Sequence record: NC_052654.1
DNA: 64,000 nt
Strand: one strand, 5' to 3'
Origin: Escherichia phage vB_EcoM-Ro121c4YLVW
The notes under the pieces were generated by a model, which saw only the letters and a list, made by a program, of their open reading frames with translations, ran no database searches and was not told where the DNA came from. Numbering within the stretch: position 1 is the stretch's first letter; the number at the start of each line of letters is the position of its first letter. Positions 1 through 64,000 of this stretch are shown here, piece by piece. The position numbers and the translations under genes are program-made.

Positions 1-1758
1 ACCAGCTACACCGATACCGATACCCCAGTTGGACAGAGGAATAGGAGCGTTAGTCCCATCGATATTAGACAGGTAAATATTCTCAATCACACAACCATCG
101 TCATAATGTTTATTGATGACGTTCAGTTCTATTGCATCACCTTGCATATCCATGAAGGTAAGGTTACGGAAGACACCACGTGTTACTGGTTCCCCTGTTC
201 CTTGTTGAAGGATGCCATACAACCCGTTTTTAAAAGTACAATTATCAATTTCAAAAGTACCTGATATTGGGTTGCCTTGGAATACCAAGCTACCAACTTG
301 ACCTGCGCGAGGAGCACCGTCCCACAAACAATCGAACATGCGCACAGCACCACCCCAATACATAACACGAGAGTTACGGAAAGTTGTGCCTTCTACTGTA
401 GCATTTTGCACACGATAGTCGCGTTGACCACGGAACACACCCCCACGCAAAGTGATACCTTGAATATCAAAAGAGCTTGTCGTGAAAGTCATATCGCAAC
501 CGTAAGCATCGAGAATCTTGCTTTTCGAAGCTTTTGCTGCTAACAGTGCCGCTTGGAAAGCTGCTTCTGGTGTGGTATATGTTGTTGTGTTGTTAGCAAA
601 TTCTGACAAGTAGACAACATCGAATAAATCGTTGTATGTTCCACCACGAGGGGTTAACAGTCCTTCTGTATTGGTCAGAACCCATGCATTTGGACCTAAT
701 CCACCGCTTGTCTCCAATGTATCGGAGGCCAAAATACTTTTTGGTAAACTTCCAGCCCAACGATAACGACCAGCACCACGTCCAATCGTCTGATTTTTAG
801 CTGTCAGAGTTACGTTATTACCAAAGCTTGTAGGCAAATGAACAAACTGTCCACGTTCAACAGCTAGTGCAGAAAGATCTACAGACCCCCCAGAATAAGT
901 CATTACTCCAGAAACAGACAAGGATGTTAAAGTTCCTGTGATGTTAGGAGGTAATGTGTAGGAAGACTGTGCTACTGGATCATACAGAGCTTTAATCCCT
1001 GTTAATGATTGACCTGCTGTTGCGTAAGCCACCTCATCATCTAACAAACCATATTTACGAGCAATAGTTTGCAGAGGGACTTTATCCATGCTTTCTGTTA
1101 GTTCTTCCGTTTTTGTTTCTAAACTAACAAGACGGTTCTCTAGATTAGGATCTGTATCTGCTGAAGCTACGATTTTACCAATATAAGCAAAAAGCTTGTT
1201 TGGTAGTCCTGTTGCAGGATCGTGTCCCAAAGGTTCAGATAAGATGATCTTACTATCTTCTATACGGAAAGCTTCCCCCAGAACCTGAATAACACCATTG
1301 ATCGTAACAATAGCACTATCAAAGATGTAAGGAGGACTAATTACTGTTTCATAACCCGTTGCACCAGAGTATACCCACGGGGTGACTTCTGTTGCTAATT
1401 GTTCTGTTTTCAGTCCCCACAATACCCAGTTGTTATCTCCTACTGGAGTCCCTTGCATAGGGATTGGGTTAACCAATGTAGCGTTAGGGGCATAGTAATA
1501 ACCGCTCAATACTCCATTCTGGAAATAACGAAGTTGGTTAAAAACTGTTTCGTTTGTGCCTTGCGCCCAATCCAATGGGCTTTTAAAGAAAAAGTTGTCA
1601 ACAAGGGCTTTTCTCAGGGTTGGTATCAACCCTGATTCTGTTTCAATACTCTCTGTAGCACTTCCATTAATAACATCATGGAGTTGGTTAGATGAGAAAA
1701 TAACCAGGTCTACGCCCTGTTCGAGAGACGTTGCTGGATATGTTGGGAATGTTGCCAT
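1..1758 (-). CDS. tail fiber/tailspike-like protein, partial (C-terminus beyond window edge)
   Basis: ATG at 1756-1758 on minus strand opens a frame with no stop to position 1 (spot-translated 1-120 and 1381-1757); absent from ORF track because truncated; Gly/Thr/Asn-rich beta-helix-like sequence at distal end of tail module. Confidence 0.5.
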   Translation of the reverse strand, partial: MATFPTYPATSLEQGVDLVIFSSNQLHDVINGSATESIETESGLIPTLRKALVDNFFFKSPLDWAQGTNETVFNQLRYFQNGVLSGYYYAPNATLVNPIPMQGTPVGDNNWVLWGLKTEQLATEVTPWVYSGATGYETVISPPYIFDSAIVTINGVIQVLGEAFRIEDSKIILSEPLGHDPATGLPNKLFAYIGKIVASADTDPNLENRLVSLETKTEELTESMDKVPLQTIARKYGLLDDEVAYATAGQSLTGIKALYDPVAQSSYTLPPNITGTLTSLSVSGVMTYSGGSVDLSALAVERGQFVHLPTSFGNNVTLTAKNQTIGRGAGRYRWAGSLPKSILASDTLETSGGLGPNAWVLTNTEGLLTPRGGTYNDLFDVVYLSEFANNTTTYTTPEAAFQAALLAAKASKSKILDAYGCDMTFTTSSFDIQGITLRGGVFRGQRDYRVQNATVEGTTFRNSRVMYWGGAVRMFDCLWDGAPRAGQVGSLVFQGNPISGTFEIDNCTFKNGLYGILQQGTGEPVTRGVFRNLTFMDMQGDAIELNVINKHYDDGCVIENIYLSNIDGTNAPIPLSNWGIGIGVAG

Positions 1759-1761
1759 TAA

Positions 1762-2097
1762 TTACCCCTTATTCTGTGTACGTTTAACTATGTCATCTAG
1801 CATCATTTGGATAGTCGCATTCTTGAGGTCCATAATCTTTTCAATTTTTTGCTCAAGGGTGTTATTATTTGCCATTAATGTAGAGTTAATTTGATTTAGC
1901 ATCTGGGTAAGTTCGGCTTTAGTTGCATAAGTTGATTCAACAAAGACCAACTTCTTCTCTAGCTCTCGACTTTTCTCCTCCATTTCCTCAAGATCAGAGC
2001 CGAATTTATCCATTTTTTGTTTGAAAAAGAACCAGATGACTCCGATTAAAGGGATTATTGCATCCTTTGCAAGTCCCCATGCTTCTTGAAATTCCAT
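1762..2097 (-). CDS. hypothetical protein with N-terminal hydrophobic helix and coiled coil
   Basis: 111 aa ORF; hydrophobic segment IIPLIGVIWFFF then K/E-rich heptads; abuts next gene. Confidence 0.5.
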   Translation of the reverse strand: MEFQEAWGLAKDAIIPLIGVIWFFFKQKMDKFGSDLEEMEEKSRELEKKLVFVESTYATKAELTQMLNQINSTLMANNNTLEQKIEKIMDLKNATIQMMLDDIVKRTQNKG

Positions 2098-2106
2098 AGT
2101 GATCCC

Positions 2107-2652
2107 TTATTCTGTCGGTAATGTAGGCCAATCTATAGCGTAAGGATAGTCTTTTTGGAGCGGAACACGATTTAGTTTAACTACATAAACTTGAAGATTT
2201 TTAAGATAAGCTAATTCGTCTTCAGTAGCCATTTCTAAATCTTTAGCATACTGTAAAGGTGTTATAAGTGCTACCGCTGTTTCTTGTAAAGAGCGAATTT
2301 TTGCACTAGCTTGTGTCATCAACTCTTCACGGGAATACTCTTTATCCTTAAGAGTTAAGGTTTCTAAATCCAGAACCTTGTTCCTAATATCCTCAAAAGT
2401 ATCTATATTAAAGTCTACTTGTGCTATAGAAAGATCTTCAGGGCAAAGTAGTGTAGGATCAGTATTCCAAAACACAATACGATTTTGATCATCAAAAACG
2501 ACTTTCATTTTATCGTTATTGAATTCTGTGCTACGTAAATCATACCAATCGTAACCTTGATCGCAACGAAGAAAAAGAATGTTCTCTGCTTCTACCAATT
2601 CTTTTAGTTCAGGGTCTTCAGGAATATATTTTTTAAAGTTTGTAAATATCAT
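2107..2652 (-). CDS. putative tail fiber assembly/chaperone protein
   Basis: 181 aa ORF directly downstream of a fiber gene; function by position only. Confidence 0.4.
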   Translation of the reverse strand: MIFTNFKKYIPEDPELKELVEAENILFLRCDQGYDWYDLRSTEFNNDKMKVVFDDQNRIVFWNTDPTLLCPEDLSIAQVDFNIDTFEDIRNKVLDLETLTLKDKEYSREELMTQASAKIRSLQETAVALITPLQYAKDLEMATEDELAYLKNLQVYVVKLNRVPLQKDYPYAIDWPTLPTE

Positions 2653-3714
2653 TTAGCCTCCAATATCGTACCAGTTTCCGTTAACGTTGCGCTGGAGGCG
2701 TTTGAAGTAAACCCCACCGATGTTATCCGCAGAGCTACGTCCTGTTTCCTGTACGATAATACCAGAAAGAACATAACCAGAAGAACAGATATAAGTCCAA
2801 GAAACCTCGTTCCCTGGTGGATAATACACACCTTGGCTAGTATAACGAATATCTCTTACAAAGGTTCCGTTAGCATAGTTGTAGTTATTTGTAATCTGAC
2901 TTTGATGATTACTTTCTACATTGTTTATACGAGAAGAGAGGTTGTTGTTAACATTATTCAAGTTGTTTTGAACACTGTTAATATTCGTCTGCAATGTGTT
3001 CTGAAGGGAAGTCAAACGAGAGTTCAGATAATCTAAACGAACTAAAGCATTTCCGTTAGAAGTATCTTGTCCACTGTTCGATCTTGGATTATCTATTAGA
3101 ACATAACCTGCATCATATAAACGAACACCTGCCGATATACTACCTGTGCTAGGATTTCTACGATAGATGTAAAGCTGACCTCCGCTTTGATACTCGGCAG
3201 AAATCTCACCATTTGTTTGTCCTGCAAAGTTTTTGAAGAACAGTGTTGCAGGATCTGTTGTGGAAGTACCGTTAACATAAACATCGCCACCATAAATAGC
3301 ACCACCCGCATCACGTTTTACCAACACGTTTGGTGTTACTGTTGAACTAGTGGCATCTGTAATGTTTGCCGACAAGTGATTATGACTGTTATCTTGAACC
3401 TGGATAGATAAAGTAACTTCTTTGTTACCGTTCCAAGTAGCCTCACCCGTAGCATCACCTGCCATTGTAATCTTAGTTCCCACTAAAGGCAAGTAGGTAT
3501 TAGGTAAAGTTGGAAGAAAGTCATCCACCAAATAGCGAATCCATAAACCGATATTATTAAGAATCCAGTTCATTTCTTCGCAAGTCATGATTTGACCATA
3601 ATCCATACCAACTGTGCGGATGGTTTCTTTAGGTCTAATTTTGTTTGTGTTTAAAGTTCCTGGGAGCGTTACAGTTTGTGTAGCCCAGTCAGGATAATAT
3701 ATTGGCTTCGCCAT
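2653..3714 (-). CDS. tail fiber protein
   Basis: 353 aa; N/S/T-rich with NNVNNNLSSRINNVESN-type repeats typical of fiber shafts. Confidence 0.6.
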   Translation of the reverse strand: MAKPIYYPDWATQTVTLPGTLNTNKIRPKETIRTVGMDYGQIMTCEEMNWILNNIGLWIRYLVDDFLPTLPNTYLPLVGTKITMAGDATGEATWNGNKEVTLSIQVQDNSHNHLSANITDATSSTVTPNVLVKRDAGGAIYGGDVYVNGTSTTDPATLFFKNFAGQTNGEISAEYQSGGQLYIYRRNPSTGSISAGVRLYDAGYVLIDNPRSNSGQDTSNGNALVRLDYLNSRLTSLQNTLQTNINSVQNNLNNVNNNLSSRINNVESNHQSQITNNYNYANGTFVRDIRYTSQGVYYPPGNEVSWTYICSSGYVLSGIIVQETGRSSADNIGGVYFKRLQRNVNGNWYDIGG

Positions 3715-3723
3715 TTAAACTCC

Positions 3724-4353
3724 TTAATCTATTTGCTTGAGAAGCGTACACATGCGTCCTGTTTCATCCCCAGTAGATTCCATGTACAGGGAACCTAAAC
3801 CACCAATACCATGAGGCGGTTTGGTAGCATAATAAGAACTAAAACCAAAAGCTGATCCTGCTTTTGCTCCAAGACGGTAGCTACTAATAATAGGGAAAAC
3901 ACTTAGCAACTGCTCTAAAGCTTGATCAGATTGAAGACACAGGTTGTAGAAAAACACATCAAAGGTTTTATTCAAACCTACGTAAGTATTAAGCGTTTCA
4001 CGCTCTGTTCCTGTGAAACGGGCGAAGATATCAATTATGTCACCACGAGTCCCCGATGAGGCTACGCGGTAAGCCCTGATTTTTAATATTGTTCTATACT
4101 CTTCATCATCAGAGCCATTACGTTCGATCCCCATTTCTTCCCCTAGAATATCTAAGTATTTGCCTGTGGCTGTAGAGATCAAGCGGTGTTTAGCAAGATA
4201 GATCATTGCCTGATCTATCTTTTGCTTTTCACTGGATACGATGTAGAGGAGCTTGACAATGTTAGGAGAAGATTTAAAATCTTCAATCAGAAGGTTTTTA
4301 ACATCTTCATTGATACTGGCCCAAGTTGTTACATGGTCAACACTCACTGCCAT
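3724..4353 (-). CDS. putative baseplate/tail protein
   Basis: 209 aa ORF immediately downstream of baseplate J-like gene; gpI-like by position. Confidence 0.4.
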   Translation of the reverse strand: MAVSVDHVTTWASINEDVKNLLIEDFKSSPNIVKLLYIVSSEKQKIDQAMIYLAKHRLISTATGKYLDILGEEMGIERNGSDDEEYRTILKIRAYRVASSGTRGDIIDIFARFTGTERETLNTYVGLNKTFDVFFYNLCLQSDQALEQLLSVFPIISSYRLGAKAGSAFGFSSYYATKPPHGIGGLGSLYMESTGDETGRMCTLLKQID

Positions 4354-4355
4354 TT

Positions 4356-5843
4356 TTACACTCCATACTCGTAAGAAATGTTATCAAGGTCAAAAGAAGG
4401 GACAACATTATAAGCAGGAACTATATTATTCTCTGTATATTTACTGTCATCCTCAGTATTAAGTTTAACATAAACACGAAGAGAAGTCAAGCGTCCAAAA
4501 GCAAGTGCTGCATAAATAACACCTTTGATTTGATCGTTCGTTACTGAAGAACCTAATTCAAAGTAAGCTTGCAGGTTTTGTAAAGCTTCTACAATGTTTT
4601 GTTTTTCTGTTCCACTTAAAGTTGTTCCGTTGACAGTTTGATAAACAAGTTTTACGGAATACATAGCAGAAGCACCAGGAGAGAAGCGAATAATTTCTTG
4701 TCCTCCATCTTCTGTTGTAACTGTTATGTTAGTTGTTCCGTGTGTCAAAGTGTTGATTGGTTTGGTTTTATAGATAACATTTGCAATTTCTTCTGCACTG
4801 CCACCATAAACTATAGTCTGGAAAGTCATAGCTGGAGCGTGTTCTTGATCATGTAACGTAGGGTTATCATAAATCTTCACCTTAGTGACACCATCTGTAA
4901 GTAACAGAGCTTTCACAATAGCTGCTCGTGTCCCTGCGTTAGCTTCGTCAACGTTGTCATTGAAACGAGAGCGGAATTCTGCATCTGTCTCAACATCTCG
5001 ACCAGGAGAAAATGAATAGAAGTTACCACTGTCAAGATAACCTGTAAAGGTAGAAGATATCCCTGTAATAGACTCCACACCAACAGGATTGTATCCTTTC
5101 TCTGCTGCAACTACCGGAATCTCACTCCATTTGGTTCCAACCGGAACACTAGCATAAAATTTAATAGGAGTTACCAGCCCCACTGGAGTATCACTGGTTA
5201 AAGAAGTAAAACCAATTGATAAGTTACCTGAATCAGAAAATACAAGACTACGATCAGCTTCTGTTAAATTTGCCTTGATAAAAGTTTCAAGATCGGTTAT
5301 AAATGTAGAAGAACCAGGTGCAAGTGTTTTACTGTTTAGTCCTCCATCGACCGCACTTTGTGCATAAAAAGTAATATTCGGAACACCTGTAGCAGTTGCA
5401 TTAGCACGAGAGATTTGATAAGCTGCAATCTTAGCATTCAACATAGTTGGTGTGCTAACATAGTAGTTCATATCACTATCAGAGTTGAAGTAAATATCCG
5501 TGCCTAGCTCATAAGTCCAAGCTGCTTTGTTATTACTCTTAACATATGCATAACCTGTACTTGCTGCTGCACCTGCTCGATAGAAACCGCGTTTAGAAAA
5601 GATTTCATCAAGATAAATACCTTCTGCACCATCCAGTGTTTGAGTATTATAAACACCTTGCATACCTTCCCACAATGTGTAATCTGTGTATGCAATTATT
5701 CTAAACAGTTGTCCGATCACAGTATCTTCCGAAGTGGCTGCATCTGCACCAAATGTGTTTTTTACTGCTGTCATGTAGTTGTTTAAAACATCGTCAAAAG
5801 TCGGGATTACAAATCCCGCATCTGTCAAACCATATTCGTCCAT
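4356..5843 (-). CDS. baseplate J-like protein
   Basis: 495 aa; N-terminal region resembles baseplate J family as recalled; unverified. Confidence 0.45.
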   Translation of the reverse strand: MDEYGLTDAGFVIPTFDDVLNNYMTAVKNTFGADAATSEDTVIGQLFRIIAYTDYTLWEGMQGVYNTQTLDGAEGIYLDEIFSKRGFYRAGAAASTGYAYVKSNNKAAWTYELGTDIYFNSDSDMNYYVSTPTMLNAKIAAYQISRANATATGVPNITFYAQSAVDGGLNSKTLAPGSSTFITDLETFIKANLTEADRSLVFSDSGNLSIGFTSLTSDTPVGLVTPIKFYASVPVGTKWSEIPVVAAEKGYNPVGVESITGISSTFTGYLDSGNFYSFSPGRDVETDAEFRSRFNDNVDEANAGTRAAIVKALLLTDGVTKVKIYDNPTLHDQEHAPAMTFQTIVYGGSAEEIANVIYKTKPINTLTHGTTNITVTTEDGGQEIIRFSPGASAMYSVKLVYQTVNGTTLSGTEKQNIVEALQNLQAYFELGSSVTNDQIKGVIYAALAFGRLTSLRVYVKLNTEDDSKYTENNIVPAYNVVPSFDLDNISYEYGV

Positions 5844-6085
5844 TAGTCATCCTCTTTGGTAGATTGTGATCTGCCCCAGCGTAAATCAATAAGATTTTTC
5901 ATGAGGCGAGAAGGAGTTATCATGAAAACAAAAGCCCAACCCATCCATTCAGGAATTTCTTTTTCTATTCCTAAAAAGATAAACATGCCTGTCATAACCG
6001 ACATGCCTACAGCGTTCCAGACTTTCGTAGAACTGACTTTATTATCAGGATATGTACAGAACATACCTATTAAAAATTTTCTCAT
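5843..6085 (-). CDS. small membrane protein
   Basis: 80 aa with hydrophobic helices (VMTGMFIFLGI, WAFVFMITP); holin candidate by composition only. Confidence 0.45.
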   Translation of the reverse strand: MRKFLIGMFCTYPDNKVSSTKVWNAVGMSVMTGMFIFLGIEKEIPEWMGWAFVFMITPSRLMKNLIDLRWGRSQSTKEDD

Positions 6086-6390
6086 AGTGCGTTCTCATTA
6101 CTTTTTAAATCACAAGATATAGCTAATTCCCCAAGGTCTACAGAACCCGCTGAATGCACAAGTACAGCAGCACTAAGACTAATGGCAGTAGTACCTGGGG
6201 CAATATCAGCAGGTAGGGAATACGCCCTTTGCGTCTCCTTATCATAGATAACCTTATACCCACCCAAATCCACACCAACTGAGAAGTAAACAACCTCAGA
6301 TTGTTTAACTCCAAAGTGACGGGCTACTGCTTGTTTATTGGTTAAGATTCCGGTTGAACCTTTACCACCTTGGGAGAACATTTCGTTCAT
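6082..6390 (-). CDS. hypothetical protein
   Basis: 102 aa ORF, 4 nt overlap with downstream gene. Confidence 0.45.
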   Translation of the reverse strand: MNEMFSQGGKGSTGILTNKQAVARHFGVKQSEVVYFSVGVDLGGYKVIYDKETQRAYSLPADIAPGTTAISLSAAVLVHSAGSVDLGELAISCDLKSNENAL

Positions 6391-6617
6391 AACAACCTCT
6401 TTGTTTTTCTAAGTAAGCCCCTCTTTGGAGGGGCTTGCAGTGGTAGTGACAACACTTTGAGTTAGTACGATAGTAACTAAAGACAAGATTAACCCTGCTA
6501 CGATATGTTTTCATCATTTTATCACATGGCGATGACATGCACTTGCAGGACATAGCTTGTGTGGATTGTGCTGAATGCAATTTTGGCCTATTGTCATCAG
6601 TAAGAAAGCATTCATTC

Positions 6618-6638
6618 CCCCGCCGAAGCGGGGTTTTT
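6618..6638 (+). terminator. intrinsic terminator-like hairpin oriented on plus strand
   Basis: CCCCGC-CGAA-GCGGGG followed by TTTTT on plus strand, inside a minus-strand gene block. Confidence 0.45.
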
Positions 6639-6639
6639 G

Positions 6640-8928
6640 TTATATAACTGAAGTAACAACACCATTGATTGTTGCTTTTATCTGTGCAGTTGGATGAGGT
6701 CTAACATTAATGGTTCCTCTATTGCTTGATGCCCCAATGAATACATCATACCCTGAAGTTGCGTTGAAATCCGAGAACAGGCTAACCGGGCTTGCATTCT
6801 GAGTGGCAGGCACAGCAGATGATGTTCCATAACGCTTCAGGATACCTGGTGTTGCTAAGGATGATGCAGCATCGCGACGGCAAGTAACGTCAAGATCAAA
6901 TGTGTATCCATCAAACCCGTATTGTGTTGAATCCTGATAAAGTTTCATTACTTCTACTGTTGAACCTCCGACAGAAGAGTTATGGTTAAGTCCTGTGAAC
7001 TTCATTCTGGTAAATCGATTGTCCTGCGCAACTGTATCGAATGTCTTTTCAATTTTAAGGCTGCTTAAACCATATACACCGTTCAGAAGTATAGGGTTCT
7101 GAACACGCGTACTCATGCTTATATCAATAGTCGGCGCGTTATACAGGTCAATCCTGTCACCAATGGAACCTGAACGATCTTTGATATTTACGGCAATAGA
7201 AAATGTAGCATCATTATTATCAATTTTTATTGTCGATCTCTTATCTACCTCTATTGTCATAGATGGAGATGACTCTGCTACTGAAGTTCCTGTTATTGTC
7301 AAAGAACGTGGATATTTAGTTACATATATTTTTGCTTCTTCGCTATAGTTTCCCGCCACAAAGGTTGCCTGGCTGTCTCCTATGCGTATTTCACCAGTTT
7401 CAACAGTTGCAGCAATAACAGACGTTCCAATAATCGGAACCTCTACTTTAGTTCCGGAAGGGAAATCAGATGTCATTGCTCGATCAAGAGTAATGACGTT
7501 TCCCGATATTGCTGTAATTCTTCGAGTCTCAACACCGCCAGTCGAGTTTGTAAAAGCAATCTCAAACCAGGTATCAAAACCAGAGGCATCTGCAACAGTA
7601 ACAGTGTTGTCATTGATAGATGCTGGCGATGTTAGTGTGGTGCTCATACCCTCAATAGACAAAGTACATTGGGCTTTGTCACTACTACCAATGTAACCCA
7701 TCAACTTGATGGAGTTATTACGAACTCGAACACCGTATTTAGTAGCCGTCGAGCCGTTTTTTGTTCCCTGTGAGTGTCCATACCAATACATAACAAGATG
7801 TAAAAGATCGTAGTTGCTGATACGGTGATCAATTGATTTATTACGAACAGTAGCATAAGGCGCAGTATAGATAGCTCTGGCTGCTGCGCTGGCACCATTA
7901 TTAGAAATGTTGCCATTTACGGTGAACCCTTCGACGGTTTGGTGCCAGTGGAAACGGTCACGGTTCCTGTCACGCGGATCAATTCCGACATGGTGCAGTG
8001 AAATGTCAGATGACGTTGACATGATTATTGTTGCGTCATTTCCGGCACCGGAAAAAGTAAATCCTCGACGATCAACATCAAGGTTGATTGTATTTGATAG
8101 ATAACTTCCGGAAGGGAATGATAACTTAGATATTATACTGTTAGCCCTTGCAACCCTGTTTGCTTCATCTATAGCAACTGAGTTTTCATCTGCGTCTGCA
8201 CCGCCAAAACCGAATTCATCATACCCCATGCTCTCTCTTACAATTAAGTTGGCATTAAACCCGCCCGCTATTGGGATTGAGTATGTATCATCATTTTGTG
8301 TTGTTGATATTAACCATTCTGACTCAGATCTTATTCCATGTTTGTTTTTATATGTTTTTACAGTCATCCCTTCGCTGAATGTGGCACCATCCCCTGATGG
8401 CAGAATTCCAGATATTAACTCTGAAACGCTATTAAATATTATAGTTGTGTTTTTATTAACCCACAATCTCAAAGAAGCATCGCCAACACTAACCCACGCA
8501 CTAGGACCAACGCCACCAGTTGATGTAGGGGTTGATTTAGGTGGTACATCTTTAGGGAAACCAGACCCCCATGTGTAGCACTGAGCACCCGCTATGTACC
8601 AGACAGCATCAGTTACACTGCCCACTGTAGCCCCTTCTTCAAAACTACCATCAACAAGAGTTAACCCAGCCTCGGCAAGACTACGACGCCACTGTTCACG
8701 ATCATTAAGAAGATTGTTATTCAACTCTTCCTGAACAGTATTACCATTTGAGGATTGTATTAAATCTGCTCCATCTGTATCTTTCAACTGGGTGGCTAAA
8801 ACCACCCCAGTGTCAGTAAGAAAGTTGGAAACTGTGCTTTTAACAGTCTTATCAGGTTGGTCTAAAACCAGGTAATCAGAACCATTAACTTTTGATGTTT
8901 CGGGTAAATTAGTAATTGTAGTTGACAT
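6640..8928 (-). CDS. tail fiber/tailspike protein
   Basis: 762 aa, Gly/Ser/Thr/Asn-rich. Confidence 0.55.
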   Translation of the reverse strand: MSTTITNLPETSKVNGSDYLVLDQPDKTVKSTVSNFLTDTGVVLATQLKDTDGADLIQSSNGNTVQEELNNNLLNDREQWRRSLAEAGLTLVDGSFEEGATVGSVTDAVWYIAGAQCYTWGSGFPKDVPPKSTPTSTGGVGPSAWVSVGDASLRLWVNKNTTIIFNSVSELISGILPSGDGATFSEGMTVKTYKNKHGIRSESEWLISTTQNDDTYSIPIAGGFNANLIVRESMGYDEFGFGGADADENSVAIDEANRVARANSIISKLSFPSGSYLSNTINLDVDRRGFTFSGAGNDATIIMSTSSDISLHHVGIDPRDRNRDRFHWHQTVEGFTVNGNISNNGASAAARAIYTAPYATVRNKSIDHRISNYDLLHLVMYWYGHSQGTKNGSTATKYGVRVRNNSIKLMGYIGSSDKAQCTLSIEGMSTTLTSPASINDNTVTVADASGFDTWFEIAFTNSTGGVETRRITAISGNVITLDRAMTSDFPSGTKVEVPIIGTSVIAATVETGEIRIGDSQATFVAGNYSEEAKIYVTKYPRSLTITGTSVAESSPSMTIEVDKRSTIKIDNNDATFSIAVNIKDRSGSIGDRIDLYNAPTIDISMSTRVQNPILLNGVYGLSSLKIEKTFDTVAQDNRFTRMKFTGLNHNSSVGGSTVEVMKLYQDSTQYGFDGYTFDLDVTCRRDAASSLATPGILKRYGTSSAVPATQNASPVSLFSDFNATSGYDVFIGASSNRGTINVRPHPTAQIKATINGVVTSVI

Positions 8929-8936
8929 TTTTACTC

Positions 8937-11090
8937 CTATATATAAAATTTTTGTGTTGTTACTAAATCTTCTCCAGATTTAGTAGCTAATGTAATTCCA
9001 CTTATGGTAGCAATCTCAACATTTGCTTGTTTAAGAGTGATATCTTGCAAATAACAATTCAAAGGCACATTACCCATATAGAAAACTTGGGATTGAGAAT
9101 TAACTACCGTGATGGAATCATGCATTATTTGAGGATAGGCCCATATATATTGTGTAAGCCCATTGAACTTATTGGCGTTCAACACTATATTACCTATAAT
9201 CATTTTCCAAAGATACGTGCGGTAGTTTGATTCAGGATCGAAGCCATACAAAGGTGCAAGAGTAGCATCTGGAACAAAACCCGAAAGATAGTGAATATCA
9301 GAATATTCAAAACCTAATTTTTCATGTGGTATGGTAATTGCATCGAATGCTTTCATCATTTTACCTTCCAGAAGCCAGTCGTAACACTCTGAACAGTAAA
9401 AATCAAAAGTTTCAGGAATGTAGTAATCAGACGGAAAGTTAACTTTCTCCATCAAACCGTTGCCAATAATTGACGGTAAGAACGGAAGCAATGTTACTTT
9501 AGCCCCTGGATAAGTTGCTCTGGTGTCTGTTGCAAACTTTGTAACTCTTAACCCTAGTTTACGAGACAAAAATGCATAGTATTCGTCAAATGGTGTTCCT
9601 GTTTTATAATTATCTATTGTTCCTGCATCTTGTGCAAATAAGCCTGTTTCTGTATTGAATGCCAGTTTGGTAGTGTAATCATATATACAAGGCATTTTAC
9701 TTGCTGTATTATACCACCACCAAGGTTCACCAATTTGAATGACGACTGGAATATTGTTAGCTTGAGAAATAGATGCTATTTTGTTAATAACATTTTGCAA
9801 ATATTCCATGCCTTCGTCAATAGTTGGAGACAACACGTAACTAGGAGGCTTATACCCTGTTGCTGCAAGAGCATCGTTCCAATCATGCTGGACCCATTCA
9901 ACAGGACAAACTGTGCTCATCAACTCAAAACTTAAAGAGTTCATTATTGTGTAACCCTTCTCGTTCGCTATAGAATGGAAACTATTTAGCCAAGCTTCTG
10001 TAGCTGGATTCAGGAAGACAGATCTATTTAAAGCCCAAGATGTTCCGTTCCATGAGAACTCATAATAGTGAGACATTCCGTTGTAATGGTTAATCATTCC
10101 ACGATAACCTAGTGCATATGTATTATAAATAACTCTCTCTGGAGTCAGGTTATACATATCATCATAAGATGTGCACATGCGAATATCATGTTCAGGCTGG
10201 ACAAGGTTGCTGACTTTCATCATACTGTAACCAGAAGTAGGTTCAAGAAGAGTGAAAGTAAACCAAGCCTCTTGACTGGCAATAGGTACAATCTCTTCTA
10301 TTTCTTCATACCTTGCTGTAATCAAAGAGAAGAAAATATTATCTACAGCACTCATATCCAAAGGAATATCATTATTAGGGCCAGAAAAGATATTACCAAA
10401 ATCTAACTTTATTGTGGCTGTTTTACCATCTTCTGAAATATCTGAAGCGTAGAATCCTAAACTGACATAATGAACACTTTTATCCAGGAGAGTTACAGTC
10501 AAAGTCGGCACCAAAGGTTCTTCTTTAAAACCTGGCATGTTTTGACTAATTTCCATTTTAAACCAAAGTTTCTCTGAACTTAAATCTGTGTGAGGCAAAT
10601 ACCCAACACCTTTATGGTCATATTTGTCAACTGTGCTCCAAATAACCCCTGCCAAACCTGCTGTTGTTCTGTTTACAAATCTTGCAGTAAAAGAGTCTCC
10701 ATGAGATACAATAGAACAACTTTCCGTTGCTTGAGAATCTATTGTCCAATACATAGGAGAGAACATTTTAACGTCTTTTGTAGTCCAAGTTATTGGAGTA
10801 GTATTTTCTTGGATAGTAGTTATAATACAATTGATGGTTGTTTCAACCATCATGTTATTTTGACTAATCCCTGAAACTTGGAGGGAGAAGTTAAGATCTA
10901 TTGAGTTCTTTGGTCGTTCAAATACTTCAACCACAATAGTAGCAGAATCAGCATCATCAGGGAACACAAGTGTTCCCGATTTTGCAATATAATCTCTACC
11001 AGCGACTGCTGTTCCGTCAACAGTCGTGTAGTTAAATGAACTCGCATTTACTCTCTTGTCTCGCGTGACAGTAAATATAGCTTGTTTCAT
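8937..11090 (-). CDS. large virion structural protein (tail fiber/baseplate associated)
   Basis: 717 aa ORF in tail module. Confidence 0.5.
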   Translation of the reverse strand: MKQAIFTVTRDKRVNASSFNYTTVDGTAVAGRDYIAKSGTLVFPDDADSATIVVEVFERPKNSIDLNFSLQVSGISQNNMMVETTINCIITTIQENTTPITWTTKDVKMFSPMYWTIDSQATESCSIVSHGDSFTARFVNRTTAGLAGVIWSTVDKYDHKGVGYLPHTDLSSEKLWFKMEISQNMPGFKEEPLVPTLTVTLLDKSVHYVSLGFYASDISEDGKTATIKLDFGNIFSGPNNDIPLDMSAVDNIFFSLITARYEEIEEIVPIASQEAWFTFTLLEPTSGYSMMKVSNLVQPEHDIRMCTSYDDMYNLTPERVIYNTYALGYRGMINHYNGMSHYYEFSWNGTSWALNRSVFLNPATEAWLNSFHSIANEKGYTIMNSLSFELMSTVCPVEWVQHDWNDALAATGYKPPSYVLSPTIDEGMEYLQNVINKIASISQANNIPVVIQIGEPWWWYNTASKMPCIYDYTTKLAFNTETGLFAQDAGTIDNYKTGTPFDEYYAFLSRKLGLRVTKFATDTRATYPGAKVTLLPFLPSIIGNGLMEKVNFPSDYYIPETFDFYCSECYDWLLEGKMMKAFDAITIPHEKLGFEYSDIHYLSGFVPDATLAPLYGFDPESNYRTYLWKMIIGNIVLNANKFNGLTQYIWAYPQIMHDSITVVNSQSQVFYMGNVPLNCYLQDITLKQANVEIATISGITLATKSGEDLVTTQKFYI

Positions 11091-11098
11091 TTTACCCC

Positions 11099-13975
11099 TT
11101 ACTCGGTAACGTCCACACTAATGTTTGCCATTGTCAAAACAGTAAGTGCAGGAATATTGCTCGAATCCAAAACAGGTAATGCATTTTGGGGATTAAGTTT
11201 TTTGTATAAAGCATACAACCCAAAACCACGTAACAACTCTCCAGCGTGGAAGCCAAAGAAGACTCCGTTATCACTGTCTGGTCTAGGAGCAGCACTCCAA
11301 CAACCATTCATAACGTGATTAGGACCAAGAACAATATAGTTTTCCTGAATAAGTTCAAAACAGCGGTCTGCTACTATTTTAATGTTAGGAATTTCTGAAT
11401 CATATCCAGCCATCCCCATTATAGCACATCCCGCCATAAAGAGCGCAGACATGTGACTTGTAAAATCATCTACAGGCGCAGCCACTTCTCCATTGGGATA
11501 AAATATTGTTGGTGTTCTTCCTTCGTTGTTATCTTGGAACCACTTCAGATAGTTGATCCAGTTTTTACAAACTGTTAAAAGTTTTTCAGGAACTTCTGCT
11601 CCTCGTTGTTTCAGTTCGTATACTGTATGACACGCACAGAAGAATGCTCGTGCTTCATAACCATCCCAAGCTTTATCGTTCCAATGATACATTGTGAACT
11701 CATTCTTGTTTCCGTATTTATGAGCATCCCAACGATCCCAAACATAAGCTTGTGCCATTGGCCCAGGCATCACAGGGGCAAACTTATTATAAAACCACAT
11801 TTGTGAATCATATAAAAAGTCTATACTGTTGTTCATACGAACCCAGTCAATATCTCTCCCTTTAAAACAATATAAGGATGGGTATTGATAACCTGGGTAA
11901 GGAATACCACGCCAACCGTCATATAATGCTGTGTTAGGATCACTAATATTGGAAAATGGAATGATTCCTGGAGTATAATTCAAACTGTCAAGTTTATAGT
12001 CCAGTATTGTACAATCTCCAAGTTTTGCTGTATAAGGATTTTCAGATGAAACTGTAACCCTGAAATACATTGTGTAATCATCGCCAGCGGCTGAAGAATA
12101 CAAAGATGGGATATCGTTAACGCAATAAAAGTCGATTGCCCCTGTCAAGCCATTTGCAGGTTCAGAATCCAATGCAATGTTGATCTGATCAACAGTAGTC
12201 AGGTTTATTGACGAAGGTTTTGTCTCTGTGTCATTGTGATTAGGTTGCCAAGTGCTTAATTTGAAATCAGCAGGACTTAAAGCTTTAGTAACCCATGCAG
12301 AATTTGTTTTTTCTAACATGGCCCACCATCTCCAACCTGCGGAATCCGTAATAGTGATGTTAAAATCATCTGCGTATGAACGATATGTAATAGATTTTAA
12401 ATTGGCTGTTTTAGTTGGTGTTAACCAAAACCCAACAGTAAAACCACCATCTGAATCCATATTAGCAGAAACTATCTGATCACTATTTGTCCCAGCAATA
12501 CCAGTTGCATATTTATATTGTATCACAGTATTGCTTCCCCAGTCAACAATAATTCTGGGTTCAGCAATAATATATACACCACCTCCAGGAGGTTCGGTGC
12601 GCATAAAACTAGATAAAGGTATATCCATCTTAGTCATATTAGCTGCACCAAGAGGTAAGCCACAACGATATGTCACTGTGTCTGTTTCACTCTTAGTTTT
12701 GCTTAATTCTAGCTCTGGACGGAAAAGAACACCTTCCCCTGCATCATCTACACCTTGAAACTCAATACGCAGTTTTGAATTCTGATCTACTCTGAACCAA
12801 ACTGCCTGTTGTTCTAGAGTTGTTTGTGCTGAAACATCTTGGCGAATTACTGTGTATCCTAATTCGTCACGAGAATATTTAGGTATTGCTGTAGATGGGT
12901 ATGAGTAATCATACGAGATACCATCTGTAAAAGGAATTATTGCTGTCGTAGATCTACGGAAGAATTTATCAAACATATCGATGTTTGAGTAGTCTTGACA
13001 CAACAATAAAGAAGATTGCCAGCAAAGCCAGTATTTTCTCTCTCCTGTGATCTGATACATCAAGTAGTTTGCATCACACCACCACGTTTCAGCATCGGAA
13101 GCATTATCTTGATAGCCTAACTCTACCGGAACGTTTACAGGACGGTTATGCCACATCTCATTACGCTTAAGCAGATATCCACCGTGTTCTACAGGATTGC
13201 ATGTAGCGTAGTTGAATTTATAGTCCCCGTTCACAGAAGCATTTTTAAGTTGCACTGTTCCATATTCTGCAAAGCTATGACCAGTAGATAAAATGTTACC
13301 ATCCCAATCAACTTTACGTCCTAGACGGTCTATAATCCATTCAACGTCCCACTGATCTCCATATTCTTTCCAGTTGGTTGAACCATCTGGGTTAGTTGCA
13401 TAAACTGTTGCGTTAACGGAGTTCCAACCAAGATTGCCATTGAAAGCAAACCAAGCTTTATCTAAGTATTCCCCCCAATGCGGTGCACCTTTAGGAATAA
13501 CAGTCCTTCCGTTAATCCAAGTCATCATGCTACCTTTGAACCCGCCGTGCGTAGGATACCCATCATCTGTGAGAGGGTAATGTGCTAAACGTGGTTCTTT
13601 ACCATTGATGATCCAGTTGGGACGATATTTAGCTGGAGGATCAGGAATAGGTTGGCCCCCGAAGAAGTGATCTATGTAGGCTTGCCAATACTTCTCGGCA
13701 GATTCAAGATATTTTTTATCCCCTGTAGCCAAATATGTATAAGCAAAACCAGTGATAAGCACAGATTGACCTTCGGTAGTAGCGTCACCGTTTGGTTGCC
13801 CTTCCTGCGCTGTCCAGTTAATAAAGTGTCTGTTGTTCGCCAATACGTTTTGTGGGTTGATAATGTAATGCTGAACCGTAGGATCTATGGTAAGCCCAGT
13901 ATTTCTTTCCAAAAACTGAACCAACCCTTCAATCAACTGAAACGTGTTGTCAATATTGTGCTTAACTTTTGACAT
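11099..13975 (-). CDS. large virion structural protein (baseplate/tail fiber component)
   Basis: 958 aa ORF, Trp/Tyr/Asn-rich. Confidence 0.5.
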   Translation of the reverse strand: MSKVKHNIDNTFQLIEGLVQFLERNTGLTIDPTVQHYIINPQNVLANNRHFINWTAQEGQPNGDATTEGQSVLITGFAYTYLATGDKKYLESAEKYWQAYIDHFFGGQPIPDPPAKYRPNWIINGKEPRLAHYPLTDDGYPTHGGFKGSMMTWINGRTVIPKGAPHWGEYLDKAWFAFNGNLGWNSVNATVYATNPDGSTNWKEYGDQWDVEWIIDRLGRKVDWDGNILSTGHSFAEYGTVQLKNASVNGDYKFNYATCNPVEHGGYLLKRNEMWHNRPVNVPVELGYQDNASDAETWWCDANYLMYQITGERKYWLCWQSSLLLCQDYSNIDMFDKFFRRSTTAIIPFTDGISYDYSYPSTAIPKYSRDELGYTVIRQDVSAQTTLEQQAVWFRVDQNSKLRIEFQGVDDAGEGVLFRPELELSKTKSETDTVTYRCGLPLGAANMTKMDIPLSSFMRTEPPGGGVYIIAEPRIIVDWGSNTVIQYKYATGIAGTNSDQIVSANMDSDGGFTVGFWLTPTKTANLKSITYRSYADDFNITITDSAGWRWWAMLEKTNSAWVTKALSPADFKLSTWQPNHNDTETKPSSINLTTVDQINIALDSEPANGLTGAIDFYCVNDIPSLYSSAAGDDYTMYFRVTVSSENPYTAKLGDCTILDYKLDSLNYTPGIIPFSNISDPNTALYDGWRGIPYPGYQYPSLYCFKGRDIDWVRMNNSIDFLYDSQMWFYNKFAPVMPGPMAQAYVWDRWDAHKYGNKNEFTMYHWNDKAWDGYEARAFFCACHTVYELKQRGAEVPEKLLTVCKNWINYLKWFQDNNEGRTPTIFYPNGEVAAPVDDFTSHMSALFMAGCAIMGMAGYDSEIPNIKIVADRCFELIQENYIVLGPNHVMNGCWSAAPRPDSDNGVFFGFHAGELLRGFGLYALYKKLNPQNALPVLDSSNIPALTVLTMANISVDVTE

Positions 13976-14448
13976 TAAATAACTCCTGCTAAAACTAAGC
14001 TACCTGTCCAAGTTGCTCCATTATCATAACTGATAAACTCAAAAGTGTCTGTTGCACCTTGACGATAACTCAAAACTGGGGAACGACCAAAACTCCATTT
14101 TACAGAAGAAGGCCATACGACTTTATTTGCACCACTTCCTTGACGCAAAGCTAAAGTAAAGTTTAAAACTGCATTTGTTGCTACTGGAATATTAGTAAAA
14201 CTAATTGTGCACGTTGCAGAAGATAAAGTTGCTGAAAAATATTCTGCCGAACTAATATCTAATGCCAGGGTGCTAGTTACTGTTCCCCGTGCATTCAGAC
14301 GGTTTCTAGTTACCCCTGCACCACTCAACAACACTTTCAAAGAAGTTTTCTTTGTTATTCCAGCCTGATCTGTTACAAAGAAATCTGTATCAGACACAGA
14401 GGTTGTTTGTGTAAGATCAGAAATTTTGATCGTAGTTAAATCTGCCAT
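13975..14448 (-). CDS. putative baseplate protein
   Basis: 157 aa ORF, start overlaps upstream stop. Confidence 0.45.
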   Translation of the reverse strand: MADLTTIKISDLTQTTSVSDTDFFVTDQAGITKKTSLKVLLSGAGVTRNRLNARGTVTSTLALDISSAEYFSATLSSATCTISFTNIPVATNAVLNFTLALRQGSGANKVVWPSSVKWSFGRSPVLSYRQGATDTFEFISYDNGATWTGSLVLAGVI

Positions 14449-15074
14449 TACTCTTCTACTCCTGTCATAGCTGTTATACCGAAATTATTGTTTGTAGCTA
14501 ATGCATCACCTTTTTCGTTAACCATGATTCTTTCCACTGCTGACTCTGTAGACCATTCATTCCACCAAGTAGAGTAGGTATCACGTGGCAAACCAACAAA
14601 GTTGATAAAGCGATAAAGTCTATTCGAATTCTCAACAATACTGTAAGCTTCACAAATGATCGCTGCATTGTCTTCACCAGCTTCAGGGTAAATAAACTCT
14701 TCAGAAGGTTGAGTATTGAATATAGATGTTACTGTATCTGCTCCTACTGTTACCATAACTGTCATTGAGTAATAACGTTGATCCATATCATAAGCAGATT
14801 TATAACTGTTTATTGTATCTATGTAAACGTTTTTGGCAATCTCTGCTAAAAATATTCTGTCTACAATATCTTTCTTTCTAGCAACACCAATAATCTCTTG
14901 TAAGTAAGGAACACCGAAGTTAGTATTTAAAAACCACTCCCCACGATACGTGTTCAGAGTTATCCCAAGAGTTTGTGCTGCAATTTCTGTTCTGGTTGTA
15001 GTGAGGACCAAATCCCCATCATCCATGATGAGGTCGTTGTTTGGCCCAAGTTTTAAGTCAAAAGGGATTCCCAT
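14448..15074 (-). CDS. putative baseplate wedge protein
   Basis: 208 aa ORF between spike-like gene and wedge genes. Confidence 0.4.
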   Translation of the reverse strand: MGIPFDLKLGPNNDLIMDDGDLVLTTTRTEIAAQTLGITLNTYRGEWFLNTNFGVPYLQEIIGVARKKDIVDRIFLAEIAKNVYIDTINSYKSAYDMDQRYYSMTVMVTVGADTVTSIFNTQPSEEFIYPEAGEDNAAIICEAYSIVENSNRLYRFINFVGLPRDTYSTWWNEWSTESAVERIMVNEKGDALATNNNFGITAMTGVEE

Positions 15075-15075
15075 G

Positions 15076-15810
15076 TTAGGCTCCTGTTGGTTTTAAGGAC
15101 TCGGCACTTGAGTTACCGCTCTGAATGTTACGAACCGTGTGCGTGTGAGTATGGAATCCGATGCCATTACCATCTGTCATCAAACCGTTCTGATCTATTT
15201 TAAGACCATTGATATCTGCCACGCCGCCTTTGAAAGTTAAATTACCACCTTTTAGATCCAAAGTCCCTATGCCATCTGTAATAGTAATACCGGAGGTAGT
15301 AATATCTATTTTCATCCCTTGACTATTCCATATTGAAATATTACCTGTAGGGTCGAAAGAAGCGTACGTGTTTTTGTTATTAGAAATAACTACCTTTTCA
15401 GAATCTACAGCTTCTGTTGAATCTGTTCCTGTAGCTATTTTGGGAATAAAACAAATAGGGTATAATCCACAAGGCTGCATAAAAGTGGATGATGAAGAGG
15501 TTTCTCCACTAGTTTGCAGTGCATTAGAAGGATCTCTTTCAGAAAATATAACAGTTCCTAAATCGCCAGCTTTAATAGGGAATGAGATTCTTCCTGTCCC
15601 ACCCCCATTAACCATAAAAGGAACATCTTCAAAAGTAGGATAATCTATTTCATCTTCACTAGATCGTGTGTTTTTAACAATAGATTCTAAAGTGACAGTT
15701 TTAGCACCATAATTAACGCCAGTCACACGGACTGGCAGGGCTGTATGGACTTCTGCTAATTGTTCTGTCATTAAGCCACGCATTGCTGTGACAAAATTCA
15801 ATGCATCCAT
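15076..15810 (-). CDS. baseplate central spike protein (gpV-like) with C-terminal HxHxH motif
   Basis: 244 aa; Gly-rich C-terminal segment ending GIGFHTHTHTV, resembling metal-binding apex of P2 gpV-type spikes. Confidence 0.45.
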   Translation of the reverse strand: MDALNFVTAMRGLMTEQLAEVHTALPVRVTGVNYGAKTVTLESIVKNTRSSEDEIDYPTFEDVPFMVNGGGTGRISFPIKAGDLGTVIFSERDPSNALQTSGETSSSSTFMQPCGLYPICFIPKIATGTDSTEAVDSEKVVISNNKNTYASFDPTGNISIWNSQGMKIDITTSGITITDGIGTLDLKGGNLTFKGGVADINGLKIDQNGLMTDGNGIGFHTHTHTVRNIQSGNSSAESLKPTGA

Positions 15811-16820
15811 TATTTCTCCTTAGTCATTATTTCAGACACGGATACACATTCCACTTCAGTAACCCACTCTTTACCTTCTTTATCTCCGTTGTGAGAAACA
15901 GAAACTACTTTAAATGGACCATCATAATCTCGGCTTTTTAACCAGATTGTTTTTTCTGGTAATATTGCACCATTCATTTGGCATTTGAATTTAACACCAT
16001 CTGTAGGTTTCTTTGCCTTCTTAGAGGACTTGGTAACTTTTTTAGTAGGTTTTATATCGTTGTGGAATGGTTCTGGACTTCCTATCAGACCAGTTTCAGG
16101 GCTAATATAGGCGCTACGTGCACTAGACATTTGTGAACGAGGAGTGACATAAACAGATCCATCTTGTATTGACACATTGTGATCAATACTTTTACAAATA
16201 TGTTCTAGGTAATGTGAAGTGTTTCCACACATAGCTGTTGCTGAGGATAAGGTTTGATCATTATCTACGTGTATATTACCTTCTGTAGTTCCTAAATCCT
16301 TTACCAAATCTGTCACAACACGTTTGATTTTAGTTCCTTTTGGATAACTGCGGCTTGTTCTTGCTTCTGCAATGTTAATACCGCCATCCAAACAGTGTAA
16401 AGTGGTTTTCCTGTCTACCGAGTCAAAAGTGTCACTAACCCACTGGATAGTTCCTTTGAAGACCATAACCAACTCTTCACCTTCGTATCCTACCGCTAAA
16501 GCAACAGCCAAGTTATTTCGGATACCACGGTTTATATAGTTAACAGTATCATCCGAAAGGTTATAAACTACAATCTCTGCTTGGTTAGGATCTTTGTTAT
16601 TATCTTTCTTAATACTGAAGGTTATTTGATGGTCTTGCAACAAATACAAATTAGAAGAGGATTTTTCTGTTGTTCCTAACTTGGTATCCAAATCTACTGT
16701 AGATTTAAATGCCGAGTTCTTAGTTCTCTTCTGTATTGTGTTTGTGGCAGAACCAATTAATAATTTGTATGCCCTGTTTAAATTAGGGGCAGGAGCTTTT
16801 GTATACTCTCTTTCTGCCAT
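15810..16820 (-). CDS. putative baseplate hub protein
   Basis: 336 aa ORF upstream of spike gene; assignment by position. Confidence 0.4.
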   Translation of the reverse strand: MAEREYTKAPAPNLNRAYKLLIGSATNTIQKRTKNSAFKSTVDLDTKLGTTEKSSSNLYLLQDHQITFSIKKDNNKDPNQAEIVVYNLSDDTVNYINRGIRNNLAVALAVGYEGEELVMVFKGTIQWVSDTFDSVDRKTTLHCLDGGINIAEARTSRSYPKGTKIKRVVTDLVKDLGTTEGNIHVDNDQTLSSATAMCGNTSHYLEHICKSIDHNVSIQDGSVYVTPRSQMSSARSAYISPETGLIGSPEPFHNDIKPTKKVTKSSKKAKKPTDGVKFKCQMNGAILPEKTIWLKSRDYDGPFKVVSVSHNGDKEGKEWVTEVECVSVSEIMTKEK

Positions 16821-16829
16821 ATTATCTCC

Positions 16830-17243
16830 TTACGCCTGATTAGGTTTGTTATCAATATAAACCAATACAAAACGTTTATCTCGACCTGTAGTTGTATACC
16901 CAGGACGACCATTAATCTTAACTGTATCTACTATATACAATTGACCATCTGGCACACTTTCAAGATATTTATAAGGTTTAAGAAGATCTAAACCATTTGT
17001 AACTTTGAAACTTATACTTGGATCATCTCCAGATAATCCTATCTGACATTGCCAAGACTCGTCCCTCGTGTTCCACCTTAAACGAATGTCATAATCAACT
17101 CCATCCAATGTAACTGTATATGTTTGATCAGGGTACTCTTCAGTTTTCAGATACCATGCAAAATAAGTAGAATGGTCCTCCAGATAAACTGCACTGTAGC
17201 CAGTATTACTTGTAGACCTTGTTGTTTTAGAATAAGTTGTCAC
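16830..17243 (-). CDS. hypothetical tail protein
   Basis: 137 aa ORF. Confidence 0.45.
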   Translation of the reverse strand: MTTYSKTTRSTSNTGYSAVYLEDHSTYFAWYLKTEEYPDQTYTVTLDGVDYDIRLRWNTRDESWQCQIGLSGDDPSISFKVTNGLDLLKPYKYLESVPDGQLYIVDTVKINGRPGYTTTGRDKRFVLVYIDNKPNQA

Positions 17244-17245
17244 TA

Positions 17246-17947
17246 TTAACCTCCGTTGTTTGTTGGGGTATTAGTAGCTTCAGCAGTTCTTACTGTAATA
17301 TCTGACTTAGGACCATTAGAAGCGACTTGACCTTTCACATCACCACCAGTTGACTTATTTGGTGCTGTTTTTACAGCAATAGCATTAGTAGTGGCCTTAG
17401 AGACTAGACGAATTTGTTCGAACTCTAAATCAAATTGCATAGCAAATTCAGATTTATAATCATAAGAGTAGCCTTTCAGAATAACATTTTCAAAAGTCCT
17501 GTGTTCTGTCAAAAGAACTATTGGTTGTCTTGACTCAAATATTTGATCTAGATATTCTATTGCTTGAGAAATCCTTGCCCCATTTACACCTGCACTGTAT
17601 AATTGATCTCGCATAAGCCGAATTGGTGTTTCGGTAATTATACCTGAAAGTTTAAATCTGTTGTTTTTTATTTGAACGTGGTCACTTACATCCGATCCTG
17701 ATTCTACTGGAAAACTTGTAACATCTGCCTCACGAGTTACACCTACTTCAGGGACCGAATCGAAAGTAATTGCTTTAAAGTTTTGAATGTATTGATCACT
17801 TGAACTATTATAAACACTTGCTAAAATGCAGAAACCATTATCACCCTTTACAGTAGATGCCGAGGTATTTTTATTCTCGGTAGAGTTGATTTCCTGTTCT
17901 GCCTTATAGACGGCTCTCACCGACTGTTGTGGAGTCATTGCTGCCAT
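17246..17947 (-). CDS. hypothetical tail protein
   Basis: 233 aa ORF downstream of tape measure gene. Confidence 0.45.
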   Translation of the reverse strand: MAAMTPQQSVRAVYKAEQEINSTENKNTSASTVKGDNGFCILASVYNSSSDQYIQNFKAITFDSVPEVGVTREADVTSFPVESGSDVSDHVQIKNNRFKLSGIITETPIRLMRDQLYSAGVNGARISQAIEYLDQIFESRQPIVLLTEHRTFENVILKGYSYDYKSEFAMQFDLEFEQIRLVSKATTNAIAVKTAPNKSTGGDVKGQVASNGPKSDITVRTAEATNTPTNNGG

Positions 17948-18044
17948 GATAACCTCGTAGTAATGATAATGCCAAAAGGAAGATGCAAGATCTTCCCATA
18001 TTGATTATTGTAACACATATAGAAACTTCGTGTCAAGGGAAACG

Positions 18045-18066
18045 AAAAAACCCCGCCGAAGCGAGG
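18045..18066 (-). terminator. intrinsic terminator
   Basis: minus-sense CCTCGC-TTCG-GCGGGG followed by TTTTTT, downstream of tape measure gene. Confidence 0.6.
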
Positions 18067-18073
18067 TATTTTA

Positions 18074-20062
18074 TTAACCACCAGTGTTAGATTGTCCACT
18101 TAGAGTTGAAAGAGACAAACGTTGGAAAATGCTATTTCCGCTATTTTGAATTCTTGCATCAAGAATATTTCCAAACTCTGAAGAAGGGCTGATCGTAACT
18201 TTGATAAGATCACTTGGTATTGCTACCGTATTCTCAACAACAGGTTGATTACGAGCCAAACTTACGTTAGGTGTATAGGCTGATTCACGTAAATCTTCAA
18301 GAGGATTACCAAATCCAAAAGCACGTGTCCTTGTTTGTTCTCCTCTCCACATACGACCAATGTCTTGTGTATCAATACCTGTTAAATTGTACAACCAATC
18401 TGCTACAGGATTGCTGTCTCCACTTTGCGTTGCCTCGTATGCTTTTTGTGCCATAGATTTATTAGGATCTGTGTTGTCTCCGAATGTATCTGGGAATGTT
18501 TCTTTAAGCCAATTGGTAAAAGATCCGAAACCATCTCCCAACTCTTTAGCAAAACCTCCTAATTGAACTGTTGTCTTACCGAGTTCTTCACCTAAATCTT
18601 TGGCAAACTGATCTAGCACTTTAACGTTATCCAACCAAGAATCATCTTTAGGTAAGGCTTTCACAAAACCCTCTAAGAAGTGGTTCTGCATACCTTGACC
18701 TACAAGCTGAACTGTTGCAGCAAAACGAGTAAACTCTTTAGAAGCATCTATTTGTTCTTGAGTTAATGTTGCACCTGTTCTTTGAAGCATTTTCAATACT
18801 TCATTATACCCTTCGCCGTTTTTACTAAACATACGTTGGTAGTGCATAAGGTCATCACCAAGGTTTTCAAGAAGTCGCCCGATTTGAGCAGAGTTCATAC
18901 CTCGACGCTCACCTTCATTAACAGTAGCCTGAATAAAAGCTAAAGGATCGTTCTGTAAAGGTTTAAGCTGTTCTGGATTCCATCCAAACAAGTTCATAAT
19001 GTCATTTATGCCATTATCACCGCCTTTCCACTTCCCTTCTTTTTCATTCCACTTTGCAGCTAAAACGGTATTACCAAGACGTTCACGAACGTCTTTAATA
19101 TTATCTATTGATTTAATAATATTTGCAGAGTCTACACCGTTCTGTTCACCCCAAGCCGTCATTGCCAAAATAGCGTTGGCGTTTGTCTGAACGTTTTCAG
19201 CACCACGGCTTACAAGTTTAATTCTTTCGTTAGTATTCATCAACGTGTTACCAACTACAGAACCACCTGCAAACAGACCAGCACCTATCAAAGAGGATGC
19301 AATCATACGTGGATTAAGACCTGCTGCACCTTCTTTTAATTGTCCGTATCTACGATCACGATCACGTTTCTGTTGAGCTAATTCACGCTTACGGTTGCGT
19401 TCTATATCTCTAAGTTCACGATTTCGCATACGTATACGCATTTTAGCTTCTGCTTCTAGCTCTCTACGAATACGGCGACGACCGCGAACCTCGTCTTCTA
19501 TTTCAGCATTCTTTTCACGATGAGATCTGCGTAAAGCATCCAACTGGTGAGCAAGAGCTTGGTTCATACGTTGAAGAGTTATTTCACCCTTTTTGTATTG
19601 CTCTACAGCTTTACCCATAACGTCCCTAGCTTCTTGCATAGCGCCAGGACTGGCTTTACTAAATGCTCTTGCTCTGTAGTTAAAGTTCTGCAAACGAAGA
19701 TTACCTAAATCTTCCCTACGTGCTGCTGCTTTAGCTTCGCGTTCAGCAGCTTTACGAGCTTTTTCTTCTTCTCTTCCTTGCGGGGTTTTAGGAGTTCTAG
19801 GTCTACCAGATCCTCCTACAGGAGCACCCGCTCCAGCGGGAGTAGGTGCTCGCATAGGTTTTTGACTTTGAGTTTGAGCTTTCTTAAGTTCACGCTCAAT
19901 CTCTTTCATTTGTTGTCTAAACTTGGTCATGTTCATAGTGGGTTGCATTTTATTTGCAAACTTCTGAACACTCAACACGGCATCTTTTGCTTCCTTGAGA
20001 CTGTTCTTGTCCACCTTAAACGTAACCACGTTACTAATTTTGGAGGCGTTAATTTCTAACAA
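18074..20062 (-). CDS. tail tape measure protein
   Basis: 662 aa; Arg/Lys/Glu-rich coiled coil (RRIRRELEAEAKMRIRMRNRELRDIERNRKRELAQQKRDRDRR); located after chaperone pair. Confidence 0.7.
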   Translation of the reverse strand: MLEINASKISNVVTFKVDKNSLKEAKDAVLSVQKFANKMQPTMNMTKFRQQMKEIERELKKAQTQSQKPMRAPTPAGAGAPVGGSGRPRTPKTPQGREEEKARKAAEREAKAAARREDLGNLRLQNFNYRARAFSKASPGAMQEARDVMGKAVEQYKKGEITLQRMNQALAHQLDALRRSHREKNAEIEDEVRGRRRIRRELEAEAKMRIRMRNRELRDIERNRKRELAQQKRDRDRRYGQLKEGAAGLNPRMIASSLIGAGLFAGGSVVGNTLMNTNERIKLVSRGAENVQTNANAILAMTAWGEQNGVDSANIIKSIDNIKDVRERLGNTVLAAKWNEKEGKWKGGDNGINDIMNLFGWNPEQLKPLQNDPLAFIQATVNEGERRGMNSAQIGRLLENLGDDLMHYQRMFSKNGEGYNEVLKMLQRTGATLTQEQIDASKEFTRFAATVQLVGQGMQNHFLEGFVKALPKDDSWLDNVKVLDQFAKDLGEELGKTTVQLGGFAKELGDGFGSFTNWLKETFPDTFGDNTDPNKSMAQKAYEATQSGDSNPVADWLYNLTGIDTQDIGRMWRGEQTRTRAFGFGNPLEDLRESAYTPNVSLARNQPVVENTVAIPSDLIKVTISPSSEFGNILDARIQNSGNSIFQRLSLSTLSGQSNTGG

Positions 20063-20082
20063 AGTATGTTCCTCGTGTTGGA

Positions 20083-20831
20083 TTAAACAAGTTTCTTAAA
20101 CAAATCTGACATTTTATTTGTCTGGTTTTGATGTTTTCTCTTTATTGAAGTGTCTTTAACATACATGGCTTCAACATACTCTTCGTATGTTAAATACTCA
20201 TATAGTTTTAAAAGATAATCTACACCGTAGTTATCCAATGTTTTCAGTGTTTCCGAGGTATCTTTAACGACTTTGCAAAGAATAACCTCATACCACTTCA
20301 AAGTAAGGGTTTTCGTTGCTGTGTCGATAGCATGTTCAATCGCAGGTGTTAATTTGCTGCTAAACTCGTCATCGCCTGAAGCTGTGTGAACAGTTTTCCG
20401 AAACCTCGTTTGAAAAAAGGGCCGTAGTTTACCTCCAGAACTTTAGCAGTAAGATCTAACACTAGTTCTGGGTGAGCCATAAATAATTCATCAAAATTTT
20501 CTGCAACGTTATAACCGTCTTGCGTATAAACCTCATCTAAAATTTTACGCAAAAAGACAGTTAAATTCTTTTCTTCCAAACCTGCAAAAAGTTGGATCAG
20601 TGCCATAGCAATACGTGACTCAAGGTCTTCGTCTGCCGACATTGTTGCTGTGCTATACATAGTCATAGGAACAACCAGAACACTACCCAATTCTGGAATC
20701 CTGTCAAACACTTTAGATGGACTCCACTTCATAATACGGAAAGTAACAGATCTGTTTCCATCTAACGGAATCTCAACTACTTCTTCTGGTCGAGCATATT
20801 TTTGAATTGTGTTATCTTGTTCTTGTGACAT
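20083..20831 (-). CDS. tail assembly chaperone fusion product via programmed -1 frameshift (GT-like)
   Basis: hand translation shows -1 frame open from slippery heptamer at 20412-20418 through track ORF 20083..20301, no stops. Confidence 0.5.
20349..20831 (-). CDS. tail assembly chaperone (G-like, zero-frame product)
   Basis: 160 aa ORF between tube and tape measure; contains slippery U UUU UUC near 3' end. Confidence 0.6.
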   Translation of the reverse strand: MSQEQDNTIQKYARPEEVVEIPLDGNRSVTFRIMKWSPSKVFDRIPELGSVLVVPMTMYSTATMSADEDLESRIAMALIQLFAGLEEKNLTVFLRKILDEVYTQDGYNVAENFDELFMAHPELVLDLTAKVLEVNYGPFFKRGFGKLFTQLQAMTSLAAN

Positions 20832-20848
20832 ATTTTCCTCTCTAATGA

Positions 20849-20869
20849 TAAAAAGGGCATTTCTGCCCT
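20849..20869 (-). terminator. intrinsic terminator after tail tube gene
   Basis: minus-sense hairpin AGGGCA-GAAA-TGCCCT followed by TTTTT. Confidence 0.5.
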
Positions 20870-20876
20870 TTATTTA

Positions 20877-21356
20877 TTATTGAATTGTCAGAGCAGAGAT
20901 TGAGTTAAGGGTGCTCAAACCTACACCAACTTCATTACGCAGAAGGCTTGCATCTTTAAGACCAATAACCCATTGGTTCTCTGTAATCATTTCGCCAATA
21001 GTATCTTCAGGCTGACTTTGAATCCATCCAATCGTGCTAATGTAATAGCCACGTGGGTCTTCCAAGTAAACACTGAATGCTACTTGACGAGTAGAATACA
21101 TTGTTTGTGCATATGTTGCAAGTACTTCGTTAGCTGGAGATGTGCGTTGCAAAGACATTGTGAGTGTTCCCAAACGGTTACGACTCAAAGCTAGTGAAAC
21201 GTCGCCATCAGTCCCTGAATAAGGGTTGATAATATCGTTAGATTTAGCAATAACGATTTTAGTATCAGCCGCAAAACCCCACGGTTCCCAACCACCTAAT
21301 GAAAGGATAACTTGAGATGGGTCGTAGGCCATTACGCCAGTAAGCATTTTATCCAT
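20877..21356 (-). CDS. tail tube protein
   Basis: 159 aa ORF immediately downstream of sheath gene. Confidence 0.6.
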   Translation of the reverse strand: MDKMLTGVMAYDPSQVILSLGGWEPWGFAADTKIVIAKSNDIINPYSGTDGDVSLALSRNRLGTLTMSLQRTSPANEVLATYAQTMYSTRQVAFSVYLEDPRGYYISTIGWIQSQPEDTIGEMITENQWVIGLKDASLLRNEVGVGLSTLNSISALTIQ

Positions 21357-21380
21357 TATAGATCCTCTTTATTTTGATAA

Positions 21381-21397
21381 CGGGGGCTTAACCCCCG
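21381..21397 (-). other. GC-rich stem-loop in sheath-tube intergenic region
   Basis: CGGGGG-CTTAA-CCCCCG perfect hairpin, no U tract. Confidence 0.35.
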
Positions 21398-21402
21398 CCG
21401 TA

Positions 21403-22776
21403 TTAGTTTGCAGTACGGTTAGTCAGGACGTTGACCTGAACTTTAACGTAATGGAAGAAGCCAGCGTAAACATATTCAATCTTCATCCCATCAACCAGAC
21501 GAGCATTGATTTGCGCATCAGTCATATCGGCACGAGAAGGAATATAAACAATAGGTTTCAGATCGACACGCAAACCAGTCTCTTCAGAAGTAACAACTTC
21601 ATTAGCGATGGAACCGTTGAGGATACCTACTTGGATCGGGTTAGCCAGAACAGCTTGTCGAATCAAAGCCAGACCGTTTGAAGTAGCACGAACACCACCA
21701 CCCAGCATAGACTGTTGTTTAAACAGTGTAAACAGTGATTCTTCTGTGCGAGCTTTAAACCACAAAGCATGAACAACATAGTCAACAAAGAAACCGCTAA
21801 CCATCAATCCGTCACGATAGAACAGAGTTCCATGCTCTTTACGATAGATGTTACCGTTCTGTTGAACAATATTGTTTTCCGAAGTCTGATCCAGTTTCTC
21901 GATCTCTACACCTACCAGTGTTTTACCGTGAAGAGTAGTCAAACCAGGTTGACGAGAACAGATTGCACCAACAACTGCTGCTTCTGGGAATACAGAATCT
22001 GCATCGGTCATCCACAAAGCAAAGCAAGTGTTATTATAACCGAGGTCATTCAGTCGTTCCAGAACGTTGTCTTCTGCTTTCGTTTTAATTCCAGGTTCAG
22101 AGCTAGAGAAGAAGTAAACTTTATCATTCTCTTCTACCCATGCAGCCAAAGCTAGAACATCTTCTGTTTCATGGGAATCTGAAAGGGTCCAGAACCAGCT
22201 ACTATCAATATCATGCAGAGCAGCAATATCTTCCGTAATAGCATTAGCATAGACAGTTTCTTGAGTGAAACCTGTGCTGTCAATAGAACCAAACTTACCT
22301 TCTACTGGAGTGAAAGTCATTGCAGCGCCGTTGTTAGCTACTGTAAACAGTGGGCCATAAACAAGATCTGCATTGATCATTTCAGTCAGACCAACTACAA
22401 TCTCTTGTGCAGTTGCAGTGTCATCAGCAATGAATTTAAATTCTTTTTTCTTGGTACCATTTTTGATGGTAATTGTGTAAGTTGCACTATCTTCTACGAT
22501 TGGAGTTAGAGTAAAGTTTGTAACTTCACGCTTACCAACCATGACTTGATCTGGTGGGAACAAACCGTTAAACAGTTTGACTGCCATAATATACGCTGGA
22601 TCATTTAATCCATAACCTGCTTCCAAAAGTGCATCGGAAGAAGAGTAATATTGAATCGCTTCGCCAGTTACGTTCTGACCTGTAAGGATCAGAGGAATAT
22701 CGAACTGGGTTTCACGAATTGATGTAGCACCATACAGTAAAGTTACGGTTGCTACCTTTTCACGAAAAGTTGCCAT
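21403..22776 (-). CDS. tail sheath protein
   Basis: 457 aa ORF upstream of tube gene; size and position typical. Confidence 0.65.
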   Translation of the reverse strand: MATFREKVATVTLLYGATSIRETQFDIPLILTGQNVTGEAIQYYSSSDALLEAGYGLNDPAYIMAVKLFNGLFPPDQVMVGKREVTNFTLTPIVEDSATYTITIKNGTKKKEFKFIADDTATAQEIVVGLTEMINADLVYGPLFTVANNGAAMTFTPVEGKFGSIDSTGFTQETVYANAITEDIAALHDIDSSWFWTLSDSHETEDVLALAAWVEENDKVYFFSSSEPGIKTKAEDNVLERLNDLGYNNTCFALWMTDADSVFPEAAVVGAICSRQPGLTTLHGKTLVGVEIEKLDQTSENNIVQQNGNIYRKEHGTLFYRDGLMVSGFFVDYVVHALWFKARTEESLFTLFKQQSMLGGGVRATSNGLALIRQAVLANPIQVGILNGSIANEVVTSEETGLRVDLKPIVYIPSRADMTDAQINARLVDGMKIEYVYAGFFHYVKVQVNVLTNRTAN

Positions 22777-22810
22777 TTATGCTCCTGTTAGAAACTTAAT
22801 TCCAATGAGT

Positions 22811-23470
22811 TTATTCGGTAGGGTTGTTAAATAATGATCCATTTTGATTAACTGACGAGTATTCGCCTGGAACCAAAGTAATTGCATAAACCCTGTTTAG
22901 AATTAAATCTAAAGGGATAGGATCATTGTAACTATCTCTGAATGAACGGATGTGCATGTTGATTGCTTCTATTGGTGTAGTAGCAATATCTTCAATACTC
23001 ATACGAGTGTTGAACGTCATAACCATACGCGCTCTTAATTCAGTCTTATCTCCGTCTACAATCGTATTGGCTTGAGCTATATTAGAGGCTCCTAAAAAAC
23101 CAAGACCTTTAGAATAGAGATGTTTGTATTTTAATTCCTCTGCACCACGGAGAGCAGCCAGAACATAGCTCATCAAAGTGGTAGGTCTTCCACGATAGGC
23201 TACAAGTTCAATCTCGTAGGTATTATCCATCTCGTAGGAATACATATCATTTTGAATAGAGCTTCGGTAAGACCAACCTCCAGAATCGCTGGAAGTGATA
23301 ATACGTAGTGCTAGGTAAGGAGTATCCGGTTTAATGAATGGCTTATCCATAACATAGACTGGCAACCCCACTAATTCTTGAAGGAAGCCACCTATATTTA
23401 AGTAGATGGCATTTTCGTATGCTTCTATTTGTTGGTAAATATTAGCCAAAGTTTCCTCCTTCTGTTCCAT
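22811..23470 (-). CDS. putative neck/head-tail connector protein
   Basis: 219 aa ORF between capsid and sheath genes. Confidence 0.45.
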   Translation of the reverse strand: MEQKEETLANIYQQIEAYENAIYLNIGGFLQELVGLPVYVMDKPFIKPDTPYLALRIITSSDSGGWSYRSSIQNDMYSYEMDNTYEIELVAYRGRPTTLMSYVLAALRGAEELKYKHLYSKGLGFLGASNIAQANTIVDGDKTELRARMVMTFNTRMSIEDIATTPIEAINMHIRSFRDSYNDPIPLDLILNRVYAITLVPGEYSSVNQNGSLFNNPTE

Positions 23471-23891
23471 AAGACCAGGAGTTGTTTTGATCGTCTAATA
23501 TTGCAACACAGTGATGATGGACTAAGAAAGATGTTCTGGTCCAATCTTTAAGGGAATAAACAGAATACCATTTACCATCTATCAATATCTGATCTGATAA
23601 CTGTTCTGTTCCTTGTTGTAACCCCTTCATTTCTGTTTTAGTCCAGAAACTATATTGAGCCTTAGATCTGTAACCTTCAGGTAGTGCATTCAGTGTTTTA
23701 CCAGATATCGGTTGTAAGCTTGCCGCTTCAATAGTAAATGGTTCATATTCTACACTACTGTCTAAGTTAGCAATAACTGAATCAACTGCCTCTTTGTAGA
23801 TTCGTCTACGACCTTGGTATTCAGTTAGATCAAGGAGAGTAAATTGATCTAGTAACACTTGTATCTCCTTTTTAGTATACATCAAAAACAA
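23442..23891 (-). CDS. putative neck/head-tail connector protein
   Basis: 149 aa ORF. Confidence 0.45.
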   Translation of the reverse strand: MFLMYTKKEIQVLLDQFTLLDLTEYQGRRRIYKEAVDSVIANLDSSVEYEPFTIEAASLQPISGKTLNALPEGYRSKAQYSFWTKTEMKGLQQGTEQLSDQILIDGKWYSVYSLKDWTRTSFLVHHHCVAILDDQNNSWSYGTEGGNFG

Positions 23892-23903
23892 AGTTTATGC
23901 AAG

Positions 23904-24392
23904 TTATTTTTTAGACTTGCTTTTTGTGATTTTTGTTTCGATTGCATTTATCATGTGTGCCGTATCTATTAAGATATGATTAGAATAGTTGCCTTTATCT
24001 TGTCGTATCTTAATTGTCACAGGAGATAAAGGACGATAACGTTGCATTGCAATCGCTTGAGCTATTCCTTCTCTAGAGGCTCTCGCTATAGGCTCAAAAA
24101 CAGCTAACCCGACATTATTCATTAAGTAATTTGCAAACACCTGCTTCATCTTTTTAGCGATATTGTTCTGTGAGATAACAGCGCCATCTGTTATAAAAGG
24201 GCGAGCAGGTATGTTATTTGTTTCATTACCATATTGTTGAATAGCTGCTATTGCAGGAATAGTGAGATCTGATTCAGGATGCCTTTTGTTTGTTAAAAAA
24301 CCAGCTTCGATTTGAACTTGTTCAAGGTCCATCATCTTTTTGATAATGGTTTCCCAATCCGTATCATCACCTGGTAAGATCTCACTTTCCAT
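23904..24392 (-). CDS. putative head completion protein
   Basis: 162 aa ORF. Confidence 0.45.
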   Translation of the reverse strand: MESEILPGDDTDWETIIKKMMDLEQVQIEAGFLTNKRHPESDLTIPAIAAIQQYGNETNNIPARPFITDGAVISQNNIAKKMKQVFANYLMNNVGLAVFEPIARASREGIAQAIAMQRYRPLSPVTIKIRQDKGNYSNHILIDTAHMINAIETKITKSKSKK

Positions 24393-24940
24393 TATTTGTC
24401 CCTACGATAAAAAGAAACAGGTCCATAATTTCGCAAATAATTAACGTTGCGTGTATTACGATCAACACTTGCAACATTACCAAGACCATTTACAGAGTTA
24501 GGATCACTGTTTACTCGATCAATCTCACGAGCATCAACACCACCAATAAGAACTTTACTGGTTGCTCCTCGTCCTGCCGTGCACCCAGGAATGACCATAA
24601 GACCATTTAAATAGTTATGATAGATATCTTCCCACGGAGATTTATAAGTGACTTGACCGTTGTTAAATTTAACTTCAACTTCGACTTCACCCATCTTTTC
24701 TCTGCGGGACATAGCTCCTCCTGTTTGAGTACTGTTGTTAAGAACATCGTTGTTCCATAAATACTCTAAAACAGAAATCAAGCTGTTCCACAATACTGCA
24801 CACTTATCCTTATCTTCATTCCCTATAATATCAATCCAAGTTTGGATGATCTGAATCAGCATCGCATCTGGCAATACTTCTTGAGAAGGGTTATAAACAA
24901 GAATTCGGATCAGTGGTGCCAACTCTACCGCATTCAGCAT
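24392..24940 (-). CDS. putative head-tail joining protein
   Basis: 182 aa ORF. Confidence 0.45.
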   Translation of the reverse strand: MLNAVELAPLIRILVYNPSQEVLPDAMLIQIIQTWIDIIGNEDKDKCAVLWNSLISVLEYLWNNDVLNNSTQTGGAMSRREKMGEVEVEVKFNNGQVTYKSPWEDIYHNYLNGLMVIPGCTAGRGATSKVLIGGVDAREIDRVNSDPNSVNGLGNVASVDRNTRNVNYLRNYGPVSFYRRDK

Positions 24941-24949
24941 AAGCCCACC

Positions 24950-25348
24950 TTATTTTTTACGAAGGGAACGTTTTTTAGCTGGAGTGTCTACCGCTTCTAC
25001 TTTTAAAACTTCTTCTTTGATTTTTACAGGTGCATAGTCTTCGTAACTTACAAGATAGTAACCCATGTGTTCTTCACTTGCAAAAGGATGCACAAGAATA
25101 CCTGTTTCTTCTCTCAAACGCGTGAGGAAGTGAATGAAGTTTCCACCTAATGCAATACGACCATCTTTCAGATAGAAAGACATTGGTGGCGCAGATACTA
25201 ATGTTTTATCAGCATCAATCAGTGGTGAAAGCGATTCGAAATCACGAATCATTTCGTGATAACTAAAGTAACGTTTCAATTCTGGGTTTGACATATCAAT
25301 CTCCTCGTTGTAAACTCTTATTGTAAACAGAAAAGGCTCGCCCATCAC
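24950..25348 (-). CDS. hypothetical head protein
   Basis: 132 aa ORF directly downstream of capsid gene. Confidence 0.45.
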   Translation of the reverse strand: MMGEPFLFTIRVYNEEIDMSNPELKRYFSYHEMIRDFESLSPLIDADKTLVSAPPMSFYLKDGRIALGGNFIHFLTRLREETGILVHPFASEEHMGYYLVSYEDYAPVKIKEEVLKVEAVDTPAKKRSLRKK

Positions 25349-25378
25349 GGACGAGCCTCTAATCTTAACAGAGTTCTA

Positions 25379-26380
25379 TTAAGCCGTAGTCAGTTTAACT
25401 ACCAGTTCTGGACGGGTGTTAACTGCGAGCAGCGAGAATTCAGACTGAAGCTGAATAGTGCGGTGCTGGCTGATCATGAAGGTATACAGTTCACGAGCCT
25501 GGGTGTTAGCCAGTTCTGGAGTATCCGCAGGAGCGTAGTGCGCCTGGAACATACCTTCGATACCCATAGGCAGAACATATGCTTCACCAGCAGGGATGTT
25601 ACCGTGGATATCTTCAATGTAAGTTACACCATTCCATTCAAACACCTGAACATCCATGTTACCGCTAAGGCGGTCACGCAGAAGGTTAGGAGTTCCCTGG
25701 AAATACTGATATGCCTGGCGAACAAATGGAGAGTTAACCAGAGATGCGAAAAATTCACGAGAACACAGAGCTACGATACGAGTAGCGGTAGAGCCATCTT
25801 GTTTAGTATCGATGATGTAAGCACGAGCTTCTTGCTCGATAGTGGCTGCTGGAGAAACAGTGGTAGAAGCAAAGTCTACAGCAACAGATTTCTGGGTAGC
25901 ATTCCACTCGGTATACCAGTTGTATGCAGAGTTAGCTGCACCACCTACGCCGTTATAGGCACGACCCATAACTGCTTCTGCAAAGATTTTCTCTTTGGTT
26001 TTTGCTACGTCACGCAGAATCTGGGACATATAGCGGTTAACAACTTCAGCGTCTGTGCGCAGAGAGTCATTGATTCCTGCCATTGCAAAGCTACGGAAAG
26101 ATTGAATATCTTGAGCTTTGATGTTTTTATCCAGAGGGAAGAACGGAATGCGGAACGCTTTCAGTTCTGGATTTTTCATGGTCAGGAAGTTACGCTCACC
26201 ACCACGCTCACGAGCGGAGATCAGAGCATCTTCAGCTTTTTCTTTACCGATTTCAATAGCGGTAGTTGAATGATAGTCAACACTGAACAGATTCAGGCTG
26301 GCAATCAGTGTATCAGGGGAATCCTGAAGTTCGATCATAGGGCTGAAATCTACAACCTGATCTAAAATTACTGCTGGCAT
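25379..26380 (-). CDS. major capsid protein (lambda gpE-like)
   Basis: 333 aa, size and position after decoration and scaffold genes; family assignment by recollection. Confidence 0.6.
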   Translation of the reverse strand: MPAVILDQVVDFSPMIELQDSPDTLIASLNLFSVDYHSTTAIEIGKEKAEDALISARERGGERNFLTMKNPELKAFRIPFFPLDKNIKAQDIQSFRSFAMAGINDSLRTDAEVVNRYMSQILRDVAKTKEKIFAEAVMGRAYNGVGGAANSAYNWYTEWNATQKSVAVDFASTTVSPAATIEQEARAYIIDTKQDGSTATRIVALCSREFFASLVNSPFVRQAYQYFQGTPNLLRDRLSGNMDVQVFEWNGVTYIEDIHGNIPAGEAYVLPMGIEGMFQAHYAPADTPELANTQARELYTFMISQHRTIQLQSEFSLLAVNTRPELVVKLTTA

Positions 26381-26401
26381 TATATTAATCTCCTATTAAA
26401 A

Positions 26402-26800
26402 TTAAGAAGTGAAAACGACTTTTTCGGTCAGTTTCAGATCATGTGTTTCCAGTGCTGCTACGCCAGCGTCATCTACCAGGGAGCCATCTTTGTAGTATAC
26501 TGCAAAGCGGTTCAGAGTAAGATCACGTACGCCAACAACTGCGGTGAAAGTGTCACCTACTGCTACATCGTCAATACCGAACAGAGCATCAGTCCAAATC
26601 AGAACTTTAGCAGCATCGGCAGCTTCAGCTTTAGCAGCTTCAGTGTTGTCAGCTTTCAGGATAGAACCAATTTTCATGGTTGCTGTTTTAACCAGGTTAA
26701 CTTCACGTACACAGTGTCCAAGGTCAGAGCTAAACACTCCACCCAGAACCAGGTGTCCGAATTCCTGGCGAGAGTTAGATAAAGTAATTCCTTTAGCCAT
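26402..26800 (-). CDS. head decoration protein (gpD-like)
   Basis: 132 aa ORF immediately upstream of capsid gene. Confidence 0.5.
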   Translation of the reverse strand: MAKGITLSNSRQEFGHLVLGGVFSSDLGHCVREVNLVKTATMKIGSILKADNTEAAKAEAADAAKVLIWTDALFGIDDVAVGDTFTAVVGVRDLTLNRFAVYYKDGSLVDDAGVAALETHDLKLTEKVVFTS

Positions 26801-26819
26801 TTAATTTAATCTCCTAAGA

Positions 26820-27935
26820 TTATTGTTTCTGGGCTTTTTTAAGTTCAGCAGCTTTCTGACTAATCAGTTCAGAAGAAGATTTAGCTACAGGTTGAGTATT
26901 GATCACATCAACACCACGTTCTGTTCCAAATTCTTTCTTAACTGCGTCCACTTCTGCACGTGCTTTTTCGAATGCTTTGACGATAGTTTCAGCGATATCT
27001 TTATTGTCTACCAGATATTTAACGAGAGCTTCAACTTTGTCTTCTTCTACGAAAGAATAGGATTTAACAACAGTTGTATATTCTTCTTCGATACGAGCTT
27101 GTTCAGCTTTACGAAGTTCTTCTGCTTCCTGTTCTGCCTTAGCGATTTTTTCCTGTGCTTCAAGTTCTGCGGCTGCACGTGCATCTGCGGCTGCTTTTTC
27201 TACAGCTTCAGCGATCTGTGCTTTCATCAGTTCTTGGAATTCAGCAGATTTCAGGAATTCTTCTTTGTTGATATTTTCCAAAGGGGTTTCTCCTTTATTG
27301 ATTCCAGTTGTGTTTGCAGATTTATCACCTGCGGGGTTAGCCTCTGCATCCACAGAGTTTGTATTAGCTTTAGCGTGAGCTTTCACTAAATAATCTTTAA
27401 CTTGACTTTGTTTCAAGGAACTCTTAACGAGATTACTCAAAGCATCGTCTAAAACGTCCTCAAAGAAATCAATGGAGATCATTACATCACCATCAACAAC
27501 TTGATAATCAGTAACACGAACAACAGGTTTAGCAACCTCTTCAACTTCAACATTCAGTCCGTCAACTTTAAAGCCAACAGAGAACATACCGTTATCTGAA
27601 CAGAAAATTGCAACGTTCGCATCGAAGTCAGCATCAATAACGTAAACCCAATCCCAACCAGCTTCAAATTTTTCACGCACTTTTTCAGAAATGCGATCCA
27701 TCACTTGTTGAATATAGCTTTTACGTAACTCTGTAACATCTTCTCCCATTTTAGTGAGAGCTTCTAACTTTTCAAAAGTTATGTCTGGAGATCCGTCTGA
27801 CTTAAATAAAAGGGGGGTATTGTAACCAGATGCCGCTCCACCTTGAAAATCAAAAGTGTAAGCAATATGAGCACCTAGTGACTCTTCCGTAGCTTTTCCA
27901 GAAAAGTCTACGTTAGTTAAATATGTATTTGCCAC
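26820..27935 (-). CDS. head scaffolding protein (possibly protease-scaffold fusion)
   Basis: 371 aa; C-terminal Ala/Glu/Lys-rich coiled coil. Confidence 0.5.
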   Translation of the reverse strand: MANTYLTNVDFSGKATEESLGAHIAYTFDFQGGAASGYNTPLLFKSDGSPDITFEKLEALTKMGEDVTELRKSYIQQVMDRISEKVREKFEAGWDWVYVIDADFDANVAIFCSDNGMFSVGFKVDGLNVEVEEVAKPVVRVTDYQVVDGDVMISIDFFEDVLDDALSNLVKSSLKQSQVKDYLVKAHAKANTNSVDAEANPAGDKSANTTGINKGETPLENINKEEFLKSAEFQELMKAQIAEAVEKAAADARAAAELEAQEKIAKAEQEAEELRKAEQARIEEEYTTVVKSYSFVEEDKVEALVKYLVDNKDIAETIVKAFEKARAEVDAVKKEFGTERGVDVINTQPVAKSSSELISQKAAELKKAQKQ

Positions 27936-27937
27936 GA

Positions 27938-28417
27938 TTAGTCCTTCTTGACTTTAACGCCCATTGCGCCTATACTCAAACCTTTAAGAACGCCGTCTTT
28001 ACGAGCTTGATATAATTCAGGGTCGTTGAATTGGATTTTAACGAGGGGAGTTCCTTCCACAACGAGTTCGTCACCAATGTAACAATCGACTTCATTTACC
28101 CAAGCTTTAATTGGAGAAAACTTATCGGTGTTCTTCATGTGACCAAGATTACCACTAATATTGGTAATATTCTCATTGAAGTTGTCAACCATCTTCCTGA
28201 TTTCCAAATCAGACATGCGCTCTCCGTGGAGATCGTCTTCTTCAGGTGGACAATACAAGACCTCAATAACCTGCATCTTTTCTTCATCAAATTTATTTTG
28301 TTTGACTAGAGTTTCAGGTTTTTGAGATGGTATAGAATCTTGTTGGGATTCAGAATTCTCTTTAAAACCAGCGAAGGTTTTGAAGAGTTCCCACAGTGTA
28401 TCTTTATTGAGTTCCAT
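27938..28417 (-). CDS. hypothetical head morphogenesis protein
   Basis: 159 aa ORF between portal and scaffold. Confidence 0.4.
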   Translation of the reverse strand: MELNKDTLWELFKTFAGFKENSESQQDSIPSQKPETLVKQNKFDEEKMQVIEVLYCPPEEDDLHGERMSDLEIRKMVDNFNENITNISGNLGHMKNTDKFSPIKAWVNEVDCYIGDELVVEGTPLVKIQFNDPELYQARKDGVLKGLSIGAMGVKVKKD

Positions 28418-28453
28418 TTGAAACCTCTTAAAAACAGATATCCCATAAATCTT

Positions 28454-28482
28454 AGTCTACAGGATATTTGTTGTTTTGTCAA
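28454..28482 (-). promoter_or_regulatory. sigma70-like promoter (minus strand)
   Basis: minus-sense TTGACA, 17 nt, TAGACT upstream of gene 27938..28417. Confidence 0.45.
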
Positions 28483-28510
28483 TAGAAAAATTAAAAAATA
28501 TTAAATATTT

Positions 28511-30076
28511 TTAATTCGACAGGTTTTGTGCTGAAGGATCTAAAGCAGAAACAGTATCAGATGTTCCAGTTCCCGCTGTAGCTAAACCATCTCCTGATCG
28601 TGAAGTTTTATCAGGCATATAGTTATCCATGAATTCAAAGAATTTCTCTTTATTGGCAACAATATCGTCAGGGATGCGATATTCAAAACCAATTTTTTCA
28701 AGGAACTCGTTAATAACTTCTGGGGTTAAAGGTATTGCACCAGAGGCTACCAACTGCTGAATAGCTTTAGCATTTACTTCAATATCAGGATCACCCATTT
28801 CACCACTGACAAACTTAGGCATATCTTCATCAGAAAGGAAGATATTGTTTAGTCGTAGTGTTTGAGGGATCAGTTGAGAGTTTATAGCTTCTACAACAAT
28901 ATCTACATCTCGCTCAATAAAATGAGACAATAGTGTTTGTTTGTTGTCAGAAAGCGCAAAACTTCCTGCATCACCATCACCCATAATCAACACACCCGCA
29001 CCAAAGCGGTTATAAATATCTAGCTTGCGTTGTTTGATTAGTGCTTGAGTGTCAAACTGTTTACCCGTGCCATCAACACCTTGGAATACAAGATCGTATT
29101 GACGCATCACTGTGCCTTCATAAACGTCTGAAGGCAATACCATGTAGGCTTGCTCACCAGAGTGCAGGTTAGCGATGTTGGCTTGGAGAACTCGAAGAGA
29201 TTGTGCTTCATCCCCAGCAGGATCTAAAGATGCCCTGTTTAGAATGTCACTTGGAACCTTAAGAACTGGCATACCGCCTAAATCTTTAGATACCCCAATA
29301 ACCTCAAATTCCTGAATAAGAGATTTTTCACGCCAGCTACGATATACAGCTAAAAGCGGACTAACTCCTAGTGGGTTATTCTCTGTAATGTTACTACCAA
29401 CAAATAAAACTTTACTGAAAGGAATTTCTTTAATACCAGTTTCTAAAGTTGTATTACCTGGAGCTAACATCGTATTGGTGATATTCTGGTTAACAGATAG
29501 AATAGAACGTCCGTCTGCCGAATATGTAAAAGGTTGAGCCATGTGAAGAGTGTCTTGTGGTCTAAAAGCCAGTTTGGTCAATCGCCAATACCCAAAGTAA
29601 GGACTTTTAGGATCTTCATCCAACTCATAAACTTTCTCTGCGAATGCAAAACCATATTGCTTATATGTCAAAAGTGATCTAACATATTGACGTAGAGGGG
29701 CTTGCATATTGCGTAACATGTAATCAATAAACTTAGCAGCTTTTCTTGACTTTGCCGAGTTTACATTGTATTTTATCTTGAAATCAAAGAATGCTCTATC
29801 TACAAAGATATATGTAGCGTCAAGAGCAGTAGCTACATCAGGGTCTTCACCCATCTCTTTAAAAGTGCGAATACATTCTGGGAAACGAGTCTCATAAGGT
29901 TGCATGAAATTCGTAAATGCTTTGATTGAGTTTAATCCGATCGTTCCTATTTCAGGTGACAGGAGTAACGTTTTCTCTTTCTCTGCCTCTTTTGTTGGAG
30001 AGAGAGCAGCTTTATTTGCAGCACCTTTGTCCCAGTATTCTGACTTTTTAGTGTACGTTCTTTTTCCTGTTGACAC
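28511..30076 (-). CDS. portal protein
   Basis: 521 aa ORF directly downstream of terminase large subunit. Confidence 0.6.
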   Translation of the reverse strand: MSTGKRTYTKKSEYWDKGAANKAALSPTKEAEKEKTLLLSPEIGTIGLNSIKAFTNFMQPYETRFPECIRTFKEMGEDPDVATALDATYIFVDRAFFDFKIKYNVNSAKSRKAAKFIDYMLRNMQAPLRQYVRSLLTYKQYGFAFAEKVYELDEDPKSPYFGYWRLTKLAFRPQDTLHMAQPFTYSADGRSILSVNQNITNTMLAPGNTTLETGIKEIPFSKVLFVGSNITENNPLGVSPLLAVYRSWREKSLIQEFEVIGVSKDLGGMPVLKVPSDILNRASLDPAGDEAQSLRVLQANIANLHSGEQAYMVLPSDVYEGTVMRQYDLVFQGVDGTGKQFDTQALIKQRKLDIYNRFGAGVLIMGDGDAGSFALSDNKQTLLSHFIERDVDIVVEAINSQLIPQTLRLNNIFLSDEDMPKFVSGEMGDPDIEVNAKAIQQLVASGAIPLTPEVINEFLEKIGFEYRIPDDIVANKEKFFEFMDNYMPDKTSRSGDGLATAGTGTSDTVSALDPSAQNLSN

Positions 30077-30145
30077 TTGTTCCTCCAGTCAGGTATAAAA
30101 TCGTTAAGGCAAGGCTGTATTATATACAACCTCACCTATCTAGTT

Positions 30146-30174
30146 ATAATACACTTTAAAGTGACTTTTGTCAA
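30146..30174 (-). promoter_or_regulatory. sigma70-like promoter (minus strand)
   Basis: minus-sense TTGACA, 17 nt, TATTAT between terminase stop and portal start. Confidence 0.5.
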
Positions 30175-30177
30175 CAA

Positions 30178-32253
30178 TTATCTTTTACGGACACTATACG
30201 GTTGGTGAAATCCGCTGTTCATTCTACTGTATCCTGTAGGAGCATTTGTTGTTGCAGGGATAGCTACTGCTTTGAAAGTATTCTCTTTTGACAGAGTATT
30301 GAAACAAGAAGCAGCAGCATCGGGAATGTCATCTTTAATAGTGGCTGTAGATCTTTCACCATTGAAAGATTCCAATTCTTTATAAAAGTGGGTTAAAGTT
30401 TCCACATTAGGGAAAGAATCTTCAACAATATAAACAAAACCGTTTTGACACGCACTACTAAAAGGCATAAAACGCTGAAGCTTTTTCTTGTTGCCTGGCA
30501 TAGCATCTGGTTTAACAACAAAACCCTCTAGAATAAGTTTCTTTGCAGACTCTGTATATTCTATTGTCCCAGCACCAGATGGGTCTTTAGGAAGAACTAC
30601 TGTAACTTCTGGTCCATCAATCTTACATTGATTTAGAATCAGGTTATCCCTTTCCCCAGGTAATCTTCGAAACCTTCCGAAAATTTTACTTTTCTCATCC
30701 ACAGCATCATAATCATAGTCACCAAAGATGTAGATATTACCATCTTGGTCTTTACCCATTTTGACAGATGTTGTATAGTCTGGATAACGATAAGTTTCTG
30801 TAGGAACTGAAACAGCTTTATCCCATGCTCGCATTAGTTTAAGATTATTAGGAACATCTTTATAAGATATCTTATGCAACCATTCACGTTGGAAGAAAGA
30901 CTCTTTCTGTATACGTGCAAACCAACAGCCGTCCAAGAGTTGTGCTCTTTTGATTGCTGTTTGTGATTTAAGCTGTGCTAAATAATTAGGGTTAAGCCTA
31001 ATCAATTCTGGGTTATCAAATATTGTCCCACCGATAAATACGAAAGTTTGTGGTTCAATAACAACTGTCTCCCCTGTATTAGGGTTTTCCATGAAACAGT
31101 TTTCTGGATATTTTTCTTTCAGTTCTTCAGGTGTGTCAGCAAAAACAGGTTCATCGTTAACAATGATGAAATATTTTTGTTTACCACACATATCTTCTCT
31201 AGGATAACCGCCCTCATCGAGATAAGGTAGTACCCAATTCAAAACCCAACTATCTGCATCGGGGTTACATGTGCACAACATGAAGCTTGTTTCTGATTCT
31301 GAACGCATACGTCCCAGAAGATAGAGCATTTCATACTGTGTGAAGTGGGTTAACTCGTCAAAACCTACCATTGAATACTGTGTACCCTGATGGTTTGTTT
31401 CTGCGGTTACGTTATCGTTTTCCAAATGGTCAAATTTGAGGGTTCCGCCGCCAGTGGCTTCAAAAATGATATCCATTGTACTTTCTTTTACGTGTGGTTG
31501 TAAAGGAAGATACAAACGTTTTGCTTCTGTAAACAGACCACCTGGTTTACGGTGAGCAGTGGTGTTCTTACGGAAAAGTATTCCACCAAACAAAGGGTCT
31601 TTGTAGGCGTATTTTAAAGCTTTCAGCAATAGCAGACGAGACTTGCCGCTATTCCCAGTAACGAAGCAGTGATCGCCACGTCTAAAGACAATATAGCTGC
31701 TTGGAGTCTCAAAACAATATTTCTTATCATCTGTTGAAATAACCTCGTGTATTTTTAAGTAAGTGCTCTTTTTACCAGGTATGTTAAAAGGAACACGTTT
31801 ACCGAATGGATTTTCTACATAACCTTGCAGGGGTTTTCCTATTTGCTGTAATGCAATAAGATCTCCTACAAGAATCTCGAAATGTTTCTTTGATTTCTTT
31901 TTCTTATAGAATACAAAACGGTGTTCCATACTAAGTTCTTGGAACAATCCTACACCATTTGTTATTCTGTATAGATTATCTCCATTTAAATCGTATTCTA
32001 CAAAGTAAGGTGTTACCAATTCTAAACGCTTATTCTTAGGGTTGTATTGGTAAATATCCTCTCCCGAATATTCACTAATCTGTTTCCAACCATCTTTTGT
32101 AAGATATTCCGTTTCAGCAGAAACACATCCAGCGGCACCACCATAAATCATAACTTCTGGCATTAAATCCATTGCAAGAGTCTGTTTACCTGGTTGAGCC
32201 TTTACTTCAATATCTACTCCAGCTAAACTACCTGCTGCCTTTTTCTTTGCCAC
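30178..32253 (-). CDS. terminase large subunit containing a mini-intein in the Walker A P-loop
   Basis: 691 aa; joining exteins gives Walker A GGAAG-SGKS; Walker B VGFDELTHF. Confidence 0.85.
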   Translation of the reverse strand: MAKKKAAGSLAGVDIEVKAQPGKQTLAMDLMPEVMIYGGAAGCVSAETEYLTKDGWKQISEYSGEDIYQYNPKNKRLELVTPYFVEYDLNGDNLYRITNGVGLFQELSMEHRFVFYKKKKSKKHFEILVGDLIALQQIGKPLQGYVENPFGKRVPFNIPGKKSTYLKIHEVISTDDKKYCFETPSSYIVFRRGDHCFVTGNSGKSRLLLLKALKYAYKDPLFGGILFRKNTTAHRKPGGLFTEAKRLYLPLQPHVKESTMDIIFEATGGGTLKFDHLENDNVTAETNHQGTQYSMVGFDELTHFTQYEMLYLLGRMRSESETSFMLCTCNPDADSWVLNWVLPYLDEGGYPREDMCGKQKYFIIVNDEPVFADTPEELKEKYPENCFMENPNTGETVVIEPQTFVFIGGTIFDNPELIRLNPNYLAQLKSQTAIKRAQLLDGCWFARIQKESFFQREWLHKISYKDVPNNLKLMRAWDKAVSVPTETYRYPDYTTSVKMGKDQDGNIYIFGDYDYDAVDEKSKIFGRFRRLPGERDNLILNQCKIDGPEVTVVLPKDPSGAGTIEYTESAKKLILEGFVVKPDAMPGNKKKLQRFMPFSSACQNGFVYIVEDSFPNVETLTHFYKELESFNGERSTATIKDDIPDAAASCFNTLSKENTFKAVAIPATTNAPTGYSRMNSGFHQPYSVRKR
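31651..32127 (-). other. mini-intein (159 aa, no homing endonuclease domain) in terminase
   Basis: starts Cys (CVSAETEY), block B-like SMEH, ends FVTGN with +1 Ser; coordinates checked codon by codon. Confidence 0.7.
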
Positions 32254-32262
32254 ATTCCCTCC

Positions 32263-32607
32263 TTATTCAGCAATAATACCTTTTTCTTGCAGTGTTTTAA
32301 TATATGTTTGTAAACCTAAAACCTTTCGTCTATCTTGCTCCCAAAGAGCGTTGTTTTGAGTTTGGTTGTTAACAACTTCAGATCTACTAACCCCTTTTGC
32401 AATTTGATTTTTAGTGTATGGCACAGGTGTCGATACTTTATCCATCAAATCCGAATCTGGACCTTTAACCTTTTCTATGGCTACAGCCTTACACTCATCA
32501 ATAAGAACTGGGGAAACTTTTGTTGATGATGAACAACCCGTCATCATTAGGGGCAAAGCAAGACATACTGCCAGAATTAGTTTTTGCATAATTCGTTGTA
32601 TCCTCAT
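32263..32607 (-). CDS. outer-membrane spanin lipoprotein (Rz1-like)
   Basis: signal peptide with lipobox LMMTGC; gene overlaps 3' end of i-spanin gene in another frame. Confidence 0.6.
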   Translation of the reverse strand: MRIQRIMQKLILAVCLALPLMMTGCSSSTKVSPVLIDECKAVAIEKVKGPDSDLMDKVSTPVPYTKNQIAKGVSRSEVVNNQTQNNALWEQDRRKVLGLQTYIKTLQEKGIIAE

Positions 32608-32890
32608 TGATCGTTTGTTTCTTCTTCTCTAAATCTGCTTTTAATTGTGCATTGTTTTTAGACAAGTTGTTTATTTGGGTATTTAATAATGCTCTTTCTT
32701 CATCTGCTCTTTTTTGAAGAACATCAAAATCCTGTTTTGCTTTTGCTTGGGCTGCTTGATATAATTGCGCTTGATAGGCAACACCATCTTTGTAGCCAGA
32801 CTCATGTATCTTGTTATAAGCAAACATTCCGGCAAGAATAAGAACAACAATTAAAACAAAACCTAATACAGTTTTAGTCTTTAGATTCAT
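32498..32890 (-). CDS. inner-membrane spanin (Rz-like)
   Basis: N-terminal TM helix (VLGFVLIVVLILAGMFAY) followed by coiled coil; overlaps o-spanin gene. Confidence 0.6.
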   Translation of the reverse strand: MNLKTKTVLGFVLIVVLILAGMFAYNKIHESGYKDGVAYQAQLYQAAQAKAKQDFDVLQKRADEERALLNTQINNLSKNNAQLKADLEKKKQTINEDTTNYAKTNSGSMSCFAPNDDGLFIINKSFPSSY

Positions 32891-33089
32891 TATCTTCTAC
32901 TTCCTCATAAAATTTTATTTTAGGAAGAGAAGGGGCGTTGTTAACTATCTTCTTCACTTCCATCGGTTGAGCCTCCACTAGGATCTCTTCCCACGTCTTC
33001 TCTGTCATCATAAAGTTCTTCCTCCAAGTTCCAAGCCCGTGTGTAATCATTCTTTTTATCTTTATGATAAGAAGAACGGTTAAAATCAT
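32874..33089 (-). CDS. hypothetical small protein
   Basis: 71 aa ORF. Confidence 0.35.
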   Translation of the reverse strand: MILTVLLIIKIKRMITHGLGTWRKNFMMTEKTWEEILVEAQPMEVKKIVNNAPSLPKIKFYEEVEDNESKD

Positions 33090-33160
33090 TTTTAACTACA
33101 AAATTGCGCATATTTTATCCTCCTCATATCTGATCTTATCACAAAAGTATATACAATTGC

Positions 33161-33193
33161 AAGCATTAAAAATAAAAAGCCCCTAACCTTTCG
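33161..33193 (-). terminator. intrinsic terminator (second of two tandem hairpins)
   Basis: minus-sense hairpin ACCCCT...AGGGG followed by CTTTTTATTTTT. Confidence 0.5.
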
Positions 33194-33252
33194 GAGAGGG
33201 GTGTTAAAAATAACAAGGAGGAGGGGGGCAAAGCCCCAAGAGAGGAGAGGGA

Positions 33253-33549
33253 TTAGATTACGATCTTTTTAGGAACGTCATCTGTATTCTGCACGGCAGG
33301 AGTTTCTTCTTCCATAGCTTCATAATGTTCTTCTAACCATTCTTCTACTTGCTCTTTAATAGCTTTAGCTGCTTGGAAGCGGAGAGGTTTTGCTGCATCC
33401 TTATCATTAACAAGTTCAACAATATATCGCATAGCTTCTAAATAATGCTCTGCAAATAATTCTTTTACACTTGCTTGCGCCGCATCCATTGCGTAGATCT
33501 GTTGCATTTCGGCTGTTGGTCTTCCACGACCACGTTTTAGTTTAGGCAT
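33253..33549 (-). CDS. hypothetical protein (basic N-terminus KRGRGRPT; terminase small subunit candidate)
   Basis: 98 aa ORF with SD GGAGG; first protein gene after tRNA cluster. Confidence 0.5.
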   Translation of the reverse strand: MPKLKRGRGRPTAEMQQIYAMDAAQASVKELFAEHYLEAMRYIVELVNDKDAAKPLRFQAAKAIKEQVEEWLEEHYEAMEEETPAVQNTDDVPKKIVI

Positions 33550-33570
33550 AATAAAATCCTCCTAAACTTT

Positions 33571-33599
33571 ATCTTAACATATAAAAAATAATAAGTCAA
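33571..33599 (-). promoter_or_regulatory. sigma70-like promoter (minus strand)
   Basis: minus-sense TTGACT, 17 nt, TAAGAT upstream of gene 33253..33549. Confidence 0.4.
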
Positions 33600-33617
33600 G
33601 TTTTATTCAATAGATAG

Positions 33618-33641
33618 CAAAAAGCCTCCAATAAGGAGGCT
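33618..33641 (-). terminator. intrinsic terminator closing the tRNA cluster
   Basis: minus-sense AGCCTCC-TTATT-GGAGGCT followed by TTTTTG. Confidence 0.55.
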
Positions 33642-33756
33642 AGTAAATACTGTTAAGTTGAAATGCTTTATTATAATTGTGCGTTAATGAGTCGCACCCC
33701 TCCATCTTAGAAGGAACCAGGCAAGGTCTTCAAAGATACCGCTGGCAAGCGATATT

Positions 33757-33835
33757 TGGAGGCGGGAATCGGATTTGAACCGATGATCTCCAGCATATGA
33801 AACTGGCGAGGACGACCAGACTCCTCTATCCCGCT
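33757..33835 (-). tRNA. tRNA-Met (anticodon CAT)
   Basis: hand-folded cloverleaf; loop TTCATAT; T-arm ATCGG-TTCAAAT-CCGAT; CCA encoded; ends approximate. Confidence 0.7.
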
Positions 33836-33841
33836 ATTATG

Positions 33842-33913
33842 TATCCCGTGCTGGATTCGAACCAGCATCACAATAAGCTGTGGAACTCTTATCCTGTAAG
33901 TCTAACGGGAAAC
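33842..33913 (-). pseudogene. degenerate tRNA-like element
   Basis: canonical T-arm GCTGG-TTCGAAT-CCAGC and pairing acceptor strands but too short; no canonical anticodon arm; no CCA. Confidence 0.3.
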
Positions 33914-33987
33914 TGGTTGTTTCGACAAGAATCGAACTTGTGTCTCACGATTATCAGTCGTGGGTTCTACCATTGAACTACGAAACA
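33914..33987 (-). tRNA. tRNA-Ile (anticodon GAT)
   Basis: acceptor TGTTTCG/CGAAACA; stem CACGA/TCGTG; loop CTGATAA; CCA encoded. Confidence 0.8.
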
Positions 33988-33993
33988 TTTAAT

Positions 33994-34070
33994 TGGTCGG
34001 GACGGAGTGATTCGAACACTCGACCTCTCGCTCCCAAAGCGAGCGCACTACCAAGCTGTGCTACGTCCCG
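33994..34070 (-). tRNA. tRNA-Pro (anticodon TGG)
   Basis: acceptor CGGGACG/CGTCCCG; stem CTCGC/GCGAG; loop TTTGGGA; CCA encoded. Confidence 0.85.
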
Positions 34071-34163
34071 TGATAACATTCTAAAGGTACACCGCAAAAG
34101 AAAGTGTTCGGCGGCTCCTCGTTTTTAACTTCACACTTAAGGTAGTGACTCACCTTTGTTATA

Positions 34164-34239
34164 TGGCTGGTCTGTCTGGATTTGAACCAAACCTACGACA
34201 GTCAAAGTGTCGTGTGCTACCGGACTACACTACAAACCA
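34164..34239 (-). tRNA. tRNA-Gln (anticodon TTG)
   Basis: U1-A72 acceptor; stem CGACA/TGTCG; loop CTTTGAC; CCA encoded. Confidence 0.8.
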
Positions 34240-34337
34240 ATAAATCATTTAATGAAGGGCAACCAGAAGAAGTGTGAGAGAAGGAGAAAACCATGAGTAA
34301 AAGAGAAAGTTTTCTGGCAACCCTTTATTAAATAATT

Positions 34338-34411
34338 TGGAGCGTTCTACGAGGATCGAACTCGTGCCGCCGACTTGGAAGGACGGAATGCTACCGCTAC
34401 ACCAAGAACGC
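34338..34411 (-). tRNA. tRNA-Gly (anticodon TCC)
   Basis: acceptor GCGTTCT/AGAACGC; loop CTTCCAA; T-arm ACGAG-TTCGATC-CTCGT; U73; one stem mismatch. Confidence 0.65.
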
Positions 34412-34422
34412 CATATATATTT

Positions 34423-34452
34423 ACTATACTACATTTTACTATTTGTTGTCAA
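34423..34452 (-). promoter_or_regulatory. sigma70-like promoter inside tRNA cluster
   Basis: minus-sense TTGACA, 18 nt, TATAGT just upstream of tRNA-Gly 5' end. Confidence 0.5.
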
Positions 34453-34725
34453 GACTTTTATTGATTGGGACAGTGACGAGTATCCCGTTGGGTGACTAGC
34501 CCTACGTTCGGTAAGCTAACTTAAAATAATACAAAACCAAAGTCAAATATTATTCTTCGTTGCTGTCGATGGGAGAGCCGCTTCTCATTTTGCCCCATCC
34601 AACCCTACTCCGGTCAAGTTTCGGGTGACTCTTTTTGTGATCAACACAATACTAAGAACACTGTCTTTCGAGCAGACCTTGTGCACAGGATACGACGATC
34701 AATCACAGTGCTCTTAATGTTGTGT

Positions 34726-34800
34726 TGGTGCTCCCACACTGAATCGAACAGAGATCCACGGATTACAAAACCGTTGTAATAGCCATTATACTATAGGAGC
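34726..34800 (-). tRNA. tRNA-Thr (anticodon TGT)
   Basis: acceptor GCTCCTA/TGGGAGC; loop TTTGTAA; CCA encoded. Confidence 0.7.
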
Positions 34801-34806
34801 AATGCT

Positions 34807-34884
34807 GGGACTCGGCAGGATTCGATACCTGCAATTCCAGAAGCCTATTGGCGACTGGGGGGTTTACCTTAACTCTACAAGTCC
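34807..34884 (-). pseudogene. degenerate tRNA-like element
   Basis: pairing acceptor strands and T-arm-like GCAGG-TATCGAAT-CCTGC (8 nt loop) but no anticodon arm; no CCA. Confidence 0.3.
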
Positions 34885-34891
34885 ATAATTC

Positions 34892-34977
34892 TGGCGATGA
34901 GTATAGGATTCGAACCTATATTGTTCTTTCGAACACGGATTAACAGTCCGCCGCTTAAACCATTCAGCCAACTCATC
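34892..34977 (-). tRNA. tRNA with Asn anticodon arm (GTT) and long type-II variable arm
   Basis: 86 nt; acceptor GATGAGT/ACTCATC; arm GCGGA-CTGTTAA-TCCGT; extra arm GTTC-GAAA-GAAC; G73; CCA encoded. Confidence 0.6.
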
Positions 34978-34983
34978 TTAATT

Positions 34984-35071
34984 TGGTGGTGAGTGATGGA
35001 GTCGAACCACCCGAATCGCAATGATAACAGATTTACAGTCTGCCCCGCTACCCCTACGGAATTAACTCACC
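34984..35071 (-). tRNA. tRNA-Tyr (anticodon GTA)
   Basis: 88 nt type II; acceptor GGTGAGT/ACTCACC; loop CTGTAAA; A73; CCA encoded. Confidence 0.8.
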
Positions 35072-35201
35072 TAAATACTAATATTTAAATTCTTTTTAAA
35101 ATAGCCAGTGTTCACACCACTAACTATGAGGTATCGGTAAAGTGGTTACCGCCACTTGCCGAAGATTTACTCTGCTAAAGTAAGCTACATTAAAAAGAAC
35201 T

Positions 35202-35287
35202 TGGCGGTAGATGTAGGACTCGAACCTACACGCCGTTTCCGACTACAGTTTAGCAAACTGTCGTGGCTACCATTTCACCAATCTACC
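35202..35287 (-). tRNA. tRNA-Ser (anticodon GCT)
   Basis: 86 nt type II; acceptor GGTAGAT/ATCTACC; loop TTGCTAA; CCA encoded. Confidence 0.85.
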
Positions 35288-35292
35288 TAATC

Positions 35293-35383
35293 TGGCGGAA
35301 GGAGGGAGAGTCGAACTCCCAAGGCTCTTTCAAGCTCGGCGGTTTTCAAGACCGTTTTCGTCGCCACATCGATTTGCCCTTCC
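35293..35383 (-). tRNA. tRNA-Ser (anticodon TGA)
   Basis: 91 nt type II; loop CTTGAAA; T-arm GGGAG-TTCGACT-CTCCC; CCA encoded. Confidence 0.85.
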
Positions 35384-35391
35384 ATACTTAT

Positions 35392-35421
35392 AATCTAACA
35401 TAAAATAATGTTTGTTGTCAA
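35392..35421 (-). promoter_or_regulatory. sigma70-like promoter inside tRNA cluster
   Basis: minus-sense ATTGACAA then TTAGATT about 17 nt later, just upstream of tRNA-Ser(TGA). Confidence 0.45.
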
Positions 35422-35627
35422 TAGTTTTTTAAAACATTTTACCATGAATGGTGACTCCACCAACCCCCGTTCTCCACGAACGGTGCTCTTCGAGCATTTA
35501 TGTCTTCTAATATAACCGTGGCCTTTGTTTATAATGTCTGACATACTTGCCTCATTCTCTGCCACCATGATCAGTAGTGGGTTCAAATCACTTGAGCTAA
35601 TTCATGTTAAAATGTTCTGGTGTCTTT

Positions 35628-35702
35628 ACAAGGAATCGAACCTTGACTAAGAGTTTAGAAGACTCCTGTGCTATCCATTACACCATAAAGACTTTGGTGG
35701 CC
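35628..35702 (-). tRNA. tRNA-Arg (anticodon TCT)
   Basis: acceptor GTCTTTA/TAAAGAC; loop CTTCTAA; CCA encoded. Confidence 0.8.
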
Positions 35703-35704
35703 CT

Positions 35705-35779
35705 GGCTGGTTTCGATCCAGCTACCTATCGGTTATGAGCCGACAGCTCTCCCATTGAGCTACAGGGCCATAAATGTGG
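35705..35779 (-). tRNA. tRNA with CAT anticodon, tRNA-Ile2 (lysidine) -like
   Basis: acceptor GGCCCTG/CAGGGCC; loop CTCATAA; resembles E. coli tRNA-Ile2 as recalled; CCA encoded. Confidence 0.75.
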
Positions 35780-35978
35780 TAACAGAGACGCTGACGATTG
35801 TAGAGAACCGCTACATTCTCTAAGACCAAGCCCAACTTTCAGCGTAAAAGTTCTTGAGCCGAGACTATTCCTTTTCCTCTTTGGTAGCTAACCTCTGAAG
35901 AAGTAGTCTCTAACACTACCGCAGTGCAAGCCCCTCTTAACAAAAGTCAACGACCCTGTTACCACACTTGATGAACGT

Positions 35979-36008
35979 ATCCTAACATATGAAGGATACG
36001 TTTGTCAA
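35979..36008 (-). promoter_or_regulatory. sigma70-like promoter at head of tRNA cluster
   Basis: minus-sense ATTGACAA, 18 nt, TAGGAT; paralogous to promoter at 35392-35421; about 190 nt leader before first tRNA. Confidence 0.45.
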
Positions 36009-36015
36009 TAGTTAT

Positions 36016-36264
36016 TTAAGCATATTCTGCTACTTCTTCACTATCTTTCTTTTCCAGAAGAGCAACAACCAAAGCTTCTGCGTTAAAAGTGTTAATTTCA
36101 AGATCCATCTCTCGCATCAGAGCCAAGAAATCAATAACTTTAACATCTTTAGTGATTACAATAGAAGTTGTACCATTGTTTTCAGATGTGTATTTTTCTG
36201 GATGGAAAAGAAAAACTGCATTGCCGTTACCATCTTCAAACACGTGTTTTTCTAATAGAGACAT
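36016..36264 (-). CDS. hypothetical small protein
   Basis: internal ATG of track ORF 36016..36330 preceded by AGGAGG. Confidence 0.5.
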   Translation of the reverse strand: MSLLEKHVFEDGNGNAVFLFHPEKYTSENNGTTSIVITKDVKVIDFLALMREMDLEINTFNAEALVVALLEKKDSEEVAEYA

Positions 36265-36272
36265 TGTTCCTC

Positions 36273-36524
36273 CTAATCTGTTAGTTGTTCGTCCTCTACC
36301 AAGTTTGACACGAGAACGTCTGTTATACATTGATGCTGATAAACCCTTTCGGGACTATCATCAAAAGCCAAACCTGTGCAAATAGAACAGAGGTCTGATT
36401 CCTTGATGACTCCATTTTTATCACGTCTGGAGTGGTTTGTCAAATGCCTATTACAAGCACGGCACCTAAAATAAAAACTATTTTGCATATATCCTTCGAA
36501 CCCCAAATGGGGAGTGATCGGCAT
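36273..36524 (-). CDS. small Cys-rich (zinc-finger-like) protein
   Basis: 83 aa with CRACN...CSICTG cysteine pairs; start may be internal ATG. Confidence 0.45.
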   Translation of the reverse strand: MPITPHLGFEGYMQNSFYFRCRACNRHLTNHSRRDKNGVIKESDLCSICTGLAFDDSPERVYQHQCITDVLVSNLVEDEQLTD

Positions 36525-36561
36525 CTCCTCACTTCTAGTTTAGCACGAAGGATATCTTAAG

Positions 36562-36747
36562 TCAACTAGGAATAATTTTATCCTTTTTGGTTTCATAACC
36601 AGTCCAATCTAAATCCTCCCAGCCTTCATCATCGTCTAACACATTGTCATCGTCATAAGATGCAATGTTATAAATAGAACGTGGATTACAAGACATACAA
36701 TCTTTAATAGGTACATGATGCCATTTGCACGGATTCTCGCTAATCAT
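36562..36747 (-). CDS. hypothetical small acidic protein
   Basis: 61 aa ORF, first leftward gene next to control region. Confidence 0.45.
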   Translation of the reverse strand: MISENPCKWHHVPIKDCMSCNPRSIYNIASYDDDNVLDDDEGWEDLDWTGYETKKDKIIPS

Positions 36748-36774
36748 TGCACACCTCCATTCTTGTTAAGATGT

Positions 36775-36975
36775 TCCGTACTGTACTTCATACTGATCTA
36801 TAGATCAAGTATTATTTATAATAATTTATTATTTTATTTTTAATTGATAGAAGTTGATCTGTACGTACCAGTTCTGATACACTGTACCTGTTTGTTAGAT
36901 CTAATAATTATTTATTATTAATATTTAATAATTATTAATCTAGTACGGAGTACAGTACTTGAGTACAGAGTACTA
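36775..36975. promoter_or_regulatory. AT-rich palindromic control region, candidate replication origin / divergent promoter hub
   Basis: inverted repeats GTACTGTAC (36778-36786) and GTACAGTAC (36950-36958) flank AT-rich core; 14 bp palindrome TGATCTATAGATCA; several GATC and GTAC sites. Confidence 0.4.
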
Positions 36976-37227
36976 CATCAACAACCTAAAACCTTAACTC
37001 GCTGCGCTCGTTAATAGATTTCTAGGGTAGCATACTTCGAACACAAAAGTCAAGAGTTTTATTAAAATTATTTTCTGTGTGCAAAAACCTTGCTTAAACA
37101 GGTAGCAATAGTATAGCCTATAACATAAGCTTCATAAGAGGCTCGTAGAGCAAGTTCACTTACTAGGTAAGGTGATTTATCATCTTATATATAAAAAGTG
37201 CGTCAGAGACGCGTTTAGGAGGCTAGA

Positions 37228-37551
37228 ATGAGATTTACAAGACAAGAGGTAGTTGTGCTGGACGAAGCAATGACAATGATCGTCTTTTACTACGAGGATA
37301 TCTTCTGTGCAGCATATCATTTAAATGACATTCAGATCGAATGGCAGCAGATAGCATTTTTGTTGGACAAGAGTACTCATTTGGATGGCTTTGAGTATTT
37401 GGAATGGGATGGTGCAAAGGAAGTTAAAATTGTAGGGTTAAATCACGATCAGATTGTTGACATGCAATGTAAGTTGTGTCATTATCAGTTCTCAAACAAA
37501 GTCAAACTCGAAAGGCAATTGGAGGTGGTTAAAGATGATAGCACTAATTAG
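37228..37551 (+). CDS. hypothetical early protein
   Basis: 107 aa ORF with SD AGGAGG; first rightward gene. Confidence 0.55.
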   Translation: MRFTRQEVVVLDEAMTMIVFYYEDIFCAAYHLNDIQIEWQQIAFLLDKSTHLDGFEYLEWDGAKEVKIVGLNHDQIVDMQCKLCHYQFSNKVKLERQLEVVKDDSTN

Positions 37552-37651
37552 TGAGAATCCAGTCCTGACAACAATTGTTCTGATTTTTGCCATGTGTGTG
37601 GTTCACGATGTTCTGGTAAGTTATTTTGACAACAAAGGAGGTAAGAAATGA
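37535..37651 (+). CDS. small membrane protein
   Basis: internal ATG of track ORF 37454..37651 preceded by GGAGG; hydrophobic 38 aa. Confidence 0.4.
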   Translation: MIALISENPVLTTIVLIFAMCVVHDVLVSYFDNKGGKK

Positions 37652-37842
37652 AAGACGTTATTCAAATGGTATTCCGTGTAACTCTAGATGGTATACACGT
37701 TGTTAAAGGCACACAGAACTACACAGAAGCGAAAGAACACTTCTTAGAGTGGATTGATACACTGAAGACACAAGATGTGTCCTACAGCCGTGTTACGCTT
37801 ACTGGCGACCATACCCCAATCATGGAGTACGTAAAGAAATGA
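37648..37842 (+). CDS. hypothetical early protein
   Basis: 64 aa ORF, ATGA overlap with neighbours. Confidence 0.5.
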   Translation: MKDVIQMVFRVTLDGIHVVKGTQNYTEAKEHFLEWIDTLKTQDVSYSRVTLTGDHTPIMEYVKK

Positions 37843-38078
37843 GCAACTATCCAATTACAGGCGTAACCTATTCTTGTGTAGCAAAAGGTGGTTTATATAC
37901 GGTAGTGGAATTTCCAAAACCTGCCGGAATATCTAAAGTGTTTGATCCTGTGGTTATCTATGAAGATCTTAGAACAGGTCAACGTTACTGGAGATTTGTG
38001 AATGACTTTTTAGATCGTATGGAGGTAGTAAGTGGCGAAAACACCGAAGAAGTTATCAAAGCCAAAGAACGTTACTAA
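37839..38078 (+). CDS. hypothetical early protein
   Basis: 79 aa ORF. Confidence 0.5.
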   Translation: MSNYPITGVTYSCVAKGGLYTVVEFPKPAGISKVFDPVVIYEDLRTGQRYWRFVNDFLDRMEVVSGENTEEVIKAKERY

Positions 38079-38385
38079 GAAACCGAAAAACGAGGTTCTC
38101 AAAGTAGCCAAATCAGTTCCTAAGAAAGATAAATTTGATACGGAGGCATTCGTCTTTGACACACCAATCGAGAAGATTGAAGAAGCGTTGCAACGTCTTG
38201 AGGAGCAGGAGGCAGATCCAATGGCTGAACCACTCACGGCAGACCAAATTTATTGGTGGGGAATATGGACTTTGCAACTACCAGAAGCAAAAAGAAGGGG
38301 AATGACTTCGGTTCCTACTTGTGCAAAAGAAGCGGCTGTGTTAGGTTTGTATGAGAAATCTAAAAAGAGGAGCAAAAAGAAATGA
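38032..38385 (+). CDS. hypothetical Lys-rich protein (possible nucleic acid binding)
   Basis: GTG start with SD GGAGG; Lys-rich N and C termini. Confidence 0.45.
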   Translation: MAKTPKKLSKPKNVTKKPKNEVLKVAKSVPKKDKFDTEAFVFDTPIEKIEEALQRLEEQEADPMAEPLTADQIYWWGIWTLQLPEAKRRGMTSVPTCAKEAAVLGLYEKSKKRSKKK

Positions 38386-38663
38386 TCAAGACTTTCCTGA
38401 AGTGTGTAAAAGCAACAGATAACGAGTGGTACTCTGGATTATTCACTGCTGGCAAGAAATACGAGATCCTCAACGGGACAGGCAAGAAGTTTTCTCTCGT
38501 TGTAAACGATGAAGGCACGAAGCAAATGGTATTTGCTGAAAGTTCTGTTTATGGTATTTTTGAAGTAGTGCAAGAAGGCTCTCCAATGATTCTGGAATAT
38601 CATGGCACTAATAAACCATATACTACTATGGATGTTATCAACAATAAGAGGAATGCAAAATGA
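38382..38663 (+). CDS. hypothetical early protein
   Basis: 93 aa ORF. Confidence 0.5.
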   Translation: MIKTFLKCVKATDNEWYSGLFTAGKKYEILNGTGKKFSLVVNDEGTKQMVFAESSVYGIFEVVQEGSPMILEYHGTNKPYTTMDVINNKRNAK

Positions 38664-38842
38664 TTTTACTTTATTCCGGTAAGGCGAAATACATGCAAGG
38701 TGTTAAACGTGTAGAGGTTACTAAGACAGTAACAATCGGAAAATCTTTTATAGTTTATTATTTCATTATTAATGGGAAGGAGTATGCTGTAGCAAAAACC
38801 TTGGTTGATAATGGTAAAACGTGGAAAGTGGAGGCACTATGA
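38660..38842 (+). CDS. hypothetical early protein
   Basis: 60 aa ORF. Confidence 0.45.
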   Translation: MILLYSGKAKYMQGVKRVEVTKTVTIGKSFIVYYFIINGKEYAVAKTLVDNGKTWKVEAL

Positions 38843-39045
38843 TCCCTGTAGCTGGGTGGGTGGTATTGGCAACACTTAATGGGAATGTTACTGTGGAGAC
38901 TAAAACCATCTTCAAAGCACCAGAAGATTGCTATAACTCCTTGGTAACTTGGCCTCGTGATGATGATGATAAGGCAGAGTATCAGTGTTTTTACATTGAG
39001 GGTAATCCTGTAGAATTTGAGGTTAAAGTGAAGGAGGAAAAATGA
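38839..39045 (+). CDS. hypothetical early protein
   Basis: internal ATG of track ORF 38821..39045 with SD GGAGG. Confidence 0.45.
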   Translation: MIPVAGWVVLATLNGNVTVETKTIFKAPEDCYNSLVTWPRDDDDKAEYQCFYIEGNPVEFEVKVKEEK

Positions 39046-39512
39046 GAATTAAAGTAACTAAAGCTTACGATGATAACCCGAAGTTTATCTCTTTGAATAA
39101 GAGTTATGGTGTCGAAAACGGCGATGAGTTCGAGGTTATCGATCTTTTTGAGGACCACGGTTATATTGTCAAAGCCCCAATCACAGAGCAGGCTATTATC
39201 ATCTTACGCACAGAGGCTGTTGAGGTAGGTTCTGATGAGCCTCAATATGACAGCCCATACATGACAGAGTGGATCGTAGCTGTGGATGTTGGAGGTATGG
39301 TTTCTGTACTGAAGGCTCCTAATCTCCATCCTAGTTTTACAGAGAACGGTAAGACAGCTTTGGATTATGGGTTGCCAGAAGATGTTGAGAATACACCGCC
39401 AGGTATGTACCGTTGGATTTGCTCTTTCCATGAAGAGAAGGATTGGGAATCAGGGCTTGTTGATGATTGGCATTTTGAAGTGGAAAGTTCTTTTTTAATC
39501 ATGCCAGCTTAA
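39042..39512 (+). CDS. hypothetical acidic protein
   Basis: 156 aa ORF, Asp/Glu-rich. Confidence 0.5.
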   Translation: MRIKVTKAYDDNPKFISLNKSYGVENGDEFEVIDLFEDHGYIVKAPITEQAIIILRTEAVEVGSDEPQYDSPYMTEWIVAVDVGGMVSVLKAPNLHPSFTENGKTALDYGLPEDVENTPPGMYRWICSFHEEKDWESGLVDDWHFEVESSFLIMPA

Positions 39513-39522
39513 AGGAGGTTAT

Positions 39523-39867
39523 ATGAAAGTTTGGATAGATGATATGCGGAACCCAGCCGACTATGGACAGGAGGATGCAATTTGGTTTAAAACGTCACAA
39601 GAAGCTATGGCCTTTCTCAACGATCCTGCTAAACTGTATCGAAGAGTAACCGAGTGGTCTTTTGACAATGATTTAGGTATGGAGTCAGACCAAGATGGGT
39701 ATGATGTTTTCCTGTACCTGGAAGAACTTCTGGCGTTTGGTAAACCTTGCTTTGGTTCACCCACCATTTTCGTGCATACTTCTAATCCCGCCGCTGGGGA
39801 TAAATTCATGCTTGCAAAAGAATCTATGCTGCGTTATGGTATTAAAATGATTCGTGTGCACTACTAA
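39523..39867 (+). CDS. hypothetical early protein
   Basis: 114 aa ORF with SD AGGAGG. Confidence 0.5.
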   Translation: MKVWIDDMRNPADYGQEDAIWFKTSQEAMAFLNDPAKLYRRVTEWSFDNDLGMESDQDGYDVFLYLEELLAFGKPCFGSPTIFVHTSNPAAGDKFMLAKESMLRYGIKMIRVHY

Positions 39868-40026
39868 GGAGAGAACATGCATCATTCGGTTTGGTCGGAA
39901 CAAGAAGAGGACGAAGGTTACTTTATCTACCGAGAAGAAGAGGATTGGCCCGACACAAGTAATGATCTTTTACTTCCAGACACTAGTTTTTTCGAGGATA
40001 ACTTAAGAGAGGAGGATTAGGAAACA

Positions 40027-40383
40027 ATGAGTGGTATTGAAAACAATATTTGTTACCAACCTCTTACCTGGATGGGTGAGGGTCATTATGCGCAACGTGT
40101 TATCGTCTGTGCTGCAAATAAGTATATTTTGAATAATGGTGAAGAGTTAATTATTCCTTGTGTTCGACATGCAAATCCTGTACTATATGCACAGTTAAAC
40201 GTGTTGAAAGAAGCAGGTGTAATCAACAAAACTTTGTGCACACCAGATAATCAAGGCTTTATCGATCAGTATTACAATTGGTGGAGTCGTGCGGATGCTT
40301 ACATCATCGCGGAAAATGCTGACCAGATCGACCATGAGCGTAATGGTCACGACCATGAATTATTTAGCGAGGGATTATACTAA
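40027..40383 (+). CDS. hypothetical early protein
   Basis: 118 aa ORF. Confidence 0.5.
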   Translation: MSGIENNICYQPLTWMGEGHYAQRVIVCAANKYILNNGEELIIPCVRHANPVLYAQLNVLKEAGVINKTLCTPDNQGFIDQYYNWWSRADAYIIAENADQIDHERNGHDHELFSEGLY

Positions 40384-40934
40384 TGTTTATTACAAGCGAT
40401 TTGCATTTTATGCATAAACGTATTCGAGAGTTTGCTCCTGAATATCGTCCGTGGGAAGATATGGACCACATGACAGAAGCCTTGATCGAAGCATGGAACA
40501 AATGTGCTACTACTCCTGGTGTTAAGATGTGGCATTTGGGCGACTTCTGTTTCGGAACTGAAGAAGATACCCGTAAAATTGCTTCTCGTCTCCAAGGAGA
40601 TATCACCTACTGTGTTGGGAACCATGACTACAGCAAACACCGAGAAGTGCTTGCAGAGTATGGTGAAGTGGTGTATTATGACGAAGTGAAATATCAGAAG
40701 CTGTTCTTCGTCTTAAGTCATTACCCTATGGCCTCCTGGAATAAACAAGGTCGTGGATCAATCATGCTACACGGGCATTCCCACGGATCTTTCCCTGATG
40801 AAGCTTATGGTAAAATGTTAGATGTGGGTTGGGATGCACACGGAAAAATCTTGCATTTTGATGAGATAATTTCTATGATGAGTAAACGAGATATCGTGAC
40901 TGTAGACCATCACAAAATAATCAAAGGAGAGTAA
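40383..40934 (+). CDS. calcineurin-like metallophosphoesterase (putative 2',3'-phosphatase of RNA repair cassette)
   Basis: motifs HLGDFCFG, VGNHD, LHGHSHG; adjacent to ligase and kinase. Confidence 0.7.
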   Translation: MFITSDLHFMHKRIREFAPEYRPWEDMDHMTEALIEAWNKCATTPGVKMWHLGDFCFGTEEDTRKIASRLQGDITYCVGNHDYSKHREVLAEYGEVVYYDEVKYQKLFFVLSHYPMASWNKQGRGSIMLHGHSHGSFPDEAYGKMLDVGWDAHGKILHFDEIISMMSKRDIVTVDHHKIIKGE

Positions 40935-40935
40935 T

Positions 40936-41868
40936 GTGACTAAATTTAATTGCGACGATTTGGTTGAAAAAGGTTTAGTTCATAAGAAAACATATAAAGA
41001 AGGAGAGTATTCTGGTCTATCTGTTCTTAAGTATAAGAACAAAGTTTTCTGGGATAACTTATGGAGCATTGATTCTCGTCTTCTAGAATGTCGCGGAATC
41101 GTTGTTGATGCTGATGACAATGTTGTTATTTGGCCTTTCACTAAGATTTTTAATCGTTTTGAGAATGGCACAGATCTACCATTGGATGAACTTGTAGATG
41201 TGGTTCGTAAAGTAAATGGTTTTATGGCCTCTGTAGGTGTATATAAAGGTCAACTTATTGTATCGACAACAGGAAGCCTTGAATCAGATTTTGCAAGTAT
41301 TGCAAAGAATCGTATTGTTTCAGAGTGTGATGACATAGAACATTTCATCAAATGGACAGAGAGTGCAAAAGCAACTTTCCTTTTTGAAATCTGTGATCCT
41401 TCTGATCCGCATATTGTCGAAGAAGAACCAGGTGCATACTTAATTGGTGCCAGAATTCAAAATCCTGATGGGACAAGTTTTATGTTACCTGAAGGTGCTC
41501 TTGATGGAATTGCTTCTGTCACCAAATTTAAGCGTCCTGAAGTTCATCCAATGGTTAAGTTTTCAGATGTTGTTGAAATGTCTAAACATTGTAAACACGA
41601 AGGGTTTGTAGTTCGTGAAACAAACTATCCGTTCAACTTACTTTTAAAAATTAAATCACCACACTATCTTACTAAGAAGTTTCTTATGCGCGGTGGAGAT
41701 AAAAAGTGGGATCTGATTTGGGATAATCCAAAAAATGCCAAACAAATGGTTGACGAAGAATATTACGCTTTGTTAGAATGGATTCGAAATAATTTTACGA
41801 AGACTCAATGGGCTGCTTTAAATCAGCAAGAGCGACGTGAAAAAATCGAAAACTTTTTTGGAGGATAA
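40936..41868 (+). CDS. ATP-dependent ligase, RNA-ligase-like
   Basis: motif I KVNGFM (no Arg), III FLFEICD, IV EGFVVR, V LKIKS; GTG start with SD. Confidence 0.6.
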   Translation: MTKFNCDDLVEKGLVHKKTYKEGEYSGLSVLKYKNKVFWDNLWSIDSRLLECRGIVVDADDNVVIWPFTKIFNRFENGTDLPLDELVDVVRKVNGFMASVGVYKGQLIVSTTGSLESDFASIAKNRIVSECDDIEHFIKWTESAKATFLFEICDPSDPHIVEEEPGAYLIGARIQNPDGTSFMLPEGALDGIASVTKFKRPEVHPMVKFSDVVEMSKHCKHEGFVVRETNYPFNLLLKIKSPHYLTKKFLMRGGDKKWDLIWDNPKNAKQMVDEEYYALLEWIRNNFTKTQWAALNQQERREKIENFFGG

Positions 41869-42273
41869 ATGAAACAACTTATCATTTTACGTGGCGTTTC
41901 AGGTGCTGGTAAATCTACAGTAGCAGAAATTATTTCTGAAGGTTATTGGCCTATCTGTGAGGCAGATCAATATCATTACACAGAGAGTGGTGTTTACGAT
42001 TGGAAGCCAGAAAATGTAGGTAAAGCACACGCATGGTGTCAGGGTATTGTTCGTGATGCTATGGCATCTAATCTTAACAAGATTATTGTTTCTAATACTT
42101 CAACCACAGAGAAAGAACTTAAACCTTATCTAGCTCTTGCTGAAGAGTTTGGTTATCAAGTTATCTCTTTAATTGTTGAAAATAGGCACGGTAATGATTC
42201 AATTCACGAGGTTCCACAATATATCCGTGATCAGCAAGAGAAACGTCTTCGTGGTTCACTTAAACTTCAATAA
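41869..42273 (+). CDS. P-loop kinase, putative polynucleotide 5'-kinase
   Basis: Walker A GVSGAGKST; small kinase directly after ligase. Confidence 0.55.
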   Translation: MKQLIILRGVSGAGKSTVAEIISEGYWPICEADQYHYTESGVYDWKPENVGKAHAWCQGIVRDAMASNLNKIIVSNTSTTEKELKPYLALAEEFGYQVISLIVENRHGNDSIHEVPQYIRDQQEKRLRGSLKLQ

Positions 42274-42282
42274 GGAGAAATA

Positions 42283-42609
42283 ATGCAGATTTATACAGAT
42301 GATCGTAAATATGAGACAATTTTAGATGAAGATACTGGACGAATTACCGTTCTCCGTCACGGTGAAGAGTGGCGTGATGAAACGGGAGACAATTATATCT
42401 TGTCTCTGATTCATCTTATTGAACAAATGCGTGATGATTACGCTGAACTGCATTATGAAAATGAGGCTAATAAAGTAAAATTTGAAAATGAATTAGAAGA
42501 GAAAGAATCCGAAATGGTATATCTAAAAGAAGAGATCTCCCGTTTGGAGGAAGAGATTGATGCTCTTCAAGAAGAGATTTACGAACTCAACAACGAACTG
42601 AACGCTTAA
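42283..42609 (+). CDS. hypothetical acidic coiled-coil protein
   Basis: 108 aa, Glu-rich C-terminal heptads. Confidence 0.5.
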   Translation: MQIYTDDRKYETILDEDTGRITVLRHGEEWRDETGDNYILSLIHLIEQMRDDYAELHYENEANKVKFENELEEKESEMVYLKEEISRLEEEIDALQEEIYELNNELNA

Positions 42610-42618
42610 GGAGGGATT

Positions 42619-42810
42619 ATGAAAAAAGATATCGTTGTTGTTGGTTGGCTGACTTGCCCTTGTGGTAGTAATGACATAACTGTAAACACAGAGGGTGATA
42701 AAAATTATTTATTCTACGGGGATAAAATCACTTGCAATACCTGCGGACGTGTTGGTATTATAGAAACCGATGATTGTTGTGCTTTTGAATCTTGGGATGA
42801 AGAAGAATGA
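42619..42810 (+). CDS. small zinc-ribbon protein
   Basis: 63 aa with CPCG...CNTCG cysteine pairs. Confidence 0.5.
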   Translation: MKKDIVVVGWLTCPCGSNDITVNTEGDKNYLFYGDKITCNTCGRVGIIETDDCCAFESWDEEE

Positions 42811-43028
42811 GTACTGCATTTTATGTTCGTAGCGGAGACGAGGATTTTCTAGCTACTTTTGATGACGGTGATCTTGAAGATATGTATGAAGATATGCTTG
42901 ACTATGCCAAAGGGCAAGGTTTCACAAGCATTGATTATATGTTGGCAACATCTACAACGTTACTCGACGCAGATTTGGATGAAGTGTGTAACAGATTGAA
43001 AATTTCAGTTTTTAAATGGGAGGACTAA
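42807..43028 (+). CDS. small highly acidic protein
   Basis: 73 aa Asp/Glu-rich. Confidence 0.45.
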   Translation: MSTAFYVRSGDEDFLATFDDGDLEDMYEDMLDYAKGQGFTSIDYMLATSTTLLDADLDEVCNRLKISVFKWED

Positions 43029-44143
43029 TGCAACAAACAAATCAAACGCTGTATGGTAAAGATTCAAAAGGAAAACTTAAACAGTGGACAGTATATACAG
43101 ATGGTGCAGTTGTTACTGTAGCTCATGGAAGAGTAGGTGGAAAGATCACAGAAAAATCTTATACAGCAGAAGCAAAAAACATTGGTCGTTCCAATGAAAC
43201 AACACCGGAAGAACAAGCTGAACTTGAAGCTTTTGCCAAATGGACAAAACAGTTAAAGAATGGCTATTATAAAACAAAAGAAGAAGCTGAAAACCATGTT
43301 CCTTCCACACCAATGAAATGCCAGGATTATAAAGATTATCCTGAAAGGGTTGTGTTCCCTGGTTATGCACAATACAAACTGAACGGGTTACGTTCTATGA
43401 TTAACATGAAAGGGGAGTGTTTATCAAAAGCTGGGGAAGTGTATAACCTGCCACCTCATTGGAAAGGTATTCCAAACTTTATTAGTGAAGTTGTTGGTCA
43501 TCCTCTTGATGGTGAAGTGTTTGCTGGGTTAGGTGTCCTTAGTCTGCAACAAATTAACAGTGCTTGGAAGAAGCATAATGCAAATACACCTTTGCTGAAT
43601 TATTACGTATACGATATTCCAGTTCCAGGTCTACCGTTTGAAAAACGTGTTGATGCTCTTGCTGCTCTTAAGGCAGTAGTTGAAGATTATGGTCTTGACG
43701 AGCTTATTTGTGTAGTTCATACAGAGTATATTGAAAACCAAGAGCAGTTTGACGCTTTCTATGAAAAAGCTTTACTTGAGAAAGCTGAAGGTGTAGTATA
43801 TCGTAATGCTCACGGAGTTTACGAATTTGATAAACGTTCTTATGACGTTATTAAACGTAAGCCTCGCCACACCCTTGAAGTTAAAGTAACAAATTCAAAA
43901 AGCGATAAAAATGGCGATGGAGTGTTGACAGGTGAGATGGAAAATGGTAAAGTAGTCGAATTCTTAATGCGTAAAGATGCTCATGAGACTATCAATTATC
44001 GTAAAGCAGAGAATGCTTCTACCTTGATTAATCAGTTCGTTGAAATAGAGTATGAAGAATTTTCAGATGAAGGTATTCCAACAAAACCTGTTGGTGTTCG
44101 TATTCGAGAAATGATCCTAGGCACTTGGGAACCAGCAGAGTAA
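43028..44143 (+). CDS. ATP-dependent DNA ligase
   Basis: motif I KLNGLR, IV EGVVYR, V DVIKRK; ATG at 43028 with SD GGGAGG. Confidence 0.7.
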   Translation: MQQTNQTLYGKDSKGKLKQWTVYTDGAVVTVAHGRVGGKITEKSYTAEAKNIGRSNETTPEEQAELEAFAKWTKQLKNGYYKTKEEAENHVPSTPMKCQDYKDYPERVVFPGYAQYKLNGLRSMINMKGECLSKAGEVYNLPPHWKGIPNFISEVVGHPLDGEVFAGLGVLSLQQINSAWKKHNANTPLLNYYVYDIPVPGLPFEKRVDALAALKAVVEDYGLDELICVVHTEYIENQEQFDAFYEKALLEKAEGVVYRNAHGVYEFDKRSYDVIKRKPRHTLEVKVTNSKSDKNGDGVLTGEMENGKVVEFLMRKDAHETINYRKAENASTLINQFVEIEYEEFSDEGIPTKPVGVRIREMILGTWEPAE

Positions 44144-44152
44144 GGAGGAAAA

Positions 44153-44347
44153 ATGTTCTTAGCCATTTTAATCGTTTTCAGTGTACTTTCTTTTTATTGT
44201 ATGAATGCTTCGGAAAACTTTCCTAAGAATTCAAAGAAAAGAACCGTATGTGTTGTGATTGATTCATGTATGTCTGGAGTTGGGTATGCGGTAGTTTCTT
44301 GTTTCTTAGCTTATCATTGTTCAAAATACCTGGAGGCATTTTTATGA
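44153..44347 (+). CDS. small membrane protein
   Basis: 64 aa with hydrophobic helices. Confidence 0.45.
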   Translation: MFLAILIVFSVLSFYCMNASENFPKNSKKRTVCVVIDSCMSGVGYAVVSCFLAYHCSKYLEAFL

Positions 44348-44526
44348 TAATTTTAGCAACAATTCTTATGATGCTGATAGCAATTGCTATTGTAATTCTG
44401 GCATCTTTTCCAGCGGATAAATGGTATTTCAATATTCCACGTATGCTTGTTTTCGGTTTCGCAGGAATTTACATGGGTGAGACTGTAGTAAATATTAGCA
44501 ACTTTCTAGAAAGCTATTTTAAATAA
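44344..44526 (+). CDS. small membrane protein
   Basis: internal ATG (ATGA overlap); hydrophobic MIILATILMMLIAIAIVILA. Confidence 0.45.
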   Translation: MIILATILMMLIAIAIVILASFPADKWYFNIPRMLVFGFAGIYMGETVVNISNFLESYFK

Positions 44527-44535
44527 GGAGTTATA

Positions 44536-45261
44536 ATGATCGAGAATTTTTTTAAAGATATTAAGTTCGATACTGAATTTTTCAAAAATGCAGCGAAGCA
44601 CGTGATTGATTGGAATGCTAAAGCACGAGGTGGTGAACAACCTGAATTCACTCAAGAGCTATTTATGTCCCAAATCGGATTCGTTCGTGAAGAGCTTAAA
44701 GAGTATGAAACAGCCGCGAAAGTAAACGATCATGTAGAACTCTTGGATGCAGCAGCGGATATTTTTGTAGTATCCAGTTATCTGACCTACATGTTCTTTG
44801 GTGAAGAACATACGATGAATTTCTTGGACTATGCTGTAGGCGATGTTTTTACTCCAACTGTGTATACTGATTTTGATGCTTTGGAACAAACATTTACAGA
44901 GCCAGTTCAAATGGCACTAATGGCTGCTGGTATTATGCGTATGTCTCGTGACACTCTAATCCGTTCAAAATATCCAGAAAAGAAAGTTATTAAAGAGGTA
45001 TTGAAAAGTAATGATTCCAAGTATCCAACTAAACAACAGTTGCTGAAAACTTGGAAAACTTCGGATATCGATTCAGCCATTGCACAAGAATGCGCTGCAA
45101 TTGAAGAACGAAATGCCAATCGTCCAGAAGGGGCATACACTGGTGTTCATGCTGTTTATAATGAAAAACAGAAAGTGTATGTGTTCTTTGATGATAAAGG
45201 TAAGATCATGAAACCATCGACCTTTGTCAAACCTAATATTGCAGGTATTATTAACAAGTAA
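44536..45261 (+). CDS. hypothetical protein (possible MazG-like NTP pyrophosphohydrolase)
   Basis: 241 aa; acidic helices EELKEYE...ELLDAAAD; weak assignment. Confidence 0.5.
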   Translation: MIENFFKDIKFDTEFFKNAAKHVIDWNAKARGGEQPEFTQELFMSQIGFVREELKEYETAAKVNDHVELLDAAADIFVVSSYLTYMFFGEEHTMNFLDYAVGDVFTPTVYTDFDALEQTFTEPVQMALMAAGIMRMSRDTLIRSKYPEKKVIKEVLKSNDSKYPTKQQLLKTWKTSDIDSAIAQECAAIEERNANRPEGAYTGVHAVYNEKQKVYVFFDDKGKIMKPSTFVKPNIAGIINK

Positions 45262-45264
45262 TGT

Positions 45265-45290
45265 TGTAAGCCGCCCTTTACGGGCGGTAA
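45265..45290 (+). other. GC-rich stem-loop after gene 44536..45261
   Basis: CCGCCC-TTTAC-GGGCGG, no U tract. Confidence 0.3.
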
Positions 45291-45317
45291 TGTGAGATGT
45301 ATTAAATAGGAGGAAAC

Positions 45318-46196
45318 ATGTTTGTAAAATCTTTTAAATCCGCTCTGCCTATGGTTGTTGGTGACAATGCTTCTGTAGCATCCCTTAACAGCATTACAGA
45401 TATTCCTCTGGAATTTGTAACAGCAGAAGGCTCCCAGTCACACACTATCGGTCTTGTTCGTTTCGAAGATGACTCTAAATTTGTAAAAGAGTTTTCAGAT
45501 CTTGAACTGCTTAATGTAGGTCAATCTGTGAAGAAGGTAGATAAAAAGAAAGTTAAACGTATTCTGAATGAACGTCTAGAAGAAATGCGTCAGGACATGG
45601 AGAGCGAAGGTAAAGAGTTTTATGTCGATAAAGAAGTAGTCAAAGCAATGAAGGAAGATATTGAATTTGCACTATTGCCTGAAACAGAACCTGAAGATTT
45701 CTTTAACTATGTTGTCTTGGATAAAACTACGAATCTTCTTTATGTTCTTAATGGAAGTAAAAAGGTTGCAGAAGAGATTACTTCTTTCCTCCGTTCCGTT
45801 CTGGGGACTTTCCCTTCGGTAGGTTTTAGTGTGCACGAAGAAGCTATTGTAAAAGGTTTTGGTGAATTGCTGGAGAATCACGAAGCAGATCGTATTACTC
45901 TCGGAAATTATATCAAAATGGAGGATAGCGAGGGCGTTGTTGTTTGGAGTAAAGAATCCCTATACGAGTCTAAAGCTGTCGAACTAAAAGAAGATGGTAA
46001 AGATGTTGTTGCAATCGGTCTTGAATATGACGGTGTTGTAGATTTCGTAGTGGATAAAGAGTTTAAACTTTCTAAACTACGTTTTCCGAAATATTTTGCA
46101 GACGAAGAAGGCAGTATTGAAGCTTCAGTCCTTCTGTGCTTCAATGAGATTCGAGGTCTGATGGAAGATTTAACCAAAGCAACAATCCTTAAATAA
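45318..46196 (+). CDS. RdgC-like recombination-associated protein (tentative)
   Basis: 292 aa; segment NLLYVLNGSKKVAEEITSFLRSVLGTFPSVGF resembles RdgC as recalled. Confidence 0.5.
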   Translation: MFVKSFKSALPMVVGDNASVASLNSITDIPLEFVTAEGSQSHTIGLVRFEDDSKFVKEFSDLELLNVGQSVKKVDKKKVKRILNERLEEMRQDMESEGKEFYVDKEVVKAMKEDIEFALLPETEPEDFFNYVVLDKTTNLLYVLNGSKKVAEEITSFLRSVLGTFPSVGFSVHEEAIVKGFGELLENHEADRITLGNYIKMEDSEGVVVWSKESLYESKAVELKEDGKDVVAIGLEYDGVVDFVVDKEFKLSKLRFPKYFADEEGSIEASVLLCFNEIRGLMEDLTKATILK

Positions 46197-46200
46197 GTTC

Positions 46201-46229
46201 TTGACTTGCGGGATTAGTTATGATATTAT
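46201..46229 (+). promoter_or_regulatory. sigma70-like promoter
   Basis: TTGACT, 17 nt, TATTAT; immediately precedes terminator hairpin. Confidence 0.45.
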
Positions 46230-46258
46230 GCCTACCTACTTAATGAGGTAGGCTTTTT
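46230..46258 (+). terminator. intrinsic terminator
   Basis: GCCTACCT-ACTTAATG-AGGTAGGC followed by TTTTT. Confidence 0.55.
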
Positions 46259-46268
46259 AGGAGGCGTT

Positions 46269-46478
46269 ATGAAAAAGATTCTGACAGTCGTTCTTTTAGC
46301 TTTTAGTTTCACAGTAGCAGCAGGTCAAATTACTTTAATCTTGTCTGATTCTGAAGTTAATGGCAATACAAAATATTGCTACTATTCTAACGCTAACCAA
46401 GATGAAGTTATAGCAATCCCGAAAAGTCGTCAATGTCCGTATACTAAAACATTCTCAACAGAGGATGACGATGAATAA
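46269..46478 (+). CDS. small secreted/lipoprotein-like protein
   Basis: 69 aa with signal peptide MKKILTVVLLAFSFTVAAG; SD AGGAGG. Confidence 0.55.
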   Translation: MKKILTVVLLAFSFTVAAGQITLILSDSEVNGNTKYCYYSNANQDEVIAIPKSRQCPYTKTFSTEDDDE

Positions 46479-46919
46479 TTAGGGGGAAATATTAGCGGTT
46501 ATATTTTAATTAAACCTGAAGATCTTCATTTATATGTCAACGAAGAAACAATAGCTGCAATTGATTATGATCAGATCGCTTTCCAAGCAGCGTCTGCATT
46601 AGAGAAAAGAACAATCATTGCGAAGCACATCCCTTCAGGTGCTCAAAAGGAATTTAAAAATAAGACAGAGTTTTGGGGTAAAAGCAAGACTAAAATTGGA
46701 GGTTGGCTAGGAGATACAAATGCAGAAAGAGCCTCCAAAAACAAACGTCCCTTCACAAAGGAAGAGTTCGAAATCATTGATAAGCAATACCCGCCAGAAG
46801 ATATCGGACACACCTTCCAAGCAGCTAAAACAAAAGTCTTAGGTATTCTAAAACATCTACGTTTAGAAAAATATTGCGGAGTTATTGGCGTAGGAAAAAC
46901 TTTCAGACACGCCTTCAAA

Positions 46920-47609
46920 ATGCCTGTAGAATATAAGTCTGAACGATTAGATATCAAACCACTTCAGCTTTCAGAAACCAAAGATTATCTTGTGGAGTTC
47001 CACAATGGTGATGTTGTTACTGTAATAGAGGCTGATGATGAGTTAGAGAAGTATGGTTTCCAAGGTTATAAAGATTATAAAAGGACGGGTAAATTTTCTT
47101 ATATCGTAGTGTCTATAGATAAAGATAGTTTACATACTCCTAGTATCCTTTTTAATTTCTACAAAGAGGATGGAGTATTTAAAAATCCAGATATAATTCT
47201 TATTGACGAGTCTATTGGCGATATATGGATCGTAGATAAAGGTAAAAAGAAAGAAGTTAAAGGTTGGGGCAGTTACTGGTTAGCATATCAGATGCTAATG
47301 GGAGATAAAACAGATAGTATCCGACCTTATCAAGATTTTGATATTAAGTTCGGAGATATTACTTGTTTTAATCTTCTTTCAGCTTGTAAAACTCAAGCAG
47401 AACTTTTCCAAACAGTTAAAGATACTTACTACTCATGGTTCCCAGATGGTGTTAATTTTACTTCTTGGGATGGAGAAGAAGTCCATATGACAACAGATGA
47501 ATGGATAGAAACAATTTTCCAGTTGGTATACATGAAACGCTGGGATAATGACGATACAACATTTGAGAGTATGCTTCAGTCATACATCTCGCAACAGGAG
47601 GCAGAGTGA
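46920..47609 (+). CDS. hypothetical protein; coding frame is open upstream to 46479 without canonical start
   Basis: 229 aa from first ATG; same frame has 147 further sense codons back to TAA stop of upstream gene. Confidence 0.5.
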   Translation: MPVEYKSERLDIKPLQLSETKDYLVEFHNGDVVTVIEADDELEKYGFQGYKDYKRTGKFSYIVVSIDKDSLHTPSILFNFYKEDGVFKNPDIILIDESIGDIWIVDKGKKKEVKGWGSYWLAYQMLMGDKTDSIRPYQDFDIKFGDITCFNLLSACKTQAELFQTVKDTYYSWFPDGVNFTSWDGEEVHMTTDEWIETIFQLVYMKRWDNDDTTFESMLQSYISQQEAE

Positions 47610-48565
47610 GCAGATTAACAGAAGAGCAGAAAGCAGATATCCTTAGTATGAGTGCAGAGGGTATGTCTTCTCGAAATATTGCAGCAATTGTTTTAGGTAG
47701 CCCAACAAGAAAAAGCACAGTAAATGATTTCCTTGCACGTTTCAGTGGAAGTAAACAAGAACCCGTTAAAAAGAAACAACCAGTTATTAAAATTATTGAT
47801 GTTGAAACTGCACCAGAGATTGCATATACTTTCCGTCGATTCAAAGCCTTCATTTCTCCAGACCAGGTGATTCGCAGAGGTTATTTGTTATCCTACTCTT
47901 CTGCTGACCTGTATACTGGTGAAGTGGAAGGTAAGAACTTGTCTTCTTATCCTCTTTTCGATATTGATCATACAGATGATTGGGAGCTTTGCCAAGATCT
48001 TTGGAACCTTCTGAATGAGGCAGATGTAGTTGTGGCACACAACGGATATAAGTTTGACCGTGCATACATTAACCAACGATTTGCATATCACGATATGGCT
48101 CCTCCTTCTAATTATGTAGTCGTTGATACATTGAAGGCAGCTAAGAAACAATTTGCACTTCCTTCCAACTCCCTTAAAGAAATGGGAGCATATTTCGAAA
48201 CAGAAAGTGAAAAACTGGATAACGAGGGGTTCCCTTTATGGAAAGCATGTTGTGAAGGTGATCGTGATGCTTTTGAACGTATGCAGATTTACAATGATGG
48301 CGATGTTGTTTCACTCCGTGATTTGTATATGAAAATCCTTCCGTGGATTCCACAGCATCCTAACTTATCCGCTTATTACCCAGATGAGAAAGTCCGTTGT
48401 TCTCGTTGCGGCAGTGATCATGTTCACGTTGTTACTGGTAAGCAATACCACACTGCGGTAAGTTCTTTCGATATCATTCGTTGTGAATCTTGTGGAGGTT
48501 TGTCACGTAGTAGAGCAAACACCAGATCCAAAGATAAACGAGCAGCAACTATTATTGGAATCTAA
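47606..48565 (+). CDS. DEDDh 3'-5' exonuclease with N-terminal HTH and C-terminal zinc ribbon
   Basis: Exo motifs IDVETAP, HNGYKFDRAYI, YNDGD; C-terminal CSRCG...CESCG; GTG start with SD AGGAGG. Confidence 0.65.
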   Translation: MSRLTEEQKADILSMSAEGMSSRNIAAIVLGSPTRKSTVNDFLARFSGSKQEPVKKKQPVIKIIDVETAPEIAYTFRRFKAFISPDQVIRRGYLLSYSSADLYTGEVEGKNLSSYPLFDIDHTDDWELCQDLWNLLNEADVVVAHNGYKFDRAYINQRFAYHDMAPPSNYVVVDTLKAAKKQFALPSNSLKEMGAYFETESEKLDNEGFPLWKACCEGDRDAFERMQIYNDGDVVSLRDLYMKILPWIPQHPNLSAYYPDEKVRCSRCGSDHVHVVTGKQYHTAVSSFDIIRCESCGGLSRSRANTRSKDKRAATIIGI

Positions 48566-48571
48566 TAATCA

Positions 48572-48594
48572 GGGAGCTTATTGCTCCCTTTTTT
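48572..48594 (+). terminator. intrinsic terminator
   Basis: GGGAGC-TTATT-GCTCCC followed by TTTTTT. Confidence 0.6.
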
Positions 48595-48595
48595 A

Positions 48596-48624
48596 TTGAC
48601 AAAAATTTGATATTAGTGTATACT
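48596..48624 (+). promoter_or_regulatory. sigma70-like promoter
   Basis: TTGACA, 17 nt, TATACT. Confidence 0.6.
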
Positions 48625-48651
48625 CTGCTAACCACAATAAAAGGAGGAAAT

Positions 48652-48879
48652 ATGAGCATTACATTAACAGGTAACGAAATTTTTGAACTGTTTGAAATGT
48701 TAGGTTTGAACTATACCATCGAGAAAGACCCAGATTTACTTGATGTTGAAATAACAATTCAAGAAGATACAGCAATCTACAATAATGATGGTGATGTTAT
48801 CTATCAAGGTAGGGTAGCTTATTATACAGACTACCCAGAAGAAGGCGCAGTAGGAATTCAGGAGGAAAATTATGTCTAA
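48652..48879 (+). CDS. hypothetical protein
   Basis: ATG at 48652 preceded by AAGGAGG. Confidence 0.5.
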   Translation: MSITLTGNEIFELFEMLGLNYTIEKDPDLLDVEITIQEDTAIYNNDGDVIYQGRVAYYTDYPEEGAVGIQEENYV

Positions 48880-49273
48880 TGCTTTTGATAATCAGGTTGA
48901 CGGTGATCACTACACAAAAATGGCAATGCAACCTATTGAACTAGCTTATTTGGTTGGTGGCACACCTTGTTTTTGCAAATTGGCAAAATACGCAACACGT
49001 ATTAAAGGTGAACGTCAGATTAACCTAGATAAAGCTATTCATTGTATTGAACTAGAAAGAACCCTTATGCAAAATAACACGTATATGGTTCGTGAAAATT
49101 ACCCATCTATGACAAATGCAGCTAAACATGATCAAGCTATGCTTCTTATTGATTTCTTCACAAAAGATCCTTTAATCCGAGTGGCACTGAAACACATGTA
49201 TAACTCTTCTTATGTAGATGCAGTTGAAGCTATTAAACAACTTAAGGAACGTATTAGTGGCGAGCAATACTAA
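48872..49273 (+). CDS. hypothetical protein
   Basis: 133 aa ORF. Confidence 0.5.
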   Translation: MSNAFDNQVDGDHYTKMAMQPIELAYLVGGTPCFCKLAKYATRIKGERQINLDKAIHCIELERTLMQNNTYMVRENYPSMTNAAKHDQAMLLIDFFTKDPLIRVALKHMYNSSYVDAVEAIKQLKERISGEQY

Positions 49274-49363
49274 ACAATATGGAGCAGGAGAAGTTTATAA
49301 AATATTCAACCGAAAAGGTGATAAACTTTTACTAACTTTGACTATTCCAGAAACAATGTGCAA

Positions 49364-49391
49364 GGCGGGGTTAGACCGCCTTTTGTTTTTT
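49364..49391 (+). terminator. intrinsic terminator
   Basis: GGCGG-GGTTAGA-CCGCC followed by TTTTGTTTTTT. Confidence 0.55.
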
Positions 49392-49461
49392 AAACACAAT
49401 ATCCCACCAGGGGAATATACAGCTAAAAAGGTGAGCAATATTGGCAGGTGAACCAAAAATA

Positions 49462-50016
49462 ATGTGGGGTGAAGGAACACCCTGGAAAACACAAGCTGAA
49501 TTTTATACTTATCTTAGGGGATGTTTTAGAAAAGCATGGATGAGACACCCTAATAAAATTAAGGTTATCAATGCAAGGCGTTTTAAAGTTGATCGAGTAG
49601 ATAAAGACGGCAATGTGATGATAGACAAGAAAACTGGAAAACCAAAACAAGTTTGGAATTGTGAGTGCGAAATATGTGGACATAGAGGAGGAATGAAAGA
49701 CTTCCAAGTGGATCATATTCACGCAGCAAAACAACTTCAATGTTTTGATGATATTCCTCTTTTTGTTTTCCGTTTAATCTATGTGAAAGAAGAAGATTTG
49801 CGAATGGTTTGTAAATTGTGCAACTCTATTCTTGCTTATGCAGACAAGCAAGGCATATCTTTTGAAGAAGCAAAAGCTGAAAAAGAAGCGATAGCTTTGT
49901 GTAGAGCTAAGAAAGATAAAGCGTGGCTGAAGAAGCGTAAAATAGAACCTGAAAGCACAGTAGCAAAACGCCGTAAACAAATAGTCAAAATCCTATTGCA
50001 GGAAATTGAAAGTTAG
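49462..50016 (+). CDS. Endonuclease VII-like Holliday junction resolvase
   Basis: CECEICGH, VDHIH, CKLCN arrangement as in T4 endo VII; ATG at 49462. Confidence 0.55.
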   Translation: MWGEGTPWKTQAEFYTYLRGCFRKAWMRHPNKIKVINARRFKVDRVDKDGNVMIDKKTGKPKQVWNCECEICGHRGGMKDFQVDHIHAAKQLQCFDDIPLFVFRLIYVKEEDLRMVCKLCNSILAYADKQGISFEEAKAEKEAIALCRAKKDKAWLKKRKIEPESTVAKRRKQIVKILLQEIES

Positions 50017-50052
50017 TATAAGATAACTATACTGAAAGAGAGAGGAGGTTTT

Positions 50053-50661
50053 ATGCAGATAGTATGTGATTGGGATTTAGTTGTGGCTCCATTAGATGTT
50101 GCTTGGTTAGAATGGTTGAATAAGATTAGTGGACTTGGTGTTAAGATAGATACATTCACAAAAAATGCAGACTATGATCTTACCAACTACTTTCCTGGTT
50201 TCAGGGAGGAGTTCAATATAGATCCTTACGGATTTCTGGATAATCCTCATCTCTATGATACAATGGGTTTTGTTCCAGGTATGCCAGATTTCTTAAAGTA
50301 TGTTTCAAGGAAAGGTAGCAATCTTTTGATCGCAAGTGTGACAAAAGGTGGTCACTTAAGTTCTAAACATAAGCATGTTTTAAGAACGTTAGATACGATT
50401 GATTTTAGCAAAGGATCTGGTAACGGCTTTTTTGCTACGAAAGAAAAATACTTATTGCCTTGTGATATAGCAATAGATGACAGGGCTGATAACCTACTAT
50501 ATTTTCCAGATGAAGTGGTTAAAATATATTTTAATACGCCTTATAAAGATAACCATCTAGAAGAACTAAAGAAAAAACCAAATGTTGTGATCACAGGTTT
50601 AGAAGATCAGTGGCTAACATGTTTGGATGTTTTTAACACTTTGAACAATTTTAAAAACTAA
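50053..50661 (+). CDS. HAD-family 5'-(deoxy)nucleotidase
   Basis: motif I VCDWDLVVA (DxD), motif IV IAIDDRADN. Confidence 0.5.
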   Translation: MQIVCDWDLVVAPLDVAWLEWLNKISGLGVKIDTFTKNADYDLTNYFPGFREEFNIDPYGFLDNPHLYDTMGFVPGMPDFLKYVSRKGSNLLIASVTKGGHLSSKHKHVLRTLDTIDFSKGSGNGFFATKEKYLLPCDIAIDDRADNLLYFPDEVVKIYFNTPYKDNHLEELKKKPNVVITGLEDQWLTCLDVFNTLNNFKN

Positions 50662-50670
50662 GGAGAAAAA

Positions 50671-51669
50671 ATGACAAAACAGATTTCGGCTAGTATTATT
50701 GCGCATTCCATCACTGAAGACGGAAAAGAGATTGTAACTTTCGAACTTGAATATCCACGTATTATTCATTCAGAACTGATGACTCACCGCCTGTTCAGTC
50801 GTAACGCTGCTTCTAGCCGTGCTATACCTGTTAAAACATTGATCGAAATGGTGCGAAATCAGCCTGCTCGTCCTTATCGTTTTGGGGCTAACCAACCTGG
50901 TATGCAGGACAAAGGTGTTGACCATGATGCTCTTATTGATGCAGGTTATACTGCTCAAGAGTGGTGGGATCTTGCCGCGCTTAGTGCAGCACGTTTTGCA
51001 GAAGAATTCTCTTTGGCAGGGTACCACAAACAAGTTGCAAACCGTCTTCTGGAACCTTTCCAACGAATTAAAACAGTTCTGACAGCAACAGAATATGAAA
51101 ATTTCTGGTGGCTACGTGATGACAAAGAAGCCGATCCTACTATCGAAGCTTTGGCTAAAGAGATGCACAAAGAGTATGAAGGATCTACACCAGAAGTGCT
51201 GAAACCAGGGCAATGGCACACACCTTATGTAGACCATTTCTATGATAGTATTGGCACAGAAGGTGACGATCATTTTGTTTTTGGTGGATACTACGTTCAA
51301 GATGAATCTGGAGAAGTTGTTGTGCTTACTTTGGAAGAAGCCAAAGCTATTTCAGCTTCGTGTTGTGCACAGGTTAGCTATCGTCGTTTAAATGCAACTA
51401 AAGATAAAGCTTTAGATATCTATGGTCGTTTGCTGACTGGGCGTAAGGTTCATGCTTCTCCGTTTGAACATCAAGCTACTCCAATGCAAGAAACATGCGA
51501 ACAATATGGAGAGAACTGTTTTGAAGATTTGTTTATCAATGCTCCTTGGGATTTTAACTCTTGGGAACCAGGTATTACCCATGTAGATCGTAATGGTAAG
51601 TTTTGGTCTGGCAATTTCAAAGGCTGGATTCAACATCGTCAACTTTTAACAAATCATACTAAATGGTGA
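50671..51669 (+). CDS. thyX: ThyX-like flavin-dependent thymidylate synthase (atypical)
   Basis: ThyX-like THR-x7-SSR where RHR-x7-S is expected; 332 aa, longer than typical ThyX. Confidence 0.5.
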   Translation: MTKQISASIIAHSITEDGKEIVTFELEYPRIIHSELMTHRLFSRNAASSRAIPVKTLIEMVRNQPARPYRFGANQPGMQDKGVDHDALIDAGYTAQEWWDLAALSAARFAEEFSLAGYHKQVANRLLEPFQRIKTVLTATEYENFWWLRDDKEADPTIEALAKEMHKEYEGSTPEVLKPGQWHTPYVDHFYDSIGTEGDDHFVFGGYYVQDESGEVVVLTLEEAKAISASCCAQVSYRRLNATKDKALDIYGRLLTGRKVHASPFEHQATPMQETCEQYGENCFEDLFINAPWDFNSWEPGITHVDRNGKFWSGNFKGWIQHRQLLTNHTKW

Positions 51670-51685
51670 TCTGTTTAAATAGTTA

Positions 51686-51713
51686 TTGACTTTAGTATTA
51701 GTTTTAGTATAAT
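51686..51713 (+). promoter_or_regulatory. sigma70-like promoter
   Basis: TTGACT, 16 nt, TATAAT; followed by 5' UTR hairpin at 51727-51746. Confidence 0.65.
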
Positions 51714-51767
51714 ATAGCACAATACTGGGAGGAGGTGAGTCCTCCCATTCAAAATGAAGGAGAAAAT

Positions 51768-52178
51768 ATGTCATTAGTAAATACTACAACTTGGGCTACC
51801 GTAAGCATGTCTACTGTAATGTCTACCCCTATCTGGAAACTAGAATCAAATAAACACAATGGCAATATCCCACACGAGAAACAAAATGCTGTTATTAGAG
51901 CGTCGCTTGTAATGCTGGGTATGGCTGAAGATTCACACTATTCTGTTGAGCGTAATGTGAATATCCGAAGCAATAACGATAAGCGAGTAGTGTTTGCAAA
52001 TACAACGCTTTTCACTTTCCCTGTTTCACCTAATTGTGGTTTTAAACGAATCTACCAAGAAAATGATATTTTTCATTTTGGTGATGAAGAATTTACAGGT
52101 TGGGGTGCGTCACATATTAAGATGGATGATTTCGGTAACTCTTATGATCCTGCGAAAGCAGATGATACTAATCAATGA
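51768..52178 (+). CDS. hypothetical protein
   Basis: ATG at 51768 preceded by AAGGAG; track GTG start at 51735 lies in UTR hairpin. Confidence 0.5.
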   Translation: MSLVNTTTWATVSMSTVMSTPIWKLESNKHNGNIPHEKQNAVIRASLVMLGMAEDSHYSVERNVNIRSNNDKRVVFANTTLFTFPVSPNCGFKRIYQENDIFHFGDEEFTGWGASHIKMDDFGNSYDPAKADDTNQ

Positions 52179-52429
52179 GAGGGACAATGACTGATAATAA
52201 ATATGAAGGCTGTGAAATCGAAGTCTATTTTGATGAAACTGTTGGTTGTAATGTAACTGTAATTCTAGACACTTCAAAACGTTTATCTCCTAAAAGACAA
52301 GAAGCAGACCGTCGAGCAAAAGCAAAAGGGTTTGATGACATAACTCATTTTGAAGGTTTTCTATATGCTAATGGACTTTTTAATGAAATGAAGTTCGGTT
52401 ATGATGTAGATGTTTTGAATATGCATTAA
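52175..52429 (+). CDS. hypothetical protein
   Basis: 84 aa ORF, ATGA overlap. Confidence 0.5.
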   Translation: MRGTMTDNKYEGCEIEVYFDETVGCNVTVILDTSKRLSPKRQEADRRAKAKGFDDITHFEGFLYANGLFNEMKFGYDVDVLNMH

Positions 52430-52445
52430 TAATAGGGAGGAGAAG

Positions 52446-54686
52446 TTGATTCGTTTTGTAACTAAATCTAACGGTAAGACAGAGGAGTTTAATCCAGAAA
52501 AACTTCGTAAGTGGTCTGAATTTGCAGCAGGTAAACTAAACTGGTCTGAAATTGAATTAGAAGCTGTGAAGCGGTGTTATGACGGTGTGTCTACACGTGA
52601 TCTGCATAAAGCAATGATTGCAGCGTGTATTGACAAGAAAACACAAGCTTACAGTGATATGGCAGGAAGACTTCTTCTGGGTATGATTTACAAACAGGCT
52701 CATGGGGGATACCACAGTATCCCTTCACTGAATACCTTTTATCATGATATGGTAGAACGTGGACATTGGGCTAAAATGGATTATACCGATGAAGAGATCA
52801 AAGAAATCGGTAAGATTGTAAAGCATAATAAAAATCTAACTTATGGTTATTCTGTTTTACGTCAGATGGTAGATAAATATCTTATTCGAGATGCAGTAAA
52901 CGATGTGGTGCATGAGTCTCCACAGTTTCTTTTCATTGGTATCGCAATGAAGGTTATGGAGATCCAACCAAAAGAACGCCGTATAGAAGATATTAAAAAA
53001 CTTTATACTTATGTTAGCGATCTTAAGATTAATCTGCCATCGCCGTATCTGACAACTCTACGAACTCCAATCAAAGGAAGTGCGTCTTGTTGTTTATTCC
53101 GTGCAGACGATACGGCAGAGTCTTTAGCCATTGCTAATTACTTAGCTCATGAGTATACGTTGAATAACGCAGGTATTGGTGTTAATCTTCAAACTCGTGC
53201 CACAGGTCAAGGTGTTAAGAATAATCGTATTATTCATGGTGGTCTTCTTCCGTATCTGAAATGGATGGAAGATAGTGTTGGAGCTTCAAAGCAAGCAAGT
53301 CGTGGAGGTAGTGCTACAGTTACCTTTACCATACTTGAACCAGACTTCGACGATCTGATTCGACTGAAGAATCCAACAACACCTATAGATAAACGAGTAG
53401 ACAAACTGGATTATTCTATTGTTGTTAACCGTTCGTTCTTGCGTCGAGCAGCTAAAAACGAAGACTGGATGTTAGTTAGTTGTGATGATGCTCCTGAACT
53501 TTATGAAGCTTTGTATAAAAGTGAAGAAGAGTTTGATGCAGTTTATGACAAAGTAAGCCGACGTCGCATTAAGAAAAAATTCGTCAAGGCTCGTGATCTT
53601 CTTACAGAGATTATTGTTCAACGTGCAGAAACAGGACGTATTTACATGTTCTTTGCTGACAACGTTAACAACCATACACCTTTCTTGGATACGGTGTATC
53701 AATCAAACCTGTGTCAAGAGATCTTCTTACCAACTAAAGCTTTCCACAGTATGCCGGATCTCTTTACTGGTGAAAATACAGAAGATCAAGAATTGGCTTT
53801 ATGTTTCTTATCTTCTATTGTTGCTGGTCGTGTATTACCTGAAGAATATGAGGATGTTGCATACTACACTGTATTGACAATTGACAACGTTATTGAAACA
53901 ATGGATTATCCATTTAAACATAACGAAATAACTGCTAAAGCACGTAGATCTATTGGTGTAGGCATTACAAACTTAGCACATTACTTGGCAAGTAATTTTG
54001 TAAATTATTCAGATGATTATGCTAAAAAATTAATGCATGAACTTGCAGAACGTCATTACTTTTGGTTGGCAAAAGCCTCTTTGCGTCTGGCTAAGGAAAA
54101 AGGTAATGCAGAATGGATCGATAAGACCAAATGGCCTCAAGGTTGGCTACCAATTGACACCTATGCTAAAGCAGTAGATAGTGTCGGTAACTTTGATCTT
54201 AAAATGGACTGGGAAGGTTTACGTGCTGAAATCATTGAACAAGGTGGTATCCGTAATAGTGTCTTGGCTGCTATTGCACCTAATGAGTCCAGCAGTTTGG
54301 TAAGCAATACTACTAACTCTCTGTACCCTGTTCGTGATACTATTATGTATAAACAAAGTCAGAAAGGTAGTGTATTATTTATTGTTCCAGACTACGAAAA
54401 ACTGAAAATGTTCTACCAATCCGCCTGGGATACTCCGGCTAAAGATCTTGCAGAAATGTATGGTATCTTTACCAAGTTTACGGACCAAGGAATTTCTTGT
54501 GATTCTTGGCTAGATTATTCTAAATTGGTAGGTGGACGTTTATCAGTGAAAGCCGAGATGCAGTTTATTCTGAATTTTGCTAGATTGGGTGGCAAGTCAT
54601 TGTATTACCTTAATAGTAGAACAAAATCAGCAGATTCTTTAGCACAAGAAGATTCTGATGGTGGTTGTGAAGCTTGCAAGATGTGA
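52446..54686 (+). CDS. nrdA: ribonucleotide reductase class Ia alpha subunit
   Basis: 746 aa; N-terminal ATP-cone-like VTKSNGKTEEFNPEKL; C-terminal Cys pair; TTG start with SD GGGAGG. Confidence 0.85.
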   Translation: MIRFVTKSNGKTEEFNPEKLRKWSEFAAGKLNWSEIELEAVKRCYDGVSTRDLHKAMIAACIDKKTQAYSDMAGRLLLGMIYKQAHGGYHSIPSLNTFYHDMVERGHWAKMDYTDEEIKEIGKIVKHNKNLTYGYSVLRQMVDKYLIRDAVNDVVHESPQFLFIGIAMKVMEIQPKERRIEDIKKLYTYVSDLKINLPSPYLTTLRTPIKGSASCCLFRADDTAESLAIANYLAHEYTLNNAGIGVNLQTRATGQGVKNNRIIHGGLLPYLKWMEDSVGASKQASRGGSATVTFTILEPDFDDLIRLKNPTTPIDKRVDKLDYSIVVNRSFLRRAAKNEDWMLVSCDDAPELYEALYKSEEEFDAVYDKVSRRRIKKKFVKARDLLTEIIVQRAETGRIYMFFADNVNNHTPFLDTVYQSNLCQEIFLPTKAFHSMPDLFTGENTEDQELALCFLSSIVAGRVLPEEYEDVAYYTVLTIDNVIETMDYPFKHNEITAKARRSIGVGITNLAHYLASNFVNYSDDYAKKLMHELAERHYFWLAKASLRLAKEKGNAEWIDKTKWPQGWLPIDTYAKAVDSVGNFDLKMDWEGLRAEIIEQGGIRNSVLAAIAPNESSSLVSNTTNSLYPVRDTIMYKQSQKGSVLFIVPDYEKLKMFYQSAWDTPAKDLAEMYGIFTKFTDQGISCDSWLDYSKLVGGRLSVKAEMQFILNFARLGGKSLYYLNSRTKSADSLAQEDSDGGCEACKM

Positions 54687-54694
54687 TGAAACTA

Positions 54695-54716
54695 GGGGCT
54701 TCGGCCCCTTTTTATT
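54695..54716 (+). terminator. intrinsic terminator/attenuator between nrdA and nrdB
   Basis: GGGGC-TTCG-GCCCC followed by TTTTT. Confidence 0.5.
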
Positions 54717-54730
54717 GAGGAGAATTTTAA

Positions 54731-55816
54731 ATGGCAGCAATTAATTTACACAATGAAGTTTACAAAACAGGAAAATATCCAGTATTTTTAGGGGAACAAT
54801 TAGGGATTTTTGATTCTGTTAACGTAACTTATCCAGAGATGCACAAACTCTACAAACTTCAAAAAGCACAAGATTGGGATGAGAATGAAGTCAATCTGGA
54901 TCAAACACGTAAAGATTTCGTAGCTTGTTCTAAAAACAACTATGATGTTATGATTAAAAACTTATCGTTCCAATGGGAAAATGATTCTCTTGCAAAATCA
55001 ATCATCACTTTGTTCTCTCCATTCTTGAGTAACAATGAAGCCTGTGCTATGATGATGAAGCAGAGTGAAATGGAAGTTCTCCATGCGTTAACGTATTCTG
55101 AAATAATCCGTCAATGTACTCCAGATCCAATCGAAGTCATCAATCAGATTATGATTAATGATAAAATTTTCAATCGTATGGGTATCATTGCTGATATCAT
55201 GGGTCAGTTGGAAGAAGCTGGTCATAAGTATGCTCTAGGATTGATTGAAGCTAACGATGAACTTCGACTGCTGATTCTTAAAGGGATGGTAGCCCTGATT
55301 GGATTAGAAGGTATTCAGTTTATATCTTCCTTCTCTGCTACTTTTGCTATGGCAGAACAACAACTGTTTGTTGGGGCTTGTAAACTGATCCAGAAAATTA
55401 TGCTAGATGAAATCTTGCATGTTAAGATGGATTACGCTGTAATTGATGCATTGATGCATGACCCAATTTGGCGTAAAATTTACGAAGATAATATTGAAGA
55501 GTTGACTTTGATCCTCGACACTGTTGTTGAACAAGAGGAACAGTGGTGTGACTACCTGTTTAGTGAAGGGCGTTTTATTGTAGGTCTTAACGCCGAATTG
55601 TCTAAACAGTGGGTTTATTTCAATGCTGCTCCTATTTATCGTCGATTGAAAATGAAAGCCAAGTTTAAAGCACCTAAACATAGTCCTTTAGCTTGGATGG
55701 AAAAATGGTTGAATCCTGATTTGATTCAGTCAGCAGCCCAAGAGATTCAGTTAACTAATTACAAATTGAATTCAGCTAACAAAGATCTCTCTGATGATGA
55801 GGAGCTTGACTTCTAA
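54731..55816 (+). CDS. nrdB: ribonucleotide reductase class Ia beta subunit
   Basis: 361 aa ferritin-like; immediately downstream of nrdA. Confidence 0.8.
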   Translation: MAAINLHNEVYKTGKYPVFLGEQLGIFDSVNVTYPEMHKLYKLQKAQDWDENEVNLDQTRKDFVACSKNNYDVMIKNLSFQWENDSLAKSIITLFSPFLSNNEACAMMMKQSEMEVLHALTYSEIIRQCTPDPIEVINQIMINDKIFNRMGIIADIMGQLEEAGHKYALGLIEANDELRLLILKGMVALIGLEGIQFISSFSATFAMAEQQLFVGACKLIQKIMLDEILHVKMDYAVIDALMHDPIWRKIYEDNIEELTLILDTVVEQEEQWCDYLFSEGRFIVGLNAELSKQWVYFNAAPIYRRLKMKAKFKAPKHSPLAWMEKWLNPDLIQSAAQEIQLTNYKLNSANKDLSDDEELDF

Positions 55817-56025
55817 TGATTTTGAGATGTGTTGGTATAATCGACACATTCAAAGACGTTTTTGATAAAGGGGCTTCTTATGAAGCCTCTGAAATGAAGA
55901 ATGGTTTTTGTGATGTATTCGGTAAACGCCTGAAGAAAAACGGCGATCCTTGGCTAGGAGTTATGTCTTGTGGTCATATTATTGTAAATGGTGTTGCCAA
56001 ATTTGAAATAATTAAGGAGGAATAG
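55816..56025 (+). CDS. hypothetical small protein
   Basis: 69 aa ORF. Confidence 0.45.
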   Translation: MILRCVGIIDTFKDVFDKGASYEASEMKNGFCDVFGKRLKKNGDPWLGVMSCGHIIVNGVAKFEIIKEE

Positions 56026-56177
56026 TGGCTGAAAAACTTATTTTTTGTCCTGTGTGCGGTGGGACGGGACAGATGGAAGTGGAAATTATGGTAACATTTC
56101 CTTGCCTGAATTGTCATGGTGAGGGGCGAGTAGTAGTCTTTGAAAAAGAAGGGTTGGAGGTAGAAGATGGAGAGTGA
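56025..56177 (+). CDS. small zinc-ribbon protein (50 aa)
   Basis: GTG start after AAGGAGG; CPVCGG...CLNCHG; below track size cutoff, hand translated. Confidence 0.4.
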   Translation: MAEKLIFCPVCGGTGQMEVEIMVTFPCLNCHGEGRVVVFEKEGLEVEDGE

Positions 56178-56320
56178 AAAAGAGTATGTCCGCATTCCAC
56201 GAGAATTAACAGATCACATTGCAGAAGCAATAGCTTTCGAAGCTAGATGTTGTGGAGGTATTGCTTACGATATTTATGAAGCAATTATTAAAGCTGCTCA
56301 AGAAGAGGAGGAGATGAATA

Positions 56321-56647
56321 ATGGGTATTGATATCGAATGGCGTATGTTACAGGGTGCACCATATGATAAATGGAAAGAAATATTTGGAGACGACCCACA
56401 AGTTGAAGACCAGTTCGATGGGGACTTTAATTGGTTTCTCTGCGAAGGTTTGGGCTTGGAAAACATTTCCCCGTGGTACGATGCAGATCCTGAAGATTGT
56501 GTCTTCGGTGTCAAGCTGTGTAGCGGCTGTGGTGCTTGTGCCATAGACCTCACAAGCTTAAATAAAAAAGCGAATGAGATCTATTTTGAACTGCTTAATA
56601 AGTATAATATTGAAACTGAAACATTAGTATCACAAAACGTCTGGTAA
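56321..56647 (+). CDS. hypothetical Cys-containing protein
   Basis: 108 aa ORF with CSGCGAC. Confidence 0.5.
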   Translation: MGIDIEWRMLQGAPYDKWKEIFGDDPQVEDQFDGDFNWFLCEGLGLENISPWYDADPEDCVFGVKLCSGCGACAIDLTSLNKKANEIYFELLNKYNIETETLVSQNVW

Positions 56648-56656
56648 GGAGAACTG

Positions 56657-57649
56657 ATGCGCTATCTGGTAACAGGTGGTCTTGGTTTTATTGGGAGTGC
56701 CGTGGTGCGCTCTCTTTGTCAAGATCCTAATAACGAAGTTTTTGTCGTTGATAAGATGAGCTATGCAGCAGATATTGAGAATGTAGGCGATATCACTCAC
56801 GTTAAACTAAGCATGACAGATTTGGCAAACGAAGCCCAAGTAAAAAGTTTAGTAGTAGAGTGCAATCCCGATTTCATCATTCACTTAGCGGCAGAGAGTC
56901 ATGTGGATAATTCTATCAAGAATCCACGAGTTTTCATCGACTCCAATATTATTGGTACATACAATTTATTGGAAGCTGCAAGGCTCCTCCCAAAGAATAA
57001 ACTGAAGATGTTCGTACACGTCTCCACAGACGAAGTGTACGGCGATATGGCAGACTCTGGCGTTCCCTTTACCGAAGAGACAGCTTATGCCCCTTCAAGC
57101 CCATACAGTGCGTCTAAGGCAGCATCTGACCATCTTGTGAAAGCTTGGCACCGTACCTACGATTTGCCTGTTGTGATAACCAACTGCTCCAATAACTTTG
57201 GACCTTATCAACATCCAGAAAAGCTGATCCCAAAAATCATCACAAGTATTTTGACGAATAAAGAGATTCCGGTGTATGGTAAAGGCGATCAGGTGCGAGA
57301 CTGGCTTTTTGTTGAGGATCATGCGAGAGCTATTCTTCAAGTGGCAACAGGTGGAGAACCAGGCCAAACGTATAACGTTGGAACACGTAATCCCAAAACC
57401 AATATGGAGATCATCTATATGGTTTGTGACTACATGGATGCTGTACATCCAGAAGCAGGAACCTACCCTTCTTCCAACTTGATAACTTTTGTTGAAGATC
57501 GTAAAGGACATGACTTGCGTTATGAAATCAATCCTTCTAAGATAGAGTCTGAACTGGGTTGGAGTGCAAACTCTACATTTGAACAAGATCTCTACTCAAC
57601 GATTGAATGGTACTTAAACAACCCTCAATGGTGGAGTGAGAAGATTTAA
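56657..57649 (+). CDS. rmlB: dTDP-glucose 4,6-dehydratase
   Basis: Rossmann GGLGFIGS, catalytic YSASK; close to E. coli RmlB as recalled. Confidence 0.9.
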
Positions 57650-57657
57650 GGAGGGCT

Positions 57658-58536
57658 ATGAAAGGTATTATTTTGGCTGGAGGAAGTGGAACCCGCCTTC
57701 ATCCGGTAACACGCAGCGTGAGCAAGCAATTGCTCCCTGTGTATGACAAACCCATGATCTACTACCCTTTATCGGTATTGATGTTGGCTGACATTAAGGA
57801 TATCTTAATCATCACCACACCAGGCGATCAGGAAGACTTTGAGTATCTTCTCGGAGATGGGTCTATGTTTGGGATAAAACTCACTTACGCAATCCAATCC
57901 GAGCCACGAGGTCTTGCGGACGCTTTCATCATCGGTAAAGATTTTATCGGAGAAGACTCTGTTGCTCTTATTTTAGGTGACAACCTATTCTTCGGACAAA
58001 GCTTTGGTAAACTACTGATTAACGCCAGTGAGATGGTAGATGTTTGGGGCGGAGCTTGTATCTTCGGGTATTTGGTGAAAGATCCTGAACGATTCGGTGT
58101 GGTTGAATTTGGGAGTAATCGTCAAGCTATTTCTATTGAAGAGAAACCTGAAAATCCTAAATCAGATTACGCTGTCACAGGTTTGTATTTCTATGATAAC
58201 TCTGTTGTTCAACGTGCATTAGAAGTAACCCCTTCCGCGCGTGGAGAACTGGAGATCACAGATATCAATCGCAGCTACCTCGAAGACAGGAAGTTACAAG
58301 TGGAAGTTCTCGGACGAGGATTTACTTGGCTTGACACAGGAACACACGCCAGTCTGATGGAAGCTGGTCAATTCGTGCAGACTATTGAGAACCGGCAAGG
58401 ATTGAAGATTGCGTGCCTGGAAGAAATTGCTTTCAAAAAAGGGTGGATTTCTTTAGAGACTTTGGTGTATCATGGAAACTCACTGAAGAAAACAGAATAC
58501 GGGCAATACCTACTCAAATTAGCGGAGAGAAAATGA
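57658..58536 (+). CDS. rmlA: glucose-1-phosphate thymidylyltransferase
   Basis: N-terminal [16 protein letters not shown] signature. Confidence 0.9.
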
Positions 58537-59099
58537 AAGTAGAAAAAACAAAAATTGAAGGTGCGGTAATTATCAAACCAGACGTTTATAAAGATGATCG
58601 TGGTTTCTTTTTAGAAACATATAATGAACAAAAATACGAAGATATTATTGGTAGACAAACTTTCGTTCAAGATAACATGTCTAAATCAAACTTCGGTGTT
58701 TTGCGAGGAATGCACTTTCAAACAAATAATCCGCAAGGTAAGCTTGTTCGTTGTGTAAGTGGGGAAGTATTGGATTTCGCTGTAGACCTACGTAAAGATA
58801 GTCCTACTTACGGTGCTTGGGACGGTGTTGTTCTTCGTGCACGACACCATACACAGTTCTGGCTTCCACCTGGTTTGGCACATGGTTTTATAGTGTTGAG
58901 TATGGATGCTATCTTCGAATACAAATGCACAACTCCATACGACCCTTCCAGCGAACAAAGTTTACGTTGGGATGATCCTGATATAGGGATTGATTGGGGC
59001 TTCGATATGATTTTTGACGAAGATTTTAAACCTATCTTATCAACAAAAGATGCAATGGCTAAGTCTTTTCAACAGCTACGTAGCGAGGGTGTATGCTAA
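58533..59099 (+). CDS. rmlC: dTDP-4-dehydrorhamnose 3,5-epimerase
   Basis: [11 protein letters not shown] and LRGMHFQ motifs; ATG at 58533 overlaps rmlA stop. Confidence 0.85.
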
Positions 59100-59935
59100 C
59101 ATATCTGGTATTGGGCGGTAATGGACAACTGGGACAAGCTTTACGTAAAGTGGCTCCTTCAAATGTATCTTTAATTTATCCTAAAGAACGTGTAGATATT
59201 ACAAATTTTGAAGCTGTGCGAAACGCTATTGTTGAAGATTATGTAGATGGTGTTATTAATTGCGCTGCTTATACGGCTGTAGATAAAGCAGAACATGATT
59301 TTGCTACTGCTTTGGCTGTTAATTCCTACGGCCCTGCAAACATTGCAGCAGTGTGCAGTAAACTTAAAATTGATTTTGTGCATATTTCTACAGACTATAT
59401 TTTTAATTACTCTCATCCTATTTTTGAAGATACTACACCTAACCCAATAAACAATTATGGGTATACGAAAGAACTTGGTGAAAAAATGGTGCGAGGAGTT
59501 AACCCAAATGCATATATTATTCGAACAGCCTCGGTATATAGCGAATTTGGAAATAACTTTCTAAAAACCATGTTGTCTCGCTATAATGATGGACAACGTG
59601 ATTTTATTATTGTTGCTGATCAGTTCTCTTGTCCAACATATGCTCCAGATTTAGCAGAAGCTATTTTTGAAGTATTAAAAACAGGTTGGTCAAGGTCTGT
59701 TAAGACTTACCATTTTGCAGGAAGCCATCTTATTTCTTGGGCGGAGTTTGCGGAAAAGATCTTGACACAGATGCCAGAACCTGTTAAGATATCGGCGGTA
59801 TCAGCTTCAACCTATAATGCTCCAGCAGCACGTCCGGTGAAGTCACAATTAGTAACCAGTCACTATCTTACAAAATCAGATTTAAATAAAGGTATTGAAC
59901 GGTCTTTAGCAGTATTACTTAATAAGGAGAGGTAA
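59093..59935 (+). CDS. rmlD: dTDP-4-dehydrorhamnose reductase
   Basis: LVLGGNGQLGQAL and HISTDYIF motifs. Confidence 0.85.
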   Translation: MLTYLVLGGNGQLGQALRKVAPSNVSLIYPKERVDITNFEAVRNAIVEDYVDGVINCAAYTAVDKAEHDFATALAVNSYGPANIAAVCSKLKIDFVHISTDYIFNYSHPIFEDTTPNPINNYGYTKELGEKMVRGVNPNAYIIRTASVYSEFGNNFLKTMLSRYNDGQRDFIIVADQFSCPTYAPDLAEAIFEVLKTGWSRSVKTYHFAGSHLISWAEFAEKILTQMPEPVKISAVSASTYNAPAARPVKSQLVTSHYLTKSDLNKGIERSLAVLLNKER

Positions 59936-60195
59936 TGGAATTTGTAATTTTTGGTAAACCTAACTGTCAATTTTGCGAAATGTCAAAACAACTATTAACC
60001 ATGCGCAATAAACAGTTTGAATATTTAAGTCTTGACCAAGACTACGATTTAGAATCAATGACTAAAACAGTTGTTGATCTTACCGGAGTTCCTCCACGCA
60101 CATTTCCACAAATTCTGTCTGAAGTGAACGGGGAGGTAACATACGTAGGCGGTTTTACCGAACTGCGTGATCTCATGGCTCAAATTGCGGAGTAA
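59935..60195 (+). CDS. glutaredoxin/NrdH-like redoxin
   Basis: 86 aa with CQFC active site. Confidence 0.7.
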   Translation: MEFVIFGKPNCQFCEMSKQLLTMRNKQFEYLSLDQDYDLESMTKTVVDLTGVPPRTFPQILSEVNGEVTYVGGFTELRDLMAQIAE

Positions 60196-60357
60196 CACTT
60201 ATGAAAAGTAAACAGAAACGTAAGATCTTTTCTCGTGCTTTGGCAAATGAGCTGAAGTCCAACATAAAGAAAACGAAACCAAAACGTGAAACTTCTCCAG
60301 AACATCTGTTGTTTAATGAGTTGGATCACGGAGTAGGAGACGACGAATAGGAAGTAA

Positions 60358-60858
60358 ATGGCTAAAGTAGTAGATGAGTTTGATATGCTACGAGTCGATG
60401 AAGGACTGAAGCTTACTGTTTATCAAGACCATCTTGGTTATTGGACAGTCGGCATAGGACACCTTCTGACTAAAATAAAAGATAAAGCAAAGGCTATTCA
60501 AATCTTAGATAATCTCCTTGGTCGTAAGACCAATGGAGTTATCACAGAAAAAGAAGCCCGTCAAATCTTTGCTGACGATGTTGCAAAAGTGAAGAGAGAC
60601 ATAAAAAACAGTGCTATCTTATCACCAATCTATGATAAGGTGAGTGATACTCGTAAATTGGGAATAATCAACATGGTTTTCCAGTTGGGGTTAAAAGGTG
60701 CTGAAGGGTTTAAAAATAGCTTGACTTTAATCAGCAATGCATATTATACTCAAGCAGGTAAAAACATGCGTAAAAGCCGATGGTATAGCCAGACGCCAAA
60801 CCGTGCTGAACGAGTAATTAAAGTTCTGACTTCTGGAACTTTAGATGCTTACAACTAA
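60358..60858 (+). CDS. T4-type lysozyme (endolysin)
   Basis: MLRVDEGLKLTVYQDHLGYWTVGIGHLL, near-identical in pattern to T4 e N-terminus. Confidence 0.9.
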   Translation: MAKVVDEFDMLRVDEGLKLTVYQDHLGYWTVGIGHLLTKIKDKAKAIQILDNLLGRKTNGVITEKEARQIFADDVAKVKRDIKNSAILSPIYDKVSDTRKLGIINMVFQLGLKGAEGFKNSLTLISNAYYTQAGKNMRKSRWYSQTPNRAERVIKVLTSGTLDAYN

Positions 60859-60862
60859 TAAA

Positions 60863-60880
60863 GGGGCTTCGGCCCCTTCT
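60863..60880 (+). other. GC stem-loop after lysozyme gene
   Basis: GGGGC-TTCG-GCCCC followed by TTCT, no clean U tract. Confidence 0.35.
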
Positions 60881-60895
60881 AAAAGGAGTGCTACT

Positions 60896-61654
60896 ATGGG
60901 AAATAAAACCGCAGCTAAAACACAACGGCAGAAACTGGCTAATTCAGCAAAGATTGAAAGCCGTTATGCAGCAAAAGCGGTAGGTAATGACGATTACCGT
61001 TTAGATGAATTTATGCCTGAAGGGGACCAAAATAAGATTGTTCAAAGCATGATTTGGAATGATCTGACTGTTGTAAATGCTCCGGCAGGGACTGGTAAAA
61101 CCTCTGTTGCTTTATGGAAAGCTTTGCAGATGCTTCGTTCAGGAGACTTCCGTAAACTACTTTTTATCAAGAACCCTACTGAAGTCGGAGATGACCAGAT
61201 TGGTTTCTTGTCTGGGGATAAAACAGATAAACTAGCAGCACACTATGAATCTACAAAACGTATTTTCCAGCAATTCATGACAGCCAACAAATTGGAAAAC
61301 GATATTGGATCAGGTAAGATCGAATTGAATATTCCTAACTATTTGTTGGGGGCTACCCTGGATAATACAATCGTCATTATTGACGAAGCACAACTCATGT
61401 CAACAGAAACACTTAAACTTCTTATTGAACGTGCAGGTATTAATACGCATGTTATTGTATTAGGCGATGTTCGCCAGACATATGCAATTAAAAAACGTAG
61501 CAATGGTCTGCATCAAATTTTGGAACTTTTATATCCAGAAAATGAAGAAGGTGTTCGTGAGCCAATTGTAGATTTTATTGGATACGTTGAACTGACAACG
61601 GACGATAATAAACGTGGACGTTTGTCTAAACTGATTACTGAAGTGTTTATTTAA
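60896..61654 (+). CDS. phoH: PhoH-like ATPase
   Basis: Walker A APAGTGKTS, Walker B VIIDEAQ; ATG at 60896 with SD AAGGAG. Confidence 0.8.
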   Translation: MGNKTAAKTQRQKLANSAKIESRYAAKAVGNDDYRLDEFMPEGDQNKIVQSMIWNDLTVVNAPAGTGKTSVALWKALQMLRSGDFRKLLFIKNPTEVGDDQIGFLSGDKTDKLAAHYESTKRIFQQFMTANKLENDIGSGKIELNIPNYLLGATLDNTIVIIDEAQLMSTETLKLLIERAGINTHVIVLGDVRQTYAIKKRSNGLHQILELLYPENEEGVREPIVDFIGYVELTTDDNKRGRLSKLITEVFI

Positions 61655-61686
61655 TAATGTGGCAGGGAAGCCATTTATAAGGAGGA

Positions 61687-62190
61687 TTGATGGGTGTAGC
61701 AACAATAGCTATCGGAAGAAGCGGTATAGATGAGTGCTATCAAACGGGACTCGTAAAACCTAACGAATTTCGTCAAATTTGTGTAAACCATATTGAAAAA
61801 GAGATTGCTCTTACTTTAGAGAATATGACCCTCCGAGATAAACTGGAAATGTTTAAATGTTGGTGTCTAGGAGAAGATTGGCTTTTAAACCATTTTCAAG
61901 AACTTTCTGATAGTAAAGAAAGCTTGTTTGATTGTATAATAGGAATAGCTGGCTCCGATCCTAGCCTTCTGCACATAACAGAAGAAGAGGCGAAGTTACT
62001 GTTCTTAAGTAATTTGTTTAATAAGAAAGCACTGCTTGTTCGTGATTGTAGTGATCTTCTTAATAACCCGCTCGCAACGTCTGATCAAATTTTTGTTGAC
62101 AAAGAGACACTACGTGCGATAGAATACATCTGCAAATATGTGAATGGCGGGAAAGCGGTTCTTAAAACATTAACAGAGGAGGAAGAATAG
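61687..62190 (+). CDS. hypothetical protein
   Basis: 167 aa ORF upstream of HslV-like gene. Confidence 0.5.
   Translation: MMGVATIAIGRSGIDECYQTGLVKPNEFRQICVNHIEKEIALTLENMTLRDKLEMFKCWCLGEDWLLNHFQELSDSKESLFDCIIGIAGSDPSLLHITEEEAKLLFLSNLFNKKALLVRDCSDLLNNPLATSDQIFVDKETLRAIEYICKYVNGGKAVLKTLTEEEE
62096..62125 (+). promoter_or_regulatory. possible internal sigma70-like promoter upstream of HslV-like gene
   Basis: TTGACA, 18 nt, TAGAAT inside 3' end of gene 61687..62190. Confidence 0.3.
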
Positions 62191-62882
62191 TGACGACAAT
62201 TATTGCAACCAAAAATAAGATTTTGAGTGACGGTAAGGTAACTTTTGGTGGACGTGTAGATTCTATTAATTTCAAAAAGGTCCGAAAAATTGGAGATTAC
62301 CTTGTAGGTGGTGCTGGTCGTCTGACCTCCGTGCTTTCTTTCTTTCAATGGTTTGAACAAAATCTACAGTGCGAAGCAGCACGTGATGCTGTCCCTGGTT
62401 TGATGATTCACTCTGATCCAGATAAAGAAGATGAAGAGTTTATTGCACTTGTTGTTCATCCAGACGGACGTATTTTCCTGCACGAAGGTAATAACCCAAC
62501 ACGTGCATATCCGATTGATGAAGAATATTATGCGGTAGGAAGCGGGTCAGACTTTGCTTTAGCTGCTCTTGATGCAGGGGCAACACCAGAACAGGCTATG
62601 GAAGTAGCTAAAAAGCGAGATGCTTTTTCTGGTGGTGAAACATTTATTGAAGAACAAGACGAGATTATTGAATTAACAGATGATGATTTAGAAAACTTCT
62701 CCAAAGAAGAATTGATCAATCTTTTGAAATTCGGTAATCCCTACGGTGAAGAAGAACCTCGTAACGTGGCAGGTAACGAGGCGGATACTGAAGAAAAATC
62801 TGTTGCAGAAAACAACTTGACTTCTAAATCTGAAAATATTAATCTCGTAAATGTGGCGGATTTCGAAGGAACCGCTATTTAA
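62190..62882 (+). CDS. HslV/ClpQ-like Ntn-hydrolase protease with acidic C-terminal extension
   Basis: N-terminus MTTIIA (Thr after initiator), KKVRK, GGAG and GSG segments align by eye with E. coli HslV; 230 aa. Confidence 0.65.
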   Translation: MTTIIATKNKILSDGKVTFGGRVDSINFKKVRKIGDYLVGGAGRLTSVLSFFQWFEQNLQCEAARDAVPGLMIHSDPDKEDEEFIALVVHPDGRIFLHEGNNPTRAYPIDEEYYAVGSGSDFALAALDAGATPEQAMEVAKKRDAFSGGETFIEEQDEIIELTDDDLENFSKEELINLLKFGNPYGEEEPRNVAGNEADTEEKSVAENNLTSKSENINLVNVADFEGTAI

Positions 62883-62888
62883 CAAACT

Positions 62889-62902
62889 GCCCCTTCGGGG
62901 GC
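62889..62902 (+). other. GC stem-loop after HslV-like gene
   Basis: GCCCC-TTCG-GGGGC. Confidence 0.3.
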
Positions 62903-62927
62903 ATTTCTTAAACATAGGAGATTAATA

Positions 62928-63362
62928 ATGTTACAAGTTCCTGCTAAGTTTGTTGAAGGCGCTATCCACTCTTACCGTCAAACATGTAAGAGGGCAAGAA
63001 ACTGTTTAGATGGTCTGGTGGCAAAAACCTATACTGTTGAAAAGAAGAAACGTTGGTTTGGCAAAGATGTTTACGAAGTTAATATTTTTGGTGAACATAA
63101 ACTAAACCACGATACTCCTGAAAACATGTTAGAAATATTTCTAAGAGATGACAAAATATCTCCTATGGATTACCAACTTTTAAAATTTTATGATTCTTCT
63201 TTGGCTATTGATAAGTTTGTTGAAGATATTCTGTCTAGAAAAACAGATAAAAACACTTATCCTCTAGAGGCTGATCAAATAGGATTATTAAACGAGATTT
63301 CATCCTTTAAAGAGTTGGATAATATTACAAAAGAGGAGATTTTAGATGGCATTAGATTATGA
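62928..63362 (+). CDS. hypothetical protein
   Basis: 144 aa ORF. Confidence 0.5.
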   Translation: MLQVPAKFVEGAIHSYRQTCKRARNCLDGLVAKTYTVEKKKRWFGKDVYEVNIFGEHKLNHDTPENMLEIFLRDDKISPMDYQLLKFYDSSLAIDKFVEDILSRKTDKNTYPLEADQIGLLNEISSFKELDNITKEEILDGIRL

Positions 63363-63855
63363 TCGCCCAACGAGCGATTATTATCCGACACCGCAAAAAG
63401 CAATCAATAGTTTGTTTAGTGTTATAGATTTCAAAAATCTAAAGGAAGAAGGTTGGGTTTTTGCAGAACCTTGCAGAGGTGAAGCTGAAGCGATTTATCG
63501 CCATTTTCCTGAAGGTTCAGAATATTGCGAACTTGAAGAAGGTAAAGATTATTTTAGTCATGAATGGGAAAATCGTCCCGACATTATAATCACAAATCCT
63601 CCATTTAAGTTAGCAATGGAGTTCTTGGAAAAGAGCTTAAAAGAGGCGGATGTTTGTATTTATCTTCTTCGGTTGGGCTTCTTGGAGTCAAAGAAACGAC
63701 GAGAGTTCCATCAAAAGAATCCACCAACAAACCTTATAGTCCTTTCAGAACGGCCTTCGTTTGTTGCAGGTGGAACAGATAAGACAGCATACGCTTGGTA
63801 TGTATACGACCCAAAGAATCGTTTGGGCCTCTCTCAACCATTTTATTTTGTTTAA
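63346..63855 (+). CDS. small DNA N6-adenine methyltransferase (phage Dam-like)
   Basis: 169 aa with catalytic IITNPPF motif. Confidence 0.65.
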   Translation: MALDYDRPTSDYYPTPQKAINSLFSVIDFKNLKEEGWVFAEPCRGEAEAIYRHFPEGSEYCELEEGKDYFSHEWENRPDIIITNPPFKLAMEFLEKSLKEADVCIYLLRLGFLESKKRREFHQKNPPTNLIVLSERPSFVAGGTDKTAYAWYVYDPKNRLGLSQPFYFV

Positions 63856-63866
63856 GGAGTGTGAAC

Positions 63867-64000
63867 TATGGGTAAACTAATTATGACAGTGGCTATTGAT
63901 TTTGATGAAGTAGATGAAAGCCTCAACCTTTCACTTTCTACTGACGTAGATGGCGAAATGGATAATATTGAAGCAGCTACTGCTCTTTTCTTCAAAAAAG
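63867..64000 (+). CDS. hypothetical protein, partial (continues beyond window)
   Basis: ATG at 63867 after SD AAGGAG; open to window end. Confidence 0.4.

What the first reader, a model, noticed from the sequence alone, without database searches (positions are those of the whole stretch)
20083..20831. Programmed -1 frameshift in the tail assembly chaperone gene (G/GT-like)
Seen in sequence: the chaperone-position gene has the slippery heptamer U UUU UUC (plus coordinates 20412-20418, minus sense) 21 codons before its stop. I translated the -1 frame from that point; it is open through the downstream small ORF to 20083, adding about 113 aa. Established knowledge: a conserved -1 frameshift producing G and GT chaperones lies between tube and tape measure genes in most long-tailed phages. 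The ORF track shows the two parts as separate ORFs.
Basis: partly seen in the sequence, partly recalled or inferred. Interest (0 to 1): 0.45.

Follow-up and report, generated by a model that had tools for sequence, protein, structure and literature searches.

The report
Frameshifted tail chaperone in phAPEC8-like phage
A phAPEC8-like E. coli phage almost certainly makes a short and a long version of its tail-assembly chaperone by letting a few ribosomes slip back one base at U UUU UUC, the classic lambda G/GT trick, which public records of this phage group do not annotate.

Summary
The window is a Phapecoctavirus (99.4% identical to phage ESCO13). On the minus strand the order is sheath, tube, 160-aa chaperone (Pfam Phage_TAC_15), small ORF, tape measure. 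T TTT TTC lies at 20418-20412 in the X XXY YYZ register. The -1 frame is open from 8 codons upstream to the TAA at 20085-20083.

The heptamer alone is weak evidence, with roughly a 14% chance of occurring. Comparison with relatives decides it:
- Every relative examined keeps T TTT TTC in register, including 19 non-redundant Stephanstirmvirinae and Vequintavirinae sequences and Aeromonas Plateaulakevirus. All have an 80-98 codon -1 extension ending before the tape-measure gene.
- The two Phe codons never vary synonymously, whereas other invariant residues do.
- The stretch that has no start codon upstream evolves as coding sequence in the -1 frame.
- Several relatives have no start codon before the conserved T core.

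No downstream RNA structure was found. An upstream GGAGG 13 nt away may stimulate slippage, but it is not universal.

Verdict: a real but ordinary -1 frameshift, a new, unannotated member of a known kind. No protein-level evidence is available.

The parts
20349..20831 (-). Gene G: tail assembly chaperone, 160 aa, the zero-frame product
20412..20418 (-). Slippery heptamer U UUU UUC (X XXY YYZ), with tRNA-Phe in both the P and A sites
   Evidence: Register confirmed. Invariant in 13 GenBank relatives, 16 + 39 IMG/VR loci and 2 Plateaulakevirus phages. Codons are TTT x14 and TTC x14, whereas the other invariant Phe residues vary: F31 TTC9/TTT5, F117 TTT3/TTC11.
20415..20421 (-). Second, overlapping in-register heptamer C CCU UUU, giving a 10-nt C CCU UUU UUC tract. 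It occurs only in the Stephanstirmvirinae-like lineage, and a slip here gives the same protein.
   Evidence: present in 19 of the 39 IMG/VR loci of the wider scan and in all phAPEC8/phi92-like records examined; absent from Vequintavirinae (..TGT TTT TTC).
20432..20436 (-). Shine-Dalgarno-like GGAGG 13 nt upstream of the heptamer (10 nt from C CCU UUU); a possible 5' stimulator
   Evidence: Sequence. Spacing falls in the 9-14 nt range quoted for -1 frameshift stimulators (PMC5009743). The Glu codon here is GAG in 15 of 16 relatives that have Glu, against GAA:GAG = 170:70 elsewhere in the same genes. It is lacking in KB57, CB7, ChuuTotoro and Plateaulakevirus, so it is not universal.
20083..20412 (-). 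T part: -1 frame reading from CAA (20412-20410) to the TAA stop (20085-20083), 109 aa. Fused to G residues 1-140 it gives GT of 249 aa.
   Evidence: The layout is an RFR(K/R) motif, a variable linker, then a conserved core (SL.W[YF]D...YLLKL.EYL) that aligns across both subfamilies. phrog_16039 and phrog_10409, both 'unknown function', correspond to its C-terminal fragment.
20302..20348 (-). Stretch between the G stop and the first possible start codon (TTG at 20301). It looks intergenic but evolves as -1 frame coding sequence.
   Evidence: Differences per codon position 1/2/3 are 0.46/0.38/0.70, the same pattern as in the annotated small ORF at 0.43/0.30/0.64. No SD precedes the TTG. The ESCO13 record gives every neighbouring gene an RBS feature but not this ORF, and starts it at ATT.
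20083..20301 (-). The 72-aa 'small ORF' of the ORF track; it is the C-terminal two thirds of the T part, not a gene of its own
   Evidence: In Hena1, KB57, CB7, pEa_55 and IMG/VR loci 23/27/31 the first ATG/GTG/TTG in this frame is at T codon 59-84, inside or after the conserved core.
20877..21356 (-). Tail tube gene (159 aa), upstream neighbour
   Evidence: phrog_280 E = 3e-35. Labelled tail tube or major tail protein in SKA64, phAPEC8_ev052 and REC.
18074..20062 (-). Tape measure gene (662 aa, TTG start), downstream neighbour; the GT stop lies 20 nt before it
   Evidence: phrog_16051 'tail length tape measure protein', 1248 bits.
21403..22776 (-). Tail sheath gene (457 aa); it shows that the tail is contractile
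   Evidence: phrog_205 'tail sheath' E = 2.9e-100.

Best explanation
The chaperone gene is decoded in two ways.

Most ribosomes read the zero frame to the TAA at 20351-20349 and make G, a 160-aa tail assembly chaperone. A minority slip when tRNA-Phe occupies UUU in the P site and UUC in the A site of U UUU UUC. Both tRNAs re-pair one base back on UUU UUU. Reading then continues in the -1 frame (CAA ACG AGG...) for 109 more codons to the TAA at 20085-20083. The result is GT, 249 aa, made of G residues 1-140 plus a T domain.

The only signal shared by all lineages is the heptamer itself. In this phage the GGAGG 13 nt upstream probably raises the rate by pairing with 16S rRNA. No downstream RNA structure takes part.

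By analogy with lambda gpG/gpGT, the G parts would coat the tape measure protein and the rare T domain would recruit the tube protein, and neither would stay in the virion.

Shown here: the sequence architecture, its conservation, and coding selection on the -1 frame. Inferred: that the slip is ribosomal, that its frequency is low, and the roles of G and T.
For: - **Site and frames.** Heptamer register and open -1 frame are. The +1 frame is closed.
- **Gene context.** The order sheath, tube, TAC, T, TMP and the TAC family membership are.
- **Conservation.** T TTT TTC is invariant and in register in 13 GenBank relatives with G identity down to about 25%, in all 16 and 39 IMG/VR loci and in Aeromonas Plateaulakevirus. 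The preceding residue varies (Pro CCT, Cys TGT, Ser AGT) but its third base is always T.
- **Synonymous-site control.** Both Phe codons are fixed, while 16 of the 20 conserved residues tabulated vary in codon choice.
- **The shift is boxed in.** The last -1 stop lies 3-12 codons upstream of the heptamer in all 19 non-redundant relatives and only 1 codon upstream in Plateaulakevirus. The conserved -1 frame motif RFR starts 2-3 codons downstream, and at its last codon the -1 residue (Arg) is better conserved than the zero-frame residue (Gly/Ala).
- **Coding signal.** The pre-start 'intergenic' stretch shows -1 frame codon periodicity.
- **No own start.** There is no canonical start codon before the T core in 7 of 19 relatives.
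- **Stop density.** The -1 frame has 5-12% stops per codon upstream of the site and none for 102-131 codons after it.
- **Possible stimulator.** The SD-like element has the right spacing and a GAG codon bias.
- **Published parallel.** The same conclusion, with a poly-T motif, was published for the related Vandenendeviridae and Andersonviridae (PMC12846349).
Against: - There is no protein or ribosome-profiling evidence, and no public record inspected annotates a joined CDS (19 distinct records).
- No roughly 250-aa fusion protein appears in two very large protein libraries.
- U-only heptamers are quoted as much less shift-prone in E. coli than A AAA AAG (PMC5009743).
- No downstream stimulator exists: fold z-scores are near 0 and the alifold consensus is only -2.7 and -1.6 kcal/mol without covariation.
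- FF is invariant in G at the protein level too, so part of the conservation reflects G function.
- A one-base insertion by RNA polymerase at the T6 run would give the identical protein.
Confidence: 0.85

Rival explanations
1. Transcriptional slippage. RNA polymerase occasionally adds one extra U while copying the T6 run. Normal translation of that minority mRNA then yields the same 249-aa GT protein (...PFFQT...).
For: The conserved element is a homopolymer run, and the product is indistinguishable at the protein level. No RNA structure is needed. The one element that would be specific to ribosomes, the upstream SD-like sequence, is not universal.
Against: Bacterial transcriptional slippage is described for runs of about 9 A or T (PMC5009743); this run is 6. 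The run never lengthens to 7 or more in any lineage. The C that closes it is invariant, and the run always sits in exact X XXY YYZ register. A GAG-biased SD-like sequence at 12-13 nt is present in most lineages.
Confidence: 0.07
2. Two separate genes. The small downstream ORF is translated on its own, by independent initiation (TTG at 20301, or ATT at 20340 as annotated in ESCO13) or by termination-reinitiation after the G stop. It would give a free protein of about 72-86 aa and no fusion.
For: GenBank records annotate it this way or leave the region empty. PHROGs holds the fragment as families of its own.
Against: - No SD precedes the TTG, and the ESCO13 record gives no RBS for this ORF alone.
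- Candidate start codons differ in type and position between relatives. In 7 of 19 relatives none exists before T codon 59-84, within or past the conserved core.
- Coding periodicity and amino-acid conservation extend upstream of all candidate starts, back to the RFR motif next to the heptamer.
- The -1 frame is kept open across the whole 20-35 codon overlap in every genome.
Confidence: 0.04
3. Coincidence or sequencing artefact. A chance heptamer lies next to a chance open frame, or an indel error has split one gene.
For: In-register heptamers occur about once per 211 codons, so one in the overlap is not rare in itself.
Against: The same two-frame layout is found in 134 GenBank records at 80% coverage or more. 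Every listed record that matches both the G and the T part does so in two pieces in different frames. It is also found in independent metagenome assemblies. Both the heptamer and the frame relation are invariant across lineages with saturated synonymous sites.
Confidence: 0.01

Closest known systems
Phage lambda gpG/gpGT programmed -1 frameshift and its homologues in long-tailed phages (Levin et al. 1993; Xu, Hendrix and Duda 2004, as summarised in PMC5009743 and PMC8785237)
   Same: The gene pair lies between the major tail (tube) gene and the tape-measure gene. The downstream ORF is in the -1 frame and has no start of its own. An X XXY YYZ heptamer sits near the 3' end of G. No downstream RNA structure is found here; from my own knowledge lambda needs none either. 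The predicted outcome is a short abundant product and a rare long one.
   Different: The heptamer is U UUU UUC (Phe-Phe) rather than lambda's G GGA AAG (from my own knowledge). The host phage is a 150-kb contractile-tailed virus. G belongs to a different Pfam TAC family (PF21822), and no sequence similarity to lambda G or T was shown. The product ratio and the functions are untested here.
Tail assembly chaperone -1 frameshift proposed for Pakpunavirus/Vandenendeviridae and Andersonviridae, with an invariant GTTTTT motif (PMC12846349, 2025)
   Same: These are related large myoviruses; that paper places them near Vequintavirinae. The reasoning is the same: the -1 frame is always open through the 'intergenic' region, and there is an invariant poly-T motif at the 3' end of TAC-N. 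The Vequintavirinae version here reads TG TTT TTT C, which contains GTTTTT.
   Different: That paper does not make the claim for Stephanstirmvirinae or Vequintavirinae. I did not align its loci with the present ones, so identity of the site is inferred. In the phAPEC8/phi92 lineage the base before the run is C (C CCU UUU UUC), not G.
Phage T7 gene 10A/10B -1 frameshift (Condron et al. 1991, cited in PMC8785237 and PMC12846349)
   Same: It is a -1 slip of tRNA-Phe on a U-rich site ending in UUC, in an E. coli phage structural gene, and it gives a minor C-terminally extended product (site details from my own knowledge).
   Different: It affects the capsid protein, not a chaperone. T7 needs a distant 3' element (PMC5009743), and none is evident here.
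E. coli dnaX and IS-element -1 frameshift cassettes
   Same: An SD-like sequence 9-14 nt upstream of the heptamer can stimulate -1 slippage (PMC5009743). The window has GGAGG at 13 nt.
   Different: dnaX also uses A AAA AAG and a strong 3' hairpin to reach about 50%. Here there is no hairpin, and the SD-like element is not conserved in all lineages.
T4-like phages' tail assembly chaperones (Vladimirov, Gautam and Davidson 2022, as described in PMC10885494)
   Same: Contractile-tailed phages that need a short and a long chaperone form.
   Different: Some T4-like phages are reported to carry separate short and long genes instead of frameshifting. In the present clade no in-frame long gene exists.

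Membership tests
G/GT-type tail assembly chaperone with programmed -1 frameshift | Gene pair located between the major tail/tube gene and the tape-measure gene | tested here: met
   On the minus strand the order is sheath 21403-22776, tube 20877-21356, G 20349-20831, T to 20083, TMP 18074-20062.
G/GT-type tail assembly chaperone with programmed -1 frameshift | Upstream ORF is a tail assembly chaperone | tested here: met
G/GT-type tail assembly chaperone with programmed -1 frameshift | Downstream ORF overlaps the 3' end of G in the -1 frame and lacks its own initiation signals | tested here: met
   The -1 frame is open from 20442 to 20083, and the overlap is 31 codons. No SD precedes the TTG, and no canonical start lies before the T core in 7 of 19 relatives.
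G/GT-type tail assembly chaperone with programmed -1 frameshift | Slippery X XXY YYZ heptamer in zero-frame register inside the overlap | tested here: met
   T TTT TTC at 20418-20412, plus the overlapping C CCT TTT.
G/GT-type tail assembly chaperone with programmed -1 frameshift | Frame relation and shift site conserved among diverged relatives | tested here: met
   Invariant in every locus examined across Stephanstirmvirinae, Vequintavirinae and Plateaulakevirus. Synonymous variation is suppressed at the site.
G/GT-type tail assembly chaperone with programmed -1 frameshift | -1 frame extension is a real protein-coding domain (T) | tested here: met
   The T alignment is conserved across the subfamilies. 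Codon-position pattern is 0.46/0.38/0.70 upstream of any start. Homologues in the 1.84-billion-protein library are all short orphan ORFs.
G/GT-type tail assembly chaperone with programmed -1 frameshift | Both G and GT are made, in a fixed ratio with G in large excess, and both are needed for tail assembly | not testable with these tools
   This needs proteomics, reporter assays or genetics. No published data for this clade were found.
G/GT-type tail assembly chaperone with programmed -1 frameshift | G binds the tape measure protein; T binds the tube protein | not testable with these tools
The T-only model is unusable, pLDDT 48.
dnaX/IS-type stimulated -1 frameshift cassette | SD-like sequence 9-14 nt 5' of the heptamer | tested here: inconclusive
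   GGAGG lies 13 nt upstream in the window. GAG is used in 15 of 16 relatives with Glu at that position, against 29% GAG elsewhere. The element is absent in 4 of 19 relatives and in Plateaulakevirus.
dnaX/IS-type stimulated -1 frameshift cassette | Stable 3' stem-loop or pseudoknot 5-9 nt after the heptamer | tested here: not met
   MFE z-scores run from -2.2 to +1.1, mostly near 0, for the 75 nt downstream in 19 sequences. The RNAalifold consensus is -2.7 and -1.6 kcal/mol with no covariation. There is no Rfam match. Pseudoknots were not modelled explicitly.
Programmed transcriptional slippage | Homopolymeric A/T run of about 9 or more | tested here: not met
   The run is T6, closed by an invariant C in all loci. 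The length criterion comes from PMC5009743.

The most novel reading that the evidence does not exclude
The shift may not be a bare-heptamer slip. The strictly conserved block around it could act as a composite signal not described before, one that sets the G:GT ratio. The block comprises GAGGU 12-13 nt upstream, the tandem C CCU UUU UUC tract, the GGUUUCG motif 6-9 nt downstream, and possibly the invariant nascent peptide NYG(P/C)FF. Alternatively, the long form could arise through RNA-polymerase slippage on a run of only six U, which would be unusually short for bacteria.
Probability: 0.12. Interest if true: 0.45.

Novelty: new member of a known kind. Interest (0 to 1): 0.25.

Why it matters
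The practical value is annotation. About 360 GenBank phage genomes matched this chaperone: phAPEC8/phi92-like, rV5-like and relatives, several of them studied as therapy or biocontrol candidates. In the records inspected, the T region is either left blank or labelled as a hypothetical small gene, and two PHROG 'unknown function' families are simply fragments of GT.

An invariant U UUU UUC across at least three deeply diverged clades also offers a clean natural example of a Phe-Phe slip site in enterobacteria without a 3' structure. That makes it a convenient cassette for measuring how far an upstream SD-like sequence alone can tune -1 frameshifting. It does not change our understanding of tail assembly.

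Tried and rejected
- **Downstream stimulatory structure.** I folded 75 nt after the heptamer in 19 sequences and ran RNAalifold on the two subfamilies. No stable or covarying helix appeared. The only recurrent pairing involves the slippery run itself.
- **Rfam scan of 19900-21000.** Only two sub-threshold sRNA matches over the terminator region.
- **GGTTTCG motif after the heptamer as an RNA signal.** Dual coding explains it better: GF in frame 0 and RFR in frame -1. It is also absent in Plateaulakevirus.
- **Structure of the fused GT.** The T-only single-sequence model has pLDDT 48 and was not used.
- **Sequence searches of GT.** Nothing against PDB chains and nothing relevant in NCBIfam.
- **Search for natural in-frame G-T fusions or annotated joined products.** None among the hits of two large protein libraries. 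The 3956-aa hit P0045 is a repeat protein with summed weak chance similarity.
- **Literature.** No paper in the held library reports this frameshift for phAPEC8, phi92, rV5 or their subfamilies. The Vladimirov 2022 paper could not be read.
- **The +1 frame as an alternative.** It is closed within 2-20 codons of the G stop in all relatives.

Full report
**What the window is.** The 5 kb around the finding is 99.4% identical to Escherichia phage ESCO13 and other members of the genus Phapecoctavirus (subfamily Stephanstirmvirinae, about 150-kb myoviruses). On the minus strand the order of genes is:
- tail sheath (21403-22776, phrog_205);
- tail tube (20877-21356, phrog_280);
- a 160-aa ORF (20349-20831);
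- a 72-aa ORF (20083-20301);
- the tape measure protein (18074-20062, phrog_16051).

**Checking the observation.** The zero frame reads ...GTA AAC TAC GGC CCT TTT TTC AAA CGA.... T TTT TTC at 20418-20412 is therefore in the X XXY YYZ register, with codon 139 (UUU) in the P site and codon 140 (UUC) in the A site, 21 codons before the stop.

The -1 frame has a stop at 20445-20443. It is then open through the heptamer and the G stop to the TAA at 20085-20083, 20 nt before the TTG start of the tape-measure gene. The extension is 109 residues rather than about 113, so GT would be 249 aa. The +1 frame is closed.

**Is it more than chance?** The heptamer by itself is not. Eighteen structural ORFs of the window contain 21 in-register X XXY YYZ heptamers in 4433 codons, so a 31-codon overlap has about a 14% chance of holding one. 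The open -1 frame is somewhat more telling. Upstream of the site the -1 frame of G has 14 stops in 152 codons, so a stop-free run to the first possible start codon has P of about 0.03. The decisive evidence is comparative.

**Comparative evidence.** A tblastn search with the hypothetical fusion found 357 phage records. In 134 of them at least 80% of the query is covered, and every listed record that matches both the G and the T part does so in two pieces in different frames.

I examined four sets of relatives:
- Thirteen GenBank relatives from both Stephanstirmvirinae and Vequintavirinae, whose G proteins are only 25-82% identical to the window's. They are phiWec181, alia, FBKp34, FV3, FENT2, Hena1, KB57, Av-05, SSE121, CB7, A73, ChuuTotoro and pEa_SNUABM_55.
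- Sixteen IMG/VR loci.
- Thirty-nine IMG/VR loci from a profile-based scan.
- Two Aeromonas Plateaulakevirus phages that lie outside both subfamilies.

In every one of them T TTT TTC is present in register in the overlap. The -1 frame runs 80-98 codons past the G stop and ends shortly before the tape-measure gene or, in CB7 and the Aeromonas phages, a short annotated ORF that precedes it. The +1 frame is closed where checked.

The residue before the two phenylalanines varies (Pro CCT, Cys TGT, Ser AGT), yet its third base is always T.

A control for synonymous variation is clear. Of the 20 conserved residues tabulated in the 14-sequence G alignment, 16 vary in codon choice. They include the other two invariant phenylalanines (F31 TTC 9/TTT 5; F117 TTT 3/TTC 11). 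F139 is TTT in all 14 and F140 is TTC in all 14.

**Where the shift must occur.** The last -1 frame stop lies 3-12 codons upstream of the heptamer in all 19 non-redundant relatives. In Plateaulakevirus it lies only one codon upstream (...TAA GAG TTT TTT C).

Two or three codons downstream of the heptamer, the -1 frame encodes a motif RFR(K/R) conserved in 18 of 19 sequences. The zero-frame codons over it are fixed: GGT x14, TTC x13. At its last codon the zero-frame residue varies (Gly/Ala) while the -1 residue stays Arg. The change of frame is thus confined to a handful of codons centred on the heptamer.

**The -1 extension is a real domain and has no start of its own.** The T parts align across both subfamilies. 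After RFR comes a linker of variable length, Gly/Ser-rich in Vequintavirinae, and then a conserved core (...SL.W[YF]D.L...YLLKL.EYL...).

In the window the first ATG/GTG/TTG in this frame is the TTG at 20301, and no Shine-Dalgarno sequence precedes it. The 15 codons between the G stop and that TTG differ among relatives at codon positions 1/2/3 with frequencies 0.46/0.38/0.70. That is the same coding signature as the annotated small ORF, at 0.43/0.30/0.64.

Inside the overlap the most variable position is the one that is third in the zero frame. This is expected if G constrains the overlap and the T linker is loose.

In Hena1, KB57, CB7, pEa_55 and three IMG/VR lineages there is no canonical start codon in the -1 frame until T codon 59-84, which is inside or beyond the conserved core. 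This excludes independent initiation or reinitiation as a general way to make T.

**Stimulatory elements.**
- The 75 nt after the heptamer fold no better than dinucleotide shuffles in 19 sequences (z mostly near 0).
- RNAalifold consensus energies are -2.7 and -1.6 kcal/mol with no covariation.
- Rfam has no match.

Upstream, the window has GGAGG at 20436-20432, 13 nt from the heptamer. This is within the 9-14 nt quoted for SD-like stimulators of -1 frameshifting (PMC5009743). The Glu codon that forms it is GAG in 15 of the 16 relatives that have Glu there, whereas GAA outnumbers GAG 170:70 elsewhere in the same genes. That suggests selection on the nucleotide sequence. However, four of 19 relatives and the Plateaulakevirus phages lack it. 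It is at most a lineage-specific enhancer, and the heptamer is the only universal signal.

In the phAPEC8/phi92 lineage the heptamer is preceded by an overlapping second one (C CCU UUU). A slip there would give the same protein.

**Mechanism and rivals.** The best explanation is a programmed -1 ribosomal frameshift of the lambda G/GT type. Tandem slippage of tRNA-Phe from UUU UUC to UUU UUU would give a minor 249-aa GT alongside the major 160-aa G.
- *Transcriptional slippage* at the T6 run would give the same protein and cannot be excluded from sequence. But bacterial slippage is described for runs of about nine (PMC5009743), and the run is never longer than six here.
- *Separate translation of the small ORF* is contradicted by the missing start codons and by coding conservation upstream of all candidate starts.
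- *Chance or sequencing error* is contradicted by conservation in hundreds of independent genomes.

The roles of G (coating the tape measure) and T (recruiting the tube protein), and a low shift frequency, are inferred from lambda (PMC5009743). They were not tested.

**Comparison with what is known, and novelty.** The phenomenon is a textbook one. None of the 19 distinct GenBank/RefSeq records I opened annotates a joined CDS. ESCO13 starts the small ORF at ATT and gives it no RBS feature.

Two very large protein libraries contain only G proteins of about 160 aa and 55-107-aa T fragments, and no fusion. Some of those fragments begin MFFQERFR..., so they also carry TTTTTTC.

No paper in the held library reports the frameshift for phAPEC8, phi92, rV5 or their subfamilies. 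A 2025 paper makes the same argument, with an invariant GTTTTT motif, for the related Vandenendeviridae and Andersonviridae (PMC12846349). The Vequintavirinae site here, TG TTT TTT C, contains that motif, so this is probably the same ancestral site, though I did not align the loci.

**Verdict.** The feature is real, ordinary in kind and unannotated in this clade. Interest is modest (0.25). Experimental confirmation by a junction peptide or a reporter assay is still missing.

Noticed in passing
window 20852-20871 (minus strand): An intrinsic-terminator-like hairpin (AAAGGGCAGAAATGCCCTTT followed by TTATCATT) sits between the tube gene stop and the chaperone start. The FBKp34 record annotates a terminator at the homologous place. 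It could lower transcription of the chaperone and tape-measure genes relative to sheath and tube.
   Followed up: partly
window 18007-18067 (minus strand): A terminator-like hairpin (18067-18050, 7 bp stem with a T run) lies right after the tape-measure stop. It is followed by the best sigma-70-like match of the region (18036-18007: TTGACA, 18 nt, TG, TACAAT; 11 of 12) ahead of the next tail gene.
   Followed up: no
window 33757-35769 (minus strand): A cluster of 10 tRNA genes (Met x2, Ile, Pro, Gln, Gly, Thr, Asn, Ser, Arg). None is tRNA-Phe, so the slip site would be read by the host tRNA-Phe.
   Followed up: no
window 20340 (minus strand); L001 3161-3418: RefSeq ESCO13 annotates the small ORF with a non-canonical ATT start 9 nt after the G stop. 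It is the only gene in the block without an RBS feature. Other records start it at TTG or GTG, or omit it.
   Followed up: yes
GenBank records MG065653-MG065690 (hits H46, H59-H61, H93, H97, H100, H117): About 23 records named 'Campylobacter phage' (host C. jejuni) carry rV5-like or phi92-like chaperone loci. Their identity to the query is the same as that of the E. coli phages. The host label looks doubtful.
   Followed up: no
window 18074-20062 (minus strand): The tape measure gene appears to start with TTG at 20062, preceded by GAGGA. The GT stop lies only 20 nt upstream, so ribosomes finishing GT end next to the TMP initiation site.
   Followed up: no
PHROGs phrog_16039, phrog_10409, phrog_8811: Three PHROG families of 'unknown function' match only the C-terminal part of the -1 frame extension. 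They appear to be fragments of GT rather than independent proteins.
   Followed up: partly
L013 (CB7) 2000-2116; L076/L077 (Aeromonas phages): In CB7 and the Plateaulakevirus phages the -1 ORF ends 78-320 nt before the next annotated long gene, and CB7 has an extra short ORF annotated in that gap. Elsewhere the gap is 11-57 nt.
   Followed up: no

What the first reader, a model, noticed from the sequence alone, without database searches (positions are those of the whole stretch)
31651..32127. Mini-intein interrupting the Walker A P-loop of the large terminase
Seen in sequence: the terminase ORF is 691 aa; residues 43-201 start with Cys (CVSAETEY), have a block-B-like SMEH, and end FVTGN followed by Ser. 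Removing them joins GGAAG to SGKSRLL, recreating a canonical Walker A GxxxxGK[ST]; Walker B VGFDELTHF lies downstream. Established knowledge: terminase P-loops are a recurrent intein insertion site. Unusual points are the small size (159 aa, no endonuclease domain), a poly-Lys stretch (YKKKKSKKH), and Gly rather than His before the terminal Asn.
Basis: partly seen in the sequence, partly recalled or inferred. Interest (0 to 1): 0.6.

Follow-up and report, generated by a model that had tools for sequence, protein, structure and literature searches.

The report
Unannotated mini-intein splitting a phage terminase
The DNA-packaging enzyme of this phAPEC8-like E. coli phage has its ATP-binding loop interrupted by a real but unannotated 159-residue self-splicing protein element (intein), an ordinary kind of element whose unusual feature is a second, almost invariant active-site cysteine.

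Summary
The window comes from a Phapecoctavirus, a phAPEC8-like coliphage. Its 691-aa large terminase ORF (30178-32253, minus strand) carries a 159-aa insert (31651-32127) between G42 and S202. More than 50 homologues read GG[AS]AG|SGKS without interruption. About 35 carry an insert at exactly this bond; every one starts with Cys, ends [TS]GN and is followed by Ser.

The "odd" penultimate Gly is conserved across the family and is shared with AceL NrdHF, where Arg at B:11 replaces the penultimate His. The window has R70 at that position. The small size is normal for a mini-intein.

This two-cysteine signature marks a large phage-borne family.

Which cysteine starts splicing cannot be decided computationally. 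I rate this a new member of a known kind, of moderate interest.

The parts
30178..32253 (-). Large terminase (TerL) precursor ORF, 691 aa, 78.6 kDa. GTG start with AAGGAGG 4 nt upstream.
   Evidence: Pfam Terminase_6N matches residues 202-460. PHROG 979 terminase large subunit, E 9e-217. 99.9% identical to TerL of Escherichia phage ESCO13 and other Phapecoctavirus records.
32128..32253 (-). N-extein, residues 1-42, ending ...VMIYGGAAG.
   Evidence: Alignment with homologues that lack the insert.
32128..32139 (-). N-terminal half of Walker A (G39-A-A-G42).
31651..32127 (-). Mini-intein, 159 aa (TerL residues 43-201), 18.6 kDa, with no homing endonuclease domain.
32086..32127 (-). Block A: Cys1 (TerL C43) and CVSAETEYLTKDGW. 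C1, T6, E7, G13 and W14 are invariant in the TerL set.
   Evidence: Cys1 in 97/101 and 178/179 family members.
31915..31935 (-). Block B: L-S66-M-E-H69-R70-F71. This gives B:7 Ser, B:10 His, B:11 Arg and B:12 Phe.
   Evidence: It aligns with S65/H68/R69/M70 of AceL NrdHF.
31756..31905 (-). Clade-specific middle region (intein residues 75-124). It includes the Lys-rich loop KKKKSKK and a predicted helix at 87-95, and it sits where larger relatives carry a LAGLIDADG-like endonuclease domain.
   Evidence: pLDDT is 50-63. It has no counterpart in the large relatives by hhalign. It is nevertheless under purifying selection, dN/dS 0.053.
31693..31725 (-). Block F: K-K-Y-C138-F-E-T-P-S-S-Y. Cys138 (TerL C180) occupies position F:4.
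   Evidence: Invariant in 24/24, 101/101 and 176/179 family members. It aligns with the catalytic Cys124 of AceL NrdHF.
31648..31668 (-). Block G and C-terminal splice junction: C-F-V-T157-G158-N159 | S202 (+1).
   Evidence: The ending is the same as in AceL NrdHF...SVTGN|S.
31639..31650 (-). C-terminal half of Walker A (S202-G-K-S205). S202 is also the +1 splicing nucleophile.
30178..31650 (-). C-extein, residues 202-691 plus the stop codon: the rest of the ATPase domain and the nuclease domain.
   Evidence: Pfam Terminase_6N at 202-460; TIGR01630 (sub-threshold hit: 23.6 bits against a curated cutoff of 41.65, E 6e-05) at 559-654.
31354..31371 (-). Walker B, M-V-G-F-D299-E300.
   Evidence: D299 and E300 are invariant in 19 homologues.

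Best explanation
Residues 43-201 of the terminase large subunit are a functional cis-splicing mini-intein with no endonuclease domain. It is fixed in the phAPEC8/phi92 phage lineage (Stephanstirmvirinae).

The 78.6-kDa precursor cannot bind ATP, because the intein sits between the 4th and 5th residues of the Walker A loop (GAAG|SGKS). After translation the HINT domain folds and brings both junctions together. The following steps are inferred by homology, not shown.

1. The Gly42-Cys43 peptide bond is converted into a thioester.
2. The N-extein acyl group is passed to the hydroxyl of Ser202 (+1).
3. Asn159 cyclises and releases the 18.6-kDa intein. Arg70 (B:11) assists, standing in for the missing penultimate His.
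4. An O-to-N acyl shift yields the 60.1-kDa, 532-aa terminase with an intact P-loop.

The intein belongs to a large, mostly phage-borne family marked by Cys1, [ST]xxH, K-Y-Cys(F:4)-F and [TS]-Gly-Asn|[S/C/T]. Its closest characterised relative is the atypical class 3 AceL NrdHF intein.

Both Cys1 and Cys138 are almost invariant, so my preferred reading is that both take part: Cys1 forms the linear thioester and Cys138 acts as a relay or branch point next to Ser+1 (about 40%). The alternatives are a purely class 1 route with Cys138 only assisting (about 30%) and a purely class 3 route started by Cys138 (about 25-30%).
For: Shown by tools:

- Precise presence or absence of the insert at one peptide bond in homologues.
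- The precursor has no Walker A; the spliced product has one.
- Profile homology to 6zgq at E 6.8e-12 and to PolII inteins at 7e-4.
- An end-to-end BLASTP alignment with AceL NrdHF superposes S66/H69/F71/C138/T157/G158/N159 on S65/H68/M70/C124/T144/G145/N146.
- The catalytic positions are invariant in three samples: 24 TerL inteins, 101 viral-contig inteins and 179 domains from an unbiased HMM scan.
- dN/dS is 0.055 for the intein against 0.057 for the extein between Phapecoctavirus and Justusliebigvirus.
- All 131-132 related phage genomes, which are viable lytic phages, carry the insert.
- Larger relatives have a LAGLIDADG-like domain at the usual site.

From the literature:

- AceL NrdHF splices within minutes with Gly at G:6, and Arg B:11 compensates for the missing His.
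- A penultimate Gly is functional in the Bethlehem gp51 intein.
- Terminase P-loops are recurrent intein sites.

Bearing on the role of Cys138:

- Four or five diverged family members have Pro1 instead of Cys1, in intact ORFs at an orthologous site.
Against: - No experiment shows splicing of this protein.
- Pfam and NCBIfam Hint/intein models give no hit.
- The model's middle third (residues 75-130) has low confidence.
- Canonical assisting residues are missing: Asp at F:4 and His at G:6.
- The Lys-rich middle region is conserved for no known reason.
- The choice between Cys1 and Cys138 as initiating nucleophile rests only on conservation patterns and one characterised homologue. That homologue is a sister to the family, not nested within it.
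- I could not read model coordinates, so I did not measure active-site distances.
Confidence: 0.88

Rival explanations
1. This is an ordinary class 1 intein. Cys1 alone starts splicing by an N-S acyl shift and Ser+1 attacks the linear thioester directly. Cys138 merely fills the structural or hydrogen-bonding role that Asp F:4 plays elsewhere, or serves as a redox partner of Cys1.
For: - Cys1 is conserved in 97/101 and 178/179 family members. That is hard to explain if it were catalytically idle.
- The canonical block B [ST]xxH motif is present.
- The class 1 gp41-1 intein also has Cys1, Phe at B:12, Thr at G:5 and Ser+1 (residue numbers and the PDB titles).
- By the operational census definition (no Cys at N1:1), this intein is not class 3.
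Against: - Cys at F:4 is conserved as strongly as Cys1 (176/179), whereas class 1 inteins usually have Asp there.
- In the nearest characterised homologue, the equivalent Cys124 is the obligatory nucleophile.
- A diverged lineage with Pro1 persists with intact ORFs.
Confidence: 0.3
2. This is a class 3 intein that happens to keep Cys1. Cys138 attacks the Gly42-Cys43 bond directly and forms the block F branched thioester, which is then transferred to Ser+1. Cys1 is not needed for catalysis.
For: - Cys at F:4, Thr at G:5 and Ser/Thr at +1, together with a P-loop site in terminase, SNF2, RecG and DnaB-like hosts, match the class 3 pattern.
- The closest solved and tested relative, AceL NrdHF, is class 3 and has the same ...VTGN|S ending.
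- Pro1 members exist.
Against: - Near-total retention of Cys1 over deep divergence argues for selection on it.
- Trp at B:12 is absent: W in 0/101 and 2/179.
- AceL NrdHF is an outgroup, not a member of the family.
Confidence: 0.27
3. The insert is a HINT-like domain that no longer splices. Either it is tolerated inside TerL, or it inactivates this copy while another terminase does the packaging.
For: - There is no experimental evidence of splicing.
- No endonuclease domain is present, so the element is no longer mobile.
- The middle region is conserved beyond what splicing alone seems to need.
Against: - All nucleophiles and assisting residues are invariant, which a non-splicing domain would not require.
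- The insert breaks the Walker A loop, and no other Walker A exists in the protein.
- Each related genome shows a single TerL match (places_in_record = 1).
- 131-132 viable phages keep the insert under dN/dS 0.055.
Confidence: 0.04
4. The insert is a terminase-specific accessory domain unrelated to inteins.
For: PHROG 979, a TerL family profile, covers the insert. Pfam finds no Hint domain in it.
Against: - The same domain occurs at equivalent P-loop bonds in SNF2, RecG, RecA, DnaB-like and zeta-toxin-like proteins, and also in RtcB.
- All structural neighbours are HINT domains.
- PHROG 979 covers the insert only because the family's members contain the intein.
Confidence: 0.01

Closest known systems
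AceL NrdHF intein (PDB 6zgq; Hoffmann et al. 2020, PMC7891396), an atypical, naturally split class 3 intein from a phage-like Antarctic metagenome contig
   Same: - It has Ser at B:7, His at B:10, Arg at B:11, a non-Trp hydrophobic residue at B:12, Cys at F:4 and a Pro in block F.
- It has an identical ...VTGN|S C-terminal junction and lacks His at both F:13 and G:6.
- It is of mini-intein size: 146 aa against 159 aa.
   Different: - AceL begins with Ala1, whereas the window intein begins with Cys1, which is near-invariant in the family.
- AceL is split and sits in a ribonucleotide reductase, not in a P-loop.
- Identity is only 18-32% in the splicing core, and AceL falls outside the family in a distance tree.
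- The window intein has about 14 extra residues, including a Lys-rich loop, after block B.
Canonical class 3 (WCT) inteins, e.g. mycobacteriophage Bethlehem DnaB and M. smegmatis DnaBi1 (PMC2807308, PMC6195587)
   Same: - Cys at F:4, Thr at G:5 and Ser/Thr at +1.
- Phage association.
- Insertion in ATPase P-loops of helicase-like proteins and terminases.
   Different: - The window intein has Cys1.
- It has Phe rather than Trp at B:12.
- It has Gly rather than His at G:6.
- It would be excluded by the operational definition 'no Cys at N1:1'.
Mycobacteriophage terminase inteins (Kelley et al. 2016, PMC5050341)
   Same: - These are inteins in the ATPase domain of TerL, including Walker A.
- Phage inteins often lack the penultimate His, and Gly at that position was shown to be functional.
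   Different: - Those P-loop sites (TerL1-a and TerL1-b) lie between or next to the Lys and Thr of GK|T in Terminase_1 proteins. This intein lies two residues upstream (G|SGKS) in a Terminase_6N protein.
- Their TerL6 intein is in the C-motif.
- The host is different: an enterobacterial myovirus.
gp41-1 class 1 mini-intein (PDB 6qaz)
   Same: - Cys1, Ser at B:7, His at B:10, Phe at B:12, Thr at G:5 and Ser+1.
- Small size and phage or metagenomic origin.
   Different: - gp41-1 has Asp at F:4 and His at G:6.
- Grafting Trp, Cys and Thr onto it together with C1A gave cleavage rather than splicing.

Membership tests
Intein (self-splicing HINT domain) | HINT (Hedgehog/intein) fold | tested here: met
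   [not shown]
Intein (self-splicing HINT domain) | In-frame insertion in a conserved host-protein motif, with homologues that lack it and read through seamlessly | tested here: met
   More than 50 homologues read GG[AS]AG|SGKS without interruption, and about 35 have an insert at the same bond. The distribution is sporadic when homologues are ordered by extein identity.
Intein (self-splicing HINT domain) | Splice-junction residues: Cys/Ser/Thr at position 1, C-terminal Asn (or Gln/Asp), and Cys/Ser/Thr at +1 | tested here: met
   C43, N201 and S202. In the family these are conserved at 178/179, 179/179 and 179/179 respectively.
Intein (self-splicing HINT domain) | Block B [TS]xxH motif | tested here: met
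   S66-M-E-H69. His is present in 179/179 and Ser/Thr in 169/179 family members.
Intein (self-splicing HINT domain) | Penultimate His (G:6); typical but not obligatory | tested here: not met
   The residue is Gly158, and Gly occurs in 176/179 family members. Documented exceptions splice well: AceL NrdHF and Bethlehem gp51.
Intein (self-splicing HINT domain) | Match to curated Hint/intein sequence models (Pfam, NCBIfam) | tested here: not met
   No hit at E of 1 or below for the insert, and none for 13 relatives. The family is too divergent for these models; homology appears only with a family profile.
Intein (self-splicing HINT domain) | Actual excision and extein ligation | not testable with these tools
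   This needs protein expression and mass spectrometry. Indirect support: viable phages, an interrupted P-loop, and dN/dS of 0.055.
Class 3 inteins | No Cys/Ser/Thr nucleophile at position 1 | tested here: not met
   Cys1 is present and occurs in 178/179 family members. Only a small Pro1 lineage lacks it.
Class 3 inteins | Cys at block F position 4 | tested here: met
   C138 aligns with Cys124 of AceL NrdHF. Cys occurs at this position in 176/179 family members.
Class 3 inteins | Trp at B:12 and Thr at G:5, the rest of the WCT triplet | tested here: inconclusive
   G:5 is Thr157, so that part is met. B:12 is Phe71, so that part is not met, and the family almost never has Trp there. Accepted class 3 variants include MCT, FCV and FCS.
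Class 3 inteins | Obligatory block F branched thioester intermediate | not testable with these tools
   This requires C180A/S and C43A mutants and thiol-lability assays like those.
Class 1 inteins | [quoted passage not shown] | tested here: inconclusive
   Cys1 is present and conserved. Whether it forms the thioester cannot be tested here. The usual Asp at F:4 is replaced by Cys.
Homing-endonuclease-containing (mobile) inteins | LAGLIDADG or HNH endonuclease domain between blocks B and F | tested here: not met
   The intein is only 159 aa with no Pfam hit, and the middle region has no counterpart in large relatives. Relatives of 300-340 aa do hit LAGLIDADG_3. Within the TerL set the match is weak (E 0.012). 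Across the family scores reach 23.4 bits inside the P-loop intein of L061; the 50.4- and 30.1-bit hits in L034 and L016 fall in other, downstream inteins of those proteins.
Terminase large subunit, Terminase_6N / T4-like type | ATPase domain with Walker A and Walker B, plus a C-terminal nuclease domain | tested here: met
   PF03237 at E 5e-17 over residues 202-460. PHROG 979 at E 9e-217. Walker A is complete only after removal of the insert. D299 and E300 are invariant.

The most novel reading that the evidence does not exclude
The intein is one member of a large, previously unclassified two-cysteine intein family, with Cys1 and Cys F:4 both about 98-99% conserved, Gly at G:6 and no Trp at B:12.

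On this reading, the N-extein is handed from Cys1 to Cys F:4 to the +1 residue as a thioester relay, or either cysteine can start the reaction. Such a family would be the natural bridge between class 1 and class 3 inteins. With two competent nucleophiles, Cys1 can be lost without a non-splicing intermediate. That loss is seen as Pro1 in a TerL-like lineage and as Ala1 in AceL NrdHF.

This would answer the objection that class 3 inteins cannot have diverged from class 1 (PMC7664689). It would also fill in the step assumed by Tori and Perler (PMC3196547).
Probability: 0.3. Interest if true: 0.7.

Novelty: new member of a known kind. Interest (0 to 1): 0.42.

Why it matters
Practical points:

- More than 130 sequenced E. 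coli, Klebsiella and related phages, several of them phage-therapy candidates, annotate this gene simply as a 691-aa "terminase large subunit". The mature enzyme is predicted to be 532 aa.
- A 2024 paper still states that no inteins have been reported in coliphages.
- The BASEL table counts zero inteins for a phage that carries this one.
- Structural, biochemical or engineering work on these terminases has to take the intein into account.
- Pfam-based intein surveys miss this whole family.

Mechanistic points:

- An easily cultured E. coli phage offers a tractable member of a family that conserves both the class 1 nucleophile and the class 3 nucleophile.
- Simple point mutants (C43A, C180A) would show whether the two routes coexist. 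That bears directly on how the class 3 mechanism arose.
- A small, endonuclease-free intein with Ser+1 whose closest characterised relative (AceL NrdHF) splices within minutes could also be useful as a protein-engineering tool; its own splicing rate is untested.

Tried and rejected
1. Pfam and NCBIfam scans of the insert and of relatives gave no Hint/intein hit. I treat this as a sensitivity limit, not as evidence against an intein.
2. A single-sequence phmmer search of the insert against PDB gave only chance-level hits: a portal protein at E 0.05 and a WW domain. I discarded these once the profile and fold searches gave consistent intein hits.
3. A word-indexed protein search with the insert alone returned only 5 fragments and was uninformative.
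4. I tested whether the middle region (VGDLIALQQIG...) is a remnant of the first LAGLIDADG helix, as a MAFFT alignment suggested. hhalign of mini against large inteins aligns only residues 1-78 and 125-159 with confidence, and BLASTP gives no middle-region match, so the idea is unsupported.
5. I tested whether AceL NrdHF is simply a family member that lost Cys1. In a distance tree it is an outgroup, so the idea is not supported.
7. I could not obtain Tori & Perler 2011 (class 3 inteins with Ser1/Cys1) or the phi92 genome paper. What I say about the former rests on citations in other papers.
8. I looked for other copies of this intein family in the window and found none.
9. I considered the A-rich Lys codons as a slippery site and rejected this. 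The longest A run is 5 nt, and the reading frame is conserved in all relatives.
Full report
**Where the window comes from**

The 691-aa product of the ORF at 30178..32253 (minus strand) is 99.6-99.9% identical to the large terminase of Escherichia phages ESCO13, phAPEC8 and many others. These belong to the genus Phapecoctavirus, subfamily Stephanstirmvirinae. The neighbours fit a phage structural module. Spanin genes lie upstream and the portal gene downstream. A cluster of ten tRNA genes lies at 33757-35769.

**The observation**

- Residues 43-201 (31651-32127, minus strand) start CVSAETEY, contain LSMEH and YKKKKSKKH, and end FVTGN, followed by SGKSRLL.
- The precursor contains no [AG]xxxxGK[ST] motif. 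Deleting the 159 residues creates exactly one, GAAGSGKS at residue 39, and Walker B (MVGFDE, 295-300) follows.
- Of 120 homologues found with the whole protein, more than 50 read GG[AS]AG-SGKS without interruption. About 35 carry an insert of 146, 149, 158/159, 246, 301 or about 325 residues at exactly that bond.
- Every insert starts with Cys, ends [TS]-G-N and is followed by Ser.

This presence/absence pattern is what defines an intein insertion site, and it cannot be chance.

**What the insert is**

Curated sequence libraries do not recognise it. Pfam and NCBIfam give nothing for the insert, and Terminase_6N matches only residues 202-460. Three independent lines show that it is a HINT domain.

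2. A profile of the 24 inserts hits the 6zgq sequence at E 6.8e-12 and archaeal PolII inteins at about 7e-4.
3. A plain BLASTP alignment with the AceL NrdHF sequence runs end to end: residues 6-159 against 6-146, 26% identity. I assembled that sequence and the paper's supplement. The alignment superposes S66/H69/F71/C138/T157/G158/N159 on S65/H68/M70/C124/T144/G145/N146. Both inteins end ...VTGN|S.

**Is it functional?**

- Within the clade whose exteins are at least 69% identical to the window protein, every member has the 158/159-aa insert, and intein identity tracks extein identity.
- The next clade, at 62-64% extein identity, lacks the insert. At about 50% identity, intein-free, 146-aa and about 325-aa alleles are interleaved. 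This is the sporadic distribution expected of a once-mobile element.
- Between the window phage and the phi92-like phage PaulScherrer, dN/dS is 0.055 for the intein and 0.057 for the extein. Synonymous sites are near saturation.
- The insert DNA is present in 132 phage records, all of them propagating phages.
- An insert that splits the only P-loop of an essential ATPase, is kept under this level of constraint and preserves every splicing residue is best explained by efficient protein splicing.
- Expected products are 78.6 kDa converted to 60.1 kDa (532 aa) plus 18.6 kDa.
- There is no endonuclease domain. The about 325-aa relatives hit LAGLIDADG_3: within the TerL set the match is weak (E 0.012). 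Across the family scores reach 23.4 bits inside the P-loop intein of L061; the 50.4- and 30.1-bit hits in L034 and L016 fall in other, downstream inteins of those proteins.
- The window element is therefore a fixed, immobile mini-intein.

- Size. 159 aa is ordinary for a mini-intein. AceL NrdHF has 146 aa, and the solved mini-inteins have 125-170.
- Penultimate Gly. This is a family constant: 101/101 in viral contigs and 176/179 in an unbiased scan. In AceL NrdHF the G145H change abolishes activity, because it clashes with Arg69 (B:11). That Arg hydrogen-bonds the C-scissile carbonyl and substitutes for the missing His. The window intein has Arg70 at B:11, and Arg is the commonest residue there in the family. 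A penultimate Gly is also functional in the mycobacteriophage Bethlehem gp51 intein.
- Lys-rich loop. It is conserved throughout the Stephanstirmvirinae clade. It lies just after block B, where larger relatives carry the endonuclease. It is modelled with low confidence and has no counterpart in the large relatives. The 75-125 segment is nevertheless under purifying selection, dN/dS 0.053. I have no explanation for it.

Block F reads K-Y-C-F, with Cys138 at position F:4. That is the position of the catalytic Asp in most class 1 inteins and of the initiating nucleophile in class 3 inteins. This Cys is invariant in the TerL set, which was collected through the extein and is therefore unbiased.

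I then asked how wide the family is. A pattern-seeded scan of IMG/VR found 134 relatives, of which 80 were kept. The same intein type sits at the equivalent bond of P-loops (G|[S/T/C]GK[S/T]) in several host proteins:

- other terminases;
- SNF2, RecG, RecA and DnaB-like primase-helicases;
- a zeta-toxin-like kinase;
- RtcB, where the site is not a P-loop.

That scan used KYCF as one of its seeds, so I repeated the census with an index-free HMM search of 1.84 billion cluster representatives. It gave 11,497 hits at E of 1e-3 or below, 2,900 at 1e-10 or below and 122 at 1e-30 or below. In the 179 full-length domains of the best 148 proteins, the key positions are as follows.

| Position | Residues |
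|---|---|
| 1 | Cys 178, Pro 1 |
| B:10 | His 179 |
| F:4 | Cys 176 |
| G:5 | Thr 128, Ser 34 |
| G:6 | Gly 176 |
| G:7 | Asn 179 |
| +1 | Ser 102, Cys 50, Thr 27 |
| B:12 | Val, Met, Ile, Phe or Leu; Trp only twice |

The window intein therefore belongs to a large, mainly phage-borne family that conserves both cysteines.

**Mechanism**

The general intein chemistry is inferred by homology: a thioester at the N-junction, transfer to Ser+1, Asn cyclisation and an O-to-N shift. Which cysteine initiates cannot be settled in silico.

- For a class 3-like role of Cys138:
  - the position is conserved;
  - Cys124 is essential in AceL NrdHF;
  - the host range is typical of class 3, namely P-loops of helicase-like proteins and terminases;
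  - a lineage of four or five well-diverged inteins has Pro1 in intact ORFs at a site orthologous to Cys1-bearing relatives.
- For a class 1 role of Cys1:
  - it is retained at about 99% over deep divergence, which a dispensable residue would not show;
  - the block B motif is canonical.
- AceL NrdHF is a sister to the family, not a nested member, so its mechanism cannot simply be transferred.
- By the operational census definition of class 3, which requires no Cys at N1:1 and Cys at C2:4, this family is excluded. By residue F:4 it is not a typical class 1 intein either.

My preferred reading is that both cysteines act, either as a Cys1 to Cys138 to Ser+1 relay or as redundant initiators (about 40%). 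The pure class 1 and pure class 3 routes are rivals at about 30% and about 27%.

**Comparison with what is known**

- Inteins in terminase ATPase domains and in P-loops are well documented.
- The mycobacteriophage P-loop sites lie at or next to GK|T in Terminase_1 proteins. This site is two residues upstream, in a Terminase_6N protein.
- I found no paper describing this intein. RefSeq and GenBank annotate a plain terminase.
- The BASEL supplementary table counts 0 inteins for phage EmilieFrey, which carries this one.
- A 2024 paper on a phi92-like phage that contains it states that no inteins have been reported in coliphages.
[quoted passage not shown] Precedent for class 3 chemistry in the presence of Cys1 may therefore exist. 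Tori et al. 2010 list three such inteins.

**Verdict**

As an intein in a terminase P-loop it is a new, unannotated member of a known kind.

The extra interest lies in the two-cysteine signature and its bearing on how class 3 splicing arose. [quoted passage not shown] Beyer et al. argue that such a route is improbable. The question is directly testable in this E. coli phage with a handful of point mutants.

Noticed in passing
L002 (Escherichia phage nepoznato MN850571), locus 2743-3786; equivalent to the window TerL C-extein: In phage nepoznato the same TerL gene is additionally split by a 969-nt insertion. The insertion carries an HNH homing endonuclease ORF and a group I intron match (Rfam RF00028, 47 bits against a gathering score of 50, E 7e-10). 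That gene therefore carries both an intein and an intron.
   Followed up: partly
window 33757-35769 (minus strand): A cluster of ten tRNA genes (Met x2, Ile, Pro, Gln, Gly, Thr, Asn, Ser, Arg) lies about 1.5 kb upstream of the terminase. Several mechanical ORFs listed in this stretch are just tRNA DNA.
   Followed up: partly
L034 (2393-5308), L018 (3-2792), L016 (1341-4265); also P0130 and P0146: Some terminase-like and other proteins carry two or three inteins of this family in one ORF; an example is the extra C[YV]D..TE... inserts in L034 and L018. Two representative proteins of about 2,600 aa have 5 and 7 matching stretches.
   Followed up: no
L034, L061, L066, L077 and P0184 (N-terminal junction GPFG|P...): A diverged lineage of this intein family has Pro instead of Cys at position 1. 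All other catalytic residues and the reading frame are intact, and the site is orthologous to that of Cys1-bearing relatives (L018, L029, L054).
   Followed up: partly
window 31651-32127 compared with the rest of the ORF: The intein DNA has lower G+C (0.344) than the extein and the window as a whole (both 0.39). This fits a foreign origin, despite the long co-evolution with the extein.
   Followed up: no
window 31756-31905 (intein residues 75-124): The Lys-rich loop KKKKSKK and the following segment of about 45 residues have no counterpart in related inteins and are poorly modelled. They are nevertheless conserved across two phage genera (dN/dS about 0.05). The reason is unknown.
   Followed up: partly
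BASEL collection S5 table (PMC8594841); phages PaulScherrer, EmilieFrey and JohannJBalmer: The table lists 2, 0 and 1 inteins for these three phi92-like phages, although all three carry the TerL mini-intein. Further, variable inteins must therefore exist elsewhere in this phage group. None of this family occurs elsewhere in the window.
   Followed up: partly
window 32263-32890 (minus strand): Two overlapping ORFs of 130 aa and 114 aa lie just upstream of TerL. The second has a lipoprotein-like signal (...LMMTGCSS). Together they correspond to the i-spanin/o-spanin pair annotated in phage PaulScherrer.
   Followed up: no

Follow-up and report, generated by a model that had tools for sequence, protein, structure and literature searches.

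A phage tRNA operon with a long-armed tRNA-Asn of a widespread viral class and two putative tRNA-like RNAs

Introduction

The tRNA clusters of phages T4 and T5 are the closest described counterparts of the locus considered here. The T4-type phage RB14 carries tRNAs for Gln, Gly, Pro, Ser-UGA, Thr, Ile-CAU, Tyr, Asn and Arg-UCU, its tRNA-Asn being an ordinary 75-nt class-I molecule. The genes of T4 are tightly packed, and two small stable RNAs are produced from its cluster as well. The T5 region has annotated promoters, stable RNAs and tRNA-like RNAs (rna1, rna2, rna3 and RNA I, III, IV and X) among its tRNA genes, with rna3 directly after a tRNA-Asn that is again class I, at 78 nt. Among bacterial tRNAs a long variable arm is, according to the textbooks, restricted to tRNA-Leu, tRNA-Ser, tRNA-Tyr and tRNA-Sec, and in the class II tRNAs for Leu, Ser and Tyr this arm is a stem-loop within a variable region of 11-19 nt.

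Phage tRNAs that escape host defence nucleases have also been described: the T5 tRNAs for Lys, Thr and Asn against PARIS and phage tRNA-Tyr against Retron-Eco7 and Septu. In the published cases escape comes from altered bases in the anticodon stem-loop, at the site of cleavage or close to it. Here we describe a phage tRNA cluster in which the corresponding isoacceptors Thr-UGU, Asn-GUU and Tyr-GUA lie next to one another, and in which tRNA-Asn differs instead in its variable region.

Results

A known tRNA cluster with twelve genes

The window analysed is a 64,000-nt stretch of Escherichia phage vB_EcoM-Ro121c4YLVW (NC_052654.1), and it is 100% identical to KX552041.2 (Escherichia phage ESCO13, Phapecoctavirus), whose annotation includes ten tRNAs but lacks Tyr and Ser-UGA. 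At least 80% of the region is covered in 65 Phapecoctavirus records, mostly at 95-100% identity, and the tRNAscan-SE annotation of the relative ASO2A (97.6% identity over the cluster region) contains exactly the same 12 tRNAs. Locus, gene order and tRNA set are shared by the clusters of phAPEC8, ESCO13, ASO2A and about 65 other records. The cluster is already public and annotated, is a familiar kind of phage tRNA operon and is nothing new in itself; it is ordinary except for the extra hairpin arm on its tRNA-Asn. The Phapecoctavirus records examined annotate neither the tRNA-like RNAs nor the structured leader, and do not mark tRNA-Asn as class II.

ARAGORN at default settings called ten tRNA genes, all on the minus strand, between positions 33757 and 35769. 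The Rfam tRNA model RF00005 (gathering score 29 bits) matched these ten and Tyr-GTA, giving 11 matches of 39-72 bits, while Ser-TGA appeared in Rfam only as a sub-threshold tRNA-Sec match (35297-35383; 35.7 bits against 47); both Tyr and Ser-TGA were called once the ARAGORN thresholds were lowered by 5% (-ps95). The cluster tRNAs thus reach the cloverleaf threshold of RF00005 or ARAGORN, with the exception of Ser(UGA), which is sub-threshold in Rfam, and all 12 genes encode the 3' CCA. The initial annotation, made by eye, had listed the same 12 genes on the same strand with CCA on most of them, and feared that some anticodons were off; every anticodon agrees with the tools and with public annotation, and the automated finders returned no substantially different set.

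From the head of the cluster, all on the minus strand, the genes encode a candidate tRNA-Ile2 with anticodon CAU (35695-35769; 64.5 bits in Rfam), tRNA-Arg(UCU) (35618-35692; 66.3 bits), a marginal class II tRNA-Ser(UGA) with an aberrant D region (35293-35383; ARAGORN -ps95, and tRNAscan-SE in ASO2A), a class II tRNA-Ser(GCU) (35202-35287; 56 bits), a class II tRNA-Tyr(GUA) with discriminator A73 (34984-35071, or 34987-35071 in Rfam; 39 bits), a tRNA-Asn(GUU) with a class-II-type variable arm and discriminator G73 (34892-34977; 62.1 bits), tRNA-Thr(UGU) (34726-34800; 55.6 bits), tRNA-Gly(UCC) (34338-34411; 56.1 bits), tRNA-Gln(UUG) (34164-34239; 54.9 bits), tRNA-Pro(UGG) (33994-34070; 67.1 bits), tRNA-Ile(GAU) (33914-33987; 72.2 bits) and a 79-nt initiator-like tRNA with anticodon CAU (33757-33835; 50 bits, with the 1-72 mismatch flagged). 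The tRNA-Tyr is 85% identical to that of RB14, and its counterpart in ASO2A is annotated by tRNAscan-SE. Since Ser(UGA) and Tyr fall below the default ARAGORN threshold and have irregular D regions, both may be impaired. Seven specificities (Gln-UUG, Gly-UCC, Pro-UGG, Ser-UGA, Thr-UGU, Ile-CAU and Arg-UCU) are common to this cluster and T4/RB14, and RB14 likewise has Tyr followed by Asn; the set of tRNAs for A/U-ending codons is nearly the same as that of T4.

Both CAU tRNAs are confirmed and can be given probable identities. The upstream one is most likely a tRNA-Ile2, which would be lysidine-modified and read AUA. Ile2-type acceptor determinants are C4-G69 and C5-G68, and this gene combines a CAU anticodon with an Ile2-type acceptor stem (GGCCCUG/CAGGGCC with A73) identical to that of RB14 tRNA-Ile(CAU); tRNAscan-SE labels the ASO2A counterpart Ile-CAT. 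The downstream 79-nt gene most likely encodes an initiator-like tRNA-Met. As in initiators it has no Watson-Crick 1-72 pair, with an A1xC72 mismatch, and it has A11-U24 and discriminator U73; its homologues have C1xC72, U1xC72 or U1xU72 at the same position. It is 94% identical to an annotated tRNA-fMet of phage JohannJBalmer and 68% identical to the 'initiator tRNA fMet' of T5, which belongs to the same family. Bacterial initiator tRNA-fMet has a run of three G-C pairs at the base of its anticodon stem; in this gene the stem reads CCAGU/GCUGG and only G30-C40 fits.

Promoter-like sites, folded spacers and a terminator

Three minus-strand sites resemble sigma70-type promoters and lie where promoters had been placed at the head and inside the cluster (36008-35979, 35421-35392 and 34452-34423). 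The head site (35979-36008) has TTGACA, an 18-nt spacer and TAGGAT, with TG before the -10 and ATTGACAA at the -35, matching 10 of 12 consensus positions. The second (35392-35421), found by the scan, reads ATTGACAACAAA, an 18-nt spacer and TG then TAGATT; it ends 9 nt before the 5' end of tRNA-Ser(UGA), and it is kept upstream of the same gene in the Justusliebigvirus phage JohannJBalmer. The third (34423-34452), the best in the region at 11/12, has CTTGACAACAAA, an 18-nt spacer and TATAGT, and ends 12 nt before the 5' end of tRNA-Gly. The two internal sites contain the exact 11-mer TTGACAACAAA, and the head and Ser-UGA sites have TTGACAA and the -10 context TATGTTAG in common. A sequence claimed to be shared by the promoters, ATTGACAA, is indeed present at these first two, but the Gly-upstream site has CTTGACAA. 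A test for -35 and -10 hexamers at 16-18 nt spacing gave these three minus-strand sites at 10-11/12, two of them TG-extended, yet the whole scan returned 5 sites against 5.2 expected in shuffled sequence, that is, no enrichment. Support for the promoters therefore comes from the shared extended motif, the position closely upstream of tRNA 5' ends and the conservation of one site in another genus.

Unlike the tightly packed T4 genes, which are without long structured spacers and internal promoters, much of this cluster folds, again on the minus strand. A structured leader of about 200 nt (35770-35972) separates the head promoter-like site from the first tRNA; it has a closing helix of about 23 bp and a folding energy of -76.8 kcal/mol (z = -5.6). 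Its identity is 99% or higher in 60 of 69 related phages, and of its 73 predicted pairs 9 differ in both partners from an 81%-identical variant and still pair there. The spacer at 35422-35617 (z = -4.2) has a long-range closing helix and matches no known Rfam family, and that at 35072-35201 (z = -3.2) shares 83% identity, over 125 nt, with the spacer that follows tRNA-Ser(GCU) in JohannJBalmer. The first approximately 80 nt of the long spacer at 34453-34725 (z = -2.45) form a hairpin of about 20 bp, and the spacer at 34240-34337 (z = -5.16; none of 200 shuffles folds as well) is a long inverted repeat of about 24 bp around a pyrimidine-rich loop. An intrinsic terminator closes the operon at 33613-33641, as had been proposed: a 7-bp stem with five G-C pairs and a 5-nt loop (33641-33623; AGCCTCC-TTATT-GGAGGCT) is followed by TTTTT within TTTTTGCTATC, and a rho-independent terminator is annotated at this site in ASO2A.

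Two further elements with tRNA-like folds

Two elements that the initial annotation had called degenerate are real tRNA-shaped sequences. The first, a putative tRNA-like RNA at 33842-33911 (minus strand; z = -3.2), has an acceptor stem, a D arm (CUUA-CAGGA-UAAG) and a canonical T arm; a central hairpin whose loop has 4-6 nt stands where the anticodon loop would be, and there is no CCA. It was not called as a tRNA by the tRNA finder. The Vequintavirinae phages A7_1 and LTH01 have homologues, and so has phiEB49, whose copy is annotated as tRNA-Val(AAC).

The second, at 34807-34884 (minus strand; z = -2.8), is by homology and position the counterpart of T5 rna3. It consists of an acceptor stem, a T arm with an 8-nt loop and a central hairpin replacing the anticodon arm, and is without CCA, whereas T5 rna3 ends in ACCA. 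Shared motif (GUAGAGUUAAG(G)UAAAC), position and fold all agree with the T5 rna3 type, and the 17-nt 5' motif GUAGAGUUAAGGUAAAC is invariant. In T5-like phages, Justusliebigvirus and Phapecoctavirus the element is found immediately 3' of tRNA-Asn.

The tRNA-Asn with a long variable arm

An ordinary class-I tRNA has a variable loop of 4-5 nt, which in E. coli asnT reads AUGUC. The variable region of the tRNA-Asn described here has 15 nt (GUUCGAAAGAACAAU) and contains an extra arm, GUUC-GAAA-GAAC, together with three unpaired nucleotides. It shares such a stem-loop with the bacterial class II tRNAs for Leu, Ser and Tyr, from which it differs in its GUU anticodon, in having G73 rather than the A73 of viral tRNA-Leu and tRNA-Tyr, and in lacking the G2-C71 of viral tRNA-Ser. 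Elsewhere the molecule resembles conventional tRNA-Asn. All 18 nucleotides from position 26 to 43 agree with E. coli asnT, with anticodon loop CUGUUAA; the T arm equals that of the ordinary RB14 tRNA-Asn at 17 of 17; and in both phages the gene comes just after a homologous tRNA-Tyr gene. ARAGORN finds no other tRNA-Asn in this phage. Class IIb synthetases approach the tRNA from the variable-loop side, so the extra arm could hinder AsnRS. The determinants of E. coli AsnRS, the GUU anticodon and G73 (PMC9976931), are both present, as G34-U35-U36 and at the gene end ...CAUC-G-CCA. The covarying arm, the full match of the anticodon arm to E. coli tRNA-Asn, the retained G73 and an arm geometry unlike that of tRNA-Ser together lead us to read it as a real Asn acceptor, which most likely would be charged with asparagine by the host AsnRS and decode AAC and AAU.

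The 'Asn-like type-II tRNA' of the initial annotation is not peculiar to this phage. We collected 163 distinct long-armed tRNA-Asn sequences from 219 viral contigs, and one pattern run on both collections gave 85 viral matches against three called tRNA-Asn in 185,579 cellular genomes. All three cellular matches adjoin phage-type genes, one of them beside an RNA ligase and a phosphohydrolase. G73 is present in 144 of 162 viral members and U1-A72 in 87 of 162, and the extra helix is conserved, covaries and is mostly capped by stable tetraloops. Although T5 itself has a class-I tRNA-Asn, its relatives Bas26, Bas27 and Bas33 have the long-armed form. Hairpin variable arms also occur in viral Thr, Cys, Trp, Glu and other tRNAs. 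The long-armed tRNA-Asn is therefore a widespread viral class, neither a mis-assignment nor a one-off, and in the literature we found no paper describing its architecture.

Discussion

We consider it likely, at a probability of roughly 85%, that the locus is a minus-strand operon of 12 tRNAs and two tRNA-like RNAs that would serve codon supply or provide spare tRNAs, with the long-armed tRNA-Asn charged with Asn. Minus-strand transcription would most likely start at a head promoter and at two internal ones, all of sigma70 type, and stop at the intrinsic terminator, and host enzymes presumably would cut the transcripts into mature tRNAs. As judged from their anticodons, the tRNAs would mostly read the A/U-ending codons AUA, AGA, ACA, GGA, CAA, CCA and UCA, which this phage (39% G+C) uses more than E. 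coli does. Per thousand codons the phage, compared with a K-12 sample of 10 genes only, has 12.8 against 7.0 for ATA, 7.4 against 2.6 for AGA, 29.5 against 17.2 for ACA and 24.3 against 19.9 for CAA.

Because the host tRNAs for Tyr, Thr(UGU) and Asn are destroyed by known anti-phage nucleases, the phage copies can also act as spares during infection. We rate at less than even the chance that the cluster owes its retention mainly to the replacement of host tRNAs that defence nucleases or host shut-off remove, rather than to codon supply. The genes for Tyr, Asn and Thr(UGU) are grouped, and are joined by Lys(UUU) in JohannJBalmer; these are published targets of PARIS and of Retron-Eco7 and Septu, the last two acting on tRNA-Tyr; and in E. 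coli neither Asn nor Tyr codons are rare. On the other hand, seven of the 12 tRNAs read A-ending codons that are commoner in the phage than in the 10-gene host sample, a comparison that the initial annotation had proposed, and ARAGORN finds no gene in this phage for tRNA-Lys(UUU), the main PARIS target. The two roles are compatible with each other.

We suggest tentatively, as something that may well prove wrong, that bacterial viruses possess a type of tRNA peculiar to them, usually a tRNA-Asn and less often a Thr, Cys, Trp, Glu or other tRNA, with a class-II-style arm that is nearly absent from cells, is apparently undescribed, and would have been selected for nuclease protection or viral marking with AsnRS charging kept. 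Its narrower form, that the arm is an adaptation specifically against host tRNA-cutting defences that leaves AsnRS recognition intact, is somewhat more doubtful. The arm would lie close to the anticodon stem, next to its 3' strand, and would obstruct nucleases such as AriB of PARIS. This enzyme has the E. coli tRNAs Lys(UUU), Thr(UGU) and Asn(GUU) as substrates, cuts between positions 40 and 41, and reportedly recognizes features remote from the cut (PMC12409363). Consistent with this, the class is essentially confined to viruses, its arm is a conserved covarying helix, and one cellular-database match lies beside the RNA ligase and phosphohydrolase noted above. As the host sequence U36-A-A-U-C-C41 is kept at the cut site, any protection would have to come from elsewhere in the tRNA. 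Against it, Bas34 encodes its own tRNA-Asn and still needed that of T5 for rescue, although cleavage of the Bas34 tRNA was not excluded by the authors (PMC12409363), and T5 uses a class-I tRNA-Asn with changed stem bases. The latter being an ordinary 78-nt molecule, the published T5 rescue says nothing direct about the long-armed form. Moreover, the hairpin arms of viral Thr, Cys, Trp, Glu and other tRNAs mean that the cause may be general, such as stability.

That the two extra elements are decaying tRNA pseudogenes without function of their own seems improbable to us. Both lack a 7-nt anticodon loop and an encoded CCA, some T5-like phages, TrudiGerster among them, have no rna3-like element after this tRNA-Asn, and none of 76 related records containing the first element annotates either. 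However, the second element has kept its position in three phage groups that are distant from one another; in rna3-type RNAs 93.5% of cells are paired, against about 40% with the partners slid, and 11 of 17 pairs change on both sides. Homologues of the first span Vequintavirinae and a Drexlerviridae phage, and in a five-sequence alignment read by eye the acceptor and central stems differ yet remain complementary. Several such RNAs in the T5 tRNA region are annotated as stable or tRNA-like, rna3 itself only as 'putative'. By comparative evidence of this kind both elements are to be regarded as probable conserved tRNA-like RNAs, not decaying genes, and 'degenerate' undersells them.

Finally, it is very improbable that the GUU tRNA is a tRNA-Ser (or Tyr or Leu) with a mutated anticodon that would misinsert at Asn codons: it does combine a class-II arm with G73 as tRNA-Ser does, matches the neighbouring tRNA-Ser(GCU) in length (86 nt) and in having a 15-nt variable region with a GAAA loop, is 65% identical to it overall, and has an anticodon one base change away (GCU to GUU), the anticodon being ignored by SerRS (according to a review), but viral tRNA-Ser has G2-C71 in 81 of 81 cases, stems mostly of 5-7 bp and typically one unpaired nucleotide 3' of the arm, whereas long-armed tRNA-Asn has stems of 3-4 bp, 3-4 unpaired nucleotides (a Tyr/Leu-like geometry) and G2-C71 in only 43 of 92, the present gene having A2-U71, a 4-bp arm and three unpaired nucleotides on its 3' side. 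A Tyr or Leu origin fits no better, with A73 in 70 of 70 viral tRNA-Leu and 51 of 51 tRNA-Tyr and G73 an antideterminant for E. coli LeuRS and TyrRS (PMC9976931). Most class members retain the U1-A72 and G73 signature of bacterial tRNA-Asn, and this gene is the sole tRNA-Asn of the phage.

A large virus-restricted class of tRNA-Asn that breaks the rule on long arms would provide a natural test of how far AsnRS, EF-Tu and the ribosome tolerate extra structure. The long arm is also a candidate for a second route of escape from tRNA nucleases, one that would work through shape and not through point mutations. Together with the folded spacers, the putative conserved tRNA-like RNAs would represent further unstudied phage RNAs that recur across families.

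The tRNA genes and their relatives

The initial annotation had placed 12 minus-strand tRNA genes, most of them with an encoded CCA, and two degenerate elements at 33757-35779, and automated gene finding agrees with it on both set and strand. With default settings ARAGORN called ten minus-strand tRNAs (two Met-CAT, Ile-GAT, Pro-TGG, Gln-TTG, Gly-TCC, Thr-TGT, Asn-GTT, Ser-GCT and Arg-TCT). The Rfam tRNA model recovered the same ten and added tRNA-Tyr (34987-35071; 39 bits, the gathering score being 29), and a permissive Rfam search gave a sub-threshold match of Ser-TGA (35297-35383) to the tRNA-Sec model (35.7 bits against 47). These two, which have irregular D regions and were called by ARAGORN once thresholds were lowered by 5%, are the least certain members of the cluster. 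All 12, with the anticodons first assigned, are exactly the tRNAs in the tRNAscan-SE annotation of the relative ASO2A (97.6% identical over the cluster), and an encoded CCA terminates every one of the 12 genes. The observation is confirmed overall and its interpretation supported. The spacers hold only short ORFs, mostly with GTG or TTG starts, and no support was found for any of them as a protein gene.

Escherichia phage ESCO13 (KX552041.2; Stephanstirmvirinae, Phapecoctavirus), whose name we use for the phage of the window, is 100% identical to window positions 33500-36000 and is annotated with 10 tRNAs in the cluster region, so the locus has already been deposited and annotated. In that record small hypothetical genes run from one end of the cluster to the terminase gene, and a divergent gene block lies at its other end. 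At least 80% of 33500-36000 is covered in 65 phage records, mostly at 95-100% identity. Klebsiella phage ZCKP1 (MH252123) matches the whole cluster at 97.7% over a span of 3,214 bp versus 2,501, and an HTH-type antitoxin-like gene is annotated in the additional sequence, pointing to a mobile insertion within its tRNA array. Among the compared records MG065650, OP562383 and OR584014 (Campylobacter phage B15, Acinetobacter phage ABPW7 and Pseudomonas phage PsgM04F), B15 is 99.8% identical to the window's E. coli phage across the cluster, ABPW7 is 99.0% identical in the leader of the cluster and 98.7% in the tRNA-like element at 33842-33911, and these two are near-identical to the window's phage at every part compared; the host labels look doubtful.

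The two CAU tRNAs differ in character. The tRNA at 35695-35769 has an acceptor stem identical to that of a CAU tRNA annotated Ile in the T4-type phage RB14, its counterpart in ASO2A is labelled Ile-CAT by tRNAscan-SE, and its most likely codon, given lysidine modification, is AUA. The other, of 79 nt (33757-33835, minus strand), has an A1xC72 mismatch, A11-U24 and U73. A 1-72 mismatch and A11-U24 are traits of initiator tRNAs, but the three G-C pairs in the anticodon stem of classical initiators are absent from it. The T5 member of this family is annotated "initiator tRNA fMet", and the same odd mix of traits recurs in the T5, KaAlpha and JohannJBalmer (Justusliebigvirus) homologues.

Candidate promoters, terminator and folded spacers

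Sigma70-like promoters sharing one motif had been proposed at the head of the cluster and inside it. A promoter scan placed minus-strand sites at the head (36008-35979) and internally at 35421-35392 and 34452-34423, with the -10 elements of the internal sites ending 9 nt before the 5' end of tRNA-Ser(UGA) and 12 nt before that of tRNA-Gly, respectively. The head site and the site at 35421-35392 carry ATTGACAA; that at 34452-34423 reads CTTGACAA instead, and the two internal sites have the exact 11-mer TTGACAACAAA in common. The promoter before tRNA-Ser(UGA) is kept before the same tRNA in JohannJBalmer, and the conservation takes in an A/T-rich stretch upstream as well as the TATGTTAG -10 context. 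Since the generic scan was not enriched over shuffled sequence (5 sites versus 5.2 expected), the three sites are graded only as plausible candidate promoters. A third exact copy of TTGACAACAAA, at 37626-37636 on the plus strand, lies directly upstream of AAGGAGG and ATG; it is not counted as a promoter because it overlaps this translation start region. The same scan found the closing terminator that had been proposed, a minus-strand hairpin (33641-33623) with a run of T after it.

Shuffled controls fold far less well than most of the spacers. On the minus strand these include the leader of about 200 nt that separates the first tRNA from the head promoter (35770-35972, z = -5.6) and the spacers at 34240-34337, between tRNA-Gly and tRNA-Gln (z = -5.2), 35422-35617 (z = -4.2) and 35072-35201 (z = -3.2), and a long-range helix closes each of the four. 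The leader is predicted to be multi-branched, with a closing helix of about 23 bp, and in comparison with a variant of about 81% identity nine pairs are kept through double, compensatory changes. It is at least 99% identical in 60 of 69 relatives, and in phAPEC8 it is 100% identical versus 95.4% over the 2.5-kb region; by these measures it is better conserved than the surrounding tRNA cluster. Phage PsgM04F carries an 80.4%-identical leader variant. The spacer at 34240-34337 forms a long inverted repeat of about 24 bp around a pyrimidine-rich loop and looks like a putative double-strand processing site. A permissive Rfam search of the spacers for known RNA families gave weak, chance-level matches only, and the folded leader and spacers resemble the stable RNAs annotated in the tRNA region of T5.

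Two tRNA-like RNAs

The two elements described as degenerate are real tRNA-shaped sequences but are not decaying. The element at 34807-34884 (minus strand) lies directly 3' of tRNA-Asn, and an element of this kind stands after tRNA-Asn in JohannJBalmer and in T5-like phages, though not in all of the latter; its T5 counterpart is annotated "rna3, putative tRNA-like RNA". An alignment of 10 distinct sequences from three groups (T5-like, Justusliebigvirus and Phapecoctavirus) backs a fold in which an acceptor stem is combined with a central hairpin and a T arm whose loop has 8 nt: 93.5% of paired cells are complementary, as against 29-42% with partners slid, and both sides change at 11 of the 17 pairs. 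The 5' motif GUAGAGUUAAG(G)UAAAC shows little or no variation. The element at 33842-33911 (minus strand) combines an acceptor stem with a D arm and a canonical T arm, and the loop of its central hairpin is not long enough to decode. It has homologues in two Vequintavirinae phages and one, annotated tRNA-Val(AAC), in phiEB49; in a five-sequence alignment, read by eye, the stems differ yet stay complementary. Shared homologues and stems kept complementary argue that both elements are conserved tRNA-like RNAs.

A long-armed tRNA-Asn

The gene at 34892-34977 (minus strand), earlier described as an Asn-like type-II tRNA, bears that description out: ARAGORN calls it Asn-GTT, it forms a cloverleaf with a 15-nt variable region (GUUC-GAAA-GAAC-AAU), and the same form is found at many viral loci. 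Forms of tRNA-Asn of 83-86 nt also occur in T5-like phages (Bas26, Bas27 and Bas33), Justusliebigvirus, Karamvirus and others, whereas the tRNA-Asn genes of RB14 and of T5 proper are ordinary class-I genes without a long arm. Sensitive BLAST searches with the gene matched 756 phage records, some perhaps being ordinary tRNA-Asn reached through shared arms, and found no copy in the chromosomes or prophages of 5,426 complete E. coli genomes. In the phage tRNA literature open to full-text search, including its main papers but not older subscription papers on T5-like phages, no description of a phage tRNA-Asn with a long variable arm came up.

A first census pattern, which linked the anticodon arm of tRNA-Asn to the T arm through a GAAA-capped hairpin, matched 85 contigs in IMG/VR, 84 of which hold a tRNA-Asn(GTT) of 82-89 nt according to ARAGORN, and two looser patterns gave at least 120 matches each on the viral collection. 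With these restrictive patterns, two of the three demanding a GAAA loop, long-armed tRNA-Asn(GUU) pools to at least 163 distinct sequences from at least 219 viral loci. Among 185,579 cellular species genomes, scanned with the first, GAAA-requiring pattern only, six contigs matched and ARAGORN found tRNA-Asn in three, all adjoining phage-type genes (RNA ligase and phosphohydrolase; DNA polymerase exonuclease subunit and HNH endonuclease; DNA primase). Judged by this GAAA-loop pattern, the class appears to be restricted to viruses. On one of the three contigs, from an "uncultured archaeon" bin (L096), the phage-type RNA ligase and metal-dependent phosphohydrolase (1744-2787 and 3881-4432) lie beside the tRNA-Asn at 4626-4710, a pairing that recalls tRNA-repair gene sets.

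Among 30 sequences whose arm measures 15 nt, both sides change at all four arm pairs and the inner three pairs are formed in 29-30 of the 30; on this covariation the extra arm is a real helix. Its loops among the matches listed are mostly the stable tetraloops GAAA, GUAA, GCAA and UUCG, in a set for which two of the three patterns required GAAA.

Does such a tRNA still accept asparagine? The determinants of E. coli AsnRS are the anticodon and G73, those of SerRS are the long arm and acceptor-stem elements including G2-C71, and G73 counts against LeuRS and TyrRS (PMC9976931). The ESCO13 tRNA has a GUU anticodon and G73 and is identical to E. coli asnT at positions 26-43; among the matches listed, G73 is present in 144 of 162 class members and the 1-72 pair is U-A in 87 and G-C in 60. 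Arm geometry was compared in collected viral tRNAs. Long-armed tRNA-Asn (n = 92) has a stem of 3-4 bp, 3-4 unpaired nucleotides 3' of the arm and G2-C71 in 43 of 92, ESCO13 having A2-U71; tRNA-Ser (n = 81) has a stem of mostly 5-7 bp, typically one unpaired nucleotide and G2-C71 throughout (81/81). In tRNA-Leu (n = 70; stem 2-4 bp, mostly two unpaired nucleotides) and tRNA-Tyr (n = 51; stem 3-4 bp, mostly three) position 73 is always A (70/70 and 51/51). By the identity rules, the long-armed tRNA is most likely a genuine Asn acceptor.

As to origin, the T arm agrees at 17 of 17 positions with that of the class-I tRNA-Asn of RB14, and in both phages tRNA-Asn directly follows tRNA-Tyr, the Tyr genes being homologous and 85% identical. 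This match and shared place fit the insertion of a hairpin into an ordinary tRNA-Asn. Whole-sequence identity gives no clear nearest relative (RB14 tRNA-Asn 66%, ESCO13 tRNA-Ser(GCU) 65%, Tyr 63%, asnT 60%), and a comparison limited to acceptor, D and T regions, made against 1,145 other viral tRNAs, was uninformative, as the closest isotypes were of many kinds (Ser, Gln, Lys, Ile, Leu and others).

Role of the arm and of the cluster

The PARIS nuclease AriB cuts host tRNA-Asn, a secondary target, between positions 40 and 41; PARIS is neutralised by T5 tRNA-Lys, Thr and Asn together, and phage Bas34's own tRNA-Asn was reportedly insufficient for rescue (PMC12409363). The rescue data concern T5, whose own tRNA-Asn is a class-I tRNA of 78 nt, and for that reason we do not apply them to the long-armed form. 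The ESCO13 tRNA-Asn keeps the host sequence at the AriB site, so any protection would need to come from the shape of the tRNA, and the evidence that the long arm might protect against AriB-type nucleases in this way is indirect and mixed. Hairpin variable arms, many of them with a GNRA loop, also occur in other, normally short-armed tRNAs of the same viral loci (Thr-UGU 8/44, Cys 7/44, Trp 5/42), so a general cause such as stability is equally possible. Glu, Lys, Pro, Ile and Phe each gave a single case; IMG/VR contigs L015 (4406-4492), L033 (4387-4473) and L133 (1324-1407) are examples of hairpin-arm loci. The ESCO13 tRNA-Thr(UGU) (34726-34800, minus strand) shows a U31xU39 mismatch, and its position 41 is C, where the E. 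coli tRNA has A41; in tRNA-Lys an A41-to-C change strongly reduces AriB cleavage (PMC12409363).

For the cluster as a whole, a codon-supply role is plausible. The window has a G+C content of 39%, and compared with a small sample of K-12 genes the phage makes more use of ATA, AGA, ACA, GGA, CAA and CCA; this excess of A-ending codons and a tRNA set nearly identical to that of T4 fit the classical explanation. Replacement of host tRNAs targeted by nucleases, also plausible and compatible with codon supply, accords with the adjacent Tyr, Asn and Thr(UGU) genes, which correspond to published targets of anti-phage nucleases. The tRNA locus is already known and ordinary in kind; what is of note in it is the apparently virus-restricted class of long-armed tRNA-Asn, to which the gene at 34892-34977 belongs.
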